This document shows, in pieces, positions 1-64,000 of a DNA stretch of 64,000 bases. The number at the start of each line of letters is the position of its first letter. Position 1 is the stretch's first letter. This DNA comes from Rhodospirillaceae bacterium (GTDB lineage: Bacteria > Pseudomonadota > Alphaproteobacteria > MPNO01 > UBA2964). The DNA lies in the NCBI GenBank assembly GCA_002709075.1, contig PAPV01000005.1, positions 13,352 to 77,351 on the forward strand, read 5' to 3'. Position numbers and translations under genes: made by a program. Below the pieces are notes generated by a model, which saw nothing but the letters and a program-made list of their open reading frames with translations, was not told where the DNA came from and made no database searches.

Positions 1-1
1 C

Positions 2-970
2 AAGAGAAAAACAAGCTGCTTATCAATTGTTATTAGTTTTTCATTGATAGGCTTCTCTGTCTTTATAATTTTACCTATGGAGCCTTTGAGAAAGGTTGAT
101 AAGAAGTCTACGGTATCATCAAAAATAATACAAAAGGAAGAAGCTTCTCCTGAAATTATAGTGATACCGAGAGCACCAGTCTTTCATTCTTTAAAAGAAA
201 AAAAATCAATTGATGCACATGAAAAGAAAAATAATTTTTCCCAAACACCTCTGCAGAGGCGGATGTTGTCAGTAAAAAAGAGAAATAACAAAGTGAAGGA
301 AGGTCAAACTCAATTTAGTACAGGAAGACTACTTGATAAAAATAGTGATGAAAGTTTATCAGAAAATAAAATAGGTGAAAATACTCTAACCGCGGCCCAA
401 AAAAAGGATAATAGCAATTTAAAAAAGGAGACCAGTGTAAGTATTCCAGACGGGCGCTTTCTTTTGAGAATACTTGAGCATGGCAAAGGTCCAGAGATAT
501 TTATTGGTTGGCCACAAAATCTTTCTGATAGGAGCCGCCTTTATCATCTTTTACGCAAGTGTTACGGGATGAAAAATGCTGTAATTAGCCAGAAGAATGT
601 GCTTTATTCAGAAGCAACTTTGCCGGGAAGAACTTGGATTCCTAACACGGATTTATTCAGTGGTTTTTTGCGTTCGCCAATTGGACAGCCAATTAAATCC
701 GAGGATCAAAATTTTGAAAAGATTGCTCAACGACATAATCTTTCAATTTGGAATCCTGTTCGAATTTTTCCAAGAAATGTTGATGCAATGATACTATCTG
801 GTTTGCGTAATTTGATTGGTCAAAAATATCAGAAAGCACAAATTGTACGAGCTCATTACATGTTGAAAGGTGGATCTTTTCTCTACCTTCATAAGATAAC
901 AGTTGATAGAAAGCCGGTTTTTGGTGAAATCAGAATTCCACTTAATAATAAATTGTTATGCGCAGCTTAA
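2..970 (+). CDS. Membrane-anchored hypothetical protein, 5'-truncated (TM helix + K/S/E-rich linker + globular C-terminal domain; TonB/TolA-like layout)
   Basis: The frame of ORF 44..970 is open to the window edge (KRKTSCLSIVISFSLIGFSVFIILP = basic residues then a TM segment). About 100 aa of low-complexity linker follow, then a folded-looking domain. The stop overlaps the next ATG (TAATG at 968-972). Confidence 0.6.
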   Translation, partial: KRKTSCLSIVISFSLIGFSVFIILPMEPLRKVDKKSTVSSKIIQKEEASPEIIVIPRAPVFHSLKEKKSIDAHEKKNNFSQTPLQRRMLSVKKRNNKVKEGQTQFSTGRLLDKNSDESLSENKIGENTLTAAQKKDNSNLKKETSVSIPDGRFLLRILEHGKGPEIFIGWPQNLSDRSRLYHLLRKCYGMKNAVISQKNVLYSEATLPGRTWIPNTDLFSGFLRSPIGQPIKSEDQNFEKIAQRHNLSIWNPVRIFPRNVDAMILSGLRNLIGQKYQKAQIVRAHYMLKGGSFLYLHKITVDRKPVFGEIRIPLNNKLLCAA

Positions 971-1641
971 TGCGTTTTCTTAGTTCAGGGCGTTTTGCTC
1001 TCATTTCTTTATGTTTTCTGATCTGGATATTGCCTGCGGCGTGTATGCAAACTTCATATTCGGAAATAAGTGATGCACCCCAAAGAACAAATTTTTTTGA
1101 TCGATCGGTGGAATTTAAGCTGTATAGAGAATTCTTTCAATTTGCACCTGAATGCGTGGTTATTTCGATAAGGTCAAGCCACGCTATAAATCCCGTAAGC
1201 TTATTAATAGCACGTTCATTTGAGAGGTATCTTAGAGATAAAATCAAAAAAGTTATTGGATTGAGACATGCAGTTAAATTATCCAGAAAGATTGGAGTCA
1301 GTTTGGATTATCAAGAAGATCGAATAATTTTCGCAAATTTGTCTAAATGCAGCTTTCTTGCAGAAATAGAGATTAGAAGAATAGAAGATACATTTCTTTT
1401 TATATGGGCAAACCGATCAATTGATTTGAATTTTCAATTATTATGTTTGCTAACAGGAAAGACCCTTTTTAAAAGTTCTCATACTGCAAAGCGGGGCAAC
1501 GGTGGAATACCGCTATCCGCATATGCCATGCCCATTTCTCTTGCTCAAGCCGCTAAGGTAACAGGGGATAGAGAGATATTTCTTTCTCTTGCTGACGATG
1601 CAGCGCGACGGATGTTAAAGCCGCTACCTGATCTGCGTTAA
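970..1641 (+). CDS. Putative lipoprotein (DUF799/LpoB/CsgG-like alpha/beta fold suspected)
   Basis: Signal peptide MRFLSSGRFALISLCFLIWILPAAC ends in a lipobox-like Cys. Translationally coupled to the upstream gene. The family guess is from overall pattern only. Confidence 0.55.
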   Translation: MRFLSSGRFALISLCFLIWILPAACMQTSYSEISDAPQRTNFFDRSVEFKLYREFFQFAPECVVISIRSSHAINPVSLLIARSFERYLRDKIKKVIGLRHAVKLSRKIGVSLDYQEDRIIFANLSKCSFLAEIEIRRIEDTFLFIWANRSIDLNFQLLCLLTGKTLFKSSHTAKRGNGGIPLSAYAMPISLAQAAKVTGDREIFLSLADDAARRMLKPLPDLR

Positions 1642-1677
1642 ATATCAAATAATCCACGTGGATTGTGTTCCTTACAT

Positions 1678-3213
1678 CTAAAAATCTTGTGACTCTGTCG
1701 AACCACTAAGTTTGCCTCGACGTAATGGAAATTTATCTTCCTTGTATCGTAACGCTTTATCTTCATTGTTAGGAATTTTTGTAGGATCTGTTGTATTTTG
1801 TTGGTGTTTAAATTTTCTAGCACCAGCAGCTTTATTTGCGTTCCAAGAGACGATCACACCATATATTCCCTGGCTGGTCACTGGATGAGGTGCTTGCCAA
1901 TCTAAAACCTCATGAATGCCGTTTATTTTTGCGAACCCTGCCCCCTGTTCCATTTTTTTTCGGGCACTCCTATTAAGTTGGACTTTCGCAACTTTATTTT
2001 TATATGTTCTTACATCTTGTGATGTTTTGGAAGCTTCTTGGAGTGCGACTGTTTGATTAATAAAGAGGCGTAATAGATTTTCAGCAGCTAATTTCGCGTT
2101 AGTCTTCGCCGCAATTATAGAACTGCTATCGTTGCGGTCGACCTCAGATTGTCCGTATGAAATTAAGTTAACGTGGCCATTTTCGTCTACTTTAATCGTT
2201 AAACCCCAGCTATTAATTAAATCAAATAATTCGTTTTGATTATTCGGATTTGGAAGTTGATCTCTGATAGGTCGATTTGGAAACAGGGTTGGTACACCAG
2301 AAAAATTTCTGGCTGCCATTGCATCGGCTAGTCTCTCTGATTTTCGGCTATATCGCAAAACTACGCAAATTTGTGCATACTGATTATTTGTTGTTAAATT
2401 TTCGCTAACATACTGAGTGTATATACCTTTCATACGTTCTTTTGCTGTCGCTTCGATTATTTCGTCAAATTGGCGAGTGCGAAGTAATTTTTTAGCCTCC
2501 TCTTCAGCCTTTTTTGCTGCCTTTATAAGCTCTTGACGTTTGGTCTGATTTGACTCATTTCGTGCTTTTTTTTCGGCATCTATATCGATGCCACGCTTTC
2601 TTAAATCCTCGTCAATCAGGGTATTTAGCCATTTAAAGCCTTTATCCATAGTACTAGACAAGGAGGGTTTTTGATAACGTTTTTGATCCAAGAGAGCCAA
2701 TTTTTTCCGTAAACTGGCTGCCTGATCAGCCGCACTTTTCTCAGTTTTATTCAAGGATGTTTGGGGAGCTAATCTAACGCTTGCTTCGCTCAAGATCTTT
2801 TTTTCTAGCGAGGCAGCCATTTTCGTATTTGCATCCATCCATGCTTCACGAAATGCTACATAGCGACTATCAATGAAACCGGGCTGCCCAATCTTTATTT
2901 CCGTAGATGCAATCCCTAGCGCTAAAGCAAATTCATTATTTTTACTCAGGTTGTTGAACCCTTCGGTCCAACCTTTTTCTCTTATATATTTTCCACATGA
3001 ACTTCCGCTAATAGTTCTCGCCATGCTCAATCTAAGCATAGTTCCTTGTTTCGGTGAGAAACCGGTGATTTTACCATTTACATCAACATTTGAGGGTAAG
3101 AATTTAGTCTGAACTTGAGCAAAAGCACTAAACGTTAAAAAAGAAAGAATACTTGCAAATACGATTAATGAACCTGATTCTGTAAAGTTAACTTTCCGGA
3201 TCCTTAATTTCAT
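1678..3213 (-). CDS. Secreted protein, DUF6844-like (Campylobacter Cj0092-like)
   Basis: 511 aa ORF with a Sec signal (..FLTFSAFA|Q) and a central coiled-coil. Motifs FIDSRYVAFREAW and DENGHVNLISYGQ recall DUF6844 proteins. Lies directly downstream of a CsgG-family gene. Confidence 0.55.
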   Translation of the reverse strand: MKLRIRKVNFTESGSLIVFASILSFLTFSAFAQVQTKFLPSNVDVNGKITGFSPKQGTMLRLSMARTISGSSCGKYIREKGWTEGFNNLSKNNEFALALGIASTEIKIGQPGFIDSRYVAFREAWMDANTKMAASLEKKILSEASVRLAPQTSLNKTEKSAADQAASLRKKLALLDQKRYQKPSLSSTMDKGFKWLNTLIDEDLRKRGIDIDAEKKARNESNQTKRQELIKAAKKAEEEAKKLLRTRQFDEIIEATAKERMKGIYTQYVSENLTTNNQYAQICVVLRYSRKSERLADAMAARNFSGVPTLFPNRPIRDQLPNPNNQNELFDLINSWGLTIKVDENGHVNLISYGQSEVDRNDSSSIIAAKTNAKLAAENLLRLFINQTVALQEASKTSQDVRTYKNKVAKVQLNRSARKKMEQGAGFAKINGIHEVLDWQAPHPVTSQGIYGVIVSWNANKAAGARKFKHQQNTTDPTKIPNNEDKALRYKEDKFPLRRGKLSGSTESQDF

Positions 3214-3260
3214 TTTTTACACCACCATATTTAATTTGTATTTTTGCAACCTTATCTATG

Positions 3261-4514
3261 TCAGTCTGTTTGAAAATCGAGATCAATCATCTTCTCAATA
3301 TCACTGAATTTTTTTTTAATAATTCTCTTTCGGTAATTTTGTTGTTGTTGGCGAGCGATAAGATCACTCTTTAATATGTCACTGCGAGCAATCTTTAAAT
3401 CAACAATTTCTCCTGTGGAAACTTTTGATTGACTTCCAATTATTTTTATCATCCCAACAGTTTCTTCTTTTCTTCCCAAAGATTCTCCTGTGTATGGGTC
3501 AATAAGTTTTCTACCCAACGCCACAAGATTGTATTGGGTTCCAATTTTGACCGTGTCTCCACCCTGGCCAAGCGTGACTATATTTCCACTTACATCTAAA
3601 ACTGATATAGGAAAGATCGCGTCCACGATCTTTCTACCGAAAATTTCTGCAAACTTCCTTGCTAAAGTCTCCATCGAGCCATCCTTATGGCTCAGTTGCT
3701 CGGTTGCAGAAAATTTTATCTGTGTGCTGACAATATCAATAATTCTTATAGTAATTTTCGCCGACGTCTTAGTGGTTTTTATGAGTTGCCCTGTCGTTTT
3801 AATTGCAGTTTTTGAAAGTTTATAACGCGCTCGTTCTACAAGCCCAGTAATTATATAATCAGCACCAAGACGATTACCTAAACGTGCCAATTCATCTGCG
3901 TTTGTTCCATCCCTTTTTAAGAAGTCTAACTCACTGTCTTGTTCGTCAAGAAAAATACGGTCGAGCACTGCAAATTTTCGAGACTGTGTAATATAATTTT
4001 CTAAATTAAGGCGAAAAACCCTTTCAAAATTCTGTATATGACTTTTGGGAGTCGTTTTTTCCAAAATCCTAAGAGGAACAAGAGACAGTTTTATGCGGCG
4101 CAATTGAGAATTGTGTTTAAATACTGGAACGGTGACTCTTAATAATACACGATAAAGTTTAGATCGTGTATCTTTTTTTCGACTTATAATTTCATAGCTT
4201 TTTACAATTCCCTGTGTTCTTTTCGAAATACTTTCCTCAAAAAATTTTTTAGTTTGTGTAATCTTTTTATTATTTTTAGAAAAAGCTTTTTGAGACAACA
4301 AATTGTTAGCCCGGCTGCTTATTATTGATCCGTTAACTTTATTTATACCTACTATCAATGCTCTTTCTACTGCACGTTGCAGACTAACACCCCTACCTTC
4401 TGCGTCTACAGTTCGATATTCGATGCGGGCACTAACATTTCTGGTGCTGAGTAAAATTAAACAAATCAACGTAATACAGGTAGCTGACAAGTACACAGGT
4501 TTATTTTGTATCAT
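3261..4514 (-). CDS. CsgG/HfaB-family exported protein with FlgT-like three-domain architecture
   Basis: Sec signal (..RNVSA|R); N-domain VDAEGRGVSLQRAVERAL; middle CsgG-like segment TQSRKFAVLDR...LGADYIITG; C-terminal LIDPYTGESLG beta-domain. Confidence 0.75.
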   Translation of the reverse strand: MIQNKPVYLSATCITLICLILLSTRNVSARIEYRTVDAEGRGVSLQRAVERALIVGINKVNGSIISSRANNLLSQKAFSKNNKKITQTKKFFEESISKRTQGIVKSYEIISRKKDTRSKLYRVLLRVTVPVFKHNSQLRRIKLSLVPLRILEKTTPKSHIQNFERVFRLNLENYITQSRKFAVLDRIFLDEQDSELDFLKRDGTNADELARLGNRLGADYIITGLVERARYKLSKTAIKTTGQLIKTTKTSAKITIRIIDIVSTQIKFSATEQLSHKDGSMETLARKFAEIFGRKIVDAIFPISVLDVSGNIVTLGQGGDTVKIGTQYNLVALGRKLIDPYTGESLGRKEETVGMIKIIGSQSKVSTGEIVDLKIARSDILKSDLIARQQQQNYRKRIIKKKFSDIEKMIDLDFQTD

Positions 4515-4529
4515 CAGAAACCACCTTAG

Positions 4530-5645
4530 CTATTTCAAACCCTTTTTTTGCAATTCTTTTGCAATAATTTGCCCTGTCATTTTTCCTGCTCTCATCAATG
4601 CATTAGTTCGAGCAGATTTTTCATTTGTCCCAAGTCCAGACCATTGTTTTTGAACTGCAGAAACTTTTCTAGAGAATCTTTTTGAGACATCATAAACTGC
4701 TACATTAACACGAACGGACACCATTCTGCGTCCACGATAATTTCGGGCGGCATCAACTGTCATACTGCCTCGTGCAAAAAACTTAAAGTCACACCGTCGC
4801 GCGGCTTTGCGTATTTGATTCCAGTGTCTACCTGCCATTTTGTTTTTACTTTTGAAAATAGAGGATACTGTCTCGGCTGAGGGAATTTGCCCACATTCAT
4901 CGGCGGCCCCAACCAACTCGCCATATGGCGTCCATTCGTATCCAGCGTTTGTCAATTGTCCGCTGACTGCCGTATTAAAGTCATCATCACTGATAATTTT
5001 GTATTTTATATTATCAGATTTTCTTATTGTGCTGCCACCCGTTTCACTCTTCTGTTTAGACACATCCGCGTTGTAAACCAGCGCTTTACCATCTGAGGCC
5101 TGAGAAATTTGCTTAGATTTTGCTTTACTCAGAGATTTAGAATTTTTCTTTCGATTTACGTCAAATGTTTCCGCAGTTTGAGCCTGTCTTGCAATAAAAA
5201 GGGCTGTGAACGCGGAACCTGCACCGGATACTATAGGTTGTTTCTTCTTAATATTGAGTGCCTGTAAAATTCGTGTACTGTCGATATTTAAACAGACATC
5301 GGTTTTTAAAGTTTGTTCAGACTCAGAAAATTCACGTTTGCCAGCTTCATTATAATTAGAGATGTAAAAACCCAAATTTTTAAGAAAAATATTTTTTTTT
5401 AACTCATAAGCTTTAAACTGATCTCCATCGAGAGAATGGATAAAATTTTTCCACGCGGCCAATACAGCTTTTTTCTTCCCATCTATTATATGCTCATCGG
5501 AAGCTTCTTCCACCTCCTCATATTCATCAGTTTTTATTACTGAAGTACCCTTAATACATGAGGCAGAAAGGATTGAAGTAGATATTACAAAAGATAAAAA
5601 AAAGGCGATGTATGCTATGATCATATTTTTGGGTAAAACTAACAT
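4530..5645 (-). CDS. Secreted hypothetical protein (possible FlgT-N/TolB-N-like domains)
   Basis: 371 aa ORF with a hydrophobic N-terminal signal, 15 nt upstream of the CsgG-like gene. RBS-like AGGAAGG upstream. Confidence 0.65.
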   Translation of the reverse strand: MLVLPKNMIIAYIAFFLSFVISTSILSASCIKGTSVIKTDEYEEVEEASDEHIIDGKKKAVLAAWKNFIHSLDGDQFKAYELKKNIFLKNLGFYISNYNEAGKREFSESEQTLKTDVCLNIDSTRILQALNIKKKQPIVSGAGSAFTALFIARQAQTAETFDVNRKKNSKSLSKAKSKQISQASDGKALVYNADVSKQKSETGGSTIRKSDNIKYKIISDDDFNTAVSGQLTNAGYEWTPYGELVGAADECGQIPSAETVSSIFKSKNKMAGRHWNQIRKAARRCDFKFFARGSMTVDAARNYRGRRMVSVRVNVAVYDVSKRFSRKVSAVQKQWSGLGTNEKSARTNALMRAGKMTGQIIAKELQKKGLK

Positions 5646-5713
5646 TTAACCTTCCTAGTTTTTTTAGCATTAAAAGGTAAAATATAAAAAAAACTGACTA
5701 AAGGAAACAAAAA

Positions 5714-7078
5714 ATGAAACTTCTCCATTTATCCCGCAGACAGGTGATAAAGGGTATGACTGCTGGTAGTTTTATTGCTTCTTTTGACTCCGCTGTATCT
5801 GCAGTTCCGCGGATACCAATTAGGATTCTTTGGACTGGGGTTACATTTATGCGGAGCTGTCCAATCGAAAGTGCTTCTTGCAAAGAATTAGATGACTATT
5901 TTCCTCATACCTGGGCTACGCTCTCTAGCAGCGTTGGAAATAGTGAAAAAATTCATTTACTAGATAAGGTGGTATTCAGATCAGTTGCTCCAATTACGGG
6001 CAAATATAATAATATTCGAATGATTTTCCCGGGGCCGGAAAATTCATTTGGTGCGTCAATCGAGACAAATTTGGGGATGTTTGTTGGCATATCATCGGAT
6101 AGAGACATTGCACATCACTATGTAAAATCAGAGAACCAACTTGTTCAAATTGCGGAATTGCAGACTTACGTAATTGTTTTTGACATAAAAAACTATTCTA
6201 TTATTCAGAGTTATCCTCTTCGTTTTGTGGGAATTGATTCGACACAGAAAAAAAATAGACGAGAGTTTGTTAAAAAAATGCAGTGGGAAACACTTGTGGG
6301 CACTGGTTCAAATGAAAAAAGTTTATCCAGAGCTCTTGCAAAAACTTTAAAAAAACTTGTCGTCAATCAACAAAAACCCGTCGGTGTAAGGGTAACGAGG
6401 ATACAATTAAAGGGTGTTGCTAAGAAATGGTTAGAGCAGGAACCAACCGCATCAAAACATACGGAGAGTGATTATCGTGAAATACTTGGTAATGCTTTGA
6501 CCTCAGCCATTTCGGAGAAACTTCAAATAGGTATACAACCATTTTCTCCTGCTGATTCCATCATGCGTGTAACCGACAGCATGGTTAACAAAAGCAGTGA
6601 ACTCTTAGATAAAGATTTTAATAATGGAAATATTGATTGGGATATCCGTTTAACGGCTTTTGGAACCCAAATACAAAATAAAAGGATTGCCGGAAGAAAG
6701 TACCTTTTTAATCGCAGAATAGACATATTTGTTGGAATTTCAGTGGGTAAGTATAAACGCTCCTATGCTGATGAACAAAGACTTATTGAAATTAAAGAAG
6801 ACCAAATTCTTGAAAAGGAAGTATTTAAAAATAAATTTCATGCAGTTTCAATAGAAGAAACAACTGGCACGTGGTCAAACAACTGGTTTTATGCGCTTGA
6901 TCTTCATACAAGACTATTCGAGTGGCTTTTTGAAAATTTGAGAAAAGAAAACTACGCACTTATTTTTAATGGGGAACAAAAAAATCTAAAAACTAGAAGG
7001 TTTCTTACGAAAGCTCACTCGCACAATTTTTCTCAATTTAAAGAACAAGCGAAGGCTCTAAGAAATATTTTAATATGA
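5714..7078 (+). CDS. Putative Tat-exported hypothetical protein
   Basis: 454 aa ORF. N-terminus LSRRQVIKG matches the twin-arginine motif, with cleavage at ..SAVSA|V. RBS AAGGA upstream. Confidence 0.65.
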   Translation: MKLLHLSRRQVIKGMTAGSFIASFDSAVSAVPRIPIRILWTGVTFMRSCPIESASCKELDDYFPHTWATLSSSVGNSEKIHLLDKVVFRSVAPITGKYNNIRMIFPGPENSFGASIETNLGMFVGISSDRDIAHHYVKSENQLVQIAELQTYVIVFDIKNYSIIQSYPLRFVGIDSTQKKNRREFVKKMQWETLVGTGSNEKSLSRALAKTLKKLVVNQQKPVGVRVTRIQLKGVAKKWLEQEPTASKHTESDYREILGNALTSAISEKLQIGIQPFSPADSIMRVTDSMVNKSSELLDKDFNNGNIDWDIRLTAFGTQIQNKRIAGRKYLFNRRIDIFVGISVGKYKRSYADEQRLIEIKEDQILEKEVFKNKFHAVSIEETTGTWSNNWFYALDLHTRLFEWLFENLRKENYALIFNGEQKNLKTRRFLTKAHSHNFSQFKEQAKALRNILI

Positions 7079-7096
7079 AATTGTATCACTGAAACG

Positions 7097-8470
7097 TTAC
7101 TGGTCAAAAATCTTCATGTTTGCTTCTTCCGCATTAATGATGCCATTATTTACAGGGATTTCTTTTTTTGCTGCGTAATCTGTAAGTGCGTGATGGAGTT
7201 TGCAGGCTGTTTTGAGGCCTTTGTCCATTGCTGGTGCAACTGCCACAGTGTCACTCAGTGAACCAAAGTTGTTGAAAAAGCTGAGAGTAGTTTTTCCTAA
7301 TTGCGCAATAACATACCTGTTCATTCCTCTTGCTCTTTTCAGTTTCTCTTTTCCAATTGGGTCGAGTTCATGCGTTGCATTAGAAATTTTTCTTTCAACC
7401 AAATCGGCTGCCGCTGTGGAGATCCTCACCAGCTTTCTTATAACCTGTTGGTTTTCATCAGCTTGATTTACCAAATCTTGAAAGCGTTTTTTTATTTCTG
7501 CTTGCTCTTTAGCAAAATCAAAGGCCTCGAGAAGGAGAAGCCCAGCTTGCATCTGGATCCTAACTAATTTTTCTGTGTCTCTTCTTAAGGTTGACCCGGA
7601 ATTGCTTACAATTTGCCTTTTTAGATCTGCTTTGATTTTCAACGCCTGAGCTGCATAACGCCGGTTACGTTCATGATATGGGTTTCTGGGATCCACAGCA
7701 ACAATGTGAAATAGTTTGACGATATTTTGCCATTCGTTCCCATCTTGGTTTTTCCAGTCGTCAGGATTTGAGAGAACATTTGCTGCTTTGGGTATGTTTT
7801 GTCTTACTCCATCGATGCCGAAGAAGAGCCGATGTCCAACAACATAAATTGCACCCAACGAAAAGTTTTCATATGCATCCATCAATATACGTTCTTGGTA
7901 GGCTTGTTTTGTATGAACACCGTTGAAATGAGCAAGTATTAGAGAATATGCAAACTTGGCATCATTTTGTTCTATTTCATCAAGGTCGTCGTTTGAAATT
8001 GCATATTTGATTTTTGCTGCAATCTCTAGTCTTCTTAGCCCGTCTACAATAAAGTTCTCAAAAAGACGTTGAATCTTCGAGGAATTAAATCCATTTCGAT
8101 ACCAAATAAGGTCCCGTGCCCATTTTTTTCCGTCCAATCTATTCATAAAGATAATGTTTTGTGTATCCGTTGTACCTTTGTTGAAATCTACAGCTACATC
8201 TTTTTTTATTGACTTAATATTAGCGTCAGATGCGTCATGCATCCATTCAAGTGGATCTGCATTTCTTCTGCATAGAAAACTAATAATAGAACCAGAAGAA
8301 TAATTTAGATTGCCATTTTGGTCTTGGGTATCTGGCTGAATAAAGGTAGGCGAATTATTTTTTGAAAGATTTTTAAACAAATTGTTTAGTTCAAAAGCAT
8401 ATGTGTTTGTGTTTGAACCCAATAGAAAAATAAATATAAAATATTTAACAATTAGAGCTGATTTACGCAT
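7097..8470 (-). CDS. Secreted helical protein with a possible Sel1-like repeat and a coiled-coil C-terminus
   Basis: 457 aa ORF with a Sec signal (..TNTYA|F). AIYVVGHRLFFGIDGVRQNIPKA resembles a Sel1 repeat. Confidence 0.6.
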   Translation of the reverse strand: MRKSALIVKYFIFIFLLGSNTNTYAFELNNLFKNLSKNNSPTFIQPDTQDQNGNLNYSSGSIISFLCRRNADPLEWMHDASDANIKSIKKDVAVDFNKGTTDTQNIIFMNRLDGKKWARDLIWYRNGFNSSKIQRLFENFIVDGLRRLEIAAKIKYAISNDDLDEIEQNDAKFAYSLILAHFNGVHTKQAYQERILMDAYENFSLGAIYVVGHRLFFGIDGVRQNIPKAANVLSNPDDWKNQDGNEWQNIVKLFHIVAVDPRNPYHERNRRYAAQALKIKADLKRQIVSNSGSTLRRDTEKLVRIQMQAGLLLLEAFDFAKEQAEIKKRFQDLVNQADENQQVIRKLVRISTAAADLVERKISNATHELDPIGKEKLKRARGMNRYVIAQLGKTTLSFFNNFGSLSDTVAVAPAMDKGLKTACKLHHALTDYAAKKEIPVNNGIINAEEANMKIFDQ

Positions 8471-8744
8471 TTATTTGTCCTGAAATATTACTATTCAAGG
8501 CGACAACTTATTTTTTTCCGGACAGTGTTTTCCAAATTTAGCCAATTTATCAGATACCTTGCTGAAAATAAATTAGATATTTGGAAAAAATATGTAAATT
8601 AAAGTTAGGCCGGCACTTGTTTGTTCTTCTAAAAACCTAAAATAGGATGGTAATTTAATTATATATAAAGTGATAAATTTTTGCTATCTAAATTTTGGCT
8701 TTAATAGCCCCAAAGACTTTAAGCTTGTTTATCAAATAACGGTA

Positions 8745-8951
8745 ATGAACTTAACAATGATTAGTCTTCATGTAGTAGTTTGTCATTTCTGCTTTGAAAA
8801 TTTTGAGGTGGAAATAGAAACCGATGGGTTGTTCACCGGAAAAAATCTTGAGATATTTGATTGCACAGTGTGTTGTAACCCTAATAAAGTAGAATACAGT
8901 GTTTGGGATGGAATAACTTCTATTCGAAATGTCGGCGATGGAAATGCATAA
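8745..8951 (+). CDS. Small cysteine-rich protein, CPXCG-motif family (zinc ribbon)
   Basis: CHFC...DCTVCCNP pattern typical of the CPXCG family (DCxVCCxP). Start ATG is 8745 or 8757. Confidence 0.7.
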   Translation: MNLTMISLHVVVCHFCFENFEVEIETDGLFTGKNLEIFDCTVCCNPNKVEYSVWDGITSIRNVGDGNA

Positions 8952-9041
8952 ATGGGTAAATAATGCGTCAATGAGATTAAGACTTAGAAAAAAACTACTC
9001 AAAAAAGTAAGTTGTCAAGTCAATGTAAACAGCTAATAGAT

Positions 9042-9419
9042 CTAATCCTTCAACCATGGCAATTGCCCGTCCCAGTCAATATCTAAATTATACCTTTCCA
9101 TAAGGTATGAGCGTACTTTCTTCTCAGAACTTCTTGTTACTGTTGATACATCTGTCCCAAAATAGAGCCACTCGCTTCCCGTAATTGCCCTGCAAAATAA
9201 TTCTTCACTTAAAGCTTTATGTTTTCTACTATGGTGATGACTGATAACTCTTAATCTAACAACATTCTTTTTATCACCAAACCCAATCTTAAGATCAATA
9301 GAGACATCTTGTGCGTTAAAGGTTTGATCTTGCGTGTGCGTTACTGAGACAGCCCCAGGTGGGCTTCTGTCGAAAAGGTCGATATAGTCTTCTTGGTTCT
9401 TAACCATAACCTTCCACAT
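9042..9419 (-). CDS. Hypothetical protein (125 aa)
   Basis: ATG start, protein-like composition, no competing long ORF. Confidence 0.55.
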   Translation of the reverse strand: MWKVMVKNQEDYIDLFDRSPPGAVSVTHTQDQTFNAQDVSIDLKIGFGDKKNVVRLRVISHHHSRKHKALSEELFCRAITGSEWLYFGTDVSTVTRSSEKKVRSYLMERYNLDIDWDGQLPWLKD

Positions 9420-9585
9420 CGGTATCCGTGGTTTGTGAATTTCTTTGTTTAATGTACGTAATACTCTTTACTCTAGATTTTTAAGAAATCCCGTAAGAAA
9501 AATAAATAATTTATTTAAACCGATTAAGGTTTCCTAAATTTTCGTCGAAAAGCAGTTTTGCACGGCTTTTTTGTGGAGTGAAGAA

Positions 9586-10476
9586 ATGTAAAAAGTAATC
9601 GTAATAGTGAGTCTCCCCAATTTGGGCAGTGCTGAAGATGGATTTTTCGTTAACGAGGGTTTTTGAGTATTGGCGCCATCTTGTGGTTGTTCTAAATTCA
9701 CGTAATAGCAAGCATTAGAAAGAAGAATTGAGGAATTTGAAACTGTGGATAATACGGTGTTAAAAATCAAATTTAATTTTTTCAATTCTGAGTCCAGATA
9801 AAGCTCAGTTACTCGCTGAAGAAACTGCAGCGGTAATGATTTTGCATTTAGCGCAGAATGTTTTTGTGGACTGCAATGGAATATATCTAAACACCGGGTT
9901 CTGCCTGCAAACTGTAATTGAGAGAGCGGAGGGCTTTCTTCGCAGATGTGGCATTGGTTGGTTGGAAACGGCAACCGAAACAAAAAAATACCATTTTTTT
10001 GTTTTTCTCTGGTATCTCCGAGCCTTCAGTAATAGATGGCCATGGATTAAGTGTGATTGATCTTGGTTTTCATGTTAGGCGAGCTTCTAATATAAAAATT
10101 AGCAATGGCGCTTGGAATGAGGGGGCTTTTACAATATACACGGCTGTAATGCTTGCAGCCCGGGCTTATGGGTTTGCGGATATTTTGAGAAAACATCCTC
10201 CAGACAGTCAGGCTGGAACGATAGTAAAGACTAATAATGCTAGTAATGGTTTACCGGCGTTCTCGCTCTTTGTATTGCTTAAATGGAGGAAGTTGCAAAG
10301 ACGTTTTAAAGTATCGTTATATAGCTGTTTTCCATGACGCAGCAGCTTAACTTTTTCGTTTTTTACGCTCCAAGGCATCGAATAATGAAAGACGTGAAAT
10401 GAATGAACCCAAGCGGCCCGCAACGGAGGTTTTAAAAAAGACAGCATTAAAGTTACAAATGTTTAGGGATCAGTAG
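9586..10476 (+). pseudogene. Decayed NAD(P)-dependent oxidoreductase (3-hydroxyisobutyrate/6-phosphogluconate dehydrogenase-like, DUF1932 C-domain)
   Basis: GGAG RBS + ATG at 9586. Colinear fragments across frames: KVIVIVSLPNLGSA; FSILSPDKAQLLAE; VFVDCNG; HGLSVIDLG..RASNIKISNGAWNEG..TAVMLAA..DSQ; MEEVAKTF; FHDAAA. Broken by several stops and frameshifts. Confidence 0.7.
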
Positions 10477-10482
10477 ACAAGG

Positions 10483-11718
10483 ATGCAGAGAACATTGTTC
10501 GGAGAAATCGGCTCGGTATTATCGCATCGGCAATACCGATTATATTTTTTTTCGAATTTAATTTCTTCTATTGGTAGGTGGATTTATAGGTCATCTGCCG
10601 CGTGGTTCACTTGGGAATTAACCGATTCCTATGAGTGGTTAGGTATAATAGCGTTTGCCGATATTTTCCCAATGGTTATATTGGCAATGATTGCTGGTGC
10701 TTTGTCAGATCGCATTGGGTATATGCGGGTTATCAAATTTACTCAATTTTTTGCTTGGGTGCTCGCACTGATATTAGCGATCCTAATCCTCACAGATCTT
10801 ATAACCATATGGGTGTTACTCGGCATTACAATTCTGCACGGATGTAACGAGGCAATGTCTACCCCTCCGAGACTCTCCATTGTCAATGCGCTTGTGCCCA
10901 AAGAAAAGCTCTCTACAGCCATTGGTTTAAACTCGGCGGCATTTAACGCTTGTAGGGTTTTTGGTCCGGCAATTGGTGGTGGTTTGTTGTTATTCTTCAA
11001 CGCGGGATGGGTTTTTGGTATTGCAGCGCTAACTTTCGTGCAATTTTATGTTGCATTATTTTTTATCCGCACGGAGTCTGGTAATGCTGGTGGTCATGGA
11101 AAACCTTCTTTTAGTATATTAAAGGATATTGGTGAGGGAGTCAGTTATGCATGGAATATGCCCGGCATTCGTTTCTTGTTGGCTCTTCTTGCTCTTCAGG
11201 GTGTGTTGTTGCGTCCTTTTATGGAGCTGGCCCCAGGCTTTGCGGATAAGGTTTTTGGTATGCAATCTGACGGTATGGCAATTATCCTGTCTTCGGTAGG
11301 GTTTGGCGGACTGATTGGTTCACTTTTTATCGCTCGGCGGGGTAAAATAGCTGGGCTAACGATGTTGGTGACCTGGTGTGTCGGGCTCCAGTCAGTTGCA
11401 TTGATGTTGTTTGTTGCAACTAATTACATTTGGCTTGGTACAGTCTTTTTATTTGTTATTGGTGTAACTATGCTTGTGTCTGGCGCAGGGTCTCAAACAT
11501 TAATTCAGAATACCGTCGCTTCATCTGTTCGGGCTAGGGTCATGAGTTTATTTGTAATGCTGTCATGGGGTTTACCGGCAGTAGGTGCGTGGATTGAGGG
11601 TATGTTGGCTGAATTCTATGGCTTGCGATGGACCGTTGGTTTTGGAGCAGCTGTTTGTCTCGTATTAGGTATTTGGTCGATCAGATGGGGGAAAAAATAT
11701 AGAAGTGAATTAGAATAA
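10483..11718 (+). CDS. MFS transporter (MFS_3/DUF894-like)
   Basis: About 12 hydrophobic segments; GALSDRIG motif A; RARVMS in the C-terminal half. Confidence 0.9.
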   Translation: MQRTLFGEIGSVLSHRQYRLYFFSNLISSIGRWIYRSSAAWFTWELTDSYEWLGIIAFADIFPMVILAMIAGALSDRIGYMRVIKFTQFFAWVLALILAILILTDLITIWVLLGITILHGCNEAMSTPPRLSIVNALVPKEKLSTAIGLNSAAFNACRVFGPAIGGGLLLFFNAGWVFGIAALTFVQFYVALFFIRTESGNAGGHGKPSFSILKDIGEGVSYAWNMPGIRFLLALLALQGVLLRPFMELAPGFADKVFGMQSDGMAIILSSVGFGGLIGSLFIARRGKIAGLTMLVTWCVGLQSVALMLFVATNYIWLGTVFLFVIGVTMLVSGAGSQTLIQNTVASSVRARVMSLFVMLSWGLPAVGAWIEGMLAEFYGLRWTVGFGAAVCLVLGIWSIRWGKKYRSELE

Positions 11719-11838
11719 TTTTTTGGAGCTGCCTATTATCTTCGCATTTGTTCTGAAAGTTATGACTAAAATCATATCATTTGCTAATATCAAAATTTAA
11801 AGTTTCTAGATACGCTAAAATAGATAAGGAGATAACAG

Positions 11839-13314
11839 ATGCCTCGTGATCTTGGTTTTCCGTTGACTGATGAAAATTTACTGCGCGAAAAATGTTTTAT
11901 TAACGGCGAATGGGTAAACTCAGAAACCGGCGATGTTATCGAAGTTACTAATAAGGCGAGTGGTGAAATTATTGGTGTTGTTCCCAAAATGGGAAAGGCA
12001 GAAACTCGTCGAGCCATTGAGGCTGCAAATGATGCACTTTCAAGTTGGCGGGAAAAAACAGCCAAAGAACGGGCAATAATTTTACGTAGATGGCATGAGT
12101 TAATGATAGAGAACCAAGATGATTTGGCACTTCTCATGACTGCGGAACAGGGTAAACCTCTGGCAGAGTCAAAAGGTGAAATTTTATATGCTGCATCTTT
12201 TCTTGAGTGGTTCGCAGAGGAAGGAAAACGTGTGTACGGTGATGTGATTCCGACTTTTGCACCAGACAAGCGAGTGATAGTTACGAAAGAACCAATTGGT
12301 GTAGTCGCCGCTATAACTCCCTGGAATTTTCCTCATGCAATGATTACTAGAAAATCTGGGCCAGCAATTGCTGCTGGCTGCACAATGATTCTGAAACCTG
12401 CTTCCGCTACACCATTTTCCGCGTTGGCTCAGGCAGCGCTCGCAGACCGAGCGGGCATGCCTCCAGGAGTGTTTAACGTTGTAACAGGTGCTGCGGGGGA
12501 TATTGGTACCGAAATGACCTCGAATTCAACTGTTCGCAAATTGACCTTTACTGGTTCAACTGAAATTGGCAAGACTCTGATGAAACAATGTGCTGGGACT
12601 GTAAAAAAAGTTTCTATGGAGTTGGGGGGAAACGCCCCTTTTATTGTGTTTGATGATGCTGATTTGGACTCTGCGGTGAAGGGGGCGATGGCATCCAAGT
12701 TTCGCAATACGGGACAGACCTGTGTTTGTGCTAATCGATTGTACGTTCAAGAGACTGTCTATAAAGAGTTTACACAAAAGTTGGTTACTGCAGTTGAAGA
12801 ATTGGTGATTGGTAACGGGCTCACTGGGGAAACACATCAAGGTCCACTGATTGACTTAGCTGCAGTCGAAAAAGTAGAGGAACATATTGAAGATGCTTTA
12901 TTAAAAGGTGGTTTGGTGCAGACTGGCGGTAATCGGCATAAGCTTGGGGGCACATTTTTTGAGCCCACTGTTTTAACTGGTGTCACTTCAGAAATGAAAG
13001 TAGCAAGGGAAGAAACTTTTGGTCCTGTAGCTCCACTTTTTTCATTCGGGAGAGAAGAAGAGGTGATTGCTTTGGCAAATGACACCGAATTTGGGCTCGC
13101 ATCATATTTCTATAGTCGTGATATTGGTCGTATCTGGCGAGTTATGGAAAATTTGGAATATGGTATTATTGGTATCAACGAAGGGATAATTTCCACTGAA
13201 GTTGCACCCTTCGGCGGTGTAAAAGAGTCCGGAATTGGTCGAGAAGGATCCAAATACGGAATCGATGATTTTCTTGAAGTTAAGTACGCACTGCTGGGTG
13301 GCATTGATGCTTAA
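11839..13314 (+). CDS. gabD: NAD(P)+-dependent succinate-semialdehyde dehydrogenase
   Basis: ITPWNFP, FTGSTEIG, MELGGNAP, GQTCVC, EETFGP, GREGSKYGI. Confidence 0.92.
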   Translation: MPRDLGFPLTDENLLREKCFINGEWVNSETGDVIEVTNKASGEIIGVVPKMGKAETRRAIEAANDALSSWREKTAKERAIILRRWHELMIENQDDLALLMTAEQGKPLAESKGEILYAASFLEWFAEEGKRVYGDVIPTFAPDKRVIVTKEPIGVVAAITPWNFPHAMITRKSGPAIAAGCTMILKPASATPFSALAQAALADRAGMPPGVFNVVTGAAGDIGTEMTSNSTVRKLTFTGSTEIGKTLMKQCAGTVKKVSMELGGNAPFIVFDDADLDSAVKGAMASKFRNTGQTCVCANRLYVQETVYKEFTQKLVTAVEELVIGNGLTGETHQGPLIDLAAVEKVEEHIEDALLKGGLVQTGGNRHKLGGTFFEPTVLTGVTSEMKVAREETFGPVAPLFSFGREEEVIALANDTEFGLASYFYSRDIGRIWRVMENLEYGIIGINEGIISTEVAPFGGVKESGIGREGSKYGIDDFLEVKYALLGGIDA

Positions 13315-13376
13315 TTTAAGGATTTTTTTGGATACATAATGGTTTTATCCGGTTTGTGGCTGCGCGGAGTAATTAA

Positions 13377-14717
13377 ATGGGCAAGTATGATTTCGATCTT
13401 TTCACTATTGGTGCAGGTTCAGGAGGCGTGAGAGCATCTCGCATGAGCGCTAGTTATGGAGCTCGTGTCGGTGTTGCAGAAGAACGCTATCTTGGAGGTA
13501 CTTGTGTTAATGTCGGGTGCATTCCCAAAAAACTATTTAGCTACGGTGCTCATTACACACATGAATTTGAGGACGCAGCCGCTTACGGCTGGAGAATGCA
13601 GAGGGCCTCTTTGGACTGGCCAACAGTAATGGAAAATAAGAATAAAGAAATTAAACGGTTGAATGAAGTTTATTGGAATATTCTTAAAAAGAATAATGTA
13701 AAGATTTATGAAGATAAGGCTGTTTTATTGGATGCACATACTTTAAAGATTGGTGGTCAAACGGTAACGGCAGATAAGATATTAATTGCCACTGGTGGTC
13801 ACCCAATTAAACCAAAATTTCAAGGTGCTGAGTATGCGATTTCTTCAGATGAAGCATTTTATCTACAGGAGATACCAAAAAGAACGTTAGTTGCAGGTGG
13901 TGGGTATATAGCGGTTGAGTTTGCAAGCATATTCAAGGGATATGGTTCAGATGTAACCCAGTTATACAGAGGAGACCTATTTCTTAGAGGATTTGATGAT
14001 GACGTTCGTGCTCATTTGGCTAAAGAGTTCAAAAAAAACGGAATAAAGTTATGTTTTAATGCTGACGTTGTTTCAATAAAAAAAATTCAGGATGAATTGC
14101 TGGTAGAAATGTCAGATGGCAGAATAATTAAATCGGATACCGTATTTTTTGCGATTGGACGTAGGCCAAACACAAAGAATATCGGGCTCGAGGCTGTTGG
14201 AGTTAAAATGAAGCCAGATGGTTCAATTTGTGTAAATGAATATTTTGAGACAAGCAAAAGCAATATTTACGCATTAGGCGATATAATTGACCGCTATCAG
14301 CTGACGCCAGTAGCCATTTCGGAAGCAATGATTTTATCAAATAATCTTTTTAACGGAACCAATAAAAAAATGAATTATGACGATATTGCTACTGCGGTTT
14401 TTTCAGAACCTAACATTGCGACAGTTGGACTCACAGAAGCCCAAGCGCGAAAAACGTATAGTAGTGTAAAAATTTACCGTTCCGAGTTTCGTCCCTTAAA
14501 ACATACGGTTACTGGAAGAGATCAGCAATGTTTAATGAAACTCATTGTTGATGAGGAAACTGATCGTGTTGCTGGAATTCATATGGTAGGAGCAGAAGCT
14601 GGAGAAATAATCCAAGGTTTTGCTGTGGCGTTGAAGGCAGGTGCCACGAAGTCCCATTTTGACTCAACAATTGGGATCCATCCCACCTCCGCGGAAGAAT
14701 TTGTGACGATGAATTAG
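13377..14717 (+). CDS. gor: Glutathione-disulfide reductase
   Basis: GAGSGG, GGTCVNVGCIPKK redox centre, GGGYIAVEFA, IGIHPTSAEEFVTM. Confidence 0.95.
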   Translation: MGKYDFDLFTIGAGSGGVRASRMSASYGARVGVAEERYLGGTCVNVGCIPKKLFSYGAHYTHEFEDAAAYGWRMQRASLDWPTVMENKNKEIKRLNEVYWNILKKNNVKIYEDKAVLLDAHTLKIGGQTVTADKILIATGGHPIKPKFQGAEYAISSDEAFYLQEIPKRTLVAGGGYIAVEFASIFKGYGSDVTQLYRGDLFLRGFDDDVRAHLAKEFKKNGIKLCFNADVVSIKKIQDELLVEMSDGRIIKSDTVFFAIGRRPNTKNIGLEAVGVKMKPDGSICVNEYFETSKSNIYALGDIIDRYQLTPVAISEAMILSNNLFNGTNKKMNYDDIATAVFSEPNIATVGLTEAQARKTYSSVKIYRSEFRPLKHTVTGRDQQCLMKLIVDEETDRVAGIHMVGAEAGEIIQGFAVALKAGATKSHFDSTIGIHPTSAEEFVTMN

Positions 14718-14843
14718 CCTGCATCGTTAAAAAAATCTAAAGTATATTTTTGAGAATTAGTGCTCTACAACATGTCTAAAAAACCGTGCAGTTCCAGAAA
14801 TTTTTAATCAATTTTGTTGCGGTGATGGTATTAAATATGGGGA

Positions 14844-15503
14844 CTAAAGAATTTCACATATTTCACTAAAGTTGAAACGCGGAAGCTTCTCAAAAAGAGT
14901 TTGCGAGTTACCATACCCAACATTACATAAAAAATTTGATTTTATATCAGTATTTGCAAAAAATTCCTCGTCAACCTTTTGATTATTGAATCCTGACATA
15001 GGACCAGTATCTAAGCCAACCGCGCGAGCAGCCAAAATAAAATACGCGCCCTGAAGAGAACTGTTTCTGAACGCTGCGGTCTTGGCGGCCGCAGTGTTAT
15101 TGCGAAAGTTGGCCGACATATCTTTATGGGGAAACATTCTTGGGAGGTGCACCCAAAATGAGAGATCATAGCCAATAATTGCTGTAACAGGAGCGGAATT
15201 AATTTTAGCAACATTACCTTCGCCTACACAGGGTATCAATCGTTGCTTTGCTTCGGCTGTTGTACAAAAAATAAATCGTGATGGTTGGCAGTTAGTGCTG
15301 GTGGGGCCACTTATGGCTAGTTCAAATATAAGTTTCAATTTATCGTCACTTACCGGTTTGTCTAACCAACCATTGTGTGTCCTTGCCTCTAGGAATAATA
15401 GGTTCAGTCCATCATCATCGAGCTCGGTCATTGATTTGCGCAGTTTTTCTAAATCATTCATTTTTTCTTGTTTTTCATCTTGCATTTTATCTAACTCGCT
15501 CAT
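14844..15503 (-). CDS. rutE: Nitroreductase family, malonic semialdehyde reductase (RutE/YcdI-like)
   Basis: LFLEARTHNGW, GPTSTNCQP, RNSSLQGAY, GLDTGPMSGF. Confidence 0.8.
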   Translation of the reverse strand: MSELDKMQDEKQEKMNDLEKLRKSMTELDDDGLNLLFLEARTHNGWLDKPVSDDKLKLIFELAISGPTSTNCQPSRFIFCTTAEAKQRLIPCVGEGNVAKINSAPVTAIIGYDLSFWVHLPRMFPHKDMSANFRNNTAAAKTAAFRNSSLQGAYFILAARAVGLDTGPMSGFNNQKVDEEFFANTDIKSNFLCNVGYGNSQTLFEKLPRFNFSEICEIL

Positions 15504-16374
15504 TAGAAAGTTTTTCTTCTTTAATGGGATTTCTCAATATACCAATATCCTCAATTTCAATTTCACAAATATCGCCGGGTTTCATCCAGAGGGGAGGATT
15601 GCGCGCGTGTCCGACGCCTGATGGAGTTCCCATAACTATCAAATCTCCTGGTTCTAAAGTAAGACATTGGGTTAAAAGATAGACTGTTTCTTCGACATTA
15701 AATAACATCATGTCAGTATTGGCATTCTGAAGAGTGTTACCATTCAGTCGGGTCTGTATTTGCATACCGCTCGCCCCCTCCGGCAATTCATCAGAAGTAA
15801 CAACGATCGGTCCGAATCCTCCCGTACTATCGAAATTTTTACCTATAGTCCATTGAGCAGTTTTGCGCTGATATTCCCGGATACTTGCGTCATTAAAAAT
15901 TGAATATCCCCAGATATAGTTTAATGCATTTTCTCTTTTTACATGTCTTGCATGTTTTCCAACGACAGCAACCAATTCTGCCTCATAATCGAGAGTTTCA
16001 GAGGCCTGCGGACGGATAATTGGTTTTTCGTGTGCTACAAGGCTGGTGTTGCTACGCATGAAAAAAGAGGGATAAGATGGACGCTCATACCCTCCTTCAG
16101 CAGCATGAGCCGCATAATTAAGTCCAAGACAAATTATTTTTCCTGCTTTTCTGGTGGGCGGCAGCCAATCAATAGAATGCAGTGGAATATAAGAGTCCTT
16201 GGGTGCTAACTTAACACAATTTTTTATTTGTTGCAGAAATATTTCTCCACCTGAAATAATTTCCACTAATTCATTCGGAAGTGAGGGATCCGCCATACTT
16301 AAATTAACAACATTTTCACCTTCTAGCACTCCAATTTGCTGACAATCCCCTTTTTGAAACGACAATAACCTCAT
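15487..16374 (-). CDS. Fumarylacetoacetate hydrolase family protein
   Basis: CLGLNYAAH, LDYEAEL, QWTIGKNFD, GTPSGVG. Confidence 0.92.
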   Translation of the reverse strand: MRLLSFQKGDCQQIGVLEGENVVNLSMADPSLPNELVEIISGGEIFLQQIKNCVKLAPKDSYIPLHSIDWLPPTRKAGKIICLGLNYAAHAAEGGYERPSYPSFFMRSNTSLVAHEKPIIRPQASETLDYEAELVAVVGKHARHVKRENALNYIWGYSIFNDASIREYQRKTAQWTIGKNFDSTGGFGPIVVTSDELPEGASGMQIQTRLNGNTLQNANTDMMLFNVEETVYLLTQCLTLEPGDLIVMGTPSGVGHARNPPLWMKPGDICEIEIEDIGILRNPIKEEKLSNERVR

Positions 16375-16783
16375 TAATTTTCTCCATGTATTTGAGCGTT
16401 GAAAATTAAAAACTCTGAAAATCGAGGTTTCAACTGCAGTCTTGATATTTTTTGATCAAGCAGTACGATAAGACAATTATCTTTGAAAAACAAATCCACT
16501 AGCTGAATGTGAGCAAAGCCGGTTATAGTATTATCAGAAATTTAATATTTGAACGCGGAAAAAAATTATTCCGGTATGGGTTAGATGCATATACTGTTTA
16601 AATCAGCAACATGACAATTATTGGTAAACGTTTAGATAATAAAGTCTTTTTAAAATTTTTGTAGTGGTCGAGTAATTATTAATGTAATCAAGCTGGAAAA
16701 TCATTCAAAAAAGCGTACTTTTTAAAACAAATTGAAGCTTAATAAAAAAATAGACTAAAGCGGTAATATACGGATATAAGATT

Positions 16784-18172
16784 ATGACGATAAATTGGAC
16801 CCCTGATAGCTGGCGAAGCAAAAACATTCGTCAAGTTCCTGTTTATTCTGATCAGGATGCGCTTGCCGCCGCAGAGGAACAGTTGCGAACTTCTCCACCG
16901 TTGGTTTTTGCTGGTGAAGCACGACGGTTACGCGAAGCTCTTGCGGATGTTTCTGCTGGCCGAGCATTTTTATTGCAGGGGGGTGATTGCGCAGAGAGCT
17001 TCGCAGAATTTCACCCGGATAATATACGTGATACATTTCGCCTCCTACTTCAAATGGCAGTTGTTTTGACATTTGCGGCATCGCGGCCTGTGGTAAAAGT
17101 TGGACGTCTTGCGGGGCAATTTGCCAAGCCACGGTCGGAAGCTACTGAAACAAAGAATGGTGTGGAATTACCCAGCTATCGGGGTGATTCTGTAAACTCA
17201 ATCGAATTCAGTCGCCTTGCTAGAGATCCGAACCCCGAACGTATGGTCAGGGGATACAATCAATCCGCAGCCACTCTGAACCTTTTACGAGCACTATCTC
17301 AAGGAGGTTATGCGGATTTGAAGCAAATTCATAGATGGACACTCGGATTTTTGGATAATAGTCCAGCAGGAGATCGTTATGGTGATTTGGCCTCCAGAAT
17401 TGGAGAGGCACTAGCATTCATGGAAGCTTGTGGTTTAACCTCAAAAACTACTCCGCAATTAAGAGAAACCGAATTTTACACCTCGCACGAGGCACTTTTG
17501 CCAAATTATGAAGAAGCCATGACCCGAATTGATAGTACTACCGGAAACTGGTACGATACTTCTGCTCATTTGCTTTGGATTGGTGATCGAACGCGTGACC
17601 CTGATGAAGCACATATTGAGTTCCTAAGAGGAGTAGCCAATCCACTTGGTTGCAAAGCTGGTCCGACACAGGACGGGGATGGGCTTTTAAGAGTGATAGA
17701 TACACTTAACCCTGAAAATATACCTGGAAAAATTACGGTTATTACGCGTATGGGGAATGATAAAGTTGAAGACAAATTGCCGGCCTTAATACGTTCAATT
17801 GAACGTGAGGGCCGTCAGGTCGTTTGGTCATGTGACCCCATGCATGGAAACACAATAAAGTCAGCCAATGGCTTTAAGACTCGGCCGTTTGATCGCGTTC
17901 GTGATGAAGTTGAACGCTGTTTTGATGTTCATCGTGCCGAGGGAACATATTTAGGTGGCATTCATTTGGAACTTACGGGGCAGAACGTGACAGAATGTGT
18001 GGGTGGTGCACAGGCAATTACCGAAGCCTCACTGGCTGACCGTTATCATACACATTGTGACCCGCGCTTGAATGCTGATCAATCTCTAGAGCTCGCTTTT
18101 TTGATTGCAGAGACCTTGAAACGAGAACGAGATGATCGAGATGTTGGATCGTCGCAGGTGGCTACTGGTTAA
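16784..18172 (+). CDS. Class II 3-deoxy-7-phosphoheptulonate (DAHP) synthase
   Basis: [41 protein letters not shown]. Confidence 0.95.
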
Positions 18173-18232
18173 TTTGAAAAGCTATATTCCGGACCAATCA
18201 ATACGTTTGGTAGGCGACGAGGTTAAACTATT

Positions 18233-19891
18233 ATGACAAATGAGATTTCTATTGCTCTGGCCCAACTTAATCCAAAAGTTGGTGACCTTGATGGCAATGC
18301 AGAGAAAATTAGAGCCGCGCGTCAGCGAGCTAGCTTAGACAAAGCTGACTTGCTTGTTACCAGTGAACTTATGTTAACTGGATACCCCCCAGAAGATTTA
18401 GTGTTGCGTGCTGCTTTTCAAGAAGCATCAGAAAAAAAAGTTCGTATGCTTGCTAAAGAAACCAGAGACGGGGGGCCTGCTATGCTGATTGGGTCAATTT
18501 GGTGCGAAAAAAATCAATTGTACAACGCAGCGATATTTTTGGATGATGGAGAAATCAAAAGTATTCGCTATAAGCATGACCTGCCAAATTATGGGGTCTT
18601 TGATGAAAAACGAGTATTCAAAGAGGGACCTCTTCCTGGACCAGTAAACATACGTGGCGTAAGAGTTGGGGTAATGATTTGTGAAGACATGTGGGCACCA
18701 GATGTGACAGAGTGTTTGCAGGAGTCTGGAGCAGAATTTTTGGTTGTACTAAATGGCTCGCCTTATTCCATGGAAAAATGGGATCAACGCTTAACGCTTG
18801 CAGCAGCGCGTGTTGGTGAGAGTGGACTGCCCTTAATATATGTAAACCAAGTTGGTGGACAGGATGAACTCGTTTTCGACGGTGGGTCATTCGCAATTGG
18901 TAATGACAGAATTATGAAGGCTAGATGCCCTGATTGGATTGAAGAAGTACAGATTACCAATTGGGACCGTGAACAAAATGGATGGCAGTGTACATTTGGT
19001 AAATGTGCTGTTTCTGAAGGAAAAATTGACAGTATTTATTCTGCGATGATTTTAGGTCTGCGTGACTATGTTGAAAAAAATAAATTTCCTGGGGTTTTAG
19101 TAGGGCTTTCAGGAGGAATTGACTCCGCACTCACAACATCTGTAGCTGTTGATGCGTTAGGTGCAAACAAAGTTAGCTGTGTGATGATGCCTTCGCCATA
19201 CACATCGACCCAAAGTTTAGACGATGCAAAATCCTGTGCAGCTTTGCTTGGGGTTAAATTAGATGAAGTGAATATTGGACCTGCGATGGCAGCATTTGAA
19301 AAAATGACCCACGACGTGTTTTTAGGAGCACCACCGGATACGACCGAGGAAAATATTCAGTCACGCTCTCGAGGCATCACACTGATGGCGTTGTCGAACA
19401 AACTAGGTTCGATGTTAATATCCACAGGAAATAAATCCGAAATGTCAGTTGGATATGCAACGCTCTATGGTGATATGTGTGGCGGTTTTTCAGTTTTGAA
19501 AGATGTATATAAAACTCTTGTATTTGATCTGTGCCGTTGGCGGAATAGGAACAAACCGCACAATTCCCATGGTCCCGAGGGAATGGTAATTCCAGAGTCA
19601 ATAATAACAAAGCCGCCCTCAGCAGAACTCAGGGCTGATCAAAAAGATGAAGATAGTTTGCCTCCATACAGCATTCTTGATGAGGTTTTGACTTGCTTAG
19701 TGGAAAAGGACTTGGGAGTTGAGGATACTATTGCGTGCGGTCATGATCGCGACCTGGTAACAAGTATTTGGCGTATGCTTGTGAAAGCTGAATATAAGCG
19801 GCGTCAGGCACCGCCAGGAGTGAAAATTAGCGAAAGATCTTTTGGAGGCGATCGAAGATATCCAATTACCGACGGGTTTATGGACGGTTAG
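18233..19891 (+). CDS. nadE: Glutamine-dependent NAD+ synthetase
   Basis: Nitrilase domain (LPNYGVFDEKR, ICEDMW) plus synthetase domain (SGGIDS, TGNKSE, PPSAELR). Confidence 0.95.
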   Translation: MTNEISIALAQLNPKVGDLDGNAEKIRAARQRASLDKADLLVTSELMLTGYPPEDLVLRAAFQEASEKKVRMLAKETRDGGPAMLIGSIWCEKNQLYNAAIFLDDGEIKSIRYKHDLPNYGVFDEKRVFKEGPLPGPVNIRGVRVGVMICEDMWAPDVTECLQESGAEFLVVLNGSPYSMEKWDQRLTLAAARVGESGLPLIYVNQVGGQDELVFDGGSFAIGNDRIMKARCPDWIEEVQITNWDREQNGWQCTFGKCAVSEGKIDSIYSAMILGLRDYVEKNKFPGVLVGLSGGIDSALTTSVAVDALGANKVSCVMMPSPYTSTQSLDDAKSCAALLGVKLDEVNIGPAMAAFEKMTHDVFLGAPPDTTEENIQSRSRGITLMALSNKLGSMLISTGNKSEMSVGYATLYGDMCGGFSVLKDVYKTLVFDLCRWRNRNKPHNSHGPEGMVIPESIITKPPSAELRADQKDEDSLPPYSILDEVLTCLVEKDLGVEDTIACGHDRDLVTSIWRMLVKAEYKRRQAPPGVKISERSFGGDRRYPITDGFMDG

Positions 19892-19895
19892 TCCA

Positions 19896-21305
19896 ATGGA
19901 TTTAACATTATATAATACATACTCCGGTCAGAAAGAGATATTTGTACCAGTAGATGCAGAGCATATTCGAATGTATGTGTGCGGACCTACAGTTTATAAT
20001 TATGCGCACATTGGTAATGCCCGTCCCGTCGTTGTTTTTGACACTCTGGCTAGGTTATTGCGAAAGCTTTTTCCAAAGGTAACATATGTTCGTAACATCA
20101 CCGACATTGATGACAAAATTATAAGCGCTGCGAGCGAACAAGGTAAGAAAATAAACTTTATTACGACGCGTTATACTAATCAATTCCATGCCGATATGGC
20201 AGAATTGAATGATAATGGCCCGGATATTGAGCCACATGCGACCGATCACATAACTGAAATGATTAAGATGGTTGAGTGTCTAATCGAAAAGAACTTTGCT
20301 TACGTGAAAGAAGGGCACGTATTGTTTTCAGTGAAAAAGATGAAAGATTATGGAAAGCTGTCCTCTCATTCACCCGATGAGTTAATAGCAGGAGCCCGTA
20401 TCGAGGTTTCTTCCTATAAAAATAGTCCAGCAGATTTTGTGCTGTGGAAGCCATCAAGTTCAGAACAGCCAGGTTGGCATAGCCCATGGGGGCGTGGTCG
20501 ACCTGGCTGGCACCTTGAATGTTCAGCAATGAGTGAAAAACACTTGGGTGAAACTTTCGATATTCACGGGGGGGGCCAAGATCTTATTTTTCCACATCAT
20601 GAGAATGAGATTGCGCAATCAGTATGTGCCCATTCAGGCGCTCCTTTTGTAAATTATTGGATGCACAATGGATATTTAACTGTTGATGGTGAAAAGATGT
20701 CAAAATCACTCGGCAATTTCTATACAGTGAGGCAGTTGTTAGATGAAGGTTGGGATGGTGAAACCATCAGGCTGGCTCTTTTAAAATCACATTATCGTCA
20801 GCCTCTGAATTTTTCGTTGAGAGGTTTACAAGATGCGAAATCAGAACTTGATAGATTTTACAGGGTTCTTAGAGGGCATAGTTTAGCAGAAATAATAAAT
20901 TTCTCTTCAGAATCTCAGCACTCGACAATAGAAGCAACATTAAAGAATGATCTCAATACACCTGGTGCTATTCATCAATTACACGGTGAGGCATCGCGTT
21001 TGTTCCGCTTGTCAAATAATGACCAATCCACTCTTAAATTAAAAAATCAATTTTTTAAAGATGCGTCCTTACTAGGGATATTGCAACGTGATCCAGAGGA
21101 CTGGTTTAAAGGCAATAACAAAAAATCAAATGATAAAATTGACATGGTTTTTGTAGAAGACACAATCGCTCTTCGTAACGCAGCCCGTGCTAGGGGCGAT
21201 TTCATAGAGGCCGACCGATTGCGCGACATCCTATCTGCAAAAAATATTATGTTAGAGGATAATGTTGACGGCACGGTTTGGAAAGTTGGTGAAGGTCAAA
21301 AATAA
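19896..21305 (+). CDS. cysS: Cysteine--tRNA ligase
   Basis: MYVCGPTVY, HIGN, GRPGWHLECSAM, KMSKS. Start taken at ATG 19896, just after the nadE stop. Confidence 0.96.
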   Translation: MDLTLYNTYSGQKEIFVPVDAEHIRMYVCGPTVYNYAHIGNARPVVVFDTLARLLRKLFPKVTYVRNITDIDDKIISAASEQGKKINFITTRYTNQFHADMAELNDNGPDIEPHATDHITEMIKMVECLIEKNFAYVKEGHVLFSVKKMKDYGKLSSHSPDELIAGARIEVSSYKNSPADFVLWKPSSSEQPGWHSPWGRGRPGWHLECSAMSEKHLGETFDIHGGGQDLIFPHHENEIAQSVCAHSGAPFVNYWMHNGYLTVDGEKMSKSLGNFYTVRQLLDEGWDGETIRLALLKSHYRQPLNFSLRGLQDAKSELDRFYRVLRGHSLAEIINFSSESQHSTIEATLKNDLNTPGAIHQLHGEASRLFRLSNNDQSTLKLKNQFFKDASLLGILQRDPEDWFKGNNKKSNDKIDMVFVEDTIALRNAARARGDFIEADRLRDILSAKNIMLEDNVDGTVWKVGEGQK

Positions 21306-21550
21306 ATGCAATTATGGTCGAGTGGAATTTTCTCACCCAGTAACAAATAATTAAGGTGTTGGATATTCAAGAAAAGTATTGGGTGCTTTTAATCAGAAAC
21401 TGTTTTTTTTGCTTATCAATTAGCGTACTGTAAGTAACATAGTCTAGTCAGTCTCGAAATGTAGATAGACTGTCCAAATTTTGTTTAGTTTTTTGTCAAG
21501 CAAAAAAATATAGCTTTGATAAACCTAGTTGTTAACGTTGAGTTGTCTCC

Positions 21551-22390
21551 ATGCCAAATCAAGAACCAACGAAAAGAATGGTTGCTGAACGAACATTAGC
21601 CGCAGCACCGGTGGTCATAATGGTTGAACCCTCTTTGGCAGAAAATGTTGGGATGGCTGCCCGAGCAATGCTGAATTTCGGACTGAAAGAATTGCGTTTG
21701 GTTCGCCCCCAATTTACTTGGCCTAATGCCAATGCAATAAATGCTTCTTCGGGAGCCCACTCAGTTTTAGAAAATGCAATACATTATGATGATACTGCAA
21801 CAGCCGTTAGTGGTCTTCATCGTCTCGCCGCTACAACAGCACGAATGCGTGATATGGTAAAAGATGTGCAATCACCTAGGGAATGGGGAATTGACTTCCG
21901 TGATGCAATCAAAAATCGCGGGCAACGTGCTGGTATACTTTTTGGATCTGAGCGTGTTGGATTAAATAATAATGATGTGGCTCTAGCAGACACGTTGGTG
22001 AGTGTTCCAACAAATCCGGCATTTTCCTCTATTAATCTAGCACAGACAATCCTTTTGTTAGGTTACGAGTGGATATTAACAGGAAATGAAACGCTTCCAA
22101 AAAACAGAGTCGTGCGCAAAGGGTATGGAGCCGAGTTGGCACCACTTGAGGAAGTAATAGCGTTTCACAAACATTTGGAAGACGAATTAGAGAAAGCCGG
22201 TTTTTTGAGGGTGCAGGAGAAACGGCCAAGAATGGTACGTAATATACGAAACATATTTAATCGGGTTAAACTTACATCACAGGAAGTCAGAACTCTACGA
22301 GGGATAATAGTAGCGCTTTCCCGAAAGAAGTGGCAGCCATCAGAAAAAAACAGGGGCAGGGAGAAGAAAAATGAAGAAAGAAAATTATGA
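21551..22390 (+). CDS. trmJ: SpoU-family RNA methyltransferase (TrmJ/LasT)
   Basis: [30 protein letters not shown]. Confidence 0.85.
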
Positions 22391-23990
22391 TTTCATAATT
22401 GTAGGTGCTGGTTCTGCAGGCTGCACTTTAGCTAACCGTCTCTCCGAAGATGATAATAATAAAGTTTTGCTGCTGGAAGCCGGAGGAAAGGACTTTGATC
22501 CGTTAATTCATGTACCTCTTGCTTTTCAAAAGATGCAGGCGTGGAAGCTTCATGACTGGGGTTATGTTTCCGAACCGATTTCTGGTTTTGAAGGCCGAAG
22601 TCTAGAAGTTAAACGCGGGAAAGTTTTAGGTGGTTCCAGTTCTATCAATCATATGGCTTATACACGGGGACATCCGGGTGATTTTGACAGGTGGGCGAGA
22701 AACGGAGCTTCAGGGTGGTCATTTTCTGAGGTTTTACCCTACTTTAAGAAAACTGAATCTTGGGAGCTAGGAGAAACTGAAACTCGGGGTGGGGGCGGAC
22801 CTGTTGGAACAGGATATGGTAAAACGCAGGACCCTTTGTATGAGGCCTGGCTGTCTGCTGCAGAGCAGGCTGGTTGGCCTTTAACTGATGATTATAATGG
22901 TTTGAATTCCGAAGGATTTGGTCGTAGCCAATACACAATTCGTAATGGCCATCGCTCATCATCCGCTAACGCTCACTTGAGACCCACAACCAAGCGAAAG
23001 AACTTATTTATAAAAACCAATTCATTGACCACCAAAATCATCATGGATAAAAAACGTGCGATAGGTGTAAAGTATTTCAAGAGGGGTGAAATTGGAGAAG
23101 CCTATGCCAATAACGAAATAGTTGTAGCAGGAGGGACTATAAATTCACCGCAAATTTTAATGTTATCGGGTATTGGTCCAGCCGACCATTTAAGAGAGTT
23201 TGGAATTGATCCAATCGTTGATTTGCCAGTCGGAAAGAATTTACAAGATCATCAGGTATCAGATATTGCGTGGGCACGTCCTGATGGAAATGCTAGTCAG
23301 TTTAGAGAGGAAATGAGATTCGATCGGATGGTTTTCTCAATGATAAGAGCATATATTTTTCGAAGTGGTCCTGCGACAGTTCTACCCGGTGGCATGCATG
23401 CATTTATAAAAAGTTCCTCTGAGCTTGAAGTTCCAGACATTGAATTCATGTTCCGCGGAGCACCGCTCAATGCACACTTATGGTTCCCCGGTCTAAGAAA
23501 AAAATATGTGGATGGATATGCTATTCGACCCGCAATTTTACACCCTAAAAGCCGTGGGGAGATACTTCTCCGTTCAGCAAATCCTATGGATAAAGTGAGA
23601 ATATTTTATAATTTTTTGTCCAACCCAGATGATTTGGTGTCGCTCAGAAATGCTTTTAAGATAGCACGTGAGGTAGGAAGGCAAGAAGCAATGGATCCCT
23701 TTAGAGGTGAAGAAACTGTTCCTGGCTCAGATGTAAAAAGCGATGATGAGATTGACAAATATATCCGAATGACCTGTCAAACTGTATATCACCCTGTAGC
23801 AACTTGTCCGATGGGTACTGGAGATGACGCCGTTTTGGATTGTGACCTTCGGGTAAAGGGGGTAGAGGGTTTGCGGGTTGTGGATGCTTCAGCTATGCCC
23901 GATTTAGTATCGGCGCATACTAATGCCTGCGCGCTTATGATAGGGGAAAAAGGCTCTGATATGATATTGGGAAAGCAGCCATCAGCCTAG
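22371..23990 (+). CDS. GMC-family flavin oxidoreductase (choline dehydrogenase/4-pyridoxate dehydrogenase-like)
   Basis: [42 protein letters not shown]. Confidence 0.9.
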
Positions 23991-24096
23991 TGTTTGTAAA
24001 TAAAACTATCGCTATGAAGAAATTTAGACTTTTAAGATTTCCATGGGGATTGTGTTTGGATTATTTTTATCAATCATCCAACTTCTTGACAAATCA

Positions 24097-24124
24097 TTGA
24101 CTTTGACGGTGTTATCCTTATAGT
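24097..24124 (+). promoter_or_regulatory. Candidate sigma70 promoter of rpsD
   Basis: TTGACT (24097-24102), 16 nt spacer, TATAGT (24119-24124), about 100 nt upstream of the rpsD start. Confidence 0.5.
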
Positions 24125-24223
24125 CCCGCCCCATTCCTGAGAATGTGGATAGCAAACTTGGTTTTTGTTTATCCCGCCGCTGGAAAACCAAATCGGACTA
24201 TCAGGACAAAAAAGGAATGAAAA

Positions 24224-24841
24224 ATGAGCAAAAGGCAAAATGCGAAGTATAAGATTAATCGGCGTCTCATGTGTAATTTGTGGGGACGTCCAAAATCACC
24301 CTATAATACGCGAGAATACCGACCGGGAGAGCATGGACAAGCCCGCCGAAGAAAACCGTCGGATTTTGGAATACAGCTTGCAGCCAAGCAACGTCTTAAA
24401 GGTTATTATGGTAATATAACTGAAAAACAATTTCGGCGGACGTATGATGAGGCAGTGCGTAGAAGAGGTGACACATCGGAAAATTTAATTGGATTATTGG
24501 AACGTCGTCTTGATTCAGTGGTTTATCGTTTGAAATTTGTGCCCACAGTATTTGCTGCACGCCAATTCATTAGTCACGGACATATTCTTGTAAATGGAAA
24601 AAAAGTAAATATTCCATCATACCGATTGGTTGAAGGTGATACGATCCAGTTACGTGAAAAGTCAAGAGAAATACCACAAGTGCTTGAAGCCATTGATTCT
24701 GTGGAACGGGATGTACCGGAATATTTACAGGTAGAATATAAAACGATGAAGGGTGATTTTATACGAATCCCAAAACTTGCAGATGTACCATATCCGGTTT
24801 TAATGGAACCTAACCTGGTAATTGAATTTTATTCGCGATAG
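24224..24841 (+). CDS. rpsD: 30S ribosomal protein S4
   Basis: Alphaproteobacterial S4: [35 protein letters not shown]. Confidence 0.97.
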
Positions 24842-24923
24842 ATAGTTGGTACCAAAGAAGCTGACAGATTATCCCAAAACGCATTTATTTTACCTAATAA
24901 AATCGAACAGTTGTTCAAAAAGC

Positions 24924-25277
24924 TTATTCTGTTTCCTGCTTTTGTATATTTATCTCAATCCCTTTATCGGTAAAATATTCAATTATTTCTCCCTGCTCCG
25001 CCATCTCACGTATTATGTCACAGCCACCCGCAAATTCGCCCTTTACATAAAGTTGAGGTATAGTTGGCCAGGAAGAAAATTCTTTCACAGCCTCTCGTAT
25101 TTCGGGATCAGCAAGCACGTCAACCCCCTTGAATTCAATTCCCATGTAGGTAAGAACTTGAACTACGGTTGCTGAGAAACCGCACTGAGGGAACACAGGG
25201 GTTCCCTTCATAAAAAGAACCACATCATTCCCTTCAATTTCATTCTTTATGCGTTGAAATACTGGATTATCAGTCAT
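24924..25277 (-). CDS. grxD: Monothiol glutaredoxin Grx4
   Basis: FMKGTPVFPQCGFS, WPTIPQLYVKGEFAGGCDI. Confidence 0.96.
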   Translation of the reverse strand: MTDNPVFQRIKNEIEGNDVVLFMKGTPVFPQCGFSATVVQVLTYMGIEFKGVDVLADPEIREAVKEFSSWPTIPQLYVKGEFAGGCDIIREMAEQGEIIEYFTDKGIEINIQKQETE

Positions 25278-25314
25278 GGCTTGAACTCCTGCGATTGAGA
25301 ATTAAATTTCAGCC

Positions 25315-25545
25315 TTAAGGTGGAGAGGTTTGTAATGCCAATGCATGCAACTCTCCTCCCATTCTTCCTTTTAATGCCTGATAAACAAGTTGATGCTGTT
25401 GGACACGGCTTTTCCCTTTGAAAGTATTAGAGATAACACATGCAGACCAATGGTCCCCATCACCAACAAGGTCTTTAAGCGTTACCTCTGCATCCGGTAT
25501 GGCTTCTTTTATCAAGCGTTCAATATTTTCTGGATCCATCGGCAT
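25315..25545 (-). CDS. bolA: BolA family protein
   Basis: GDGDHW, RVQQHQLVY, LHALALQT; adjacent to grxD. Confidence 0.92.
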   Translation of the reverse strand: MPMDPENIERLIKEAIPDAEVTLKDLVGDGDHWSACVISNTFKGKSRVQQHQLVYQALKGRMGGELHALALQTSPP

Positions 25546-25557
25546 ATTTTTTCTCCC

Positions 25558-27762
25558 TCATGCACTGTAGTCGGTTTTCATATAATTTGAGAACCAATAT
25601 TCATGAGCATTTTTCAATTTGTCCAACGATATAGGTGGATGTCCTGCGACAGTCAATGCATTACCTCCACTACGCCCTAGATATTTTACTGGAATTCCTG
25701 CGTTATCAGCGCGATCAATTATTGTGTTTGCATCTGTGGTTGCTATCAAATATCTACTTTGATCTTCTCCAAAACAATAATGTGCTAGTTTTATCTTACC
25801 TGGGTCGAGTTTAACTTCTGCCCCACAGTTTCCTGCCAGAATCATTTCGACTAGAGCGACCAACAGTCCACCCCCGGATAGGTCATGACAAGCACCAATA
25901 AGAGAATTTTTAATATATTTTCTCACAAAATCACCGTTGAGACGCTCAAAATGCAAGTTGACGGGTGGCGGTTCTCCAACTTCTAGTTCTCCAATTTCAC
26001 GAAGCCACAAAGAAGCTCCAATATGACCTTTTGTTTCCCCTATCAAAATTATATCAGAACTTTGAGGTAACGCGATCTTGCACATGTGTGAAATATCATC
26101 AATTACACCAACACCGCCAATTACTGGAGTTGGAAGAATTGCTGATCCATTAGTCTCATTGTAGAGTGATACATTCCCGGACACCACTGGAAAATCAAGA
26201 AGCTTGCAGGCGTCTGCCATCCCGTCAATGCAGCCGACAAATTGCCCTAATATTTCTGGCCGCTCGGGATTTCCAAAATTTAAATTGTCAGTTACTGCGA
26301 GTGGTTGAGCACCGGTAGCTGTGAGATTTCGCCAGGCCTCTGCGATAGCTTGTCGTCCTCCTTCGATTGGGTTGGCGTTACAATAACGCGGTGTGCAATC
26401 GGTTGTGATAGCAAGTCCTTTTTTTGTTCCATGCACGCGGATAACTGCTGCATCGCCTCCAGGACGTTGTATTGTATCTGCCATCACCATATGGTCATAT
26501 TGTTCCCAAATCCATCTTCGAGAACACAAATCGGGTGACCCAATTAAAGTCAAAAGGGCCTCTTCAATCGACAAATCGCTTGCTGCAATATTTTCCGGTA
26601 CTGGTAACGGTGCGGACGAGGTTTTATAAGGCCGTTCGTATACCGGCGCTTCGGACACAAGTGGCGTTATAGGTATATCGCATACAACTTTATCATTTTC
26701 TTTGAGAATTAGGTTCTGTGTGTCTGTAACTCTTCCTATCACGGCAAAATCGAGATCCCATTTCATAAATATATTTTTAGCAATTTCCTCACAGTCCGGT
26801 TTTATAACCATGAGCATTCGTTCTTGGCTCTCTGAAAGCATTATTTCATAAGTGGACATTCCATCTTCACGGATAGGAATTTCATTTATATCTATTTCTA
26901 GCCCAACTCCCCCTTTGGACGCCATTTCTACAGATGAGGATGTGAGACCTGCAGCTCCCATGTCCTGTATTGCTACAATCGCATTTGTTGACATTAACTC
27001 AAGGCATGCTTCTATTAGTAATTTTTCAGTGAATGGATCACCAACCTGAACAGAAGGGCGTTTATCATTTGCGTCTTCGCCAAATTCATTAGAGGCCATT
27101 GTAGCACCATGAATCCCATCTCTACCGGTTTTCGAACCAACATAAACGACTGGGTTGCCAACTCCTGCGGCAGCTGAATAAAAAATTTTATCTGCATTGG
27201 CAATGCCGACTGTCATTGCGTTTACCAGTATATTTCCATCGTACGCGTGATGAAAATCACATTCGCCTCCAACAGTTGGTATGCCTACACAATTCCCATA
27301 TCCTCCTATTCCTGCAATAACACCAGATAAAAGGTGTCGTGTTCTGGGGTCATCTGGATGTCCAAATCGTAGTGCATTTAAATTAGCCACTGGCCGAGCG
27401 CCCATAGTGAAAACATCACGTAAAATACCTCCTACTCCGGTAGCCGCACCCTGGAAAGGCTCTATAAATGAGGGGTGATTGTGACTTTCCATTTTAAAAA
27501 CAGCGGCCAATCCACCTCCTATATCAATAACACCAGCATTCTCTCCTGGACCCTGAATCACCCATGGAGCCTTAGTTGGAAGACGTTTTAGCCAGTGGCG
27601 AGAGGATTTATATGAACAATGCTCACTCCACATTACTGAGAATATTCCTAACTCAATAAGGTTAGGAGAACGTTTTAAAATTGATAATAATCTTTGGTAT
27701 TCATCTTTAGTCAGACCATGCTCTAGAACTAAATCCATGTTGATTATGTTCTTGCCATTCAT
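25558..27762 (-). CDS. purL: Phosphoribosylformylglycinamidine synthase subunit PurL
   Basis: [35 protein letters not shown] overlap with purQ. Confidence 0.97.
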
Positions 27763-28451
27763 TTCGAAATCTTTCCGGCCAGTTTTTCAAAAAAAAGTTT
27801 GCCATCGGTGCCACCAAGAACTTTAGCCACCATTCTTTCTGGGTGAGGCATCATTCCGAGAACGTTGCCAACATCATTCAAGACTCCGGCGATATTTTTT
27901 ACAGACCCGTTGGGGTTAGCATTTTCATTGTCTATCCCCTTGCTCGTGCAATACCGAAAGGCCACACGATTATCGTTTTCAATTCGTTTGAGTGTCTCGG
28001 GATCTGTTACATAATTACCCTCATGATGAGCTATAGGCATCTTCAAAATATCACCCGTATTATAGCTTTGAGTGAAGAGTGCCTTATCATTTTCAACTCG
28101 CAAATGTACATCCCGGCAAATAAACTTTAAGTCGGTATTTTGTATCAGCGCTCCAGGCAATACTCCCGCTTCACACAATATTTGGAATCCATTACAAATC
28201 CCAAGAACTGGCACACCTGCTTCTGCATGTTTGATTACTTCACGAATTGCCGGTGAATGAGCAGCAATGCATCCGGCACGTAGATAATCGCCGAAAGAAA
28301 AACCGCCCGGAATAATAATTAGATCTGTTGGCCCGATTTCTGTTTCACGATGCCAAATCATTTTGGGCTCTAACTTAAAGGTATCACGCAAACAAACTTG
28401 GATATCCCGATCACAATTTGAGCCTGGAAAAACAATTATAGTAGAATTCAT
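27759..28451 (-). CDS. purQ: Phosphoribosylformylglycinamidine synthase subunit PurQ
   Basis: [31 protein letters not shown]. Confidence 0.97.
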
Positions 28452-28690
28452 GAGCCAATATCTATCCGGTAGTTTTCAATCACTGTATTAGCTAGCAATT
28501 TCTGGCACATTTCTTCAGCTTTGCTTTTTGCTTTTTCAGAGTTGTTCTCGCTAATTTCCAGTTCGATATATTTACCTTGTCGAACTTCTTCAACCCCAGT
28601 GAACCCTATATCTGCCAGAGTTTTTTCTATAGCCTTACCTTGCGGGTCGAGCACAGAACTTTTTAAAGTAATATAGACTAAAACTTTCAA
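28448..28690 (-). CDS. purS: Phosphoribosylformylglycinamidine synthase subunit PurS
   Basis: VLDPQGKAI, VRQGK, LLANTVIENY. TTG start at 28690 follows a GAGG RBS. Confidence 0.93.
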   Translation of the reverse strand: MKVLVYITLKSSVLDPQGKAIEKTLADIGFTGVEEVRQGKYIELEISENNSEKAKSKAEEMCQKLLANTVIENYRIDIGS

Positions 28691-28925
28691 ATTATTTTCC
28701 TCATTAAATACAAAAACGCTCCTCACTATTACTCGAATCGAGCCTCTATTAAACTTCTTTTCACGACACTAAAAGTTAGTATAAAAGTCTACGTGTTCGT
28801 TTATATTAAGCATTCAATAAAAATGGTTTAAATCTCAGGGCAATCGAATGCCGTGCTAAATAAAACCGCAGCTTTTAATTATAATTCTCGAAGATATAAT
28901 TCCTAGCTCATAATCTGTATTGGTA

Positions 28926-29684
28926 TTAATTAAGGTTGACATCATAATAGGCATTGGTCTCTTGCGGCGATTCTGAGAACTTCCAGTGTATTCTTGGTTT
29001 GCCAAAATTTGGCCCCTCAAGTGCGATAAGACTTGATGAAAGTGTACCGAATCCATTTTGTGCTGAAATAAATATGTTTTTACGCGGGTCTGCACAATTT
29101 CCATATTTTTTACCAGCTACAAGATCAATCCATTCGGACCAGTCCCCTTGTTCGGGTCTTGGTGCCGAAGCAGATTTGAAGAGGGGCAGGTAATGATTGC
29201 TTCTTGGGGACGCAACCTCATTCATCCCCAAAGCTGTAATTATCGAAATTCCTTCCGGAATTTCAAATGCTTCAACCTTTGTAGAATCTGGCCCAGTGCT
29301 TCTAATCCACCAAGCATCTCTATTATCTGCGACGAAAAGATTAAAACTCCTGTAAGCAGCAGGCTCAAGATCGAGCAAAGCATCCATAGATGACAATGCG
29401 TCGCAATGGTCTAGCGCCTCAAGTACAAGTTCTCCTCGACTTCTTAAACGTGGGTCAGGACCGAGTGATCCACTGCGGTTTAATATACCAGAGACGATAC
29501 CATCATCATTGACCCCAAGCCACGTGCCGCCTCCAAGCTCATCCAATCCAGCAGTGACATTCTGGCGGCTTTTCCAATGCCGACCGGGGTTTTTCCATGG
29601 TCGTTTAATTGACTCATCACGATTTGCTGCGAGAAGAATTGGCCATTGATGTTCAGGACGACGTAAAAAAACTACAGTACACAC
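28926..29684 (-). CDS. NRDE/TANGO2 family protein
   Basis: N-terminal MC, AANRDE, GGTWLGVN, SRGELV. Confidence 0.9.
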   Translation of the reverse strand: MCTVVFLRRPEHQWPILLAANRDESIKRPWKNPGRHWKSRQNVTAGLDELGGGTWLGVNDDGIVSGILNRSGSLGPDPRLRSRGELVLEALDHCDALSSMDALLDLEPAAYRSFNLFVADNRDAWWIRSTGPDSTKVEAFEIPEGISIITALGMNEVASPRSNHYLPLFKSASAPRPEQGDWSEWIDLVAGKKYGNCADPRKNIFISAQNGFGTLSSSLIALEGPNFGKPRIHWKFSESPQETNAYYDVNLN

Positions 29685-29977
29685 AGTAGACTATATGTTA
29701 AATGATAATGATCTTGTTGCGGTTACAATATTAATTAATATCAACATAAAAAGAACTAGTAAAAAGATTTTATAGTGATTTTTATCGTAACACGCCTAAT
29801 TTACCAAAAAAACATATATTTAGAACAAAATAGCATTGATTCTTTTTTTATCACCGTGATGTAAGTTTAGTTTTACTGTCACTTCTGTAAAATTACCTAA
29901 TAGGATTGTTGTGATCAAAATACGTAGTCTAATTGTTGGAAAACTTGACCAGAATTATTTGGTTTAGTGGAAACGCT

Positions 29978-31135
29978 TTGAAAAAAAATAATTTTGTGAC
30001 TTTGGATTGTTCACAATGCCTTGTGAAAGGCTTTAAAAGCGTAATCATACCAAGCCTACATCGATCCAAGACGCCGCAATACCAAATTTATTGTTTGGCT
30101 CTAATTTTTTGGTCTTGCTCAAACGGGAACCGGAAAAACCGGTGCGTTTAAATTACTTATCGTCCATCTGTACGAAAATTTCAACAAACTAGGTGAAAAA
30201 AACCGCGGGCTTTTGTATTCTTACCAACGCGCGAGCGGGCCATATAAATTGGTAATAAAATGACAGCTTATAAGTCGCGCTTGAAAATAAGACATGATGT
30301 TATTTTGGGTGGTGTCATTCAAAGTGATCAAGTAAATGCACTACGGCGTGGAGTTGACATGATTGTGGCAACGCCTGGCCGCTTATTGGATCTCAGGGGA
30401 CAAAGCCATATAAAATTTTCTGAAGTTCAGTTTTGAATTTTAGATGATGCAGATCGTATACTGGATATGGTGTTTATAATGGATATACAAAATAACCATG
30501 ACGCTTCCAAAGAAGCGTCAGTCCCTACTATTTTCTGCAACCTGCTTAAGAAAATCTCAGCTCTCTTTACTGATTACTTTGCAATCCTGTAAAAAAAGAA
30601 ATTAAGACTCAAGTTCACCCTATATCCGAGATCGAACAACACTTTTACTATACATCTAATTTAAGAAACGTAATCTCTTTCTAGAAAGGTTATCATATAA
30701 GAAATAATAAGAAGTTATAGTTTTCGCAAATATGAAGCACAGAACAAATCGGTTAGCTCAGCACCCATGCAAATGCGTTATAAAAGCTAACTCTATTAAC
30801 GGGAACAAATTCAGTCAGCAAGGCAGCAAATCTTAAAGCGATTTAAAATAATGATGTCGTTTTTGATTGCCAGCGATATGCCTTCTCGCGGAATTGATAT
30901 CGATAGAGTAACTCACATTATTAATTGTCATATGCCAAATGAACCTGAGTCATATATTCATAGAATAGTAAGAACCGCGCGAGCAGGCGCTGTGGCCACT
31001 TCAATTTCACTATGTACTGAGAGTAAAATAGAAATATTTTGGCCTATATAGAAGTTTATAGACGTTCTAGTAAAGATTGTTGGGGAAGTACAAAATTCAG
31101 TTTCCACGCGTAAAAAGAAAAAACTTATTACGTGA
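29978..31135 (+). pseudogene. DEAD-box RNA helicase pseudogene (RhlE-like)
   Basis: Motifs in order: PTSIQ (Q motif), AQTGTGKT (30117-30140), PTRE, ATPGRLLDL, DDAD (30443-30454), FSAT, SRGIDI, YIHRIVRTARAG. Interrupted by several stops and frameshifts. Confidence 0.92.
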
Positions 31136-31255
31136 CCCAAAACAGTAGAAAAGGAAAAAAAAGAGAAAATATTTTGTCTTCCTTGGAGTCCTATATTCGC
31201 TAATATTGTTTCATAAATTCCATAACAAGATACCAATTATAACAATACTATCGAT

Positions 31256-32548
31256 TTATGAAAAAACGCGATTAAAGATCTTGTCAACTTCCTTGAGGTG
31301 ATATTTTAAATCAAATAATTCGGCAAGCTGGTCCTTTTTTAGGTGAGAGGTCACATCGGTGTCGGACTCAAGCTCTATAAGAAAATCTGCTCCGGTTTTC
31401 CAAACTTTCATAGCGTTACGCTGCACGCATAAATAAGCTTCTTCTCGGCTCATGCCCGCCTGTACAAGCCCAAGTAAGACTCTTTGCGAGAATACTAGTC
31501 CGCCTAAAGACTCAAGATTTTCTTCCATTATTTCGGGGTATACCAGTAATTTCTCAATTACCCCAGTCATGCGTGCGAGTGCAAAATCTAATGTGACTGT
31601 AGTGTCTGGGGCAATCATTCGCTCTACAGAAGAATGAGAAATATCCCGCTCGTGCCAAAGAGTCACATTCTCCATTGCTGGTACAGATGCTGACCGCACA
31701 ATTCGAGCTAATCCGGTTATATTTTCACTTAGAATTGGATTCCGTTTATGAGGCATGGCAGAAGAGCCTTTTTGTCCAGAAGAAAAAAATTCTTCTACCT
31801 CGCGGACCTCTGTCCTCTGCAAATGTCGAATTTCCACTGCTAATCGTTCCAAGCTACTTGCTATAACGCCCAAAGTAGAAAAAAACACAGCATGTCTGTC
31901 TCGAGGAATTACTTGTGTTGATATTGGTTCTACGACAAGACCAAGTTTACCGGCTACATATTCCTCAACTCGAGGGTCTATGTTGGCAAATGTTCCTACC
32001 GCGCCTGAGATTGCACAGGTTGCTATTTCATTTCTCGCGAGGATCAATCTATCACGATTGCGTTTGAATTCTGCATAATGGCCAGCAAGTTTTAGGCCAA
32101 ACGTAGTCGGCTCAGCATGAATGCCATGGCTGCGTCCGACGCATACTGTTTTCTTATGTTCGTAAGCCTGTATTTTGAGTTTATCCAAAAGTGCGTCAAT
32201 ATCGGCGATAAGAAGGTCGGATGCTTGTGAAAGTTGTATAGAAAGGCATGTATCAAGAACATCGGATGAAGTCATACCCTGATGGATGAAGCGAGCATCT
32301 TCGCCGATATGCTCTGCAAGATTCGTAAGGAACGCGATGACATCATGTTTGGTTTCTCGTTCAATTTCGTCTATCCTTTCGATTTGCCATTTACCACGCT
32401 CTCTTATTGCTGTTGCGGCCGTTGCAGGTATAACTCCAAGTTTTGCTTGTGCATCGGAGGCATGAGCTTCTATTTCAAACCAGATACGAAATTTATTTTC
32501 TGGTTCCCATATTGCAGTCATTTGCGGTCGTGAGTAACGAGGAATCAT
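31256..32548 (-). CDS. purB: Adenylosuccinate lyase
   Basis: MIPRYSRP, GRSHGIHAEP, GSSAMPHKRNP. Confidence 0.97.
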   Translation of the reverse strand: MIPRYSRPQMTAIWEPENKFRIWFEIEAHASDAQAKLGVIPATAATAIRERGKWQIERIDEIERETKHDVIAFLTNLAEHIGEDARFIHQGMTSSDVLDTCLSIQLSQASDLLIADIDALLDKLKIQAYEHKKTVCVGRSHGIHAEPTTFGLKLAGHYAEFKRNRDRLILARNEIATCAISGAVGTFANIDPRVEEYVAGKLGLVVEPISTQVIPRDRHAVFFSTLGVIASSLERLAVEIRHLQRTEVREVEEFFSSGQKGSSAMPHKRNPILSENITGLARIVRSASVPAMENVTLWHERDISHSSVERMIAPDTTVTLDFALARMTGVIEKLLVYPEIMEENLESLGGLVFSQRVLLGLVQAGMSREEAYLCVQRNAMKVWKTGADFLIELESDTDVTSHLKKDQLAELFDLKYHLKEVDKIFNRVFS

Positions 32549-32945
32549 CCTTTTTTGCCTTCTTATATCCCTATTGTCTGATACAATAGGAGTATATCAT
32601 TTAAGTCTTTTTAGACCATAGTTTAAGTTTTTGTTAAAATTGTGAGTCAACTTCACCGTGTTTCTGTTGTTTCTTCCACATTGCAGTATATTTCCCATTA
32701 AGTGCAATTAGCTCAATGTGATTATCACGTTCAAGTATCATACCTTTTTTAAAAATTTAAAATTTTATCGGCGTCCATTACAGTTGATAAGAGGTGAGTT
32801 ATAATGAGGGTAGTTTTTTCAGACGATAGGGAGCGTAAATTTTTTGCATTAAGCTCTCCGCTTAAAAGTTGAGCCTAGATTACGCTGTGTAAGATTAATA
32901 AAATATAATCAGTGTTTTATTGATATAGGTTTTTAAAGGAGGATA

Positions 32946-33929
32946 GTGGCTCTTATGTCGATCAATATTGTTGAATGCCTTACAGAAGCATTTTTCCCAG
33001 AATTACCAAATTTTTACTCCGGGAAAGTTCGGGACTCCTATGATCTGCCTGATGGACGGCGAGTGATGATTTCAACAGATCGACAGTCGGCATTTGACCA
33101 AATATTGGCTGCGGTGCCTTACAAAGGACAGGTCTTAAACCAGACTGCCCGTTTTTGGTTTGAGCAAACAGTAGATATTTGCCCTAACCATGTCCTTAGT
33201 TATCCTGATAAGAATGTGCTTATAGCAAAAAAACTTCAAATGTTACCAGTTGAGATGGTGGTACGTGACTACTTAACTGGTTCGACCGAAACCAGCATTT
33301 GGCCAATGTATAAAATTGGCAATCGAAATATGTATGGATTAAAATTCCCGGATGATCTTATAAAAAATCAAAAATTACCGAAGACTATTGTCACGCCAAC
33401 GACCAAGGCAGCATATGATGCACATGATAAACCTATTTCTCCTGACGAAATAATAAGAACTGGGTTGTTAAATAAGAGCCAGTGGAAAAGTTTGAAGGAT
33501 ATAAGTCTTGCCCTTTTTGCACGTGGTCGTGAGATTGCCGCAGGAAATGGCTTAATATTGGTCGACACTAAATACGAGTTTGGGCTTTCTAGCGACGGAT
33601 GCATAGTTGTAGCGGATGAAATTCACACTCCGGACTCAAGCCGCTACTGGTATGCTAACTCTTATAAAGAATGTTTCAAAGCAGGACGAGAGCCTATTAG
33701 CCTTGATAAAGAGTTTTTGAGGCTATGGATTACTAAACGGTGCGATCCCTACACTGATTTAATCCCAGATATTCCTATTGAAACAGTGAAAGAATTTAGC
33801 AATCGTTACATACATCTTTATGAGAGAGTAACTGGACAAACTTTCGAAAATTCACAAATAACAACGCCTATTATTGACCGCATTCGAAAAAATCTCTCAA
33901 GAGTTCTTCCAGAGTTTTTTGCCCACTAG
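32946..33929 (+). CDS. purC: SAICAR synthetase (long, ~320 aa type)
   Basis: SGKVRDSY, TDRQSAFD, LVDTKYEFG, DEIHTPDSSRYW, DKEFLR. Strong AAGGAGG RBS; start is GTG 32946 or ATG 32955. Confidence 0.93.
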   Translation: MALMSINIVECLTEAFFPELPNFYSGKVRDSYDLPDGRRVMISTDRQSAFDQILAAVPYKGQVLNQTARFWFEQTVDICPNHVLSYPDKNVLIAKKLQMLPVEMVVRDYLTGSTETSIWPMYKIGNRNMYGLKFPDDLIKNQKLPKTIVTPTTKAAYDAHDKPISPDEIIRTGLLNKSQWKSLKDISLALFARGREIAAGNGLILVDTKYEFGLSSDGCIVVADEIHTPDSSRYWYANSYKECFKAGREPISLDKEFLRLWITKRCDPYTDLIPDIPIETVKEFSNRYIHLYERVTGQTFENSQITTPIIDRIRKNLSRVLPEFFAH

Positions 33930-34000
33930 GAAAAGAAGACGAACATCGGATATAATACGAATTTATTGAGCCATCCAATAAGTTATTAAAATTAATTGTG

Positions 34001-34603
34001 TCAAAATTTTTGTGCTACTATATGAAAGATATGCCAGTGTTTATAATACCCTCTTGGAGTTTTGCTGTCTTCTTCTTCTTCCCTAAATAATTCGACGTTT
34101 AGTGATTTAAGAAGTGCCATAATCTCAGAGTGAGAAAAAAAAGTCATTCTAGGATTTCCGAACCAGCTATCGCGTTCTCCATAAAGTTGACAAGCTATTC
34201 TCCCACCCGTGATAAGCGAAGAAAGTATATTTTCCCAAAGTGCAGGGAATTTGTTGGGCGGAACTAGCGGCAGTGCAAAGCTAGAGTTTACTAAATGAAC
34301 GGGTGAAGGGAATAATGTTTCCTCGAACCTCGAGCAGATCGTTCTAATACTGGCCTTTGCAGGGATGTCTGTTCTTTGCATTAAGCCCTCGATAGCGGTT
34401 ATTTCAGAATCTATCGCTGTAACTCGCCATTGGTTGAGTAAAAGTTCTATTGTATCCCTTCCACTGCCACAGCCGAGATCTATGGCATCATATGGTTCTG
34501 CGAGAAATGTTTCAGTTTCAAATTGTTTTATTGCGAACTTGAGTGTTTCGCGGGGTTTTCTGTTACCCGTTATACTGTAGTAATTCTTCCACTTAGAATT
34601 CAT
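34001..34603 (-). CDS. Class I SAM-dependent methyltransferase (TehB-like)
   Basis: AIDLGCGSGRD motif I; KHWHIFHIVA C-terminus. Start uncertain (ORF is open to 34654). Confidence 0.85.
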   Translation of the reverse strand: MNSKWKNYYSITGNRKPRETLKFAIKQFETETFLAEPYDAIDLGCGSGRDTIELLLNQWRVTAIDSEITAIEGLMQRTDIPAKASIRTICSRFEETLFPSPVHLVNSSFALPLVPPNKFPALWENILSSLITGGRIACQLYGERDSWFGNPRMTFFSHSEIMALLKSLNVELFREEEEDSKTPRGYYKHWHIFHIVAQKF

Positions 34604-34828
34604 AGAACTATCTTTCTTAAAAAATAAGATTTTGTGAATAATTTTTTCAAACACAATTTACCTTTTTAATTACAGCGCTACTCATGAAGACCATGGCTTT
34701 TTAAGAAGAAAACAAACTTGCTAGGCTTGTTTTAAACTGCTTTTAAAGTCAATTACAACAAGCTATAAAATGTTTATATGGAACAGATTGTAAACTTGTT
34801 TAGCAATATTTTTATTCGGTGAAAATTT

Positions 34829-35449
34829 TTGACGGAATATCTCACTAATTTTGAAATTTGGCCTATAATTCAAGTTATTATTATTGACCTAGTGCTTGCT
34901 GGTGACAATGCAATTGTGGTTGGTATGGCTGCCGCGGCTGTAGACCCGGTTTATAGAAAAAAAGTAATTTTTCTCGGTATCGGGTTAGCTGTGATAATGC
35001 GAATTATTTTTGCGGCGTTGACAATACAACTTCTTGGTATTGTCGGTCTAACATTTGTAGGCGGTTTATTGCTGTTTTGGGTTTGCTGGAAGCTTCTCTT
35101 AGATTTGCAAGCTCAAAAGTCCAATAAGAAAGGGAATGTATTAGAATCCAAACATATTCCAACTGCAAAGAGGAAATCAGTATCTTCGGCTATTTTTCAG
35201 GTTGCAGTAGCAGATATTTCGATGTCACTGGACAATGTTTTAGCAGTTGCTGGAGTGGCGGATGATAATATTACAGTATTGATTATAGGGCTTGGTTTGT
35301 CTGTTATCTTGATGGGGGTTGGTGCAAGCCTTATTGCGAAGATCTTGGAAAGGAATCAGTGGGTAGGGTACGTGGGCCTTCTTCTTATAGTCTATGTCGC
35401 AATCGGCATGGTTTGGCGTGGAGGTGCAGAGTTGGGAAACTACCTGTAG
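34829..35449 (+). CDS. TerC family membrane protein (YjbE-like)
   Basis: IDLVLAGDNAIV and ADISMSLDNVLAVAG. Confidence 0.92.
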   Translation: MTEYLTNFEIWPIIQVIIIDLVLAGDNAIVVGMAAAAVDPVYRKKVIFLGIGLAVIMRIIFAALTIQLLGIVGLTFVGGLLLFWVCWKLLLDLQAQKSNKKGNVLESKHIPTAKRKSVSSAIFQVAVADISMSLDNVLAVAGVADDNITVLIIGLGLSVILMGVGASLIAKILERNQWVGYVGLLLIVYVAIGMVWRGGAELGNYL

Positions 35450-35804
35450 GTTTTTTAAACAGACTTTTTGTGTCAAACTCAGTAAACAAAAAAATAAATA
35501 TTTTTCATTAGACCGAACAACTTGTTTCCTTTCTTTAGCTAATCCATAAACGATCATTAGCGTAATTACGCTCTATATTTCTAACCGTGTTTACAAAACA
35601 CTTATTGTGCCGTTAACTTTTATATTTTCGTTGGTGGTGGTTTTTTAAAAATTTAGATTTTTATAAAATGCTTGTTAAAATCTCTTTAATGAAAATTGTT
35701 TGTATTTCTGCCATCTTCCCATTATTAGGTGATTGTCTCAGTTAAATCTGGAAAATTTTTTGATAAATGTAAATTTTATATAATTTTTTTCCTCGTGACA
35801 CTGT

Positions 35805-36608
35805 TTAATAAGGTGGGCAATTCAGTCCCCTTTGTGAAAGTGTAAAAATTTCACATCCATTTGAGGTTACCCCTAAAGAGTGTTCAAATTGAGCGGATAA
35901 TGATTTATCCCTGGTAACCGCAGTCCACCCATCTGCTAAAATCTTACAATCTGGTTTGCCCGCGTTTATCATTGGCTCAATAGTAAAGAACATTCCTTCT
36001 ACTAACTCGGGGCCTTCCCCAGGGCGACCGTAGTGCAAAATGCTAGGGGGGGTGTGGAAAACTCGGCCGAGTCCGTGACCACAAAAGTCTTTTACCACAG
36101 AAAATCTTAATGGTTCGATGTAGGACTGAATTGTATAGCCAATGTCACCAAGAGTAATTCCAGGGCGCACTATATCAATTGCCTTCATCAAGCTATTATA
36201 AGTTGCTTGGATAAGTCGTTCAGCCTTTTTATTAATTTTTCCGACAGGAAACATCCGACTCGAGTCGCCGTGCCAGCCATCAACGATTGGTGTCACATCA
36301 ATATTAATAATATCTCCGTCATGCAGCACACGGTTCCCTGGAATACCATGGCACACTACATGATTTATCGAGGTGCAAATAGATTTCGGAAAACCTTTGT
36401 AATTTAGGGGGGCTGGTATTGCACCATGTTCAATTGTGTATTCGTAGCAGATTTTATCTAATACATCCGTTGTTACCCCTGGCTCAACAAATGGAACAAT
36501 ATAATCGAGAAGATCAGCAGCTAGCTGGCCGGCTTTCCGCATCCCTTTGAATCCGTCTTCATCATGGATTGTGAACTGTGAGTTGGTGGATCTGACTGTT
36601 TCATTCAT
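35805..36608 (-). CDS. map: Type I methionine aminopeptidase
   Basis: VVCHGIP, HGDSSR, FCGHGLG, FTIEPM, SAQFEHS. Start taken at ATG 36608. Confidence 0.96.
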   Translation of the reverse strand: MNETVRSTNSQFTIHDEDGFKGMRKAGQLAADLLDYIVPFVEPGVTTDVLDKICYEYTIEHGAIPAPLNYKGFPKSICTSINHVVCHGIPGNRVLHDGDIINIDVTPIVDGWHGDSSRMFPVGKINKKAERLIQATYNSLMKAIDIVRPGITLGDIGYTIQSYIEPLRFSVVKDFCGHGLGRVFHTPPSILHYGRPGEGPELVEGMFFTIEPMINAGKPDCKILADGWTAVTRDKSLSAQFEHSLGVTSNGCEIFTLSQRGLNCPPY

Positions 36609-37086
36609 TATAATTCTTTTATTAGTTTTTATATTTTGTTGGCATCGCACGTTTTAATACCGACGGCAAGAAACACTTTATTAACTACCTATGATGGACA
36701 AAGTATATTTCTTTCAATTTGCTTCTTTTTTCTTAGGTCTTATAATCGTTTTAATACTTTATAATAATTTTTAACATAAATTCTTTTTTATCAAAGAATA
36801 TTCACCTCAAAGAATAGTTATAATATTACAGAACATCAAAAAAGTCGTTTGCGTGATTTGAAATCAGTAAAGATTATAAAGTTGAGTGTTTTGTTGATTT
36901 TTCGAAATCGCGAGGATAATATTTCATGAAACGGTAGTCCTGAATATCCGCTTGTTTTACTTCATTAATTTTGTTTGTGTTCATTTGTGGGACAGTGTTC
37001 GAATGGATAGAATTATGCAATACACTTACTCTTAGGAGGCCTCGGAAACATAGGTGTGAAAATGTTAGATATGTTAGATTACCATT

Positions 37087-37890
37087 ATGACTGAAACCCG
37101 TATATATACCGCAAGCCTGATTCTTATTGGTAACGAGCTTCTATCAGGCCGTACTCAAGATAAAAACCTCACATTTATAGCCAAGGGTTTGAACGAAATT
37201 GGAATTAGCATGTTAGCTGCTTACGTAATTCCAGATGTTAGAGAAACCATAATTAACTTGTTAAATGAAGTGAGAACAAAGTACGATTACGTTTTTACCA
37301 CGGGCGGTATTGGTCCTACTCATGATGATATAACCACCGAATGTGTGGCTGCAGCATTTGGAGTGGGAACATATGTTGACGAAGAGACGGCAGAGCTTCT
37401 GACCAAGCGTATTCAGGCACGCGGAGAAATAATGAATCCAGCTCGATTGAGAATGGCAACCTTCCCACAAGGCTCAGAACTCTTGAAAAATGAAGTGAGT
37501 GCAGCACCCGGTTACAAACTTGAAAATGTTTTTGTTATGGCAGGCGTGCCCCGTATCATGCAATTAATGTTTAGGGAGGCAAAAAAACATTTGCGAGGAG
37601 GTCAGATTATAAAATCTCGTGGTGCGGTCACTGATATAGGTGAAGGAACGATTGCAGCTCCTTTAGCGGAATTGCAAAAGCGTTATCCAATGATTGATAT
37701 TGGATCTTATCCACAAATGCGGCAAAATGTCGGTTTTCGAGTATCTATTGTTTTGCGAGGCACAAATGAGCATATTCTCAATCGTGCGCATGAAGAATTA
37801 ATGGGATTTTTGCATGATCTTGGAGGTAATCCAATTGAAGAAGATCCACAAACCACACAAGGTTCTGCAGAACCTGAGGATTTAAAATGA
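37087..37890 (+). CDS. CinA-like / molybdopterin-binding domain protein
   Basis: IGNELLSGRTQDKN, TTGGIGPTHDDIT, MAGVP, IGSYP. Confidence 0.9.
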   Translation: MTETRIYTASLILIGNELLSGRTQDKNLTFIAKGLNEIGISMLAAYVIPDVRETIINLLNEVRTKYDYVFTTGGIGPTHDDITTECVAAAFGVGTYVDEETAELLTKRIQARGEIMNPARLRMATFPQGSELLKNEVSAAPGYKLENVFVMAGVPRIMQLMFREAKKHLRGGQIIKSRGAVTDIGEGTIAAPLAELQKRYPMIDIGSYPQMRQNVGFRVSIVLRGTNEHILNRAHEELMGFLHDLGGNPIEEDPQTTQGSAEPEDLK

Positions 37891-38087
37891 ATTGGCAGCC
37901 CGTGTTGTTGGGTGTCACCCTCGGTGCTGGACTTTGGATCGCGTTTTCCGGCCTCCGTCGTATGTTTAATAACAAATTGTCCGAAAACGAACGGAAAAAG
38001 GGCTTTTGGCCGATGAATGCGGGATTTGCTCTTGCTTGCCTCTCAATGTATCTAATGGGACGTTTCAGCGAAACTGGTGGCGGATAG
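37887..38087 (+). CDS. Small two-TM membrane protein
   Basis: 66 aa with two hydrophobic segments; ATGA overlap with the cinA-like stop. Confidence 0.65.
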   Translation: MNWQPVLLGVTLGAGLWIAFSGLRRMFNNKLSENERKKGFWPMNAGFALACLSMYLMGRFSETGGG

Positions 38088-38437
38088 CCTTTAACTGTAA
38101 ATTAATGGTATTTCTCCGATATTATTTTGAGAAATTGTTTCGTGCAGGTAGGTTACGTACCCGTCAGGATATAGTTTTAGAGAATAATTAAATATTCAAA
38201 TTTTTTAAACGGTAGGTGAAGAAAATTTTATTGAAGTATTGTTTTGATTGAAGTTGATTGATTGGGAACGATCAAACATACGCAGATGTTTGGCGTTTTG
38301 CTATCAATCTTATATCGAATTTTACGTATTTTATGGTCCTCAGATCTTAGAAACTATCAGATAACTCAATCTGTCCTAGTATTTACTAGACATGTGAATT
38401 TTGTGCGTGCAGTTCAAACTGCCGAAAGGGCAAATGC

Positions 38438-39697
38438 ATGGTAATAAAAAATAACGTAAAAAGTGCCTTCGGAGCGTGGACCCAAAGAAATTATGCATGG
38501 TACATGGGTGGCGCTTCGGTTTCTTTATTTGGAATGTGGGCTCAGCGTATTGCAGTTGCGTGGTTAGCTTGGGAGCTAACTCGTTCTGAACTGTGGTTAG
38601 GTTTGATAGCTTTTGCAGATCTCTTTCCGACAGTTATAATTACTCCAATAGCTGGAGCAATAGCTGACCGAACAAATCGTTTATGGATGTCGCGGATTAG
38701 CATTTTCCTCGCCGGTTGCCAAGCGTTTATGCTTGCATGGATGGCGTACAACGGTTATTTGACCGAAGCTTCTGATGTATGGTGGCTATTCTTTCTTTCT
38801 TTGTTTCTTGGAATCGTTATGGCCTTTGCTACCGCCGCTAGATTGTCAATGGTTCCATTATTGATAGAGCCCGATTTTTTGCCCTCTGCATTGGCTAATG
38901 ATGCAGCAATTTTTAATAGTGCTCGGGTTGTGGGACCGATGCTTGCGGCACTTATAATATCTACTTGGAATGCTGGCACCGCATTTTTGCTAAATGGTTT
39001 TGTTTTCATGATTTTTGTTTGTTGTTTGATGGTAGTAAGGCTTCTTCGTAATGAGTCCAAGAGCAGTCCTAGTGGCAATGTGATAGCTGATACTATAGAG
39101 GGTATGCGTGCTGCGGCTGTACACCAGGGTATTGGGCCAATGTTGATTGTACTGTCTGCTGTTGCCATTGGTGTAAAATCATTCTTTGATCTATTACCTG
39201 CTGTCTCAGATGAAGTTTTTAATGCTGGAGTAGATGGTTTTGCGCACCTCGCTGCTGCGGGCGGTTTCGGGGCTGTATCAGCCGCAATTTGGTTAGCAAT
39301 GCGCGGAAGTTTAGAGGGATTAACCTCAATAACATTAGGTGCAATGGCTATTGGAATGGCTGGAATTTCACTGATGTGTGCGACAGATAATATATGGATC
39401 GGTTTGCTTGGTTCATTCTTTGGAGGGGTAGCTGTGACTTTATGCGGAACGGGGACCCAAACACTGATGCAAAATGCTGTAGAGGGTCATCTCCGTGGTC
39501 GTATAATGTCAATTTATGGAATGTTACACCGCGGCGCCCCCGCCGTTGGTGCGCTTACAATGGGGGCTGCAGCTGAAATCTTTGGAGTGCAATGGGCATT
39601 AATCACTACTTGTACAATTGTTTGTGCCCCGGTGCTTTTGTGGGCATGGCCACGCAGAACAAAAATCGCCAAAGCCCTTGAGAATAACGAATACTAA
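38438..39697 (+). CDS. MFS transporter (MFS_3/DUF894-like)
   Basis: About 12 TMs; AWLAWELT, GAIADRTNR, LRGRIMSIY. Confidence 0.9.
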   Translation: MVIKNNVKSAFGAWTQRNYAWYMGGASVSLFGMWAQRIAVAWLAWELTRSELWLGLIAFADLFPTVIITPIAGAIADRTNRLWMSRISIFLAGCQAFMLAWMAYNGYLTEASDVWWLFFLSLFLGIVMAFATAARLSMVPLLIEPDFLPSALANDAAIFNSARVVGPMLAALIISTWNAGTAFLLNGFVFMIFVCCLMVVRLLRNESKSSPSGNVIADTIEGMRAAAVHQGIGPMLIVLSAVAIGVKSFFDLLPAVSDEVFNAGVDGFAHLAAAGGFGAVSAAIWLAMRGSLEGLTSITLGAMAIGMAGISLMCATDNIWIGLLGSFFGGVAVTLCGTGTQTLMQNAVEGHLRGRIMSIYGMLHRGAPAVGALTMGAAAEIFGVQWALITTCTIVCAPVLLWAWPRRTKIAKALENNEY

Positions 39698-39764
39698 TTT
39701 TGTTCAGTTAAATAAGTCGGTATGAAGAAACGATTGCATACAAAACAGTGTTGGATGTTGGTTT

Positions 39765-41027
39765 ATGGCTTCAGAAAGAACTAAAAAACCCGTTGCCTTT
39801 CGCGTCATCATGCAAAAAACCTATGGTTTATACACGGCTGGAAGTACAATTTCATTATTTGGGATGTGGGCGCACAAGCTTGCTACCGCATGGCTTGCTT
39901 GGGAGTTAACGAAGTCAAGTTTTTGGGTGGGGTTAGTTGCTTTCTCTGAACTTGTTCCAACTTTGTTATTAACGCCGTTTGCCGGTGTCTTAGTGGAACG
40001 CTATGACCGGTTAAGATTGATAAGAATTAGCCAATTTTGTGGGATGATTCAATCACTCGCACTCGCCTTGATGGTTTTAACAGGCCAAATGTCAGAATAT
40101 CATGACATTTATTGGCTTATTGTTTGGACTGTCTTCCTTGGTATCGTATGGTCCTTGAATACTGCGGCGAGATTGTCTGTTGTGCCTAATCTTGTTTTAC
40201 GTGATGACGTACCATCTGCAGTTGCAATGAATTCAGCGATATTTAATTTAGCCCGAGTTATAGGTCCTGCTCTTGGTGGCTGGCTTATTTTTAGAGGTGG
40301 TGTAGGAGAAGCATTTCTATTCAACAGCGTGACTTATATTTTTTTTATTATCGCTCTATTTCTGATAAAACCAGTGCGAGATGATCGCCGTCCAGCTACC
40401 GGAAGAAGTATAATTAGCCAAGCTGCTGATGGCATTCATTATGCATCACACCATCCAGGAATTGGTCCTTTGCTTGTTGTTTTAATAGCAATGGCCTTGG
40501 GTGGTAAATCACTACTGGAGCTTATGCCAGAATTTGTTGATAAAGTTTTTCACACTGGTGAAGTTGGCCTCGGATACCTTTTCTCTGCGGCGGGAGCAGG
40601 TGGTCTTTTTGCAGCTGTTTGGTTGACTGCTCGAGGCAGAGTTGAAGGTCTGACAACCATTTCAATTGGTGCTTTATTTGCAACAGCGATTGCTGTTTTC
40701 TCTTTCGTAATAACAGAATCGTTCTTTGTTGCATTAATATCAGTGTTCCTTTTAGGTGTTACTGGAATATGTGGTGGTACTTCGACCCAGACATTGATGC
40801 AACACGCAGTGGATGAAAACCTGAGGGGCCGTGTAATGAGTCTCTATGGTATGATAAATCGAGGTGCACCAGCTCTAGGCGCTTTAGCTATGGGTGCACT
40901 TGCTGAGGTATTTGGCATTCGTTATGCAGTAGCGATTGGCAGTGCCGTATGCATTTTAGTTTGGATATGGGTGTTACCTAAAACATCTGCCCTGCGCAGC
41001 ATTCTTGAAACCAAACAAAATCGTTAG
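39765..41027 (+). CDS. MFS transporter (MFS_3/DUF894-like), tandem paralog
   Basis: About 12 TMs; AWLAWELT, GVLVERYDR, LRGRVMSLY. Confidence 0.9.
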   Translation: MASERTKKPVAFRVIMQKTYGLYTAGSTISLFGMWAHKLATAWLAWELTKSSFWVGLVAFSELVPTLLLTPFAGVLVERYDRLRLIRISQFCGMIQSLALALMVLTGQMSEYHDIYWLIVWTVFLGIVWSLNTAARLSVVPNLVLRDDVPSAVAMNSAIFNLARVIGPALGGWLIFRGGVGEAFLFNSVTYIFFIIALFLIKPVRDDRRPATGRSIISQAADGIHYASHHPGIGPLLVVLIAMALGGKSLLELMPEFVDKVFHTGEVGLGYLFSAAGAGGLFAAVWLTARGRVEGLTTISIGALFATAIAVFSFVITESFFVALISVFLLGVTGICGGTSTQTLMQHAVDENLRGRVMSLYGMINRGAPALGALAMGALAEVFGIRYAVAIGSAVCILVWIWVLPKTSALRSILETKQNR

Positions 41028-41732
41028 TGGATATGGTTTAGGACACATATTGAAAAAAATAATAGAAACTATGAGTTAGCCCTGAATGAATTCTGGTTCC
41101 AAATAAGGGTCATATTATCCGCCTATCAATGTTTTCGTTTATATAAATCCTTAAGATGATAACTCATTAGGCTTTAGATGATTTACCTTGCCATTCGTTT
41201 ATTGGAATTTACAAATGTAAGTACCAATTTAAACCAGGATCTAATAAAGAGTCTTACTTTTTAATCATCACTGGGATATGTAACAAAATCAGATTTATTA
41301 ATACTAATTTGGAGTAAGTAAATTGAATAAATGGTATAAAAATCTTTTGAACTATTGCAAAAAAAGTACAGTGTGGAATGACCATTGGGATGACCGGATA
41401 TATACCAATATCCAATCAAAAACACAGATTGAACAGATTAAAAGGTAATATTCTTCTCTCTGTTCATATTTGTTATGTCTATGGAAGCTCGCCGTTTGGC
41501 CTTTATTCTTTTTTACGTTTAAACCTCTTCCACCTTTTAGGTCCTCCTGATAAATTAACCTCTTTAATTCTTTACTGTTCATAGGAATCCTTAGGAACTA
41601 TTGTGAAGATATGAAAAATAAGTCAAATTTTTCCGACTCTGTGGTACGAATTTGAAAGAGAAATAGTAAAAAATAACAGGTGCTTTCTACCAAAAATTAT
41701 ATAAGTAACTGTTTTTTTGAGTAAAAATAGAT

Positions 41733-41820
41733 GCGGGCGTGGTGGAATTGGTAGACACAAGGGACTTAAAATCCCTCGATCGATAAGATCGTGCCGGTTC
41801 AAGTCCGGCCGCCCGCACCA
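41733..41820 (+). tRNA. tRNA-Leu (anticodon TAA)
   Basis: Acceptor GCGGGCG/CGCCCGC; D-arm GGTGGAATTGGTAGAC; anticodon stem AGGGA-CTTAAAA-TCCCT; long variable arm CGATC/GATCG; T-loop GTTCAAGTC; encoded CCA. Confidence 0.97.
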
Positions 41821-42016
41821 CTTTTTCAAAATCATTCCAGCTACTTTTTTGCGGTGCGGGAAGACAACTCAATTGTTATGCATATTAAGAAGTTATCCCA
41901 TTTATTCTTCGGTTCGTTAGGCTAGAACATCCGCTTAGGCATTTCAGCGATATGTATTAAATGGCAAGCACCTTTAATACGCAAACCCATTATTTTGTAC
42001 GAGAGTATATTGAATA

Positions 42017-42652
42017 TTACTTTAATATAAGACTCTCTATTTGTTCTATCAAAAATACAAGTCCAACCCCCAGAGCTATTGCTCCCCCAATGCGTGGTTG
42101 AATTTCTTGCGTATGTTTTGCTTTCCAAACAGTTAAAATTAACCAAGATGTGCCCATCGCTATGCAATATTGTATTACTGCAAAACCTATTAAATACGAG
42201 AGAAAAGGTGATGTTTCCGCGCCAAGAATTGCGGCACCGTATGCACACCCATGGAAAAATCCGGCAATTGCGAAGATTGCAGCAAATATTTTTGTGTTAT
42301 ACTTATGTCCGGAAACTACAAGTATTCCAGCCAAAACTACAGAACTAGCAATTGTTGCTTCAAGAAACGGTAGCATGAGTCCATTCGTACTAACTATGCA
42401 TCCGGTAACAGTTGCTGTGATAAAAGTAATAGTTAATATTTTACGTAAAGAACAAAAAGCTACCGCAATGCCAACTAAAATAATGAAAGCTAAATGATCA
42501 AATCCAATAACCGGATGTCCGAAACCTGATAAAAGACCTTGCCAAAATGTTACAGGCACTTGTCCCCCCATGGGATGGTGAGCAAATACCGGGTTTGCGA
42601 ATAATGTTGCGCTCGGAATCCCAAGAACAATAAGGTTTTTGATCTTTACCAT
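42017..42652 (-). CDS. HupE/UreJ family Ni/Co transporter
   Basis: Signal then AHHPMGG, GFGHPVIGFDHL, GFFHGCAYG. Confidence 0.9.
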   Translation of the reverse strand: MVKIKNLIVLGIPSATLFANPVFAHHPMGGQVPVTFWQGLLSGFGHPVIGFDHLAFIILVGIAVAFCSLRKILTITFITATVTGCIVSTNGLMLPFLEATIASSVVLAGILVVSGHKYNTKIFAAIFAIAGFFHGCAYGAAILGAETSPFLSYLIGFAVIQYCIAMGTSWLILTVWKAKHTQEIQPRIGGAIALGVGLVFLIEQIESLILK

Positions 42653-42816
42653 TTCCTTAACATATATTTATTAATGCAAAAAAACATTTAGTTTTCAAAT
42701 TGATAAAAACTCTTTTCATATGTTGCAATATATTGCGCTTATAATTTGGATGGTTAAATGGTTGAAATGGTTTTACAGTTCAAAAAATATATAATCAAGG
42801 ACTCAAGGAGGCCAAA

Positions 42817-44223
42817 ATGTCAAGGAATCAAGATCTCCGATCTTTTATTAGCCAAGTACGGAAACTTGGGCCAAAATTCTATCAGAGTGTCTCACGGTCC
42901 GTAAAACCTCAGTATGAAAGCTGCGTTATACAGCAAAAGCTTGCAGTTCAAGATCGCTATCCCATTGTATCTTTCTCGAAAGTAAGTGGTTCGAAGCGGT
43001 CCATGATCTCAAATATCTTCGGTAGTTATGATCTATTGGGTTTGGCCCTAGGTGTAAGCCCAGGCGGAGACAGATCTATGGTTTTAAAAGCTTTCAGAGA
43101 ACGGGCAGAAAATCCTTTTCAACCAGTTTATGTTTCTAAAAATTACGCGCCAGTGCGAGAGGTTATTGAAACTGGAGATGATGTTGATCTTTCTTCATTG
43201 CCGATTGTTCATCACGCTGAACAGGATTCAGGGAAATACATTACTGCTGGAGTATTAATTGTAAAAGACCCTGATTCTGGCGTGTTCAATACAGGTATGT
43301 ACAGACACGAGTTGAAGGGAAAAAAAGAACTTAGTTGTATGTTTAATCCTGCGCACCATGCTGCTCATATTTATCGCCGTTGTAGGGATCTCAAAAAACC
43401 AATGGAGGCAATTCTTTTCATCGGCCATCATCCCGCAGCACTAATCGGATCTTTATCAGAAGGCACAATAAATACATCAGAACTAGATATTATGGGAGGC
43501 TTGATGGGAGAACCGCTAGCAGTCATAAATGGTGAAACTGTGGATCTTCCAGTGCCTGCATTTGCCGAAATTGCTATTGAGGGATACCTTGATCCCGATA
43601 GTGAAACATCAGATGGTCCATTTGCCGAGTTTACTAACTATTACGGACCAGCGAAAGATACTGTAGGTCTTTTGAATGTAACCGCAATTACTAGACGCGG
43701 AGATGCTATTTATCATGATCTTGATCCTGCACACCAAGAACATAATCTTGCAAATGCATTATCACTTGAAAGCCGAGTTTTTGATAGCGTTAAGACGCTT
43801 GTGCCGTCAGTAAGCGCAGTTTCTGTTCCTGTAGCCGGTTCATGTAGATTCATGACTTATGTTGCGATTCGGAAAACTGTTCCGGGCCAAGGAAAATCAG
43901 CTGGTATTGCTGCGATAAGCGCAAATCCTAATTTAAAAACCGTAATTGTGGTTGATGCCGATGTTGATATTTACGACGATACTCGTGTTCTTTGGGCGCT
44001 AAATACTTGTTGCGAGGCCGACCAAGATCTTACAATCATTCCCTATGCGTTGGGTTCTCACCTTAATCCTTCATCATATGGGGAGTGGCGCGATAAACGG
44101 GGCCCTATGAATACTAAAATGATTTTCGATGCTACTCGTCCTGTTTCTAAATCCTTTGAGGAACCAATTTTTCCGCCTAAGGAAGCTTGGTCACGCATCA
44201 ATTTAAACGACTGGCTAGATTAA
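42817..44223 (+). CDS. UbiD-family (prFMN-dependent) decarboxylase, substrate unknown
   Basis: DLRSFI, DSGKYIT, NTGMYR, AEIAIEG, DGPFAEFTNYY, VVDADVD, KMIFDAT. Confidence 0.92.
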   Translation: MSRNQDLRSFISQVRKLGPKFYQSVSRSVKPQYESCVIQQKLAVQDRYPIVSFSKVSGSKRSMISNIFGSYDLLGLALGVSPGGDRSMVLKAFRERAENPFQPVYVSKNYAPVREVIETGDDVDLSSLPIVHHAEQDSGKYITAGVLIVKDPDSGVFNTGMYRHELKGKKELSCMFNPAHHAAHIYRRCRDLKKPMEAILFIGHHPAALIGSLSEGTINTSELDIMGGLMGEPLAVINGETVDLPVPAFAEIAIEGYLDPDSETSDGPFAEFTNYYGPAKDTVGLLNVTAITRRGDAIYHDLDPAHQEHNLANALSLESRVFDSVKTLVPSVSAVSVPVAGSCRFMTYVAIRKTVPGQGKSAGIAAISANPNLKTVIVVDADVDIYDDTRVLWALNTCCEADQDLTIIPYALGSHLNPSSYGEWRDKRGPMNTKMIFDATRPVSKSFEEPIFPPKEAWSRINLNDWLD

Positions 44224-44449
44224 TCTATATCCAAGTTATGCAAAAAGCCTGTGTATTATTAATAAGAGGAAGCTTACTTGCGGGGTTTTTTAGTCAGTAA
44301 GTTTTCTTTTAGGTCAAGTCCCGTAAATAATATTGAAAAACGCAAGAGTTCTGATGAGTTCATTAATTATAAAACCATATCTGATTTACTAACTTTGCCT
44401 AAAATTACAAAGATTTCCTTTGCACATTTTTTCTTACTACATGTCAGGG

Positions 44450-45796
44450 TTATCGTTTGTTTTCTGGATGTACCTCTGGATGAATAAACAAAAGCCATGC
44501 GAGCCAGAACATGAATATTGTCGATATTAAACCAATTACAAAGAAACTAGCTTCCAGTCCTATCAGTCCAGCAAGCCAACCCATGAGAACTGGGGCTCCA
44601 ACGGAAGTAAAACGGTTTGCAGTTCCACGAAGGCCAATTGCACGGCCTTTAGATTCAGGTCCAGCTGTCGCTAGCATTAAATTAATAATTAATGGTTGGT
44701 GAATTCCATTTGATAAATTCCGTACACAAGACATTATACAAAATGCTACGTACACAGCTATAAGTGGAGAAATTTCAAGTAGCCAATTTATACTACCTGC
44801 AACAAAAGATTTTACCGGTGTGGTTGATATTAAAGGGGTAATGCAAATCAACACCAACCCTATAAATACGGAAGTCCAGAGTAACCAGTAGGCCTTTATG
44901 TGGCGCCGCAAAGATTGTGCCCAAAGTGACCCTATAGCTGCGGTTGCAGATGAAAGAGACACCAAATAACCAATTAAGGTCGCCGAAATGTTCTCAACCT
45001 CGCCCAACCAATAAATAAAAAAAGTACTGTTAATATTATTTCCGACATGGACCATCATGCCAATCATCACTGTGATTGAGACTGCGGGTATAGACAATAG
45101 CCGTAAAGAAAAAACGTACTCCGTAAAACGTGGTTTGATTTCGCGGAGGGTGATAGGTGGAATTGGTGTCCCTTTTTTTTCTGCTTCGCGCTCACGAGCA
45201 TTTTTAATTGGGGGTAAAAACAAAATACATAAAATAAATCCAACACCGCATAGACCGACGAGGCTGAATGCTGCCCATGGCCCTGCTAAGTCCCAAGTAT
45301 GACCAACAACCGGGGGCCCTAACATGTGGCCAATTCTTATAACGGCTCCGAGTCTGCCCGCATATCTTGTTCTTCCTTTCATTACCTGACCCACAAGAGT
45401 CTGTGCCCCCATCCAACCGATCGAGTCTGTCATGCCTGATATCAATTGGATGATTATAAAAGCCCATATAAACGGAAGAGCTGGATACATAAAAGGCGTC
45501 ACTAAAGCAGCAAGACCGATAACTAAAAGAACGCGATTAGTGCCTATTCGGTCCATAAGGATGCCGGCATGTATTGAAAATAAAAGAGATAATACGGGCC
45601 GACATCCAAGTGCGATTCCAGCAAGAAGACCTGCCTGAAGACCCAACTGCTGAGCCGCAAATAGCGGCACAATTGGCATTAACATAAAATGGGTACTGGT
45701 AGAGAATAACCCAATTCCATAAATAGCAACTTCATGCCGGAGGGGAATTGATTCAACCGGTAAACTTTTTGAAGATTGTTTATTGTTTTTTTTCAC
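44450..45796 (-). CDS. MFS transporter
   Basis: About 12 TMs; GILMDRIGTNR motif A. Confidence 0.88.
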   Translation of the reverse strand: MKKNNKQSSKSLPVESIPLRHEVAIYGIGLFSTSTHFMLMPIVPLFAAQQLGLQAGLLAGIALGCRPVLSLLFSIHAGILMDRIGTNRVLLVIGLAALVTPFMYPALPFIWAFIIIQLISGMTDSIGWMGAQTLVGQVMKGRTRYAGRLGAVIRIGHMLGPPVVGHTWDLAGPWAAFSLVGLCGVGFILCILFLPPIKNAREREAEKKGTPIPPITLREIKPRFTEYVFSLRLLSIPAVSITVMIGMMVHVGNNINSTFFIYWLGEVENISATLIGYLVSLSSATAAIGSLWAQSLRRHIKAYWLLWTSVFIGLVLICITPLISTTPVKSFVAGSINWLLEISPLIAVYVAFCIMSCVRNLSNGIHQPLIINLMLATAGPESKGRAIGLRGTANRFTSVGAPVLMGWLAGLIGLEASFFVIGLISTIFMFWLAWLLFIHPEVHPENKR

Positions 45797-45927
45797 GTCT
45801 ATTAATATTTACACAACGGAATTTTTCATAAATTAAAGCCGTATATCTGTCTACTCTCGGGGTTTTATAGAACCTATGGCAGTGTTATCTTTTTATACTA
45901 ATTTTTTGAATAATCCGAGGAAAAAAA

Positions 45928-46920
45928 ATGCGTGCAGTCGTCATCGACGAATTTGGGCCAGTTGAAAACCATCAACTTAAAGAAATCAATAAGCCAAAAC
46001 CGGGCGAGGGTGAGGTCCTCATCGACGTGGTTGCAATCGGCGTGAATTTTCCGGACACGCTTATGATGCAGGGGTTATATCAGACTAAACCTCAACGTCC
46101 TTTCACTCCGGGAAGAGATATTGCCGGTACAGTAACAGAAGTTGGAAGTGGAGTTGTAGAATTTAGTCCAGGTGACCGAGTTGTTGCAATTGTTCCATGG
46201 GGTGGCTACGCAGAATTCGCGGTCGCGCCGGTAGCAAGATGTTTTAGTCTTCCTGACCATGTTGATTACGAAACTGCAGCCGGAATGATTACTACCTATA
46301 TGACTGCTTGGGTAGCTTTGATGGAACGTGGTGCCTACAATGTAGGCGAAAAGGTTTTAGTTCTTGGCGCAAGTGGCGGCGTTGGATTAGCGGCAATCCA
46401 AATTATAAAAGCAAAAGGCGGTGTGGCAGTCGGTGGCTCCTTATCGGCAGCTAGTCGGAAGGTCGTTACAGAAAATGGTGCAGATGCTGTAATCGATTTG
46501 GCGCGTGGAGACCCAAAAGAGAGCTTGCGAGCTCAGGTTTTTGAGGCAGTTGGTGAAGATGGTGTTGATATTTGCTTAGATCCAGTGGGAGGGCAGTATT
46601 TTGATGCCGCACTGCGGGCACTTTCCTTCGCTGGCAGGATTGTTGTGATTGGATTTGTAGATGGTATACCAACCGCACGTCCCAATTATTTTAATGTTAA
46701 AAATTTGACTATGGCAGGAATGGCGTTGGATCTGCATTTTCGATTTAAACCGGAGGTGATTAATAAGGCGATCTCTGATATTTTTTTAATGTACAAAGAG
46801 AAAAGTATTAGTCCAGTAATTACCTCCGTGGTTGCACTTGATAAATGGAAGGATGCAGTGACTCAAATAGGTAAGGGTAAAAGTGCTGGAAAAATCGTTT
46901 TGTCGACCAGTCGAGAATAG
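45928..46920 (+). CDS. NADPH:quinone oxidoreductase / MDR family reductase
   Basis: GVNFPD, PFTPG, GASGGVG. Confidence 0.9.
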   Translation: MRAVVIDEFGPVENHQLKEINKPKPGEGEVLIDVVAIGVNFPDTLMMQGLYQTKPQRPFTPGRDIAGTVTEVGSGVVEFSPGDRVVAIVPWGGYAEFAVAPVARCFSLPDHVDYETAAGMITTYMTAWVALMERGAYNVGEKVLVLGASGGVGLAAIQIIKAKGGVAVGGSLSAASRKVVTENGADAVIDLARGDPKESLRAQVFEAVGEDGVDICLDPVGGQYFDAALRALSFAGRIVVIGFVDGIPTARPNYFNVKNLTMAGMALDLHFRFKPEVINKAISDIFLMYKEKSISPVITSVVALDKWKDAVTQIGKGKSAGKIVLSTSRE

Positions 46921-46930
46921 GAGCTTATTT

Positions 46931-47623
46931 ATGGCTAACCGGACCCAAAAAATTATTCAAAACGCGCTAAGCCGAGGACAATCTGCTCTTTCTGAGTACG
47001 AGAGTAAAAGAGTGCTTGCGGCTTACGGAATACCAATTAGTAAGGAATTACTGGTAACTTCTGCTTCTCAAGCGCGCGCTGCTGCAAAAAAGATTGGTTA
47101 TCCAATTGTGCTCAAGGCCTGCTCACCAAATGAAACTCATAAAACCGAAAAGGGATTAGTAGTTGTCAACTTATCAAATCAAAAAGAATTGAACTTAGCT
47201 TGGTTGTCCCTTGGAAAAAAAGCAGGCAAGTCATACAAAGGTGCTTGGTTGGTCCAAGAGATGGTAAAGGGTTCACGCGAAATTATGATCGGGATGCATC
47301 GCGACCCCGGATTTGGCCCAGCTGTGATGTTCGGTTTAGGGGGTATTTTTACTGAAATTCTACAAGATGTGGTATTCCGGGTAGCGCCATTACGCAAAAG
47401 AGATGCGAGCGATATGCTGCGTGGCATAAGAGCAAAAAAAATACTTAATGAAATCCGTGGTTTGCCTGCTGCTAATCGAGAGATTTTAACACACACTTTG
47501 ATGGCAGTTGGACAAATCGCTTTGGATCACCCAGATATTGCCGAAATCGATATTAATCCGATGATTATTCGCGGAGCAAAAGCGGTTGCAGTTGATGGTT
47601 TGATTATGTTTTCGGAGAGCTAA
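46931..47623 (+). CDS. ADP-forming acyl-CoA synthetase, beta (ATP-grasp) subunit
   Basis: LSEYESKRVL, GYPIVLK, HKTEKG, FGPAVMFGLGG, EIDINP. Confidence 0.9.
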   Translation: MANRTQKIIQNALSRGQSALSEYESKRVLAAYGIPISKELLVTSASQARAAAKKIGYPIVLKACSPNETHKTEKGLVVVNLSNQKELNLAWLSLGKKAGKSYKGAWLVQEMVKGSREIMIGMHRDPGFGPAVMFGLGGIFTEILQDVVFRVAPLRKRDASDMLRGIRAKKILNEIRGLPAANREILTHTLMAVGQIALDHPDIAEIDINPMIIRGAKAVAVDGLIMFSES

Positions 47624-47626
47624 ATA

Positions 47627-49018
47627 ATGCCTTCGATTATGGAAAGGTTTTTCAATCCTAAGTCTGTGGTAATTGTTGGCGCGTCGGGTACGGTGGGAAA
47701 ACCAGGAAACGTTGTAATTCAGAATATGCTGGATAATAAATATAGGGGCGAAATTTTTCTGGTTAATCCACGTGGTGGTAAAATTGGGAAGTTACCAGTG
47801 ATAACGTCCATAAATAAACTACCAGAAAATATTGATCAGGCCGTGGTAACACTCCCCGCTGATTTGGTGCCAGAGACGATTCGTGCGCTATCCAAAAAAG
47901 GTGTTAATGCAATAATTTTAGCCGCAAGCGGGTTTGCGGAAGTAGACCAATTGGGAGAGAAACGTCAAAAAGAACTGCTTCAAGTAATCAAAGAAACTGG
48001 TGCCCGAGTAATTGGGCCTAATACCACGGGGCATATTTCGGTTCCCTCTAATTTTACATCGAGTTTTTTTCCGCTTGGCAAAGTTCCGCGAGGGAGTGTT
48101 TCTTACATTGCACAAACCGGAAACTTTTGCGGGATATCTATACGCCATTTAATAAGCGCAGAAAATTATGGTATAGCACGATCCTGTGGTCTCGGAAATA
48201 AAGCTGATCTGGATGAATGCGATATTTTAGAATTCTATGGGCAAGACGATGAAACCAAATCTATTTTCATGTACTTGGAGAGCATAAGCAATCCAACACG
48301 GTTTTTGAGAGTTGCTAAGCGTGTTTCAAGGAACAAGCCAGTTTTTTTACTCAAAGGGGGAGCAACAGAAGCAGGAGCTGCAGCTGCTCTGGCTCACACA
48401 GGATCGTTGGCGGCCGATGGCAGGATTGTTGAGGGTGCTATTATGCAAGCAGGTGTGACAAGGCTTACTCAATACTCACAGCTATTTCACGTTGCAAAAG
48501 CGCTAGATATGATGCCAATCCCCCGGGGTAATCGTGTGTCATTTCTCTCCCCATCTGGAGCATTTACTGTTTGCATGACTGATGTGTGTCGCAGTCTTGG
48601 TCTCGAAGTACCTGAGTTAGAGGATAAAACATGTAAGCGACTTCAGGATTTTGCCCCACCTTTTATTCGTATGCGCAATCCAGTAGATATTTTTGGATCA
48701 GTTGGAATTCATGGATATGATGTTGCATACAAAGATGCGTTAGAGGGGGTGTTAATAGATCGTAATATAGACTCTGTTGTTGCTATTTTAATGCTTACTA
48801 CTGAAACGGGAATACCGGATTTAAAATTTATTGTTGATCTAGCTAATAAATATTCAACCAAGCCAATTTATGTCACTTTTATGGGTGAACACAGACACAA
48901 TATGGCTTCCAAGGAATTCCTAGAAGCTTCGGGTGTTCCGTGTTATTTAGAAATTGAGAGGCCATTCGAGGTTCTGTCAATTTTGGCGAAGTGCCGCCAA
49001 TATATGCGTCGAAGTTGA
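47627..49018 (+). CDS. ADP-forming acyl-CoA synthetase, alpha (CoA-binding) subunit
   Basis: FFNPKSVVIVGAS, IGPN, LGNKAD, phospho-His motif AHTGSLA, NPVD. Confidence 0.9.
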   Translation: MPSIMERFFNPKSVVIVGASGTVGKPGNVVIQNMLDNKYRGEIFLVNPRGGKIGKLPVITSINKLPENIDQAVVTLPADLVPETIRALSKKGVNAIILAASGFAEVDQLGEKRQKELLQVIKETGARVIGPNTTGHISVPSNFTSSFFPLGKVPRGSVSYIAQTGNFCGISIRHLISAENYGIARSCGLGNKADLDECDILEFYGQDDETKSIFMYLESISNPTRFLRVAKRVSRNKPVFLLKGGATEAGAAAALAHTGSLAADGRIVEGAIMQAGVTRLTQYSQLFHVAKALDMMPIPRGNRVSFLSPSGAFTVCMTDVCRSLGLEVPELEDKTCKRLQDFAPPFIRMRNPVDIFGSVGIHGYDVAYKDALEGVLIDRNIDSVVAILMLTTETGIPDLKFIVDLANKYSTKPIYVTFMGEHRHNMASKEFLEASGVPCYLEIERPFEVLSILAKCRQYMRRS

Positions 49019-49029
49019 TAAGTTTGACG

Positions 49030-49074
49030 CTGAGTTAGTAAATGGAAAATTAAATTTCTATTTTGTTAACTTAG
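49030..49074. terminator. Possible hairpin between convergent genes
   Basis: CTGAGTTAGTAAATGGAAA...TTTCTATTTTGTTAACTTAG can pair only with several G-U pairs and a bulge. Confidence 0.3.
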
Positions 49075-49096
49075 AAATGCACCGGGTATTAATGAA

Positions 49097-49594
49097 CTAT
49101 TTATTTGGTCTATTTTCACAATAATCCATTACCGCCCTAACCATACCGACATATCCAGTACAACGGCACAAATGCCCGGAAAGCACTGTTCGCAATTCTT
49201 CCTCAGTCGGATTTGGGCTTTCCCGAAGGTAAGCTGTGACAGACATTAATACACCGGTAGTGCAATAGCCGCATTGTAATCCATGATGTTTTTTAAACGC
49301 TTTCTGTAGACCCGAGAGTTCACCATTTTCATCTGCCAGACTCTCTGACGTATCTACTGTACACCCGTCAGCTTGAACTGCAAAAGTTAGACATGCTCTA
49401 GTAATATTTCCGTCAACTAAGACTGTACATGCACCGCAAACACCGTGCTCGCATCCTACATGACAACTTGTAATTCCAATTTCATGAGTTAAAAAATCTG
49501 TTAGAAGCATCCTTGGTTCAGCATAACCATTTACTTCCTTACCATTTAAATTAATCGTTACAGGATGTTTAGCTTCCTTATTTAGCTGCGGCAT
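49097..49594 (-). CDS. hmfC: 2Fe-2S subunit of a molybdenum hydroxylase (2-furoyl-CoA dehydrogenase small subunit-like)
   Basis: GCEHGVCGACT, QCGYC, HLCRCTGY; third gene of the operon. Confidence 0.8.
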   Translation of the reverse strand: MPQLNKEAKHPVTINLNGKEVNGYAEPRMLLTDFLTHEIGITSCHVGCEHGVCGACTVLVDGNITRACLTFAVQADGCTVDTSESLADENGELSGLQKAFKKHHGLQCGYCTTGVLMSVTAYLRESPNPTEEELRTVLSGHLCRCTGYVGMVRAVMDYCENRPNK

Positions 49595-50409
49595 TTTTTG
49601 GCTTCCTCAATTGTGTTTTTACCTAATCGCCTGACTAACTCTCTTCGGTACCGCGATGTTGCGTGAACATCATCATAACCGCCAAGATCCCAAGCAAAAG
49701 CGTTCAGTGCATCTTCCAGCGCACTTCCATCCAACATATTCCATTCCCTAACTGTCGGTTTATCTGCAACACCCCCAATCCCAAGTTTAATTTTATCGGC
49801 CGTAACTACCGCGGCGACAGCCACAATCGCATAATCCCCGTGCCTCTGTGACATTTCACGAAAAGCATAGCCAGCGTCTGGATTTGCTATCGGATAACGC
49901 GCTGCGGTTACCATTTCATTGCTGCGCTTAGCTACAGACAACATACCAGTTTGAAATTCCTTAGCCTTAAGACTTCGAGTTCCCGTGGCTGATGAAAGTA
50001 CAACTTCGCCGCCTAACGTAGCTAAACAAAGTGGAAGTTCAGAAGAAGGATCTGCATGTACGAGAGAACCACATACAGTACCGCGTGCCCGGGTTTGATA
50101 GTGTCCGAGAACAGGAAGCGCTTTTGCTATCAAAGGAAGTTTACTTTGTGTTTGGGGCCATTTTTCAAGTTCGCATTGACGGGTTGCCGACCCGATTTCA
50201 ATCATCCCATTTGTTTCTTTTATATACTTGCGTTCTTCGATCTTAGAAATATCAATTAATATAGAAGGTTCCACTAAGCGAAAGTTTAACATTGGAACTA
50301 AAGACATGCCTCCAGCAATCAATCTTGCATCCTCGCCACCTTGCTCAAGCGCGTGAGTCGCTTCAGCAACCGACCCGACTTTCAAATAATCAAATCCCTT
50401 TGGCTTCAT
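49582..50409 (-). CDS. hmfB: FAD-binding subunit of a molybdenum hydroxylase (2-furoyl-CoA dehydrogenase medium subunit-like)
   Basis: MKPKGFDY, AGGMSLVPMLNFR, RGTVCGSLVHADPSSE, RHGDYA. ATGA overlap with the large-subunit stop. Confidence 0.8.
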   Translation of the reverse strand: MKPKGFDYLKVGSVAEATHALEQGGEDARLIAGGMSLVPMLNFRLVEPSILIDISKIEERKYIKETNGMIEIGSATRQCELEKWPQTQSKLPLIAKALPVLGHYQTRARGTVCGSLVHADPSSELPLCLATLGGEVVLSSATGTRSLKAKEFQTGMLSVAKRSNEMVTAARYPIANPDAGYAFREMSQRHGDYAIVAVAAVVTADKIKLGIGGVADKPTVREWNMLDGSALEDALNAFAWDLGGYDDVHATSRYRRELVRRLGKNTIEEAKKCRS

Positions 50410-53405
50410 GGCTTTAATCTCAACATACGAAGTACTAACTCCCAAATATTCGTTACTATTACAAAAGCATTATGTTTCGTTTTGACGCCTGAAATTTGCC
50501 CAGCGAGCCTCTGAAAAAATTGACCAACTAATGCCTTTGCAGCACCTTGCAACATACGACCTCCTACAGATGCTACGGTCCCAGACAATTCTATAGCGTA
50601 TTTATAAGATACTTCTGTCCCACGGTCGTGGATCTCAAGTTTAACATCACCTGACCCTTTTGATGCGCCAAGGGGTCCCTCTAGCCCACCTGAAAGTGTT
50701 GCGGACACTGGTTCAATCATGTTTGAAAGACTTACATTAGCGCGAAAACGACCTCGTACTGGCCCGACACCAAGCGAGACTTCTGCTCGATAAGTATAAT
50801 CCCCTAGAACCTCTAATTCATGGCATCCGGGTATCACTGCTGCTAGTGCTTTTGGATCCAGAAGAGTTTCCCAAACTTTCTCTGGGGTTGCAGGAACGAT
50901 AGTTTTACCCTCTCCACGAAGTAAGCCGTCTTTCCTTATTTTTTGCTTTCGCTGATCTTTTCTTGAACTATCTTCTTTTCCTTCCGATGGTGCAGCTGGC
51001 TCTTCACCATGTATGATTGACGCTACTTTGGAAGCAATCAAGGGAAGTGTTAAATTATTTTCACCTGTTGCGTCAGCTACTGCATTTGCAATACAGACGG
51101 GTGTTGACATGCAATTACCCTCAGCTATTCCCTTAGCTCCTAGGGGAGTAACCATTGAGGGGCTTTCCATATGAATTATCTGTGGTTCAGGTACTTCGGA
51201 ACTTGTTGGAACTAAATAGTCAGCAAATGTTCCGCTTTTGAAGCTGCCGTCCTCTCCGTATACAAACTCTTCATAGAGAGCACATCCCACACCCCACGCA
51301 AATGCACCGTAAACCTGACCATCTGCAATTAAGGGATTTAATATTTTTCCAGAGTCATGCGTTGTGACATATTTATCTATTTTTACTGCGCCTGTGTCTC
51401 TATCAATTTCAATTCCACAATAATCAAAAACAAACCCGTATGTAAGGGAGGTGTTGATTTGATCTTTTTCATTTGGACTTTCTAACTCTGGTGGGGACCA
51501 AGAGCCGATCTCCCTTACACACGGTTCCATGCCTTCTGGCAGAGCACCCGGCGTCCAATGTGCTGTTCCTGCTGCACGGTAAAATTTCATCGCATTTTCG
51601 GGATTTGAAGTGTCAAAAATTTTACCGTCAGCGAAATCCAATTGTTCCGGAGGTACATTTAGAGATTGGCTTGCAATACGTGCAAGCTTCGCCCTAATTT
51701 TTTGAGCAGCTTTGTAACAGGCGACAGTTGTTGCAGAAGAAAACCTAGAAGAATAATTCCCTGTCGCGATTGACCAAGCATCTTTAGCAGTATCAAAGTC
51801 AAGATTTACTTTTATTATATCTGGCGTTAAACCTAATTCGTCGGCTACTATTTGGCTCAAAATTGTCTGGTGCCCTTGTCCCTGAGGGATTGAATCGGCA
51901 GTAACACTCACTGTGCCAAGTGGATCTACAGTGATTGTTGCATTTGCCGCAGCACCACCTTTTGGATTTCTTTGTCTTTCTTCATGAGTTAAAATATTTG
52001 AGAGATACCCCATATTTGATTGAGCTGGTTCGACGATGGCCGCATAACCAATACCATATAATTTTCCTTCAGCCCGCATCTCGTCTCTTTTTTTCTTTAA
52101 TTCCTCTAGTTTTCCGTCTTTAACTCCAAGTTCAACGGCTTTCGGATAATCACCGGAATCTAGCAATGCTCCTGCCGCTGCACGGTAGGGAAAAACTCCA
52201 GCAGGGATAAGATTTTTTTGAATAACATCTAAGGGATCGAGACCGAGATCAACCGCAACCTGATGCATTACCCGTTCGATCGCGAAATACATCTGTGGAC
52301 CACCAAATCCACGAACCATTGCAGATGGGCATTTATTGGTAAGAACAACACGGTTTCTCACAGTCATATTTTTAATATCGTAGGCACCGGTTAATATTCC
52401 ATGCATTCTGTAGAGAGGTCCTGGCATTGGAGCCCGCAAAAATGCTCCATAGTCGTCAAGTTGGTCAAAACGAAAGCCGGTTACTGTGCCGTCAGACTTA
52501 CATGCAGCCTCCAATTCAACCACTCGATTGGGAGCTGCTGCTGCCGCCGCCAAATGTTCAAGACGGTCTTCCACCCACTTTACAGGTCTTCCAACCCGTT
52601 TTGAAGCAAGACACACTAAAACAACGTAGGGAAAAATTTGAACTTTTATTCCGAAGCCCCCGCCTGACCATTGTGGTGTCCTCATTCTGAGTTGTGAATT
52701 CCTAACCCGAAGAGCCATCGACATAACTGGGTGAGAGGTAAATGGACCCTGATAGTTTGAAGCCACGTCATACAAATCTTCACCGGGGATGTATTCTGCA
52801 TTGACAACAAACCCTTCCAGAGGTGTTTGTGAGTTACGGGGGTATTTGACCTTAATTTTTACAATTTTATCAGCCTCAGAAAACGCTTTTTCGGGGTCGC
52901 CATATGAAAACTCTCGGGTAGATACAACATTGCTACCTGCAGCTTCATGCACAACAGGGGAGTCATCCCTAGTTGCCTCTTCCTGATCTACTGCAGGTTC
53001 CAACGCGTCATAATTGACTTGGATGAGTGAGAGTGCGTCTTCCGCAATATATCTATCCCGAGCTATTACGATCGCTACAGGCTCCCCGACATACCTTACT
53101 TTTTCAACAGCAAGTGCCCATTGATTGATGGGCGCACGTAGTACAATAAGAAAAGCTTCAGACATTTTCGCTATGTCTTCTCCAGTCATTACATCCAAAA
53201 CGCCCGGATGGGCGTTAGCCTGACTGACGTCCACACTTTTTATGACGGCATGTGCATGGGGAGATCTTAGGATCGCAGCGTGGGCAGTACCAGCTCTTGT
53301 CGGAAGGTGATCTGAATACTGGGCCTTGCCCTGCAACAGTATATCGTCCTCAACCCTCTCTACAGGTTGACCGACGAAACTATTTTTTTCAGCTAATTCT
53401 GCCAT
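50406..53405 (-). CDS. hmfA: Molybdopterin large subunit fused to a C-terminal CoxG/SRPBCC domain (2-furoyl-CoA dehydrogenase large subunit-like)
   Basis: 999 aa; YRMHG.LTGAYDI, FPYRAAAGALLDSG, KDAWSIATGNYSSRF, TPLGAKGIAEGNCMSTP, then a CoxG-like domain (LLDPKALAAVIPGC..VGGRML). This matches my recollection of Cupriavidus HmfA. Confidence 0.8.
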   Translation of the reverse strand: MAELAEKNSFVGQPVERVEDDILLQGKAQYSDHLPTRAGTAHAAILRSPHAHAVIKSVDVSQANAHPGVLDVMTGEDIAKMSEAFLIVLRAPINQWALAVEKVRYVGEPVAIVIARDRYIAEDALSLIQVNYDALEPAVDQEEATRDDSPVVHEAAGSNVVSTREFSYGDPEKAFSEADKIVKIKVKYPRNSQTPLEGFVVNAEYIPGEDLYDVASNYQGPFTSHPVMSMALRVRNSQLRMRTPQWSGGGFGIKVQIFPYVVLVCLASKRVGRPVKWVEDRLEHLAAAAAAPNRVVELEAACKSDGTVTGFRFDQLDDYGAFLRAPMPGPLYRMHGILTGAYDIKNMTVRNRVVLTNKCPSAMVRGFGGPQMYFAIERVMHQVAVDLGLDPLDVIQKNLIPAGVFPYRAAAGALLDSGDYPKAVELGVKDGKLEELKKKRDEMRAEGKLYGIGYAAIVEPAQSNMGYLSNILTHEERQRNPKGGAAANATITVDPLGTVSVTADSIPQGQGHQTILSQIVADELGLTPDIIKVNLDFDTAKDAWSIATGNYSSRFSSATTVACYKAAQKIRAKLARIASQSLNVPPEQLDFADGKIFDTSNPENAMKFYRAAGTAHWTPGALPEGMEPCVREIGSWSPPELESPNEKDQINTSLTYGFVFDYCGIEIDRDTGAVKIDKYVTTHDSGKILNPLIADGQVYGAFAWGVGCALYEEFVYGEDGSFKSGTFADYLVPTSSEVPEPQIIHMESPSMVTPLGAKGIAEGNCMSTPVCIANAVADATGENNLTLPLIASKVASIIHGEEPAAPSEGKEDSSRKDQRKQKIRKDGLLRGEGKTIVPATPEKVWETLLDPKALAAVIPGCHELEVLGDYTYRAEVSLGVGPVRGRFRANVSLSNMIEPVSATLSGGLEGPLGASKGSGDVKLEIHDRGTEVSYKYAIELSGTVASVGGRMLQGAAKALVGQFFQRLAGQISGVKTKHNAFVIVTNIWELVLRMLRLKP

Positions 53406-53578
53406 TATACTCTCAGTTACCGTTTCGAAGTACTATTCTACACACCCACGGATTCATTGTTTGCATTTAATTCCGAGCAAAATCAACCCACAGTAGAAAA
53501 TTTTGACATTTCTCCAACTTACCGCACTATACGATATAATAAAAATTAATTTTTTTTTAGTTAATTAGGTAAAATATT

Positions 53579-55165
53579 ATGCAAAGCAATACGGTTGTAA
53601 TAGATAGATCGGTTCATCCAAATAAAATCATTTTTTCAGATCAATTTAATGTGGCAATTTCATTCATCGACCGTCATCTCTCAGAAGGACGAGCTGACAA
53701 ACTATGCATCATTACAGAAAATATTTCCTGGACATACAGCGATTTAGCAACTTCAGTCGGAAAATATGCTAATCAGCTATTAGCTATGGATATGGTTCCT
53801 GGTCAACGACTTTTGATGGCTGTAACAGATGGGCCAGAGTTTATTGCTCTATTCTTTGGGGCAATAAAAGCCGGTGTGGTGCCTGTAGCAGTCAATACAA
53901 TGTTAAGGACCAGTGATTATAAATTTTTAATAGATGACTGCAAATGTACATCAACAATTTGGAGTAAAAGTGTTGATTCTGCAATGCGACCGGCGATTTC
54001 TTCAAGTAGCCACAAACCTAAAACAACTAGTACTCTAGAAGATTTTATAAATGATTCGAAGACTGCGAATTCATTTATCGAGCCTGCAACAACGAACTCC
54101 ATGAGCGAATGTTTTTGGCTTTATTCCTCAGGTTCGACGGGAAATCCAAAAGGCGTTGTGCATCCCCATAGGTCAATGGTTTGTACCTCTGAAAGGTTTG
54201 GAAAAACTACAGCAGGTTTGCTCGAGGATGACATTGTATTTTCAGTTAGTAAACTTTTCCATTCTTACGGTTTTGGTAATGCGATGACGTTCCCTCTCTG
54301 GGTGGGTGCAACTATTATTTTATCGGATGATCGGGTAACACCAGAGATGAGTTTTAAATTAATTGAGAAATTTAAGCCAACAGTTTTTTTCGGAGTGCCG
54401 ACACTATATGGACAACAACTACAGGAAATGGAGACGTCTAAACCAGACCTTTCTTCTCTGAGAATCTGCATTTCAGCAGGTGAGGCATTGCCAAATAACA
54501 TTTTTCGCCGGTGGAAAGAGCAGACGGGCACAATTATACTAGATGGGCTAGGATCAACCGAAAACCTTCACATATTTATATCTAATAGGCCGGATAATCT
54601 CCGATCAGGAACTTCAGGTTTGCCGGTTGAAGGGTATGAAGTGAAATTAGTCAACGATCAGGGAAATGAGATAAAAGAGGTAAATGAGATTGGCACAGTT
54701 TGGGTAAAGGGTGAGTCCTCCGCTAAGTTGTACTGGAATAATCCCGATAAAACGGCAGAAACAATGCGTGGTGAGTGGCTTAACACCGGTGATATGTATT
54801 ACAGGGACGCTCAGGGATTTTATCACAATGCAGGCCGAAGCGATGATATGATGAAGGTCGGTGGATTGTGGTGTTCACCGTTTGAAATTGAAAATCGACT
54901 TTTAGAACATCCGATAGTTCTGGAAGCTGCCGTTGTTGCAAAGATTGACGGCGATGGCCTAACTAAACCTGCTGCGTTTATAGTTATTGATCCGGATAAG
55001 GAGCCATCTGAGGAAATTCAACAAAAACTTGTAGAACACTGTCGCGAAGCTCTCGCTCACTATAAGTACCCTCGTTGGTTCTATTTTGTGCAAGAACTTC
55101 CTAAAACTGTAACAGGAAAAATACAGCGATTTCGACTCCGTGATCAGGCAAAAAATTTAGGATAA
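53579..55165 (+). CDS. Benzoate-CoA ligase family protein
   Basis: WLYSSGSTGNPKG, DGLGSTENLHIF, GRSDDMMKVGG.W.SPFE, LPKTVTGKIQRF. Confidence 0.9.
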   Translation: MQSNTVVIDRSVHPNKIIFSDQFNVAISFIDRHLSEGRADKLCIITENISWTYSDLATSVGKYANQLLAMDMVPGQRLLMAVTDGPEFIALFFGAIKAGVVPVAVNTMLRTSDYKFLIDDCKCTSTIWSKSVDSAMRPAISSSSHKPKTTSTLEDFINDSKTANSFIEPATTNSMSECFWLYSSGSTGNPKGVVHPHRSMVCTSERFGKTTAGLLEDDIVFSVSKLFHSYGFGNAMTFPLWVGATIILSDDRVTPEMSFKLIEKFKPTVFFGVPTLYGQQLQEMETSKPDLSSLRICISAGEALPNNIFRRWKEQTGTIILDGLGSTENLHIFISNRPDNLRSGTSGLPVEGYEVKLVNDQGNEIKEVNEIGTVWVKGESSAKLYWNNPDKTAETMRGEWLNTGDMYYRDAQGFYHNAGRSDDMMKVGGLWCSPFEIENRLLEHPIVLEAAVVAKIDGDGLTKPAAFIVIDPDKEPSEEIQQKLVEHCREALAHYKYPRWFYFVQELPKTVTGKIQRFRLRDQAKNLG

Positions 55166-55184
55166 AAAAGATAAAATTAAAACT

Positions 55185-55592
55185 ATGATGACAACAGGTA
55201 GTTGTTTTTGCGCATTAATTACTTACAAGGTGCCTGTTCCAAAAAAACCAACATACTCCGGATTTTGCCATTGCAAAGATTGTCAACGCCACACAGGAAC
55301 GGCTTTTGCTTCTAGTTTAATGGTATCTAAAGAGGAGTTTAGTTTGTCTGGGGATCCATAATATTACGGAGTTGTTGCAGAAAAAGGATCAATAATGGAG
55401 AGAGGATTTTGTGCAAATTGTGGATCAAATATACTTTGTAGGTCAGAAGGTTGGCGGGATATGCAAGTTTTAGCTGTTGGCACTTTGGATGACACGTCCT
55501 ATTTCACGCCGAGAATAAATATTTTCACACGGTCCGCTTTGTCATATGTATGGGAAATAGATAACATTAAAAAAATTGATGATGGGGTATAA
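55185..55592 (+). pseudogene. GFA (glutathione-dependent formaldehyde-activating/CENP-V) family gene with one in-frame TAA
   Basis: TGSCFC, FCHCKDCQRHTG and RGFCANCGS lie in one frame, with a TAA at 55359-55361 between them. Confidence 0.85.
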
Positions 55593-55596
55593 ACAA

Positions 55597-56208
55597 ATGC
55601 CGAAAGGTTACAATAGTGTGAATTCACCGTATGGTCGTAAAGTGCGCGTCGCAGAGATAGAAACCCAGCAGCGTGGCTTAATAGAATGGACATTCATGTC
55701 GCGAGAGGAACGTTCCAAGGAGATGCCTAGCATTAATCCACTTGGTAAAATTCCAGCCTTGATATTAGAAAATGGAGATTTGTTGATAGACTCCCCTGTG
55801 ATTGCTTCATGGATAGATGACCAGCATAAAAACCGTAGGTTAATACCTGAGGCGATTGCTGAACGTTGGTTAGTACTGAACTTAGAAGCTCTTGGTGACG
55901 GTCTTGGCGATGCTGCAATTGCTGTCGCACTAGAGGCGTCCCGCCCAAAAAAAAATCAATCAGATACTTGGATAATGCGGAATAATCAAAAAGTATATCA
56001 AACACTAGCATTTTTGAATGATCAAATCGGCAGTTCTCAAAGTGCTCTTAATATGGGGGGAATTGCCGTAGCTTGTGCTATAGGCTATATGGAATTTCGT
56101 GAAGTAGCGACCGACTGGCGTAAAAAACACTCTCGACTTGCGGATTGGTATGACACCATGCAACAGAGAGATTCTTTTAAAGAAACTGCAATTGATGTCA
56201 AAGTTTGA
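55597..56208 (+). CDS. Glutathione S-transferase family protein
   Basis: SPYGRKVRV, NPLGKIPAL, DSPVI. Confidence 0.9.
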   Translation: MPKGYNSVNSPYGRKVRVAEIETQQRGLIEWTFMSREERSKEMPSINPLGKIPALILENGDLLIDSPVIASWIDDQHKNRRLIPEAIAERWLVLNLEALGDGLGDAAIAVALEASRPKKNQSDTWIMRNNQKVYQTLAFLNDQIGSSQSALNMGGIAVACAIGYMEFREVATDWRKKHSRLADWYDTMQQRDSFKETAIDVKV

Positions 56209-56268
56209 CTGGTAGTTCTTCTTTATCAGTTAAATTTTTTCATTCCTTAGGTCGCCTGTTCACAGGTA

Positions 56269-56304
56269 TACATAGATTTCTCTGATTTCAGAGAAATCTA
56301 TGTA
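56269..56304. terminator. Perfect 16-bp inverted repeat between convergent genes
   Basis: TACATAGATTTCTCTG-ATTT-CAGAGAAATCTATGTA, 10 nt past the stop of the UbiD gene. Confidence 0.65.
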
Positions 56305-56314
56305 AAATCGATTG

Positions 56315-57889
56315 TCACCTTCCATATTTAGCAAGGGAATTTACCCAACCGTGCATGCGTGACTTCATTTTTTGAATATCCTCCTTTGAAAATATGTCGG
56401 CAGGATTGAATTTATCGACGGGATATTGAGGTCTCAAGAAATCATTTTCGTAACCGTACGGCACTGTAGCATCAATTCCCATACCGCCCTCAAACAAAGT
56501 ATTAGAAGCTGTCCATTCTTTACCTCCAGCAGTCATTCTTTCAGCTGGCATAAATGTTTGACCACGTCCACCTGGTAGTGGATTAAGAATGTCAGTGTGT
56601 GGATTAACACGTGTGGTTAAATTCCACATAATATCGTCCATATCATACATATCTACGTCTTCAGATACTGCGATAGCCAATCGTGCCCCTTGCGACGTTG
56701 ATAGCATAGCTGAGAGAAAGTTTCTTTGCCAGCCTTCGTCGATTTTAGTTCGTTTCTTCACTTGTATTATAGCACCGCCCCAGTCTGTCATAGAATAGGG
56801 TATATTAACATCGGTACATATGCCAGGTTGCATTCTGTTGCACAGTTCGTAAATTGCAGCTTCACGAACCATTGTATCTATATTAGCTTCATCAAGCATG
56901 TGGACTCCAAGTACAAATACAATTGGTTTGCTCTGACGCTTTCGCATTGTTATCGCGGTGCAATGAAATGTTGGAGCTTTGTATGCTTTCCCCATGTATC
57001 CGGACCATTCAGGATGGAAATGGTATTTGCCTTGTTCCCCAGTACTTTCTGCTTCTGCGGTTTCAAACCGTCGATCCCGAGGATTTACATAACCTTCCAG
57101 CACAATTTCGGCATCAGCAAGTGCCAGCGCATCAACTGTTCTTGCTTTAACCATGCGAACGGCCTCACCCTGCACAGCGCCAGCAACGCCAATCTCGTCG
57201 CAGCCTTGAGGGAGGATTACGTAGTCAAAACCCGCTCCAGCTAAAAGAGTGCATACAGGTGGTACGCCGAAGCAAACAGTTATTGGAACAGGCTCATCGT
57301 CTTTATAGTGTTTTGAAACAACTTGCCACATATGGCTACCAGGGGAAATTTGGAAAGTTCCTACATTACCCCAACGAAAGTTCATTCGATTGTATCCGAG
57401 ATCCGATCCTCCTTCAAAGTAATCCCCAGAAACGCATCTAATACCCGAACCAATTGTTAACTCTGTGTCATATTCTGTATGTCGGACAGGCACAATATAA
57501 TCATTAACATCATTCGGTTTTTCAATTATTTCTTCCTGGCATGGCGCATCTTTTTGATCAATAACCACCGGAGTGATAGGGTTATTTATGGCCTCCGCCA
57601 ATCTAAGTGTTCTATCTGTATTATCTCTCCAACCAAACATTTTATTAACAACATTTGTTTCTGAAAACAAATTTGTGATCACGCGATGATCTGGTTTGCC
57701 CTTTAAATTATTAAATAGAATTGGGCAGGAGCCATCGAAGTGTTTTTGCAGTGATATGATCTCAAGATCTGGGTCAACTTCTTTATCTGTGGTAACTAAA
57801 TCCCCCTCACTTTCCAACCAATTAATAGTGGAACGAAGGTCTCGTATCGTATGTGGCGCAGCTTGCGCTCGTGTTTTTGCGTTAGCCAT
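56315..57889 (-). CDS. UbiD-family decarboxylase, phthaloyl-CoA decarboxylase (Pcd/PhtDa)-like
   Basis: Long blocks match my recollection of the Thauera/Aromatoleum/Azoarcus enzyme: GYNRMNFRWGNVGTFQISPGSHMWQV, HFHPEWSGYMGKAYKAPTFH, PLPGGRGQTFMPAERMT, FEGGMGIDATVPYGYE. Start ATG 57889 follows a GAGAGGA RBS. Confidence 0.85.
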   Translation of the reverse strand: MANAKTRAQAAPHTIRDLRSTINWLESEGDLVTTDKEVDPDLEIISLQKHFDGSCPILFNNLKGKPDHRVITNLFSETNVVNKMFGWRDNTDRTLRLAEAINNPITPVVIDQKDAPCQEEIIEKPNDVNDYIVPVRHTEYDTELTIGSGIRCVSGDYFEGGSDLGYNRMNFRWGNVGTFQISPGSHMWQVVSKHYKDDEPVPITVCFGVPPVCTLLAGAGFDYVILPQGCDEIGVAGAVQGEAVRMVKARTVDALALADAEIVLEGYVNPRDRRFETAEAESTGEQGKYHFHPEWSGYMGKAYKAPTFHCTAITMRKRQSKPIVFVLGVHMLDEANIDTMVREAAIYELCNRMQPGICTDVNIPYSMTDWGGAIIQVKKRTKIDEGWQRNFLSAMLSTSQGARLAIAVSEDVDMYDMDDIMWNLTTRVNPHTDILNPLPGGRGQTFMPAERMTAGGKEWTASNTLFEGGMGIDATVPYGYENDFLRPQYPVDKFNPADIFSKEDIQKMKSRMHGWVNSLAKYGR

Positions 57890-58021
57890 AATATCCTCTC
57901 TTCTCAAATCTTAGCTCCTGTGTAAGGGAGACGGGCGCATTTCGCAACCATTGTAAAACTGGACATAAAGTTGTTGCTGTTTTAGAAGCAAACTTTATGT
58001 AGGTTAATTGGGAGTTAAATA

Positions 58022-58807
58022 ATGAAAGTCCATGCTAACGGAATAGATATAAACTGTGAAATTTCTGGTACAAAGGGTAAACCCTGGATAACTTTTTCCC
58101 ATGCACTTTGCAACAATCTATCACTTTGGGATGAACAGGCACAGGTTCTCAATAATGATTTCCAAATCCTGCGTTATGATATTCGCGGTCTGGGCAGGTC
58201 CGAATCGCCAAGGGGGCCTTATACATTTCCAATGATCATATCAGATGCAATTGCTCTCTTAGACCATTTTGGCATCAAAAAGACGCATTGGTGTGGATTA
58301 TCAATTGGCGGTATGATGGGTTACGGCTTATGCCAGGACCATGGTGACAGGATATTATCTCTTATAGCATGTGACTCTCGACCCGATGCTCCACCGGAGT
58401 ATCAAGAGTATTTTCAACATCGAATTGATGTAGCAGCGAAAAAGGGCATGGAAGGATTGGTGGAATCAACAATTGAAAGATGGTTTACACCGGAATCCGT
58501 CGCGGCCAATATACCGATTCTGGATAAAGTGAGGAATATGATTCGTTCAACTGATCAAACGGGGCATGCAGGTTGTTGCGAAGCTCTGAAAACGCTGGCT
58601 TTTGGCTCTCGGCTCGGAGAAATTAAGAATCCAACTCTTCTAATTGGAGGAACAGAAGACAAGGGGGCACCTCCGGATGCACTGGCGCAAGCAGCGGCAT
58701 CTATACCGGGGGCAAAGCATGTACAAATCCCAGATGCGGGGCATATTTCAAATCTTGAAAATCCAGAAGCTTTCAACAAAGCTTTGGTGGACTTCCTCAC
58801 TGGATAG
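58022..58807 (+). CDS. Alpha/beta hydrolase, 3-oxoadipate enol-lactonase (PcaD)-like
   Basis: LRYDIRGLG, GLSIGG nucleophile elbow, TIERWFT, AGHISNLENP. Confidence 0.85.
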   Translation: MKVHANGIDINCEISGTKGKPWITFSHALCNNLSLWDEQAQVLNNDFQILRYDIRGLGRSESPRGPYTFPMIISDAIALLDHFGIKKTHWCGLSIGGMMGYGLCQDHGDRILSLIACDSRPDAPPEYQEYFQHRIDVAAKKGMEGLVESTIERWFTPESVAANIPILDKVRNMIRSTDQTGHAGCCEALKTLAFGSRLGEIKNPTLLIGGTEDKGAPPDALAQAAASIPGAKHVQIPDAGHISNLENPEAFNKALVDFLTG

Positions 58808-59277
58808 TGTTTTTGAAAGTTTTCTTTAAGTAAGTGCACATGTATTCTGAACATTATTCATTGGTGGTTAGATTTATGTTTTTAAGATTTAGGTATGTAA
58901 TTTGAATAATTTCTTTGCGTAATGAGACCTCTTAGTCTTTCGGGAGGCAATAAGTGCTGATTCTTCCTAGGTCTGTAAGTTGGTTATAGAAGCTAATTAC
59001 TTTTGTGAATTTCTCTTAAAAAGCTATACGCTATCCGTGAAGTTCGCTAACAATGGTTAAGCATGCACGGTCTGAGTAGGGGCGTTCAATCCATAACCTA
59101 ATTTCGTGTAGGATTTGGAGAAAGAATATTTAGTTTTTTAGGACATGAGGGATCGAATTCGTTCTAGTTGGAGCTGAACTTACACAAATAAAGGTTGTTG
59201 TTTACTATTAGCTTTGGCAAAAGTGACTATTAGTGTCATGTTTGTAACTGTCATTAAAAAACGAAGGGAGAGTTTTA

Positions 59278-60597
59278 ATGAATAAAGTTAAGTTTTTTGT
59301 AACGGGTGCGTTAGCGGTATTATTATCTTTTGGTGCTATGGTTGGCACTGCTAGCGCAGAAGGAGTTAAGGAATTTTATAAAGGCAAACGCCTAAAAATG
59401 ATTGTTGGTTCGGGAGCTGGGGGTGGTTACGATGCTTTTTCACGGCTTGTTGCACGCCATATCGGTAATTTTATTCCCGGCAATCCAACAATGATTGTAC
59501 AAAATATGCCGGGAGCTGGCGGTATAAAAGCAGCTAATTATATGGAGAACGTAGCACCTAAAGATGGTACAGTAGTGGGAGGCATGCAACGTTCAGTAGT
59601 TCTTGTTCAATTGATGGGTCAAAAAGGGCCAAAATTTCAATCTGCAAAGCTTCTTTGGCTTGGAAGTCTTGCAAAAGAAGCTGGTGTTTGTGCGATGGCG
59701 TCGAGAACAGGGATAACCCGATTGAATCAAGCACGGAACTCATCCAAAGCGTTTGCGATGGGGGGCTCGGGCCAAAACTCTACCGAATTCTGGCCCGCTC
59801 TCCTACGTAATACAATGGGGTTGAACTACAAACTTATAAGGGGATATCCATCAACGGCTCAGATCCATCTCGCAATTGCAAAAGGTGAACTTGATGGTAT
59901 CTGTCAGTCTTGGGCATCATTTAAAGATCAAGCAAATCAAATGCTTAAAGATAAAACGATAACGCCAATTGTACAAATTTCTCTTCATAATGATAAAGAA
60001 ATGACAAAGTTGGGGGTCCCTTTGTTAAGTGACTATCTTGCAAAAGAAAATCTGGTTAAGGGTCAAACCCTTGATGATGTAAGATTATTTTTCCAATTAA
60101 CTGTCATCCCACCATTGATGGGTAGGCCATTTGCAATGGCATCCGGGCTTCCCTCTGATCGAGGTCAAGCAATGAAGACTGCTTTTGAAGCGATGGCTAA
60201 AGATAAGAAATTTTTATCTGATGCAAAACGTATCAAGAGAAAAATTGAACTCGTTTCAGGAGATGAAATTCAAAAGATAATTTCTTCCCTCTCTAAAACC
60301 CCTCCAGCTAAGCTAGCAGCATTGAAGGAGATGTTTAAGTTTACTGGCCCGGTTGAAAAGGTAGTTCTTCCAATCATTGTAGAGGGCGGTAAAGTGCTGA
60401 AAATAAAGCGTAAAGGGCGCCGCATAACCATTGATTTTAAGGGTAAAAAACGTCGAGCGAACGTGTCTGGAAAAAGAACAAAAGTCTTTGTCGATGGTAA
60501 AAAAGTTAAAAGAAAGGCTGTTAAAGTTGGTATGACTTGTAACTTTCATTACTATGGACATAAAACAACGGCTAAGAAGATTGATTGTAAAAGTTAA
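59278..60597 (+). CDS. Bug/TctC-family periplasmic binding protein with a basic C-terminal extension
   Basis: Sec signal (..TASA|E), GSGAGGGYD, VQNMPGAGG, GYPST, GRPFA; about 75 extra K/R-rich residues at the C-terminus. Confidence 0.85.
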   Translation: MNKVKFFVTGALAVLLSFGAMVGTASAEGVKEFYKGKRLKMIVGSGAGGGYDAFSRLVARHIGNFIPGNPTMIVQNMPGAGGIKAANYMENVAPKDGTVVGGMQRSVVLVQLMGQKGPKFQSAKLLWLGSLAKEAGVCAMASRTGITRLNQARNSSKAFAMGGSGQNSTEFWPALLRNTMGLNYKLIRGYPSTAQIHLAIAKGELDGICQSWASFKDQANQMLKDKTITPIVQISLHNDKEMTKLGVPLLSDYLAKENLVKGQTLDDVRLFFQLTVIPPLMGRPFAMASGLPSDRGQAMKTAFEAMAKDKKFLSDAKRIKRKIELVSGDEIQKIISSLSKTPPAKLAALKEMFKFTGPVEKVVLPIIVEGGKVLKIKRKGRRITIDFKGKKRRANVSGKRTKVFVDGKKVKRKAVKVGMTCNFHYYGHKTTAKKIDCKS

Positions 60598-60601
60598 AAA
60601 T

Positions 60602-60634
60602 AAAAAAACCCCGGGATCTAATCCCGGGGTTTTT
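60602..60634. terminator. Bidirectional rho-independent terminator
   Basis: AAAAAAACCCCGGGAT-CTA-ATCCCGGGGTTTTT between convergent genes. Confidence 0.9.
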
Positions 60635-60656
60635 GTTTAATTTCTTTTATCCATTC

Positions 60657-61190
60657 CTAGAGCCGCCCTCCGACATTCACAGAATTTTTATCGAGATTAA
60701 ACCTATTGGTCGGGATTGTGTCGAGATCAGTTCCTGTTACTCTCACAAACCTTGCACCATCAGGAAAATGAATTGAATGAATGTCTCCAATATCAAATTT
60801 ACCTGCCATTCCGACATTTAGTCGAAACGTCTCTTTTTCTTCCAGATTAGCAAAACCTTCCTTAGTGCCATCATCTTTTCTTTTCCAAATTGTCATATCT
60901 GTCCATTCAGCAGCCTGTCCATAAACAGCCCATGATCTTCCATGATCGTGTGGCGGCCCTTTCTTGCCCTCGGAATACACATGCACCAATACATTAAAAT
61001 GAGTTTCTTCATCTCTATAAATAGTTCGTATCCCGGTCTTAGCCGATGGACCGCATTCTGCTGCAATGAAATTGGGATTTGCCAGTAATCTCTCCAAATT
61101 ATCCTTAATTTTTTCACGACCCTTTGGCCCAAGGTCAGCTTGCAGAATTTTTCTACTGTCCGTACAAAATTGAGAAAATTCATATGCCAT
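60657..61190 (-). CDS. Cupin-fold metal enzyme (cysteine dioxygenase-like)
   Basis: PPHDHGRSWAVYG and GDIHSI give a putative 3-His metal site. Confidence 0.75.
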   Translation of the reverse strand: MAYEFSQFCTDSRKILQADLGPKGREKIKDNLERLLANPNFIAAECGPSAKTGIRTIYRDEETHFNVLVHVYSEGKKGPPHDHGRSWAVYGQAAEWTDMTIWKRKDDGTKEGFANLEEKETFRLNVGMAGKFDIGDIHSIHFPDGARFVRVTGTDLDTIPTNRFNLDKNSVNVGGRL

Positions 61191-61875
61191 TCAACAACCC
61201 TTGATATTTCTTTAATAATAACGGCAAGAGTAGCCCGCTACCACCAAATTAAAAAGCACTTTTATTAAACTACTATTTTATGCATTCATGTCGAGCAATA
61301 ATTAGTTTTCAAATTACTACGGGTGTTTTTAAATTTCCATTAACGAAAATTAGGGCAAAACCGTTTTTGGCTGGAAAACGAACGATAACTGATGGAATGG
61401 ACACTATTTTGTTCTTCAGGTTAACCATACTTAGACCTGTCGCTCCGAATATGGTGATTTATTGTGAGGAGATTTTTTTCAGTTGAACCTATGAACCCTC
61501 TCTCAAATCATATTGGTTCTTTGTAATTAGCTAATGATACAATTTATGGCTTTTTATGGCTTTCAGTATATGTGTTAACAAACTTTATTATTTGCGATGA
61601 AAACATTTAAAAGTCTGCGTTTTACAATTGCTGGTATTAATGACATAAATCAAACTGCGGCGAGTGGTCTATTTGGTGGTGTAGAGTATTCGGTACTGGC
61701 CGAGCGGCTCGTCATAAGCGTATCCCTGGATATTTTGGTACCGAGGTCAGTGGATTTCCGATATAGTCTGCTTTGGTCCTCACAAGAGCCGTTTGCATCT
61801 TATTTATTAGTTGAAAAAATAAAAAAACTTGACCCCAGCAGTCTTAAAAAAATTAGCAGTGTTTTATGGATTGGT

Positions 61876-62883
61876 TTAATTATTCATTAATAAAACAACA
61901 CGTCCGATTGATCTTCGAGATATAACATGATCCATGGCTTCTCTAAACATTTCAAGTGGATATTTTTCACATACTTTTGGTTTTATTTTTCCGCTTTCGC
62001 TCAAAACACAAAATTCATTCATAATTTGACGCACCAAACACTCGGACTCATACCGAATGTCTTGTGGGCTCCAACCATAATAGGTTCCAAAATTTAGTCC
62101 AACTACAGAAATATTCTTTATAAGTATTATGTTTGTTAGCGCAGGTGCTGCTATACCACTACTAAAACCGATTGGGCAGATACGGCCTTCAAAGCTGATG
62201 CAGCGCAGTGATTGCTCAAATGTATGACCACCTACTGGATCGATAATCTTATCAACTCCTCTCCCACAAGTGATTTCGAGAACAAGGTCGCGAAACTTGT
62301 CTCTTGAAGTATTAATTACATGATCGGCGCCGTAAGCGCGCGCAACATCGAGTTTGTCTTCATTACTCGCGGTGGCAATAACTTCTGCACCTAGTATTTT
62401 CCCTAGTTCAATAGATGCGAGCCCCAGCGCTCCAGCTGCTCCATGAACCAGTAAAGTATCTCCGCTTCGTACGTCAAGAAGCCGAGGCCACGTAAGAGCC
62501 GCCTTTGCGGTAGCATACGAATTAAAATTTGTCGCTTGCGCAAAACTGATGGCATCTGTCAAATGATAGGTGTTTACTTCAAAAGAGACAGCTTCTTCAG
62601 CGTAGCCACCCCAATCCAGTGCAGCAAATACTCTATCCCCTGGTGAAAACTTTTTTACGCCACTGCCAATTTCCATTACTAAACCCGCACACTCTGTTCC
62701 GGGTGTAAATGGCAAAGGAGGCCTGCGTTGGTATTTTCCAGACACCACTAAGTTTGTTGCGAAACTGACTCCAGCTGCCTTAACCAATATTCTCAACTGG
62801 TTTGGCTTAAGTGGAGATCTATTCAGTTCCTCAATGGTTAGGGAATTAAAATCTGTGTATTTAGTAACCCAAAGTCCTCGCAT
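61876..62883 (-). CDS. NADPH:quinone oxidoreductase / MDR family reductase
   Basis: GKYQRRPPLPFTPG, GAAGALG, IDPVGG. Confidence 0.9.
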   Translation of the reverse strand: MRGLWVTKYTDFNSLTIEELNRSPLKPNQLRILVKAAGVSFATNLVVSGKYQRRPPLPFTPGTECAGLVMEIGSGVKKFSPGDRVFAALDWGGYAEEAVSFEVNTYHLTDAISFAQATNFNSYATAKAALTWPRLLDVRSGDTLLVHGAAGALGLASIELGKILGAEVIATASNEDKLDVARAYGADHVINTSRDKFRDLVLEITCGRGVDKIIDPVGGHTFEQSLRCISFEGRICPIGFSSGIAAPALTNIILIKNISVVGLNFGTYYGWSPQDIRYESECLVRQIMNEFCVLSESGKIKPKVCEKYPLEMFREAMDHVISRRSIGRVVLLMNN

Positions 62884-62891
62884 GCAGAAAC

Positions 62892-64000
62892 TTAGATCCT
62901 ATTTTTCCTTGTGATCCACATCTCCCTTAAATCTGGCCTCCGGACTTTACCCCGATCGTTCTTTGGTAGTTTATCAATAAAGAGGAATTCCTTCGGCATT
63001 CGATAGTCAGGTATTGTCATTGCGCAGTGTTTTTTTATATCCTCTGCTGATAGTTTGTCCCCTTCACGAACTACAACGAATGCAACAATTTCCTCTCCAT
63101 AAATATCGTCTGGTATACCTACCCCCGCTGCTTCATAAACCTTTGGATGCTGCATCATAACATTGTCAACTTCTACTGGAGAAATATTAACACCACCCCT
63201 TATAATTAAATCTTTGAGTCTTCCAGTGACCGTGATAAAGCCTTCTTCGTCCATTACAGCAAGATCCCCAAGGGGAACACGTTTTCCTTTTAAATTCTCC
63301 CAAACCCCATCAGCAGTCATTGAGGATTTTGCACATTGTGGTCCGCCAAGTGTCACCTCTCCCTCTTCGCCTTGTTTCACTGGAATTGAATTTTCATCGA
63401 CCAATACGAATTCTTGATGTTTTGCTGGAGGCCCAACTGTTCCGTATTTTTTTGCGTAGTGCCGGTTTCCACAAACCCAGCCACCTTCCGAACACCCAAA
63501 AAATTGAAGCAGATTAATCCCATATGTTTCTTCAAATTGTTTCCATCGCTCCGGCGGCAAGGGTGCTGTTGAAGAACTCATCAACCTAAGTGTCGGGATA
63601 TCCTTCGCTGTTACACCAGTAGGTCGATCTAAAAGCATGTTAATTACTGTAGGAATCCCTGCAGAGAACGTAATATCATGCTCTTTGATCCAGTTAAAAA
63701 AGTTGCTATGAGAGAACCGTCGGGCAAAATGTAATGTGCACCCTGTTGCTAACCAGGGTATTAAAGATAAACCCTGAGCCGAATTCCATCCAAAAGAACG
63801 AAACTCTAGTGTTTTGTCATTTTCAGTAAGTCCGATTTGGTCAATTGTAGATAAACCAAAAGACCAATGTGCCAAATGGTCTATAAGAAAATTCTTAGGT
63901 TTGTCTGTTGTTCCCGATGTGCAAAAAATAGTAGCATCATCCTCTTCATTATAGTCAATTTCACATTCAGGGAACTCAGCCAATTTTGAAATTTTGGAAA
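62892..64000 (-). CDS. Class I adenylate-forming enzyme (acyl-CoA ligase), 5'-truncated by the window edge
   Basis: TSGTTDKPK, GRLKDLIIRGGVNISP, LPKNDRGK; the frame is open to the end of the window. Confidence 0.88.
   Translation of the reverse strand, partial: SKISKLAEFPECEIDYNEEDDATIFCTSGTTDKPKNFLIDHLAHWSFGLSTIDQIGLTENDKTLEFRSFGWNSAQGLSLIPWLATGCTLHFARRFSHSNFFNWIKEHDITFSAGIPTVINMLLDRPTGVTAKDIPTLRLMSSSTAPLPPERWKQFEETYGINLLQFFGCSEGGWVCGNRHYAKKYGTVGPPAKHQEFVLVDENSIPVKQGEEGEVTLGGPQCAKSSMTADGVWENLKGKRVPLGDLAVMDEEGFITVTGRLKDLIIRGGVNISPVEVDNVMMQHPKVYEAAGVGIPDDIYGEEIVAFVVVREGDKLSAEDIKKHCAMTIPDYRMPKEFLFIDKLPKNDRGKVRRPDLREMWITRKNRI

Follow-up and report, generated by a model that had tools for sequence, protein, structure and literature searches.

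Many periplasmic proteins that are monomeric or form no ring, such as LpoB, TolB-N and LptE, also have the CsgG/LpoB/TolB-N-type fold, and a shared fold by itself shows no function. CsgG is about 260 aa long, the Vibrio flagellar H-ring protein FlgT has a C-terminal beta domain, and the C-terminal beta domain of TsaP, a protein associated with type IV pili secretins, clasps a secretin. In Campylobacter jejuni, cj0089–cj0091 form a lipoprotein operon that cj0092 and cj0093 adjoin; on the basis of related MAG loci and of an initial annotation, Cj0092 and Cj0093 are the putative orthologues of O3 and O4, two of the proteins analyzed here. Only cj0089 and cj0091 of this locus have been studied (adhesion and CmeR regulation), and no assembly has been described. 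According to the available text of one report, cj0089 (1362 bp) encodes a TPR protein, cj0091 is 624 bp long, cj0092 lies just downstream, and inactivation of cj0091, not of cj0089, lowered adherence and early chicken colonization (PMC3100323); the accessible part of another gives Cj0093 as upregulated in biofilm (PMC11202532). The Francisella protein FTT_1539c, for which a structure has been solved under the title 'uncharacterized hypothetical protein', is known from the portions of the literature at hand solely as immunoreactive (sera of OMV-vaccinated mice and an MHC-II peptide).

We analyzed a window (the whole 64,000-nucleotide stretch) from a Rhodospirillaceae genome, in which an initial annotation had described seven consecutive genes for exported proteins (O1–O7) as one unit. 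The ORF calls confirmed the seven ORFs and their coordinates (Table 1): O1 and O2 share a 13-nt overlap, and the remaining spacers from O2 to O7 are, in order, 36, 47, 15, 68 and 18 nt, so that the largest is 68 nt as had been stated. Direct reading of the N-termini, together with comparison with aligned homologues, bore out an export or anchor signal on each ORF, and searches of Pfam, NCBIfam and PADLOC assigned an enzyme family to none of the seven, in agreement with the reported absence of enzyme motifs; O4 alone passed Pfam cut-offs. A scan of 40 other ORFs in the window likewise found no Pfam family of curli, holdfast or flagellar genes. The earlier interpretation held only in part: the O3–O4 core is syntenic elsewhere, but the seven genes are not one unit, O1 and O2 belonging to a separate cluster. 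Since O1–O7 lie on both strands (+ + - - - + -), a point absent from the initial annotation, they comprise at least three transcription units, and the block is a partial view of two juxtaposed conserved modules. Inspection upstream of base 1, which had been recommended, revealed that the run of exported proteins starts earlier, with eight further such genes (U1–U8). The clustering of exported proteins goes beyond chance. A crude export predictor (a hydrophobic stretch of 10 residues within residues 1–60, with greedy ORF calls of at least 100 aa) flagged 692 of the 2157 ORFs of this genome; the longest run of flagged ORFs comprised 16 consecutive ORFs (C5:4255-18996) and included the block up to O5, and the second-longest comprised nine.

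Table 1. Positions and module assignment of the genes of the block (window coordinates) and of those upstream (L001 coordinates)
Feature	Coordinates	Strand	Assignment
U1–U8	L001 8327-13327		Module 1; eight exported-protein genes just upstream of the window, over 5 kb
O1	1..970 (ORF 2-970)	+	Module 1
O2	958..1641	+	Module 1
O3	1678..3213	-	Cassette (Module 2)
O4	3261..4514	-	Cassette (Module 2)
O5	4530..5645	-	Cassette (Module 2)
O6	5714..7078	+	Cassette (Module 2)
O7	7097..8470	-	Cassette (Module 2)

O3–O7 (window 1678-8470) form a widespread, unstudied cassette of exported proteins centered on the O3–O4 pair. O3 and O4 lay on one strand and at most 160 nt apart in 41 of the 43 loci holding both, with a median gap of 9 nt and an overlap in 14 loci, and both orders occurred (O4 then O3 in 19 loci, O3 then O4 in 22). 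These loci belonged to Alpha-, Beta- and Gammaproteobacteria, Campylobacterota, Desulfobacterota/Myxococcota, Acidobacteria and others. Among 39 well-flanked O4 loci (at least 5 kb on both sides), O5 was present in 16 and an LpoB-like gene in 18, which makes 34 loci with one or the other and none with both; O6 accompanied O5 in 15. Elsewhere, genes for TPR, DUF1425 and LpoB-like proteins replaced O5 and O6, and these sister cassettes held true LpoB-family genes (Pfam E 1e-33 to 1e-45), with a C-terminal Trp in 34 of 35 LpoB-like cassette proteins. An adjacent O3/O4 pair was also present in the Campylobacterota loci L083, L087, L089 and L056. The order in L083 was TPR-like (461 aa), DUF1425 (140 aa), LpoB (207 aa), O3 and O4, and its gene sizes agree with those of cj0089 and cj0091 in the available text of PMC3100323, which is consistent with the link to cj0089–cj0093 that the initial annotation had drawn. 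Unlike that layout, the window has O5, O6 and O7 where the TPR, DUF1425 and LpoB-like genes stand.

O4 (417 aa, Sec-type N-terminus) scored above the Pfam cut-offs for both CsgG (26.1 bits, cut-off 20.8) and LpoB (22.7 bits, cut-off 22.3), with a CsgG/LpoB-type middle domain at residues about 170–290 and a TsaP-like C-terminal beta domain at about 298–371. When its family profile (A1) was compared with the sequences of solved structures, the hits were TsaP from a solved secretin complex (6ve2_O, E 3.8e-9) and, at E about 0.03, CsgG chains. Profile positions 298–371 aligned to the two repeats in the C-terminal region of TsaP (6ve2 and 3jc8), DPxTxExLG motif included; however, O4 differs from TsaP in lacking a LysM domain and a nearby secretin gene, and some genomes in which no secretin was detected carry the cassette. 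An extra C-terminal beta domain is also a point of likeness to FlgT. The hhalign comparison of O5 with O4 gave a probability of 68% (E 4.7e-5), and the N-terminal domain of O4 is probably related to that of O5; the putative three-domain architecture of O4 is drawn from sequence profiles and this likeness to O5. Alignment A1 had no conserved lipobox Cys at the end of the O4 signal peptide, and the C-terminal residue was Trp in 22 of 80 sequences.

Its neighbor O3 (511 aa, Sec-type N-terminus) belongs to the DUF6844 family and ends in Asp-Phe. DUF6844 was detected in 23 of 32 O3 family members, and the window's own O3 scored 20.6 bits, under the cut-off of 27. The family profile (A2) matched FTT_1539c (4qvr_A) at E 5.1e-60 over its full length (profile positions 1–444 against chain residues 25–480), and the family comprises 1367 clusters (E ≤ 0.001). 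These proteins are real, folded and expressed. Among 150 representatives, the C-terminal residue was aromatic in 141 and Phe in 138, with Asp-Phe in 100.

We further examined AlphaFold2 models of O5 (pLDDT 78.7) and O6 (pLDDT 76.5, pTM 0.81). O5 (371 aa, Sec-type N-terminus) was modeled as two domains, an Lpp20-like N domain (28–132) and a CsgG/TolB-N/PelC/LpoB-like domain (142–371), and a disordered Ser/Thr/Lys-rich loop (159–209) bears a conserved TGGST-like motif in the loop alignment. The best Foldseek match of O5 was FlgT (8z5n_0 of the LPHT ring, E 4.6e-7; 3w1e, E 1.7e-6), and the VIA alignments, in which FlgT extended across both O5 domains, gave CsgG (Z 10.8, rmsd 4.5, 145 aligned), TolB (Z 10.8, 2.5, 115), PelC (Z 10.7, 3.2, 136), FlgT (Z 10.2, 3.7, 146) and Lpp20 (Z 7.4, 3.5, 94; for the N domain, with Z below 8 in the range that VIA calls middling). 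In the model, O5 has the FlgT N+M arrangement, although sequence-level membership is absent (Pfam FlgT_C found nothing in this genome) and the TM-scores are low (0.29–0.32), so that the domain orientation differs from that of FlgT. O6 (454 aa) carries a twin-arginine signal (SRRQVIK), a motif found in 11 of 23 aligned homologues, the remainder being Sec-type. Its model is a tandem of two alpha/beta domains of the same fold, HpaA/CsgG-like (33–222) and FlgT-M/LptE/PqiC/PelC-like (223–452). Foldseek matched O6 to HpaA (E 1.2e-4) and FlgT (E 7.8e-4), and VIA to FlgT 8z5n_5 (domain 2; Z 10.0, rmsd 3.5, 140 aligned), the LptE homologue Cj1090c (Z 9.7, 3.2, 123), PqiC (Z 9.1, 3.4, 128) and a chain of the PelC dodecamer (Z 8.6, 3.1, 116), with middling values for HpaA (Z 7.9, 4.9, 156) and for CsgG against domain 1 (Z 7.0, 3.9, 148). 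In the predicted structures, O5 and O6 thus share the fold of the O4 middle domain, which is also that of flagellar-ring and curli-channel proteins. O7 (457 aa, Sec-type N-terminus, two invariant Cys) matched no Pfam family and, as a profile of eight sequences (A5), weakly matched the Sel1-repeat protein 6ok3_A (E 0.0064), and may thus consist of helical repeats of the Sel1/TPR kind. O7 occurred near O4 in 6 of the 39 well-flanked loci, exclusively in Alphaproteobacteria and always convergent with O6. The hhalign comparisons of O6 with O4, O3 with O4 and O7 with the TPR family indicated no relation (probabilities ≤ 2.4%).

O1 and O2 are the end of a separate conserved 10-gene cluster (Module 1: U1–U8, O1, O2), outside the cassette, and the order of this cluster was kept in seven other alphaproteobacterial loci. 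O1 (335 aa) starts 38 nt upstream of the window (L001 13314) and is bitopic, with an N-terminal TM segment (19–37) followed by a long linker rich in Pro and Lys and then by a conserved C-terminal domain (about 170 aa) that has two invariant Cys (alignment A8, 11 sequences); it is syntenic with U4–U8 in L106-L112. O2 is a predicted lipoprotein of 227 aa with a conserved GG(L/I)P(L)S motif, its lipobox Cys29 being invariant in seven of seven aligned homologues (A9), and it follows O1 in L012, L016, L018, L108, L109 and L110. Neither matched a Pfam family or, significantly for O2 and at all for O1, a solved-structure sequence. U3 and U1 matched SLT (77.9 bits) and PG_binding_1 (40.6 bits), respectively, and U2, which is short and bitopic, has an invariant Glu15 within its TM helix and no relatives detected among Pfam families or solved structures. 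U7, a small 3-TM protein of about 160 aa, is possibly MotA/ExbB-like: it matched the PADLOC ZorA (MotA/ExbB/TolQ) model at E 2.9e-5 and PF01618 appeared in 21 of 30 protein-atlas matches (score 0.91), but Pfam matched only 4 of 25 members (best E 1), the profile comparison with solved-structure sequences gave no support, and hhalign against 23 MotA/ExbB proteins gave 0.7%. Module 1 accordingly resembles the Tol-Pal, Ton and Mot stators in the U7 match, the acidic TM residue of U2, the TolA/TonB-like layout of O1 with its Pro-rich linker, and the presence of a PG-binding protein and lipoproteins; it differs from them in the lack of Pfam membership of U7, U2 and O1 and in the small size of U7, and its gene content (SLT, U4–U6, U8) and order fit none of the Tol, Ton or Mot operons described.

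From the folds and gene order, we infer that O3–O7 may be a single accessory cassette whose periplasmic products physically assemble into an outer-membrane-proximal, possibly envelope-spanning scaffold, probably ring-like and built from repeated copies of one fold; we hold this reading tentatively, as a possibility that falls somewhat short of probable. O4, with its CsgG/LpoB/TolB-N-type middle domain and TsaP-resembling C-terminal beta domain, would be the hub, with O3 as an obligate partner. O5, which has one copy of the fold besides the Lpp20-like domain, and O6, which has two, might form further tiers, for which the TPR lipoprotein, the DUF1425 protein and the LpoB-like lipoprotein would stand in within other lineages, and O7 (helical, possibly Sel1-like) could be a clade-specific adaptor. 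Conserved acidic-aromatic C-termini, which O3 has and which O4 and the LpoB-like protein share in many lineages, may act as docking tails. The cassette contains no enzyme, ATPase or membrane channel, which argues for a structural role rather than a pump; this role might lie in envelope architecture or in housing or anchoring something else.

The genes might instead encode factors of the periplasm or outer membrane that are co-regulated but act separately, unassembled, in envelope homeostasis or adhesion, comparable to LpoB-type wall-synthase regulators or HpaA/Cj0091-type adhesins. The LpoB score of O4, the true LpoB-family genes of the sister cassettes, the HpaA match of O6, and the cj0091 and Cj0093 observations described above are consistent with this; however, the tight O3–O4 adjacency survives inversion of the gene order, the partner sets replace one another cleanly, a pattern seen with subunits more typically than with independent factors, and the absence of lipoboxes from O4, O5 and O3 argues against surface lipoprotein adhesins, so we consider separate factors unlikely. 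That O4, perhaps with O5 and O6, is a CsgG-like outer-membrane pore exporting a substrate such as O3 would fit its Pfam score, the CsgG match of O5 and the name 'CsgG/HfaB family' given to relatives in the sources, but seems improbable: the O4 match spans only model positions 47–164 of 210, the family has no conserved lipobox Cys, membrane hairpins are not evident, and the sole long loop, that of O5, is polar and not amphipathic. The O4 middle domain of about 158 aa would also leave little room for two membrane hairpins in comparison with CsgG. Moreover, Curlin_rpt was absent from this 99.9%-complete genome. An accessory collar of a flagellar motor or secretin, in the manner of FlgT or TsaP, is disfavored and very improbable. 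The FlgT matches of O5 and the TsaP-like domain of O4 would suit it, as would the presence of FlhA, FlgH and one secretin in this genome, but the flagellar and secretin genes lie about 230 kb from the cassette on the contig (FlhA and FlgH) or on another contig, and 35 of 41 relatives lack O4. In five O4-positive genomes that are at least 98% complete, FlhA was found in two and a secretin above the cut-off in one, and the closed genome G329 carries the cassette with neither an FlhA nor a secretin match found. The cassette is neither curli nor flagellar, and on this point the earlier annotation was correct.

We also considered whether Modules 1 and 2 (15 genes, C5:8327-21821) constitute one pmf-driven envelope-spanning machine, in which U7 and U2 would be an inner-membrane motor, O1 a TolA/TonB-like transducer, U3 and U1 would serve wall passage and anchoring, and O4, O5 and O6 would form outer rings. 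The stator-like features of Module 1 described above point in this direction, as do a pI above 9 in all 15 proteins, the adjacency of the modules in this genome, L012, L016, L018 and L043, and the occurrence, in L024-L026 and L055, of U2, U3 and O1 as neighbors of O5-O4-O3-O7/O6 in another arrangement. However, the loci with adjacent modules all come from related Alphaproteobacteria and are not independent cases, and the motor assignment shares the weaknesses of U7, U2 and O1. In most cases Module 1 is found on its own: none of eight Module-1 loci had O3–O7 within the stretch retrieved (20 kb for the seven other syntenic loci), and Module 2 is present in many phyla without Module 1. In a 301-genome sample of the class, U7 was found in 10 and O4 in nine genomes, together in only 2 of 17 carriers (G000 and G176, the latter with the two genes on different contigs); of the nine U7 carriers other than the genome studied here, six had no O4 match and two had partial weak matches only. 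A single machine is therefore improbable, and a possible accessory scaffold of O3–O7 is the reading that we prefer.

G329 (99% complete) carries the cassette in the order O6-O5-X225-O4-O3. In the genome studied here the cassette is rearranged: O6 is inverted and the gene of about 220 aa, X225, is missing, and the cassette may accordingly be incomplete here. Because O4 was carried by just 6 of 41 close relatives, the cassette is dispensable. In one marine metatranscriptome, eight contigs (153–221 nt, at least 99% identical) fell on O4, O5, O7 and convergent gene ends; although DNA carry-over into the library might account for these contigs, two of which span the ends of convergent genes, they give a weak hint that the cassette is transcribed.

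ORF calling confirmed the seven ORFs (O1–O7) at the coordinates named in the initial annotation. They lie on both strands, which requires three or more transcription units. The overlap of O1 with O2 is 13 nt long, and the remaining spacers from O2 to O7 measure 36, 47, 15, 68 and 18 nt. The proposal of an export or anchor feature on each product was borne out by direct reading and by conservation in homologues: a transmembrane (TM) segment was found at residues 19–37 of O1, the lipobox Cys29 of O2 was invariant (7/7 homologues), Sec-type N-termini were read on O3, O4, O5 and O7 and in their homologues, and the N-terminus of O6 carries SRRQVIK, 11 of 23 homologues having a twin-arginine motif. 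How O6 is exported varies by lineage (window positions 5714–5800 and homologues): the twin-arginine homologues are from alpha and beta lineages, and the others have plain Sec-type N-termini. O4 alone among O1–O7 passed the Pfam cut-offs, and NCBIfam and PADLOC searches of these seven gave no significant match.

Inspection of the sequence upstream of base 1 (stretch L001 of the same contig, C5, on which the window occupies 13352-77351) revealed eight further co-directional genes with N-terminal hydrophobic segments (U1–U8) that lead into O1. For the whole block, U1–U8 and O1–O7, NCBIfam and PADLOC yielded nothing significant beyond the U7–ZorA and SLT models. We applied a crude export predictor of our own making, based on an N-terminal hydrophobic 10-mer, which flagged 692 of the 2157 ORFs of the genome; the longest flagged run comprised 16 ORFs (C5:4255-18996) and takes in this block, the second-longest being 9. 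All 15 proteins of the block have a pI >9. The GC content of the block is 37.1% versus 40.4% for the genome, within the lowest 1.5% of 13.5-kb windows; this low GC and the restriction of O4 to 6 of the 41 related genomes fit an accessory region. The contig start as a whole, C5:1-21821 (L001 and window 1–8470), has GC contents of 36.0% and 37.1%, below the genome value. Outside the block the window encodes housekeeping and metabolic functions, and flagellar, curli and holdfast families were absent from the 40 other window ORFs scanned.

Features of the block and its surroundings (positions refer to the window unless another stretch is named)
Feature	Position	Strand	Description
O1	2-970	+	ORF
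O2	958-1641	+	ORF
O3	1678-3213	-	ORF
O4	3261-4514	-	ORF
O5	4530-5645	-	ORF
O6	5714-7078	+	ORF
O7	7097-8470	-	ORF
Module 1	L001 8327-14321 and window 958-1641 (C5:8327-14992)	+	10 genes, conserved order
U1	L001		PG_binding_1, 40.6 bits
U2	L001		single TM helix, invariant Glu in helix
U3	L001		SLT, 77.9 bits
U4	L001		lipobox
U5, U6, U8	L001		N-terminal hydrophobic segments
U7	L001		three TM segments
Histidine kinase and OmpR-type response regulator	L001 6108-8279	-	directly upstream of Module 1
Three further Module 1 proteins	L106 4603-8089; L112 4041-7763; L110 12225-14065		loci of other genomes
Small Cys-rich ORF	8670-8951	+	just beyond the block
MFS_3-type transporters	10483-11718; 38438-39697; 39765-41027		three paralogues
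RNA contigs (run X18)	1540-1755; 3410-3562; 3634-3795; 5490-5652; 6954-7122; 7332-7501; 7630-7819; 8104-8290		short contigs

The initial annotation had treated the seven genes as one unit. We found that O3–O7 do form a conserved cassette (Module 2), but that O1 and O2 belong to another conserved cluster, together with U1–U8 (Module 1). A sample of 301 genomes from the class included 10 with U7, and eight U7 loci (L106–L113) contained Module 1 genes, including O1 and O2, in conserved order, with no O3–O7 gene within the stretches fetched. The O4 profile (E<=1e-15) matched 9 of the same 301 genomes. U7 and O4 occurred together only in the source genome (G000) and in G176, on separate contigs in the latter; among the nine other U7 carriers, six had no O4 match and two had partial weak ones. 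Because the order of Module 1 is kept without O3–O7 and U7 and O4 rarely co-occur, we place O1 and O2 at the end of Module 1 and assign O3–O7 to Module 2. Individual genomes retained different portions of the block: U1 through O4 in order (G024), O2–O6 (G018), O3, O4, O5 and O6 plus extra genes (G019), or only O3–O7 (G001). The two modules adjoin in related SAR116-type loci (L012, L016, L018 and L043), and Module 1 genes adjoin Module 2 in another arrangement in L024–L026 and L055. These loci are kin, and the adjacency is only a hint that the modules cooperate.

We then considered the distribution of the cassette. The O4 family is broad: of 8000 candidates that were scored, 127 proteins reached E<=0.001. 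Its relatives are named CsgG/HfaB family in the sources. One peptide pattern, applied to a set of 185,579 species with one genome per species, gave 152 stretches, of which 142 held O4 relatives. Eighty of the pattern-matched loci were kept along with 5 earlier loci, ORFs were called, and HMM searches were iterated with the proteins of the block; among these 85 loci, O3 was matched in 47, O5 in 29, O6 in 24, O7 in 8, O1 in 10 and O2 in 4. Four of the 85 carried no O4 label in the greedy ORF maps, and neighbours were counted in the 39 of 81 labelled loci with at least 5 kb on both sides of O4, 42 being set aside. The neighbours of O4 in these 39 loci were O3 (27), a 465-aa family with weak TPR matches (20), an LpoB-like gene (18), O5 (16), O6 (15), O7 (6) and X225, a gene of ~220 aa (6). 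O5-type and LpoB-type neighbours never shared a locus, and neither was found in 5 of the 39. The 35 LpoB-like genes were immediately preceded by a DUF1425-sized ORF in 16 cases, with the Pfam family DUF1425 detected in both of the two tested. In E. coli, ycfL and lpoB are adjacent.

The conservation of gene neighbourhood raised in the initial annotation was upheld for the O3–O4 pair, which is adjacent in 41 of the 43 loci holding both genes, across many phyla. In these 41 loci the two genes lie on the same strand no more than 160 nt apart (47 nt in the window); the gap between them has a median of 9 nt, the genes of 14 pairs overlap, and either gene order is found. Three layouts were distinguished. 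Type A, O6-O5-(X225)-O4-O3 with all genes co-directional, is carried by Alpha- and Betaproteobacteria, Maridesulfovibrio, a Myxococcales MAG, and Flavobacterium and Opitutales MAGs; type B, TPR-(DUF1425)-LpoB-O3-O4, occurs in Gammaproteobacteria and Campylobacterota; and type C, which is type B minus O3, occurs in Planctomycetota. Non-pathogenic carriers named among the loci are Oceanimonas smirnovii, Roseomonas populi and Maridesulfovibrio species. The cassette of the window is a rearranged type A, with O6 inverted, X225 absent and O7 added. O7 was found in alphaproteobacterial loci only, and always convergent with O6.

We next examined the identities and folds of the cassette proteins. The O3 family profile (32 sequences) matched 4qvr_A, an 'uncharacterized hypothetical protein FTT_1539c', over its whole length (E 5.1e-60). 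The window copy of O3 scored 20.6 bits against DUF6844 (PF20891), under the cut-off of 27; 23 of the 32 aligned family members matched this model at E<=0.001 (best 9.9e-28). The family comprises 1367 clusters (50% identity) at E<=1e-3, 1066 at 1e-10 and 688 at 1e-30. O4 matched Pfam CsgG (PF03783; 26.1 bits, cut-off 20.8) at model positions 47–164 of 210 only, and Pfam LpoB (PF13036; 22.7 bits, cut-off 22.3). The C-terminal domain in the O4 profile (23 sequences) matched TsaP of a solved secretin complex (6ve2_O, E 3.8e-9), and the same profile matched solved CsgG chains weakly (E ~0.03). No lipobox Cys is conserved in the O4 alignment where the signal peptide ends, and the cleavage sites of the family resemble signal peptidase I sites. 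O7 showed a weak Sel1-repeat match (E 0.0064). The profiles of O5, O6, U7, U2, O1 and O2 had no significant match among solved-structure sequences.

The AlphaFold2 model of O5 (26 sequences, pLDDT 78.7) had FlgT as its best Foldseek match (8z5n_0, E 4.6e-7; 3w1e, E 1.7e-6), followed by CT253, CsgG and GNA1162. In structure comparison scored by Z, where values of Z <8 possibly reflect just a common arrangement, residues 142–371 of O5 resembled CsgG (Z 10.8, rmsd 4.5, 145 aligned), TolB (Z 10.8, 2.5, 115), PelC (Z 10.7, 3.2, 136) and LpoB (4q6l_A, Z 9.2, 2.7, 111), residues 71–369 resembled FlgT (Z 10.2, 3.7, 146), and residues 28–132 resembled Lpp20 (Z 7.4, 3.5, 94). The O6 model (23 sequences, pLDDT 76.5, pTM 0.81) gave FlgT (Z 10.0, 3.5, 140), Cj1090c (Z 9.7, 3.2, 123), PqiC (Z 9.1, 3.4, 128) and a PelC dodecamer chain (Z 8.6, 3.1, 116) for residues 223–452, and HpaA (Z 7.9, 4.9, 156) and CsgG (Z 7.0, 3.9, 148) for residues 33–222; in the protein atlas O6 had unnamed look-alike clusters only. 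When 20 family alignments were compared with one another by hhalign, O5 and O4 were related at 68% probability (E 4.7e-5), from which O4 may by sequence likeness share the FlgT-type N and M domain fold. The LpoB-like and DUF1425 families reached 61% over a 27-column signal-peptide region, and O6–O4, O3–O4, O7–TPR, X225–LpoB and O2–X225 all remained at or below 7%. Three of the cassette proteins have the common fold of FlgT, CsgG, PelC and LptE. Modelling of an O3 (33–511) and O4 (30–417) complex scored 0.00 in two runs with the controls not folded, a score that speaks neither for binding nor against it. Residues 159–209 of O5 form a 50-residue Ser/Thr/Lys-rich loop (pLDDT <50) with a conserved (T/S)GGST..K motif and a Gly204 invariant in 26 sequences; a membrane hairpin was rejected for this loop, which is polar and of low complexity.

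A terminal aromatic residue is strongly conserved in several cassette families. Of 150 O3 representatives, 138 have a final Phe, preceded by Asp in 100 (window 1678–1683), the tail ahead of the terminal Asp-Phe being rich in Gly, Ser and Asp. A terminal Trp was present in 34 of 35 LpoB-like proteins of type B and C cassettes (L036–L095), the O4 copies of 80 loci finished with Trp (22) or Phe-Asp (26), and X225 had an aromatic end in 5 of 9; the corresponding counts were 1/29 for O5, 4/25 for O6 and 0/8 for O7. We infer that the conserved tails might serve as docking tails, perhaps for a TPR or Sel1-like component.

The cassette was compared with the known systems that it recalls. Curli would be suggested by the O4 match to the CsgG family model above the gathering score. 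The curli channel CsgG works with curlin subunits; it is a lipidated outer-membrane protein in which two membrane beta-hairpins per subunit make a 36-strand barrel, yet O4 has no lipobox, the one long loop, that of O5, is polar, and Curlin_rpt (PF07012) had no match in the 99.89%-complete genome, the E. coli control being positive. For LpoB, the O4 match above the cut-off spans 62 residues and the O4 alignment has no lipobox, and the O5 model resembles LpoB in structure (Z 9.2). FlgT, a three-domain protein with a role in the flagellar H ring, shares its N and TolB-N-like M domain fold with the O5 model; however, FlgT_C (PF16538) had no match in the genome, no FlgT family appeared among the Pfam matches of O3–O7 (both at E<=1), and no link to flagellar genes was seen. 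TsaP clasps the secretin, and the single secretin of the genome lies on contig C18; FlhA (C5:259587) and FlgH (C5:248089) are ~230 kb off, all far from the block. Five O4-positive genomes are at least 98% complete; two of them yielded FlhA and one a secretin above cut-off. The closed genome G329 has O6-O5-X225-O4-O3 with neither FlhA nor a secretin found. The cassette does not depend on flagella, secretins or curli. The initial view of one assembly that is neither curli nor flagellar accordingly held in its negative part; that the proteins assemble, and that such an assembly would span the envelope, is a hypothesis.

The cassette resembles the Campylobacter jejuni gene row cj0089-cj0093 in its adjacent DUF6844 and O4-type genes. 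In contrast, the TPR lipoprotein, the DUF1425 protein and the LpoB-family lipoprotein of that row are absent from the window and from L001, and O5, O6 and O7 occupy their place, the two sets never co-occurring in the 39 loci. O3–O7 is a conserved, undescribed variant of this kind of row, built around O3–O4 and paralogous FlgT/CsgG-fold proteins. In the passages available of one study, cj0089-cj0091 are co-transcribed with cj0092 downstream, Cj0089 is in the inner-membrane fraction, and Cj0091, found in the outer membrane, is needed for adherence (PMC3100323). Cj0092, Cj0093, FTT_1539c and DUF6844 are mentioned in passing in a few papers (PMC10963506, PMC13649117, PMC11202532, PMC6329530), and the titles, abstracts and passages covered contain no description of the function or assembly of the cassette.

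Diverse Alphaproteobacteria carry Module 1 with its gene order intact, in most cases without O3–O7. O1 combines a Pro-rich linker with a conserved C-terminal domain in a TolA/TonB-like layout, and neither O1 nor U2 had a detectable relative among families or solved structures; the homologue search for U2 gave 12 matches only, none annotated. Of 988 candidates for the U7 family, 935 proteins reached E<=0.001, and none of them carries a Pfam family. The evidence on the nature of U7 is mixed. U7 matched the PADLOC ZorA (MotA/ExbB/TolQ) model at E 2.9e-5, and its atlas features scored 0.91, with PF01618 on 21 of 30 matches. On the other side, U7 had no Pfam match at E<=0.1, 4 of 25 family members matched PF01618 at best E 1, the genome scan found only two other loci, the U7 profile found no MotA/ExbB match among solved-structure sequences, and hhalign against 23 MotA/ExbB proteins gave 0.7%, the aligned parts being the two conserved TM motifs. 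U7 may be a minimal MotA/ExbB-type channel. Zorya was rejected as an identity for Module 1, as U7 is without the long ZorA tail, the ZorB, ZorC and ZorD models were silent, and exported proteins abound in the cluster. In some Module 1 loci three further conserved proteins (559–623, ~181 and 421–440 aa) lie between U3 and U4; they showed no Pfam family and no signal peptide in the N-terminal residues inspected, and tblastn of the source genome found no likeness to them. The histidine kinase and response regulator pair beside Module 1 is a candidate regulator; it recurs at Module 1 in L012, with identities of 56% and 74%, and in L107, a distant locus, with 27% and 38%.

It is conceivable, at what we regard as a low probability, that the two modules make up a machine, so far unrecognised, that spans the envelope of marine SAR116-type Alphaproteobacteria, is driven by protons and is not flagellar. 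In such a machine, the MotA/ExbB-like U7 and MotB/ExbD-like U2 would form a minimal inner-membrane stator, the TolA/TonB-like rod O1 would cross the wall where the SLT enzyme U3 has opened it and touch stacked FlgT/CsgG-fold rings (O4, O5 and O6 with O3) beneath the outer membrane, and the C-terminal Asp-Phe and Trp tails would act as plug-in connectors. If this were true, the widespread O3–O4 cassette would serve generally for building rings, with other partners in at least six phyla.

The O3–O4 pair and its alternative partner sets span many phyla, with relatives in Campylobacter and Francisella. Apart from the two-module reading, the shared fold and the independence from flagella, secretins and curli make of these 'hypothetical periplasmic proteins' a hypothesis of a new outer-membrane-proximal scaffold, which predicts interdependence of the components, docking by aromatic tails, and a periplasmic density lost in deletion mutants. 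Module 1 is flagged as an unannotated cluster with a possible minimal MotA/ExbB-type channel.

The stretch was found in marine metagenomes, 8 runs holding at least half of the sampled words. In the metatranscriptome X18, in which bins without cover carry no information, 8 short contigs were at least 99% identical to the window; they give a weak hint that the block is transcribed, DNA being possible in such libraries. A promoter and terminator scan of window 1–9500 gave 18 promoter-like sites versus 28.6 in shuffles, and the terminators were uninformative. The Cys-rich ORF just beyond the block matched Pfam CPXCG (27.7 bits, cut-off 25.2), the whole model being matched from residue 36 on, so that its real start is possibly later. 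The X18 contigs 1540-1755 and 6954-7122 bridge the convergent 3΄ ends of O2/O3 (36 nt) and O6/O7 (18 nt), which could reflect overlapping read-through transcripts or library DNA.
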